From the NCBI GenBank assembly GCA_031416315.1, contig JANOTL010000036.1, positions 1 to 13,448 of the forward strand: a stretch of DNA of 13,448 nucleotides. Reading direction: 5' to 3'. This DNA comes from Pseudomonadota bacterium. Its GTDB lineage: Bacteria > Bdellovibrionota_B > Oligoflexia > Oligoflexales > CAIYRB01. The position numbers and the translations under genes were made by a program. Under the pieces are notes generated by a model. It saw nothing but the letters and a program-made list of their open reading frames with translations. It made no database searches and was not told the DNA's origin. Each line of letters starts with the position of its first letter. The stretch's first letter is position 1. Below are positions 1-13,448 of the stretch, piece by piece.

Positions 1-244
1 CGGTCGAGCCCGAAGGGCACGCCGTCCGGTCCGTCGCTCGCAAGATCGAAGCCACGCGGGTCGCGAGTCTTCCAAAAACATCCGAATAGTCGACGGAAAG
101 GGCGCTTCCGTCTCGAACGTTCATCCGCGCTGCAGCATAATCCAAGTCGTATTCGAGGGATACGGACTCGGGGTCGACCGCGGTCAAGGTCGCGGCATCG
201 ACCCAGCCATGTTTTTCGCTGTGAAGTTGGAGGGTCAGGATCAT
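1..244 (-). CDS. N-terminal part of a HipA-like toxin/kinase (runs off the left edge, possibly truncated or chimeric)
   Basis: Not in the ORF track. ATG at 244 reads MILTLQLHSEKHGWVDAATLTAVDPESVSLEYDLDYAAARMNVRDGSALSVDY..., open to the window edge. The W-x-DAA...Y-x-LDY...ALSV pattern resembles HipA N-terminal domains, and HipB-like operators lie upstream. Confidence 0.55.
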   Translation of the reverse strand, partial: MILTLQLHSEKHGWVDAATLTAVDPESVSLEYDLDYAAARMNVRDGSALSVDYSDVFGRLATRVASILRATDRTACPSGST

Positions 245-256
245 CGAGGTGCCGAG

Positions 257-332
257 GTGAAAGTTATATTATAATGTGTATATATGATCTGAGATCTTGG
301 TCTAATTATACACTATTCGATATAAATTTCAC
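257..332. promoter_or_regulatory. AT-rich promoter/operator region with two 18-bp TATA(C/T)-N8-(A/G)TATA boxes
   Basis: TATAT-tataatgt-GTATA at 265-282 and TATAC-actattcg-ATATA at 307-324. Segments 257-282 and 307-332 form a 20/26 inverted repeat. A perfect TATAAT lies on the minus strand at 268-273, upstream of ATG 244. Confidence 0.6.
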
Positions 333-453
333 AGTTGCTCGATCCCATTATAAGTGCCGGAAGTGACCGCTTTGACTAGGTCAACCGCATTGCCGCCAAG
401 ACGGCGGCAGGATGGGGTCCTCATCGCCATTCGCGCGAAAGTTTGGCGCATGG

Positions 454-473
454 TTGACATTGTATATACAATG
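454..473 (+). promoter_or_regulatory. Probable brnTA autoregulatory operator/promoter
   Basis: Perfect 16-bp palindrome CATTGTATATACAATG at 458-473, overlapping TTGACA (454-459) and TACAAT (467-472), and ending 16 bp before the brnT ATG. Confidence 0.7.
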
Positions 474-489
474 AAATGCGAGGGTCGCG

Positions 490-772
490 ATGAAGTTTGA
501 ATGGGGATGAAGCTAAAAACTTAGCGAATCACAAGAAACATCGCGTCTGGTTCGAGGAAGCTCAGAGTATCTCGGCCGACCCAGTGGCGGTGGAGTTCTT
601 CGATCCCGAGCACAGTCGAGCCGAAGATCGTTTCATCCGCGTCGGCGTGTCGACCGCATCAAGGACCATCTTGGTCGTGGTTTGCGAGTATGACGCGGGA
701 AGGCGAGCCCGCATTATCTCGGCCCGCAAGGCTCCGTCTAAGGAGAGGAAGCAGTATGAAGAAGGAGTATGA
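490..772 (+). pseudogene. brnT: BrnT-family toxin with a +1 frameshift after codon 5
   Basis: ATG AAG TTT GAA TGG GGA TGA at 490-510. Removing one G from GGGG (503-506) restores MKFEWDEAKNLANHKKH...F.EA...DPEHS..EDRFI..G...RIISARKA..KERKQYEE, a canonical BrnT. Confidence 0.85.
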
Positions 773-1004
773 CCTCAAGGGTTTGAAGAAGCGTCCAGGC
801 AAGACGAAGGTCGATACCGACGCGGTCAAGGTGCCAATCAGCCTAAGACTGGATGGCAGCCTCTTGGCGGCGCTAAGGACCGAGGCGGACCGGATGGGGA
901 TCCCGTACCAGACGTTCATTGGCAGTGTCTTGCACCAGTACGTCACGGGCGAGTTGGTCTCAAAGAAGACGATCGATTTGCTAAAGCAGATCAGAGCGTC
1001 TTAG
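756..1004 (+). CDS. brnA: BrnA/CopG-like ribbon-helix-helix antitoxin, 82 aa
   Basis: MKKEYDL...KVPISLRLD...GIPYQTFIGSVLHQYV. It overlaps the brnT end and has an AGGAG RBS upstream. The true start is 756, not 690. Confidence 0.88.
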   Translation: MKKEYDLKGLKKRPGKTKVDTDAVKVPISLRLDGSLLAALRTEADRMGIPYQTFIGSVLHQYVTGELVSKKTIDLLKQIRAS

Positions 1005-1061
1005 TGGCGAGCCGGTTACGCTGAATGTCCGCAGAGATTCTCGAGTCATTGACCGCGGGCG

Positions 1062-1274
1062 ATGGCGTGCGACGCTGACACACCGATGAATCCCCGACCA
1101 CCGTCCGAAGTACTGTCGCTGATCCAGACGCCTCGTGACAACGGGCGCGACCCGCACGCACATCTAGCCCGCGTCTTCGCTGAATTGCGGCAGGCTACGA
1201 CGGCTGGCGCCGTCGCTGTACTACTGCCCTTCAGGCCACCGAACTGAGTCAAGGTCCGATCCTGAGGCGCTTAC
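1062..1274 (+). mobile_element. Degenerate IS66 right-end relic (TnpC C-terminus plus terminal IR)
   Basis: SLIQTPRDNGRDPHAHLARVFAELRQA...LLPF matches the IS66 C-terminal motif (compare RANGLEPEDYLERVFTDLP...LLPF at about 1970-2065). It is followed by GCGCTTAC ending at 1274, the reverse complement of an IS66-type GTAAGCGC end. Confidence 0.75.
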
Positions 1275-1351
1275 GAAAGTATGGTCGAACACTGTCGTTG
1301 ATAGCGAAAATGTTATACACCTACTCAGTCTTAAGCGGGGCACGGAGCGTC

Positions 1352-1849
1352 ATGACCAAGAACATGGAAGAGCAGCCAGAGAGTGACAGCGCGCGCGAAG
1401 GCGACGAGCGCACGTGGGTCGCCAGCGGGTTCACGGCCCGAGTAATCAAGAATGAGGATGACGAGGGTTGAGCCGTGACGATGACGCGAGACGGCGACTC
1501 CGAGCCGGTCCTCACCAGTCCGTGGGTGATGGGGCGCGACAAGAAGAACCCCAAGCCGCTGAATTATGCCGATTTCAAGACGCTGCTGAAGGGCGCGCTG
1601 GACGTCGTCACACGCCACGAGGCGCACGCCCAGGCTCAGCGCCACCGCAGCGTGCGGGTAGTCGACGCGGAAGGCGCTTCGGTCCGCATCGATCTCGACG
1701 TCACGGCCGACGAGGAAGACCCGCACGCGATGCTCACGGCGTGGGGGCCTGTCGGCGAGAAGTTGGCCGAGCGGCGGGTTGCACCGGATTTCAAGCTCAG
1801 CAGCACGAGCGCGGGCCAGTGGGTCGCCCGCGGTTTCGGCGCCGTCTGA
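1352..1849 (+). pseudogene. Conserved hypothetical protein interrupted by an in-frame TGA at 1469-1471
   Basis: GGAG RBS and ATG 1352 are in frame with ORF 1475..1849. The read is ...FTARVIKNEDDEG*AVTMTRDGDSEPVLTSPWVMGRDKKNPKPL.... From recollection of this family the stop position is Trp (TGG to TGA). Confidence 0.7.
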
Positions 1850-1900
1850 CGGCAACGGCAGGGCCGGCCGGAGCGTTTCTGGGTCGTGCAATGAATAGCT

Positions 1901-3443
1901 CTACGCGCGACACTGGAAACTAGAACAAACGGGGCGCTGGCTGAGCCAAAGGCGCCGCTGCAGCGCGAACGGCAGCAGGCGCTCGAAGTCTTCTTCAGTC
2001 ACGGCGTTCGGCAGATCCGTGAAGACTCGCTCCAGGTAATCTTCCGGCTCGAGACCATTGGCGCGCCGTGACGACAATTGAATAGAGAGCGGCGCTCGCG
2101 CGGGTACCTTGCAGCGAGGTGCTGAAGAGCCAAGCCTTGCAGCCCATGACGAATGGTCGGATGGAGTTCTCGCAAGCGTTGTTGTCGATCGGGACGCTGC
2201 CGTTGCCCAGGCAGACGATGAGCGCATCCCAGTCATTGTCGGCATACTGCAGCGCGCGGCCGACCGGAGTCTTCGGTGGCGTCGTCGCAATTTTTTCGTC
2301 CAAAAACGCTCGGAATCGGTCGATACACCACTTCGAATGTTTCTGCCGCATCGCGAGCGCATCGACCTCTTCGCCGCGAGCCCGGCGCATCGCGATGGCG
2401 CACTCGACGCGGTAAAGGCTTTGAATCTTGATCATCGCCTTCGCGGCGATCGGGGATTTTGCGGCGCCGCCCGCAATCTTCACGGCGTCGGCAAATTTTC
2501 GTCGAACATGTGCCCAGCATCCGGCACGCGTTGCGCCGGTTTCTCGCGCAAATTTCGAGTAGCCGTCGAAGTGGTCCGTGACAAGCGTCCCTTTATAGCC
2601 CTTGAAGAGACGCTCGACGACGGCGGTGTTCCTTTTGGGATCATAGTCATAAAGAACGATCCGCTGGCCGGGCGCCTCCGAGAACGTGACCCAAATGAAG
2701 CCCTTTTGCTGCGGTCGCCGGTCTGGCTCATTCAGAACTTGGTGCGGCGTTTCGTCGCAGTGGACGATTGCGCGCTCGCGCGTGCGTCGCACGAGGCGGC
2801 CAACGAGCGGCGAGACGAGCTCGCCGCACTTGATCATCCATGAGGCCATCGTGCCGCGATCCAGGTCGACGCCGATTCGGCTCAGGATATCTTCTTGCCG
2901 ATAGAGCGGCAGGCCGTCGCAGTACTTTGCCGTCGCAACGTGCGCTAGAAGACTAGGGCTCGCAATCGAGCGCGGAATGGGTTGCTTTGGTATCTTCGCG
3001 GTCACGATCTTCTCGCCGCAGCCGCGACATCCGTATTTCATGCGCTCGTGACGCTTGACGACGATCTTGGCCGGAACGTACTCGAGCTGCTCGCTAACCT
3101 CGGCACCGATCTCGTGTAGCGGGTGGCCGCATGTGCAGACGCGTTCGGCTTCCGGGAGCACATGCGGAATCGACTCGCGCGGGATTTCAAGCGAAATGGT
3201 CGTTCGGCGCGGCATATTCTTCTGCTCTCGCCCGCGCCGCGTCTTCGGCGGCTCGGAATCGGCCTCTGCTGGCTCCGACTCGGCCGGTGTCTCGAAAAGA
3301 AGGCGCATGGCCGTCATCGTCTCGCTCGACGATGCGAACCGCTTGCGCCGGAGATAGTCGACGAGGCGCTCAAGATCCTTGATTTCGCTCTTCAGACGAG
3401 CGATTTCCAGGTTCTTCTTATCTGCGACGACTTCGATCGACAT
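1901..3443 (-). pseudogene. tnpC: IS66 transposase TnpC, frameshifted near the C-terminus
   Basis: Motifs RKRFASSSE, CxCG..IG.EVSEQLEYVP, KYCDGLPLYRQ, DET, CWAHVRRKF and IDNN.CENSIRP. At about 2061-2067 ACGGCGCGCCAAT lacks one GC repeat unit, and the conserved tail ANGLEPEDYL...LLPF continues in the frame of ORF 1901..2362. Confidence 0.9.
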
Positions 3444-3474
3444 AAATGCAAAGTACCCGTTCCGAATTCGCGCG

Positions 3475-3828
3475 TCACCAACCGTCGACGAATTTCGCCG
3501 GACGATGTCGCTTCACCTTCGCGATGTCGATGCCGTCGAGGAGCCATTCGAGCTCGATCGTCGAAAGTGCGTGCACGAGATCGCCCGCTTTCGGCCAGGG
3601 AAATCGGTCGCGCTCAAGGCGCTTGTACGTCAGCGCAAGACCGGTCTTGTCCCACCACAAGAGCTTCACGCGGTCTCGGCGACGGCCGGCGAATGCGAAC
3701 AAAAATCTGCCGTCGAGTGGCTAGCGAATTTCGTGCATCACGATCGCCGCGAGGCCGTCTAGGCTCTTGCGCATGTCGACCGGCGCCCGGTGAAGAAAGA
3801 CGCCCTCGAAGGATTGAATTGCCTTCAC
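3475..3828 (-). pseudogene. tnpB: IS66 accessory protein TnpB with an in-frame TAG at 3721-3723
   Basis: GTG at 3828 overlaps the tnpA stop (GTGA). The read is ...PVDMRKSLDGLAAIVMHEIR*PLDGRFLFAFAGRRRDRVKLLWWDKTGLALTYKRLE..FPWP, with both halves in the same frame. Confidence 0.92.
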
Positions 3829-4145
3829 TGCGGCCCCGCCAGCGATCGGATCAAGATGCCGAGCTTGCGTGGATCGAAGTCGAGCGGCACCTCGATTCGA
3901 AGCCCACATGAAGTATCGACTCGCACCGTCGCCGCGGGCCGTGGCACGACGGGAACGAAGGCGCCGGCATTCGATGGCCGGCCGGCTCGCCGGCGGCCGT
4001 GACCGAAACGCCGGCGCCAATCTTTCAGCGACCACGGCGAAAGATCCCGACGCTGACAAAAGGCCACGATCGTCTCGCCGGATCGGTCGAGCTCTTCCAG
4101 AATCTCTCGCCACTCCTCGGCTCCACGCCGCTGCCGCTTTGCCAT
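3825..4145 (-). CDS. tnpA: IS66 accessory HTH protein TnpA
   Basis: MAKRQRRGAEEWREILEELDRSGETIVAFCQRRDLSPWSLKDWRRRF...FVPV. GGAGG lies 7 nt before ATG 4145, and this is the first gene after the left IR. Confidence 0.9.
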   Translation of the reverse strand: MAKRQRRGAEEWREILEELDRSGETIVAFCQRRDLSPWSLKDWRRRFGHGRRRAGRPSNAGAFVPVVPRPAATVRVDTSCGLRIEVPLDFDPRKLGILIRSLAGPQ

Positions 4146-4226
4146 GTCCACGCCTCCTCAGAAACGAAGCGCGGAAGCTAGCGGATCTCGGGGGCGTCGG
4201 CTACGTGGGGCAGGTCACGCGCTTAC

Positions 4227-4369
4227 CTACAATCGGCTTGCACTACGTCGGTCGCGGCCGCCTGACTCTCGCGAAGAAGTGGCTGGGCGACGCTTGTGCA
4301 TGCGGCGACGCGAGGTCCTGCGAGCTCACGGCAGTCCTGCAGGCGCGCCGATTCTCTCCGCGAAAGTAA
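4227..4369 (+). pseudogene. 3' remnant of a Sel1-like-repeat gene cut by IS66
   Basis: Directly outside the IS terminus the sequence reads TIGLHYVGRGRLTLAKKWLGDACACGDARSCEL...*, resembling the Cys-type Sel1 repeat G..Y...A.KW...AC..GD..SC. It has no start codon of its own. Confidence 0.5.
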
Positions 4370-4848
4370 CCAAAGTTGAAAGGCTCGCTGAGCCTCTATT
4401 GAGCCGCGATGATGCGGCCATTTTGGGGTTCAAAGGGGGTCTGGAGGGCGTAGCCCCCAGCGCGAAGCGGAGGGGGTGGTGCCACACCGGTGAGATCGGC
4501 ACCTGCGGCACCGCCGTGCGAAGCGTCGAAAATCAAGTTCGCGACGCTCAATGAGGAAAGCAGAACGAGCCGTTGAAGTTCGAGGGACTTGAGTACACTC
4601 GAAATTTCGACCCGGTTGGGAGGACCGAGTCGCGGGCGCCGCGATGGATTCGAGAGCATCTCCAGTGACGACGATTCGGACGGCCCCCTAAGTCCGCGTC
4701 GCGGCGAGCAGCGATGGTCCGAGGCGATCCACTTGTCCCGCGAAATAGAGCGGCAACGAAGTTAGCGTGTAGTCCACCGTTTCAGTTCCTCCGGGAACGA
4801 CGATGGCATGCGATAGACGGTCTTGCGACGGTAGCCCGCCCCAGGGTT

Positions 4849-4880
4849 ACGAACTCGGGCTGATAAAGGTCGGCGATGGC
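4849..4880 (+). repeat. 32-bp dispersed direct repeat, copy 1
   Basis: ACGAACTCGGGCTGATAAAGGTCGGCGATGGC is 29/32 identical to 6919-6950. Confidence 0.85.
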
Positions 4881-4896
4881 AGAGATGATCGAAATC

Positions 4897-5076
4897 CACA
4901 TCTCGTCAAAGCGCATCTTCCAGCCGCAAGCGTGGACGCCGAGTGAAGCGCTGCGCCTCCTGCGCGACGTGCCGGCGTTTGAGGCGAGCGGCATCCTCGT
5001 GCGCGTGCCCGACTGGTGGTCCCCGAAGAATCCACCACGCGCGAAAGTCTCTGTAAGCGTCGGCGCCAAGGCGCCA
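4897..5076 (+). pseudogene. Internal fragment of an SNF2-family helicase (N-terminal DUF3670-associated region)
   Basis: IFQPQAWTPSEALRLLRDVPAFEASGILVRVPDWWSPKNPPRAKVSVSVG resembles a conserved block of bacterial SNF2 helicases. The rest of ORF 4876..5601 appears to be non-coding or antisense shadow. Confidence 0.7.
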
Positions 5077-5113
5077 AGGCGCTTCAGGGATCAGGCGGGG
5101 TGCTTCGCCGAGC

Positions 5114-5141
5114 CCGCCACGGCGCTTACGCGCCGTGGCGG
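5114..5141 (-). repeat. Perfect 12-bp GC-rich hairpin (REP-like or terminator-like)
   Basis: CCGCCACGGCGC-TTAC-GCGCCGTGGCGG. The loop reads GUAA (GNRA) on the minus strand, about 90 nt downstream of the stop at 5230. There is no U-tract. Confidence 0.6.
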
Positions 5142-5229
5142 AATTGCTGCGTCCCGATCAACGAAGCGCTGGAACTTCGGTCGCGGCGACCGTAAGAATT
5201 TCGGTCTGGAACGGAGTGCAAAGGAACGC

Positions 5230-5571
5230 CTAGGAGCAGCGGCAGCTGAAGCTCGTCGCGTTGACTTGGACGTTGCCGTAGCCAGCGTGGCAGATGTCGC
5301 TACCCGCCGTGGCGCCAGCGCGGCGCTTGAAGTTGAAGCCGTAGAGGGTCGTGCCGGCCTGGGGGAAGTGGGCCTTACAAAGAAGGATCTCGCGATTGTT
5401 CCAGACGCTGTTGCCGCCGGGCGTCGTGCCGGACCGCCAGGGTGCGCCCTCGCCCGCCATCTCGCAGGTGACCTGGCAGTCGTAGCCGGTGCTGTTGATC
5501 CAGCCAGCGGCGAAGGCGCTGGTGGAGCTTACGGAGAGGGTGAGGAGCACGGTTTTGGCGAGACGAAACAT
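5230..5571 (-). CDS. Small secreted Cys-rich protein, 113 aa
   Basis: AAGGA RBS before ATG 5571. Signal peptide MFRLAKTVLLTLSVSSTSAFA|A. Six Cys in the mature part and a CxC at the C-terminus. Confidence 0.8.
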   Translation of the reverse strand: MFRLAKTVLLTLSVSSTSAFAAGWINSTGYDCQVTCEMAGEGAPWRSGTTPGGNSVWNNREILLCKAHFPQAGTTLYGFNFKRRAGATAGSDICHAGYGNVQVNATSFSCRCS

Positions 5572-5942
5572 GGGGGATTCCTTCTTGTTGATCACGAGTG
5601 ATGAATTTCTCGAGATTGACCGGAGCGATTTCAGGAGACGGATCTCTGAAAAGCGAGCCGGAGGGGGATGCGGAACGCAGTCTTTTCATGAGAGGTCGAT
5701 CTTTGTCAATGCTGAATGATTTTTAAGGCCAAGTTTATCGCGATACGGCTCGGCCTATGGCATTTCAACAGTATGCATATAATTCATGATTTTAAGTAGA
5801 ATTCATGGCTTAGCTAGCGAGGCAAAGCATTGGACGCAGCATCCTGCCTGCCCGGGCACGCTCGTAAGCATCGCTGCTGGTCGCGGCGGACGAACGCGAG
5901 GTGCGAGGGTTTCAACCGCGTCGCAACGCGCCTTGGCCTTGT

Positions 5943-6653
5943 CTAGCGTGCATACGAAGCTGAACTGGCCCTGGAGCGGGCGATCCAGATGATCTCGTCG
6001 ATCGTCTTCAAGACCTCGGGCGGCAAGTTCGAGCGGCGAGCGAGGTGGATGTCGTGGGCGCCGAAGCTCACGGGGAAACTTTGCAAGTTGACCTGCTTTA
6101 GTTGCCCCTTACGCATCAGGGGTGCCGCGACGTTACGCGGCATGACGCCGACGCCGAGCACGTTGCAGGTCAGCTCCTTGACTGACTCCATGTTCTCGCA
6201 GCTCAATGTCGCGCGGCGGCCGATGCGGCGGGCAAGGTGTGTCTCGCATGTGGCTCCCTTACGATCGAGCGCGGTGGGAAACCAGATCAGAGGCTGCGCG
6301 TTCAAGCCGTCCGATAGGGACGGATGCGCGAAGAACTCGTAGACGTCCGAGAACAGGACCCCGACCTTAATGTCACGCGATGGCATCAAGTTTGCGCCGA
6401 TGGCGCAGTCGATCTTGCCAGAGCGCAAGAGCTCGCTGAGCTTGGTGCTGCGCGACACGAATCCTCTGATGACGACCTGCTCATAGATCTGCTCAAGGAG
6501 CTTGCGAACGTCCGGCAGTAGGTAAGACGCGATGCTGTCGTACGTGCCAATGGACCGATCGATTCGCCGCTTCGGTCTTGAAAGATGCGACGTCATCTCT
6601 CATTGCAGCGAGCGCGCTCGCTTCAGCAAGTCCTGGCCGAAGTCGCAGAGTGC
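5943..6653 (-). pseudogene. LysR-type regulator remnant (HTH lost, in-frame TGA at 6600-6602)
   Basis: Substrate-binding domain IGTYDSIASYLLP...LRSGKIDCAI...ENMESVKEL...LGVGVMPRNVA. The linker helix ALCDFGQDLLKRARSLQ*EM is in frame upstream, and no HTH is recognisable. Confidence 0.8.
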
Positions 6654-6749
6654 AGGATAAGATCGAGTTCTTCTCGACGCGAAGCGGTCCGGACAGTTGT
6701 TATCCGAACGGCTGTCAAGGCGGAAGCCTGACCGGCGGCGGCTGACGCG

Positions 6750-6905
6750 GATGGGCTCCATGAGCTGCGCATGAAAGACGCGTCGGGGCAGTGCCGAGTG
6801 ATCTACTTGATGCGGTCGAAGGACGCCATTTACCTGCTCCTCGGCTTCAAGAAGAAGACGCAGCACATCGAACTCAAAGCAGACGAGCGATTTAAGAGAG
6901 GTTGA
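6750..6905 (+). pseudogene. C-terminal fragment of a RelE/HigB (Gp49-like) toxin
   Basis: Not in the ORF track. It reads DGLHELRMKDASGQCRVIYLMRSKDAIYLLLGFKKKTQHIEL...RFKRG*, with ELR, RVIY and FKKKTQ motifs. An in-frame stop at 6729-6731 cuts off the N-terminus, and no antitoxin follows. Confidence 0.8.
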
Positions 6906-6918
6906 GGCACCTTAGGCA

Positions 6919-6950
6919 ACGAACTCGGGCTACTAAAGGTCGGCAATGGC
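6919..6950 (+). repeat. 32-bp dispersed direct repeat, copy 2
   Basis: ACGAACTCGGGCTACTAAAGGTCGGCAATGGC is 29/32 identical to 4849-4880. Confidence 0.85.
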
Positions 6951-7191
6951 GGCCTTGCACGAGTGTAAGTGAAAATGAACGTGCGGCGCCGTTTGCACCG
7001 TTCCGATCAATGTGGACCATCTAAGTGGTGGTATTCCACCTAGCGCTTGTTTCCTCAGCATGTCGCGGCGTCAAATCGCGTATTCTCGCCATTGGCTTCG
7101 TTCTCGCGGAGCGCCTCCGAACCTCTCGCTTCGTTAGACGATCAGCGCATCGCGCAGCAGCAAGACTGTCCGACTCGGCGCGACGATCCGA

Positions 7192-7833
7192 TCAGGGCCT
7201 GAGCCCGTCCGCCGCCCACCTTGTGAGCATGCCGAACTCGGCCGCGGTCAGCGGCTCCCGCGGTTTCGGCGGCATCCGCGCCGCCTCCGGTTTAGCGTCG
7301 ACGAGCAGGGCCGCCACATAAGCCTTCATGTCGCCGGCGCGGAACGGATAACTGGCGAAGTTCGTATGAGGCGAGCCGGCGTGGTGGCACTCGGCGCATT
7401 TCACCATTAGAATCGACAGCACGGCGCGCGCGAAGGACGTCTTGGTCGGATCGTTCGCCGGCTCGTCTGGCGCCGGCTCGTCCGGCGTCGGCTGGTCGGG
7501 CGCCGGCTTGTCGCCGGTGGTCTCGTTGGGCTGGTCCGCAGCGCCGGGGCCGTCGGGGCGGACGGGGCCGTCGTCAGCGCTTGCCGGGAGCGCGGTCGTG
7601 ACGGGCGTCGGATCGCCGTGGCCGCTGTTCGGCTCGTCACCGGCCGGCGCGGGACCTTCTTTCTGTGCAGTCGCGTCGTTGCTTTGCGCCTTGGCGCCAT
7701 CGCCGCGGAAGCGCGCTCCGTCGGCGTCGGACCCCGCGAAGCCGCAGCCGGTCACGAGCAGCAGCGCGGCGACGCCGACGGCGACACGGAGGCTGGCGGC
7801 GGTCGCGCTAGGGGCGGGGATTGAATTCGACAT
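7192..7833 (-). CDS. Monoheme c-type cytochrome lipoprotein with a Pro/Asp-rich linker, 213 aa
   Basis: Likely start ATG 7833 with GGAG upstream. Lipobox LVTG-C, then a low-complexity linker, CAECH, MPP (candidate distal Met) and L...E..ML.RW...G at the end. Confidence 0.8.
   Translation of the reverse strand: MSNSIPAPSATAASLRVAVGVAALLLVTGCGFAGSDADGARFRGDGAKAQSNDATAQKEGPAPAGDEPNSGHGDPTPVTTALPASADDGPVRPDGPGAADQPNETTGDKPAPDQPTPDEPAPDEPANDPTKTSFARAVLSILMVKCAECHHAGSPHTNFASYPFRAGDMKAYVAALLVDAKPEAARMPPKPREPLTAAEFGMLTRWAADGLRP
7456..7515 (-). repeat. Four 15-bp tandem repeats encoding D-[KQE]-P-[AT]-P
   Basis: cgccggctcgtctgg / cgccggctcgtccgg / cgtcggctggtcggg / cgccggcttgtcgcc on the + strand. 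Confidence 0.8.
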
Positions 7834-9079
7834 AGACGTCGGCTCCGTGCGTTTTCGGATCGTACTGCTGAACCAGGCCGCTCGCGCGAAAGCTCGGTCG
7901 CAGACGGCGGTTGTCCGTCGATGCTCCCTGGCAGGTCGTCGGATCCATGACGTGAAACGAGAAGATCTGATCGGAGCCCCATATGTCGCCGTAAAGCACT
8001 GCAGCCGGCGCGAAGTCCGCAATCGGGCGAAGCGCGTCCTTGTGACAGCGCGTGCAGGATACGTCGCCGACCTCGATGACCCCAGCCTCGAAGCCGACCG
8101 GGACGATCCCGTCAGCGGCGTTCGTGGCGGCGGCCCAAGTCGTCGCGGTGCCGTTTTTTTTCCAAGGCGAGGCGAATGCAGTGACGAACGGTGTGGTCGT
8201 CAGCAGCTCGTGGATCAGAGCCGGATCGCCGGCGTCGGGGAGCACGTCGAGAAAGCCGTCCTGCGTGAAGACGTCGCGGAAGTACGCCGAGTCGAGACGC
8301 TTGGCGACGAGCGTCGTCGGATCCTGCAGGTAGCGCATGAAAGCCGCAAGCTCCGGGTTGGCCGCACACTGGGGCCGCGCATTCGCAACTGCAGCCGCCA
8401 GCGACGCCGCGGTCGGGAACGGGCGGTATGCGTTCATCGCCCAGCCGTTCTTAAACTTCTCGCGGGTTCTCAGCTCGACCGGCACCCGGCGCCCCTCGCT
8501 GTCGCGCATGAAGATCATCTCGCCGAACAGGGTGCCCTTCGGGTAATGCCAACGCCACTCCACGAGCCCGAAGCCCGACCGCTGGCCGCGCTGGATGTAA
8601 TAGACGATCGGCAACGCGCGGCCGTCGACCTTCGGCAGGCTTAGGAAATCAACGACCTCCGTCCGGGCGTTGTCGGTCCCCGCGGTCGCGCCGAATGGGA
8701 ACGCGAAATCGTCACCGGAGGCATTGAAGGTCGGGCGCCCCTGCGGCACGATCAACTGCGCGCCGAAGCTGTTCGCGCGGCAGCCGACGGTCACGTCGGG
8801 AGCGATCGTGTCCTGATAGGCGGGGGGTATGACGTCGTCGTCGTACCACAGCGTGTCCTCGTCCTTGACGATTTGATTCAGTCGCTCATAGCCGAAGCGC
8901 GGCACGTCCTCGCGGTAGGCGGCGAGCGTCGCGGGATCGAGCAGCTGCTGGATCTGCACTGGCGCTTGCGCGCGGGCGTTTTCGGCGGCGAGAGTGACTG
9001 CCACGAGGCTAAGGAGCGGCTTGCTGACGCTGCGTGCAGTCCTCTTCAGATGAAGAGCCACGAGGATGCAACACGGCAT
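7808..9079 (-). CDS. Exported protein of about 400 aa with a single CxxCH heme-c motif (start uncertain)
   Basis: Long ORF with GC-rich third positions. Signal-like KRTARSVSKPLLSLVAVTLAAENARA|Q at the N-terminus and CTRCH near the C-terminus. It overlaps the next gene by 26 nt. Confidence 0.8.
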   Translation of the reverse strand: MPCCILVALHLKRTARSVSKPLLSLVAVTLAAENARAQAPVQIQQLLDPATLAAYREDVPRFGYERLNQIVKDEDTLWYDDDVIPPAYQDTIAPDVTVGCRANSFGAQLIVPQGRPTFNASGDDFAFPFGATAGTDNARTEVVDFLSLPKVDGRALPIVYYIQRGQRSGFGLVEWRWHYPKGTLFGEMIFMRDSEGRRVPVELRTREKFKNGWAMNAYRPFPTAASLAAAVANARPQCAANPELAAFMRYLQDPTTLVAKRLDSAYFRDVFTQDGFLDVLPDAGDPALIHELLTTTPFVTAFASPWKKNGTATTWAAATNAADGIVPVGFEAGVIEVGDVSCTRCHKDALRPIADFAPAAVLYGDIWGSDQIFSFHVMDPTTCQGASTDNRRLRPSFRASGLVQQYDPKTHGADVYVEFNPRP

Positions 9080-9341
9080 CTTTTTGGGCTTGGTTTGAAG
9101 ACAAATGGGGCCGCTGCATCTTGTGACGTGAGAAGTCGCGCGAGGCTCGGCGAAGTGCAGCTAAATGCGTCGAGCCAAATTTGACCGCAGGCGGCTGCGA
9201 GAGACCGTTTGGTGTGGTGATTTCGGTTGGTTGAAGCGACAACCAAGCGGTTATGAGAACATTGGCTCGCCCGCTCGCCCCTCTGTCCACCTGATTTAAC
9301 TTGTAATTTCGCCCCAAAAAGACGCAACAAAATGGAGCTGA

Positions 9342-9638
9342 ATGACGAACCATCCGTTCAGTCAAAGTCCGTTCATGACCGTCGAAGAAGTCGCCGCCTA
9401 TCTGCGCGTCCAAACATCGACCGTTTACGGTTGGAAGTATCGCGGCCTGATCGGCGCGCGAAAACACGGCGCGCGTTTGCTCTTCCATCGTGACGAGGTC
9501 GAGCGCTTTTCGTCGGCGAATCGCGTCGATCCGTTGCCGCCGATCTATGTTAACTTTCGAGCGACGTCGTCTTCGCCTGCTCAGGGCGCGCGCGACGGCT
9601 CTTTGAAAACCAAACGAGCTGCCGGCAAAGAGCCCTAA
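9342..9638 (+). CDS. xis: Excisionase-like HTH protein (HTH_17/MerR-like recombination directionality factor)
   Basis: FMTVEEVAAYLRVQTSTVYGWKYRGLIGARKHGARLLFHRDEVERF. It has a GGAG RBS and lies directly upstream of the integrase. Confidence 0.85.
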   Translation: MTNHPFSQSPFMTVEEVAAYLRVQTSTVYGWKYRGLIGARKHGARLLFHRDEVERFSSANRVDPLPPIYVNFRATSSSPAQGARDGSLKTKRAAGKEP

Positions 9639-9656
9639 GAATGCGGAGGCGTTCCT

Positions 9657-10805
9657 ATGGCAATCATGTCGGTAAAGACCAAGGACAACCAGCAACGTTG
9701 GCTTGTGCGAGTGCGCGACGGGAATGGAAAATGGTTTCGGGCTAAGCGTTTTCGCCGCAAACCCGATGCAGAACGATACGAGCGTGAGCTCGAGTCATTG
9801 GCGGATCAAGGCGGACTAGCTCAAGCTTCGGAGACACAACGCATCCTCTTCGGAACCTTTGCTGCCAAATGGTGCGCGGAGCGACGGTCGAAGGTATCGA
9901 GAGGTTGGCGCCTGACCCAGGATCAAATGCTCCGGGACTACGTGCTCCCAACTTTAGGGACGCGCAAACTGTGCGAAATCCGACCCGAGCACGTCGGTCA
10001 GGTCCTTCTGCAAATGCAAAAGGCAGGTCGCGGCGCGCAGCTTCAACTGCACGTCTACAACTTGATGAGCCGAATTTTCGGCCAAGCCGTCCGCTACTAC
10101 CGCGTCCTTTCCGAAAGTCCCGTCAGCGAGCAGGACAAGCCCGAGCCGCTAAAAGTGGAGAGGCCGCATCTCAATCCTGACGAAGCACGACGGCTCCTCG
10201 TCGCGTCCCGCGACCTTCCCATCGGCCCGGCCATTTGGCTCGCAACGTTGGCGACGATGCGAGCGAGCGAGATCCAGGCGCTCACGGTCGGCGCCATCGA
10301 CTTCGAGCGGGGCCAGATTCACATCAGAGCGGCGTTCAAGCGCAAAGTCCGCGAGATCGAGCCCTACCCGAAGCAGAGACGAGCGGGCCTGGTTCCGATG
10401 GCACCCGTGCTTGCAGATTACCTTCGCTCCAGAACGGCGGGAAAACGAGACGACGAGTTCGTGGTGTCGGGCGTGAATCAGGCGATGCTGGACCACCTGA
10501 CCTTTCTCGCTCGAGTCGTAGACCTCTGCAAGGAGCTGGGACTACCTCGAGTCACCCCGCACGGCCTGCGCCACTCCGGGACGGAGCTCTGGGTCGAGCA
10601 AGGAGCAAGCGAAGAGGATCTCGTCCGCCTTCTGAACCATTCGGGAGCGGCCGCGGTTCGTCGCTACATCCACCCCACGCACACGCGGCTTCAAGAGATC
10701 GCTCTCAAGATTCAGGTGCAAACGCCGGAGGTGACGCCGCCGCCTCGAGCTCCGACGCCGCCACTACCAACGAGCGGACCACCGCGGCTCCGGATCGTTC
10801 GATGA
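9657..10805 (+). CDS. int: Tyrosine integrase, 382 aa
   Basis: N-terminal arm-binding-like region (WLVRVRDGNGK..KRFRRK.DAE) and a core-binding domain (YVLPTLG.RKL.EI.P). The catalytic motifs MRASEI, HGLRH, LLNHS and RRYIH are intact. It has a GGAGG RBS and is adjacent to a tRNA. Confidence 0.95.
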   Translation: MAIMSVKTKDNQQRWLVRVRDGNGKWFRAKRFRRKPDAERYERELESLADQGGLAQASETQRILFGTFAAKWCAERRSKVSRGWRLTQDQMLRDYVLPTLGTRKLCEIRPEHVGQVLLQMQKAGRGAQLQLHVYNLMSRIFGQAVRYYRVLSESPVSEQDKPEPLKVERPHLNPDEARRLLVASRDLPIGPAIWLATLATMRASEIQALTVGAIDFERGQIHIRAAFKRKVREIEPYPKQRRAGLVPMAPVLADYLRSRTAGKRDDEFVVSGVNQAMLDHLTFLARVVDLCKELGLPRVTPHGLRHSGTELWVEQGASEEDLVRLLNHSGAAAVRRYIHPTHTRLQEIALKIQVQTPEVTPPPRAPTPPLPTSGPPRLRIVR

Positions 10806-10813
10806 GATCTCAT

Positions 10814-10832
10814 GTACACTTCCCGTTCACTT
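10814..10832 (+). promoter_or_regulatory. Putative integrase arm-type binding sites
   Basis: GTACACTT (10814-10821) and GTTCACTT (10825-10832), with an 11-bp period, between the int stop and the tRNA 3' end. Confidence 0.5.
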
Positions 10833-10885
10833 TTCCAGTTTTCGTGACGGGCGAACAGAGATCAGATCATCGTAAGGTATTGGAA

Positions 10886-10975
10886 TGGCGGAGAGAGTGG
10901 GATTCGAACCCACGTTACCGGTTAAGATAAACACGCTTTCCAAGCGTGCGCCTTCAGCCGCTCGGCCATCTCTCC
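10886..10975 (-). tRNA. tRNA-Ser (anticodon GGA), CCA encoded
   Basis: GGAGAGATGGCCGAGCGGCTGAAGGCGCACGC-TTGGAAA-GCGTG, a long variable arm, then GTGGG-TTCGAAT-CCCAC-TCTCTCC-G-CCA. Length 90 nt with discriminator G. Confidence 0.98.
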
Positions 10976-10992
10976 GTATGAAGGAACGCTAG

Positions 10993-11021
10993 TGTTTACG
11001 CCAAGATACGTTTGGGGTCAA
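10993..11021 (-). promoter_or_regulatory. Candidate sigma70 promoter of tRNA-Ser
   Basis: Minus-strand TTGACC (11021-11016), a 17-bp spacer, then TAAACA (10998-10993), ending 17 nt before the tRNA 5' end. Confidence 0.5.
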
Positions 11022-11181
11022 GAACTTTAAGTGGCCGGATTCACTCTCAAGTGGTCCAAAGGTGGCCCGGAGTTCTTATCGACTACCGACTAATCGGGAA
11101 GTGACTCAGCGTCGGACTAGTTTGATTGGGACGGCAGCCGCGCTTCGACGCCGCCGCTGACTGAAATGCGAGTTTCCGTAG

Positions 11182-11198
11182 CGCTCGGCCATCTCTCC
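11182..11198 (-). repeat. Exact duplicate of tRNA-Ser nucleotides 1-17 (putative att core)
   Basis: CGCTCGGCCATCTCTCC is identical to 10959-10975, and identity stops exactly at the mature 5' G. Confidence 0.85.
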
Positions 11199-11424
11199 TG
11201 GGAACAGAATCCCGCAGGTTGCGATCCTATTCGTTCGGCTAGGGGAACGGCTCCTGTAGCTCCTGGAAATACGAGAAGCTACCTAGCCAACTTAAACCAA
11301 TTTTCGCGAGAGCCGGTGGAATGCCGGTTTTTTCGCGTTCGCAACCAACTGATCTATTTGGACATATTCTTCAATATGCCATGGCTCGTAAAACTTTTTT
11401 GCGAAATCCCGATCCTGTTCAGTG

Positions 11425-12006
11425 ATGAGCAGAGGCGAAAAAAATGTGTTGGTCTTGGCGATGCTGGTGGCGGTGGCCGCTGGCTGCGGCCGTAGCTCCG
11501 TCACGGTTTCGAGCGAAGGTTCCGTGATCGTTCGGAAAAAGCCTTCGGTGGCGCCGACTTCGATCCCGAATCTCTTCTACGGCAATCGCACCCACCTCCA
11601 GTCGCACGGCGTCTTGATCATCTCCGCAGATCGGGACGGGATGCTCGGCAAGCAGGTCACGCGCGTTTGGAACGTCACCACTGGCCAGGACGTCGTCGAC
11701 CCGGCCATCTTCGAGACCTCGCTCGCGACGCGGGTGGCGCTCGGTGTCGTAGAGAATCGTCGAAAGTTTGAATACGGCGAGAACGAGCTGCAGATGGAGC
11801 TCGTCGACCCGGTGTCAGGCGATCCTTTCTTTAGCAACTGGAAGGTCGTCCTTCGTGACCACAGCGTCGGCCAGATTTCGCAAAATACGGCGACGATCTC
11901 AGGCGACGGCAGATCTGTCGGTCAAGTCGGGATTCTTTCCAACGGCGTCCAGGTCCAGGACGGCATCGTCCTGACGACGGGCTTCGTTTCGGGGGTGTTC
12001 CAATGA
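11425..12006 (+). CDS. Lipoprotein of unknown function, 193 aa
   Basis: [21 protein letters not shown] lipobox followed by a beta-rich-looking sequence. The stop overlaps the next start (ATGA at 12003-12006). Confidence 0.8.
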
Positions 12007-13448
12007 ATGCGGCGCGGCTTTGGACCTTGCTCGGAATGTTGGCGCTCGCCGCTTGGCCGTCTCTCGCACGCGCTGTCGAGAGCTTCGATTTCGTTTATAC
12101 CGGACGCGTCGCCGACGAAGAAGGCCGTCCGTTGACCGGCAGCGTCACGGTGACCGCCACGTTCTTCCATCAGGAAGTCGGCGGCGAGCCGATCCACACC
12201 TTGGATCAAAGCATCGAGCCCGTGACTCTGGCCGAAGGCGGCCTGTTCGAGGCGGTGATCGCGATCCCGGCCGCGATCTACGGCGAAATTTTCCCCGACG
12301 TGCGCCAGCCGGTGTTTCTCGCCGTGAGCGTCACCGCTGCCAACGGCCGCGTCGTCAAGTTCGCGCGGCAGCGCTTCTCGATCGTCCCCTATGCCGCGAA
12401 AGTGCCGGTCGACGCGAAGCTCTTCCGCTTCGACGCCGAGGGTCGCCTGTCGACGCGGACGCAACCGCAGCCGAACACGTACATGATGATCGACGCCACG
12501 GGGCAGCTTGCCTTCGTGGAAGCTCCGTCCACCGCCATCGGCGCCGAAGCTATCGGCACTGAAGCCCTCAAGCAGGACGCGGTCACCTCGGACAAGATCG
12601 CAGACGGATCGATCGGCGGCGCCGACGTCGCGAGCACGGCCGCGCTGACGATCGCGTCCATCGCAACGTCGACGCAAAACGCCGTCGAGATTCGGCCAGC
12701 GTCGCCGAGCGCGACCGGCGAGATGCGTTTCGTCGAGCTCTCCGCCGGCGGGACGGAGTACGTCGGGTTTAAAGCTCCCGATCTCGTCAACGCGACGATG
12801 GTTTGGACGCTCCCCAGCGCCGACGGCGGCGTCGGTCAAGTCCTTCAGACGGACGGTGCGGGCGCGCTCAGCTGGGCCAGCGCCGCGGTCGGTGCGACTG
12901 GCGCGACCGGCGTCACCGGTGCCGCTGGTGCGATCGGCGCGACGGGTGCCGCTGGTGCGATAGGACCCACAGGCGCCATTGGCGCCACCGGACTTGGAGG
13001 CGCGAATGGCACCAACGGGATCAACGGCGCCACCGGCGTTACGGGGCCGACCGGGCCTTCGGGCGTCAGTGGGACGAACGGCGCGAATGGCGTCACCGGC
13101 GCAACGGGCGTAACGGGACCAACCGGACCTTCGGGCGCCGATGGAACCAACGGCACCAACGGCACCAACGGCGCGAACGGCATCACGGGCGCGGCTGGCG
13201 TAACGGGACCCACCGGACCCACTGGTCTGACCGGCGCGATCGGCGTCACGGGCGCAACCGGCGTGACGGGATCAACCGGACCTTCGGGCGCCGATGGAAC
13301 GAACGGAACGAACGGAACTAACGGCGCGAACGGCGTCACCGGCGCAACGGGCGTGACGGGACCAACCGGACCTTCGGGCGCCGATGGCACGAACGGCGCG
13401 AACGGCGTCACCGGCGCAACGGGCGTAACGGGACCAACCGGTCCTTCG
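12003..13448 (+). CDS. Secreted collagen-like surface fibre/adhesin (partial, runs off the right edge)
   Basis: Not in the ORF track because it has no stop in the window. Signal peptide [25 protein letters not shown], then [55 protein letters not shown]...[22 protein letters not shown], and Gly-X-Y from 12891 onward. Confidence 0.92.
12891..13448 (+). repeat. Collagen Gly-X-Y region (62 triplets to the window end) with near-identical 54-nt blocks
   Basis: [16 protein letters not shown]... The block [18 protein letters not shown] recurs at 13080-13133, 13323-13376 and 13395-13448. Confidence 0.93.

Follow-up and report, generated by a model that had tools for sequence, protein, structure and literature searches.

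A repeated 5′ end of a tRNA-Ser(GGA) gene as a possible scar of 5′-side insertion into the D-loop

Genomic islands that enter tRNA genes in reverse orientation, forming a class marked by a 5′ tDNA fragment, were reportedly described by Zhao and Williams in 2002 (J Bacteriol 184:859), a paper cited in PMC6563490. The usual polarity is the opposite one: of the 3919 islands tabulated in the Islander database, 3760 have a 3′ fragment of the target gene vs 159 with a 5′ fragment (PMC4383910, Table 1), in line with the statement of an earlier note on the DNA considered here that tRNA-targeting integrases almost always duplicate the 3′ part. According to the Islander description, crossover takes place at three subsites, namely the anticodon loop, the T loop, and the T/acceptor junction, and elements that have to rebuild the gene split by them are recognised by a block of identity that extends from the crossover to the tRNA end (PMC4383910). 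The filters given in the same source ask for a tyrosine integrase gene between the fragment and the tRNA and for a length of 2–200 kb.

Two further systems should be considered alongside these islands. CIMEs, gene-less remnants that keep attL and attR, have lost their integration genes, and are excised or mobilised by the integrase of a related element, are found at the target gene's 3′ end and have att specificity in common with a neighbouring element. Another solution has been described for actinobacteriophages that use a tyrosine integrase and cores of 8–17 bp: the host tRNA is not rebuilt, and a cognate tRNA is encoded by the phage (Guerrero-Bustamante and Hatfull 2024, PMC10865867). In the phages presented in that account, the core lies in the tRNA gene's 3′ half, at the crossover usual for related integrases, and either end of the prophage is left with a broken host tRNA; in phage Gaia, the cognate tRNA is placed directly downstream of int.

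The window, i.e., the whole stretch of DNA that was analysed, is the complete contig JANOTL010000036.1 (13,448 bp) of the MAG GCA_031416315.1, which consists of 226 contigs (6.36 Mb) and is 93% complete. ARAGORN finds one tRNA in it, tRNA-Ser(GGA). A second ARAGORN ‘Ser(gga)’ call, on contig C109, lies within a coding region and is unlike a Ser tRNA; thus, the gene in the window is the sole real gene of its isoacceptor in the assembly. Its first 17 nt recur 206 bp upstream as an orphan copy, referred to below as the stump (Table 1). The two copies are identical at 17 of 17 positions, have the same orientation, and are separated by 223 bp start to start, which bears out the earlier note; on the plus strand, the 17-mer within the gene is the complement of tRNA nt 17–1. 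The bases adjoining the copies are unlike at both ends (c at 10958 vs g at 11181, and g at 10976 vs t at 11199), so that the repeat is exactly 17 nt long and ends at the mature 5′ end, again as the note had it. The tRNA is of class II, and the other edge of the repeat falls in its D-loop, between nt 17 and nt 18. Identity past the stump ends at 17 nt by BLAST, and no tRNA-like match was found there in Rfam at E up to 1. The absence of tRNA likeness after the stump argues that a sharp break was made and that slow decay was not the cause.

Table 1. Features of the window, with positions on the contig.
Feature	Position	Strand	Basis or remarks
IS66-family transposase	1995–3443	minus	PF03050 6.5e-91
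241-aa ORF	4876–5601	plus	only first 54 of 136 positions of DUF3670/SNF2-helicase model
217-aa LysR substrate-binding domain	5943–6596	minus	no HTH-domain match in ORF
Excisionase-like HTH gene directly upstream of int	9342–9638	plus	PHROG 66 ‘excisionase and transcriptional regulator’ 5.2e-9
Tyrosine integrase (int)	9657–10805	plus	PF00589 1.5e-15, PF22022; PHROG 1 integrase 6.8e-43
tRNA-Ser(GGA)	10886–10975	minus	ARAGORN; Rfam RF00005, 59.9 bits
Repeat copy 1, tRNA nt 1–17 including unusual C16	10959–10975	minus	sequence, repeat search
Spacer, presumed inserted DNA, 206 bp	10976–11181	minus	single-copy, non-coding, unstructured
Predicted tRNA promoter	10993–11021	minus	−35 TTGACC 11021–11016, −10 TAAACA 10998–10993, read from sequence
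Three short direct motifs AAGTGG, AAGTGG, AGGTGG	11029, 11049, 11060 (11029–11065)	plus	motif positions; spacing 20 and 11
Repeat copy 2 (stump), orphan tRNA nt 1–17, then non-tRNA sequence	11182–11198	minus	sequence, repeat search

With the 5′ tDNA fragment islands the locus shares a displaced 5′ fragment that starts at nt 1 and lies upstream of an intact tRNA in the same orientation. In such islands, a promoter and a new 5′ part of the gene have to come from the DNA in between; at this locus, the promoter TTGACC-17-TAAACA is a prediction. Unlike those islands, the locus has 206 bp between the copies and no integrase gene there, and its break at nt 17/18, in the D-loop, differs from the Islander subsites. 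With no integrase inside and a length below 2 kb, it would be rejected by the Islander filters. It resembles a CIME in being a gene-less segment with direct repeats at a tRNA gene, beside an integrase-bearing element, if these repeats are indeed att sites; however, the repeats mark the 5′ end of the gene, and the neighbouring integrase is of a 3′-side family. To the phages with tRNA-dependent lysogeny, as portrayed in PMC10865867, the locus is similar in the short repeat at a tRNA gene (17 bp, against 8–17 bp in the phages) and in the complete tRNA gene of the same isotype adjoining a tyrosine integrase. It differs from them in that no second fragment is seen in the assembly, where the contig ends inside the island, and its integrase family points to nt 29–90 whereas the stump ends at nt 17. 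The locus may thus be a 5′-fragment scar with a D-loop break and no genes, a variation on the known 5′-fragment tRNA islands; we hold this assignment tentatively, at a likelihood a little under one half. No description of a D-loop att site was found in the literature searched, which does not disprove that such sites exist elsewhere.

The anatomy described above is not random. When up to three mismatches are allowed, the 17-mer pattern has four matches in the window, with 0.17 expected, and none of 200 shuffles reaches four. An empirical null was built from 46 ARAGORN calls in four flank/orientation combinations with 2-kb flanks, which gives 184 longest exact matches between a tRNA and its flank. 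The most frequent lengths in this set are 8 nt (87 matches), 9 nt (33), and 7 nt (28). The 17-mer is the maximum of the 184 comparisons, and no other tRNA of the genome matches its local flank over such a length; the next longest matches are of 15 and 13 nt, the former belonging to an 89-nt ‘tRNA-Arg’ call with many GC-rich chance matches. Among the matches that start at tRNA nt 1, the 17-mer is also the longest, the rest being of 7–10 nt. Across the whole genome, exact tRNA matches of 15–19 nt to unrelated DNA are frequent; therefore, the significance of the repeat rests on its proximity, its orientation, and its anchoring at nt 1. In run X1, a Logan contig with a length of 2191 nt and a depth of 9.39 spans positions 10928–12100 with no differences, which rules out misassembly, and the depth is similar on either side (X1 contigs of 10.1 and 9.39). 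Because X1 is probably the source sample, the Logan contig should be regarded as a second assembly and not as a second sample.

Within the assembly of 6.36 Mb, the spacer has no match besides itself and short, GC-rich stretches attributable to chance, and the repeat search found no inverted repeats at its ends. It was rejected as a coding relic because of stops in all six frames, and as a structured RNA on the basis of a fold z-score of 0.30 and no Rfam family at E up to 1. The candidate tRNA promoter that the earlier note had placed in the spacer is present as TTGACC-17-TAAACA, the only recognisable promoter there, with 17 nt between the two boxes and 17 nt from TAAACA to the mature 5′ end. 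It counts as a prediction, since a stricter sigma-70 scan of positions 10700–11600 gave no sites. In the genome as a whole, TTGAC is found at −65 to −31 in 14 of the 46 upstream regions of ARAGORN tRNAs, that of tRNA-Ser(GGA) included, and a predicted promoter of the same type and geometry precedes 13 other tRNA genes; a −10-like box at a similar distance is also seen in the Ser(GGA) genes of same-family relatives. The 65 nt upstream of the stump are without TTGAC, as are 32 of the 46 tRNA upstream regions. The ‘arm-like repeats’ mentioned in the same note correspond to the three short direct motifs just upstream of the −35 box; they do exist but are weak, lying below the repeat-search thresholds. 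They might be protein-binding sites, although they are too short to carry weight.

Two other sequence features were noticed around the spacer. At 11176–11188, the plus strand reads CCGTAGCGCTCGG, where a 6-bp palindrome AGCGCT (11180–11185) spans the nt 17/18 break and is bordered by CCG(T) and CGG; it was noticed by eye. Further, a 20-nt direct repeat of 85% identity links the 3′ end of the integrase gene (10746–10765, CGAGCTCCGACGCCGCCACT) with the spacer (11139–11158, CGCGCTTCGACGCCGCCGCT); it is GC-rich and may be due to chance.

The 17-nt repeat can be understood, in this single case, as the scar of an insertion of reversed polarity into the D-loop of tRNA-Ser(GGA), now gene-less; we regard this as the best explanation while giving it slightly less than an even likelihood. 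The reasoning is as follows. With nt 1–17 left behind and non-tRNA sequence after nt 17, the sole Ser(GGA) gene would have been broken unless nt 1–17 and a promoter were restored, and because the restored nt 1–17 and promoter lie between the copies, the locus is read as a D-loop insertion scar. DNA would have been inserted between bases 17 and 18 of the gene, carrying its own bases 1–17 plus a promoter, and the old start of the gene would have been stranded 206 bp upstream. By analogy with the 5′-fragment islands, the incoming DNA probably recombined site-specifically with the gene in this step, through a short block of identity. The remaining 206 bp, which is about the size of an attP site, may be left over from the decay of a larger element or may be a non-autonomous piece. 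The tRNA is now predicted to be transcribed from TTGACC-17-TAAACA within the spacer, and the stump would be inert. The earlier note had offered much the same as one of two models, in which an element integrated at the 5′ end/D-arm, supplied a new promoter and tRNA start, and survives as a 206-bp mini-element. This model gives the best fit to the anatomy, but no empty site, circle, relative with the locus, or recombinase between the repeats was found in its support.

Several points speak against an insertion scar. Both copies bear C16, which is most simply obtained by copying the local gene, and a foreign element would need to have had C16 beforehand. There is no recognisable old promoter before the stump, which is a weak objection. 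Moreover, a crossover in the D-loop is outside the subsites listed by Islander, and the ‘arm-like’ motifs are weak. It is very doubtful that the 223-bp unit, made up of the 17-mer and the 206 bp, is a living integrative element of attP size that is non-autonomous, targets the D-loop of Ser tRNA genes on their 5′ side, brings in a promoter and a new gene start, and depends for its movement in trans on a recombinase encoded elsewhere. If it were such an element, tRNA-gene integration would have a fourth sublocation class, that of the D-arm, with this unit as its first member. If the insertion-scar reading is true, entry into tRNA genes is possible at the D-loop, from the side of the promoter and outside the known crossover subsites, and the promoter of an essential single-copy tRNA gene is foreign or replaced DNA; such scars would escape island finders that ask for an integrase and a length of 2 kb or more. 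The evidence comes from one locus in one MAG without comparators.

A tyrosine integrase gene lies on the other side of the tRNA, is convergent with it, and ends 80 bp from the tRNA 3′ end; this is the single integrase of the window, and there is no recombinase gene between the repeats. Matches to it at E up to 1e-20 were found in 18 of 95 genomes of the order, the source genome counted. Seven of nine full-length homologues (40–52% identity) are convergent with a tRNA gene as well, about 100–270 nt from its 3′ end, the tRNAs being Ser, Ile, Pro (four loci), and Arg; the two other loci are without a tRNA. The best homologue (52%), in genome G007, has the same position beside tRNA-Ser(GGA), and a copy of tRNA nt 29–90, identical to the gene of that genome at 62 of 62 positions, lies 11.3 kb away and bounds the island. 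In genome G008, where an integrase of the G007 type is absent, 1.6 kb of the upstream flank align at 89.9%, and the 31 nt after the tRNA match the flank beyond the 3′ fragment of G007; this provides a partial empty-site comparison. In addition, 3′ fragments of tRNA-Ser(GGA) starting at nt 26–32 are present in G012 and G027. Judging from these sequences, the polarity of the integrase family is the usual 3′ one, and its site of action is the anticodon stem-loop. Since the family is found at tRNA 3′ ends and the repeat in G007 covers nt 29–90, the break at nt 17/18 is unlikely to be its work, and the xis-int pair belongs to a separate, canonical 3′-side island.

The earlier note had suggested that the contig left of the window be searched for tRNA fragments, either a 3′-end copy or a remainder starting near nt 18. 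Neither was found on the contig or elsewhere in the assembly, within the limits set by the contig end 10.9 kb left of the tRNA and by a MAG that is 93% complete; the far end of the island is unassembled or lost. Three matches were rejected as remainders: one on contig C200 (tRNA nt 10–27) lies within a coding frame, one on C55 is a 16/17 match in GC-rich DNA, and one on C149 belongs to another tRNA, of which it is the 3′ end. Left of the integrase, the island appears degraded (Table 1). In another genome of the set, G026, the intact gene is followed 3.9 kb downstream by an internal piece of tRNA-Ser(GGA) (nt 30–62, 100% identical; locus L065, contig C164, 7060–7092), which a related island probably left behind as a truncated att remnant.

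Comparison with relatives concerns mainly the tRNA itself. Related genomes were aligned in search of an empty site, as the note had proposed, and in all 40 relatives the tRNA alone aligns, with neither the spacer nor the right flank; the same-genus genome G001 (assembly 82% complete) is without a tRNA-Ser(GGA) gene. Position 16 is T in 18 of 18 tabulated tRNA-Ser(GGA) genes of relatives and C in both the tRNA of the window and the stump; the table leaves out locus L026, whose alignment began at nt 13. Among the other genomes of the order there are 13 Ser tRNA starts with C16, none of them among the 18 tabulated GGA genes. The intact tRNA-Ser(GGA) of G026 differs from that of the window at position 16 only. 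The tRNA of the window has the same variable arm as the genes of G026 and G025, two genomes of other families, and an arm that differs at 4–7 positions from six of seven same-family genes, the 89-nt tRNA of the seventh (G009) being unaligned. Such an arm is in keeping with a canonical island that moves horizontally and has supplied the 3′ part. A scan with the 17-mer motif over 95 genomes of the order and 131 of the phylum gave at most four matches per genome among the matches listed, and no other orphan 17-mer stump was seen among those listed for the 131 genomes of the phylum.

A non-site-specific origin of the repeat would be a staggered break over tRNA nt 1–17 that was filled in around 206 bp of captured DNA, either in repair or in an event like that of a transposon in which a long target stretch is duplicated, the gene surviving owing to a chance promoter in the filler. 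Such an origin is possible but rather unlikely. It would account for the lineage-specific C16 common to both copies, as is expected when one gene is copied, and it needs no unseen recombinase, in agreement with the lack of a second copy, of any sign of mobility, and of convincing core or arm symmetry. On the other side, one of the cuts must hit the mature 5′ end exactly, and the filler must bring a well-placed TTGACC-17-TAAACA. The spacer, moreover, is unlike a transposon: being single-copy and without terminal inverted repeats, it is not a MITE. Target duplications of 17 bp are rare in bacteria. The second model of the earlier note, in which the island with int carries its own complete tRNA-Ser(GGA) and promoter and was integrated via a short D-loop core without rebuilding, the stump being the start of the old gene, appears improbable. 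It has a published precedent in tRNA-dependent lysogeny, as described for the phages of PMC10865867, and the tRNA is indeed 80 bp downstream of int. The variable arm, shared with other families and not with most same-family genes, is also consistent with it, but a canonical island also explains the foreign-looking arm. Relatives of the integrase use nt 29–90, from the anticodon stem to the 3′ end, and rebuild the tRNA, so that a stump of about 30–38 nt and not of 17 nt would be expected; there is no second Ser(GGA) 3′ remainder in the assembly, within the contig and completeness limits given above; and the coincidence of C16 in the stump and the tRNA, seen in none of the 18 relatives' GGA genes, is left unexplained. 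The model is therefore disfavoured.

The stump could also be what is left of a former upstream tRNA-Ser gene, that is, a decayed tandem duplicate surviving as its first 17 nt. Relatives do have tandem pairs of Ser tRNA genes 111–286 nt apart, start to start, but these pairs consist of two full-length genes of other isoacceptors on other contigs, as confirmed for eight same-contig pairs (five of them tandem; the pairs of G075 and G087 were left out of this confirmation). The earlier note had named tandem tRNA-Ser genes with one decayed as an observation that would count against its models, and at this locus no such arrangement was found. Identity is 17 of 17 and then undetectable from nt 18, with no Rfam remnant at E up to 1; decay would not yield one perfect block with sharp edges, and this origin is highly improbable. 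Still less credible is a chance match or an assembly artefact. Chance can draw on the frequency of exact 15–19-nt tRNA matches genome-wide and on the very many windows scanned beforehand, but the local null is mostly 7–9 nt, no shuffle attains the observed count, and the match has the orientation of the gene and its anchor at nt 1. An artefact is contradicted by the independent k-mer assembly of X1, which spans the region at even depth. Thus, it is the insertion into the D-loop from the 5′ side that we retain, tentatively, as the explanation of the repeat.

Evidence of the insertion step itself was sought in several ways. The junction of the stump with the right flank, used as a 26-nt exact pattern, had no matches in metagenomes. 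A search with the integrase for a closer island brought none: genome contigs gave three loci, two of them known same-order homologues (41–45%) and one at 23%, and metagenome contigs gave one locus at 23% and nothing useful. The 223-bp circle or empty site that the earlier note expected in reads was looked for in the contigs of four runs; no such joints were found, and runs X2–X4 cover scattered 150-nt pieces only, so that this absence speaks neither for nor against the insertion. As neither an empty site nor a circle nor a second example has been found, we infer the direction of the event, its site-specific nature, and any mobility of the segment from the anatomy and from analogy.

A 194-aa lipoprotein-like gene in the right flank (11422–12006) has no match in the 19 tRNA loci of relatives (L012–L030) or in five family genomes. 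Next to it, an ORF on the plus strand (12003–13448) that runs off the contig end encodes a secreted-looking protein with C-terminal collagen-like Gly-X-Y repeats (PF01391 2.6e-27), and the contig probably breaks within this repeat. A divergent fMet-Ser(GGA) pair is present in G003, G005, and G006 and absent from the fetched loci of G007, G008, G002, G013, G023, G024, G025, G026, and G027; because of this mixed presence, no ancestral state can be derived from fMet synteny.

Another oddity of the D-arm in the same tRNA was seen in G027, a genome of the same order. A second, divergent tRNA-Ser(GGA)-like copy (locus L061, contig C93, 528–621, minus strand) has GGAGAGG joined directly to about nt 16–90 and looks like a gene without nt 8–15. 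It lies 2.7 kb from an nt 32–90 fragment, on a contig of 3.9 kb. Finally, displaced 3′ fragments of other tRNA genes occur in the source genome itself (contigs C13/C81, C93/C177, C98/C113, and C95): fMet nt 33–77 (45 nt), Met nt 32–76 (45 nt), Asn nt 29–75 (47 nt), and two tRNA-SeC 3′ ends of 21–23 nt on the contig of tRNA-SeC. Given these fragments, several tRNA genes of the genome, that of tRNA-SeC included, seem to be island sites.
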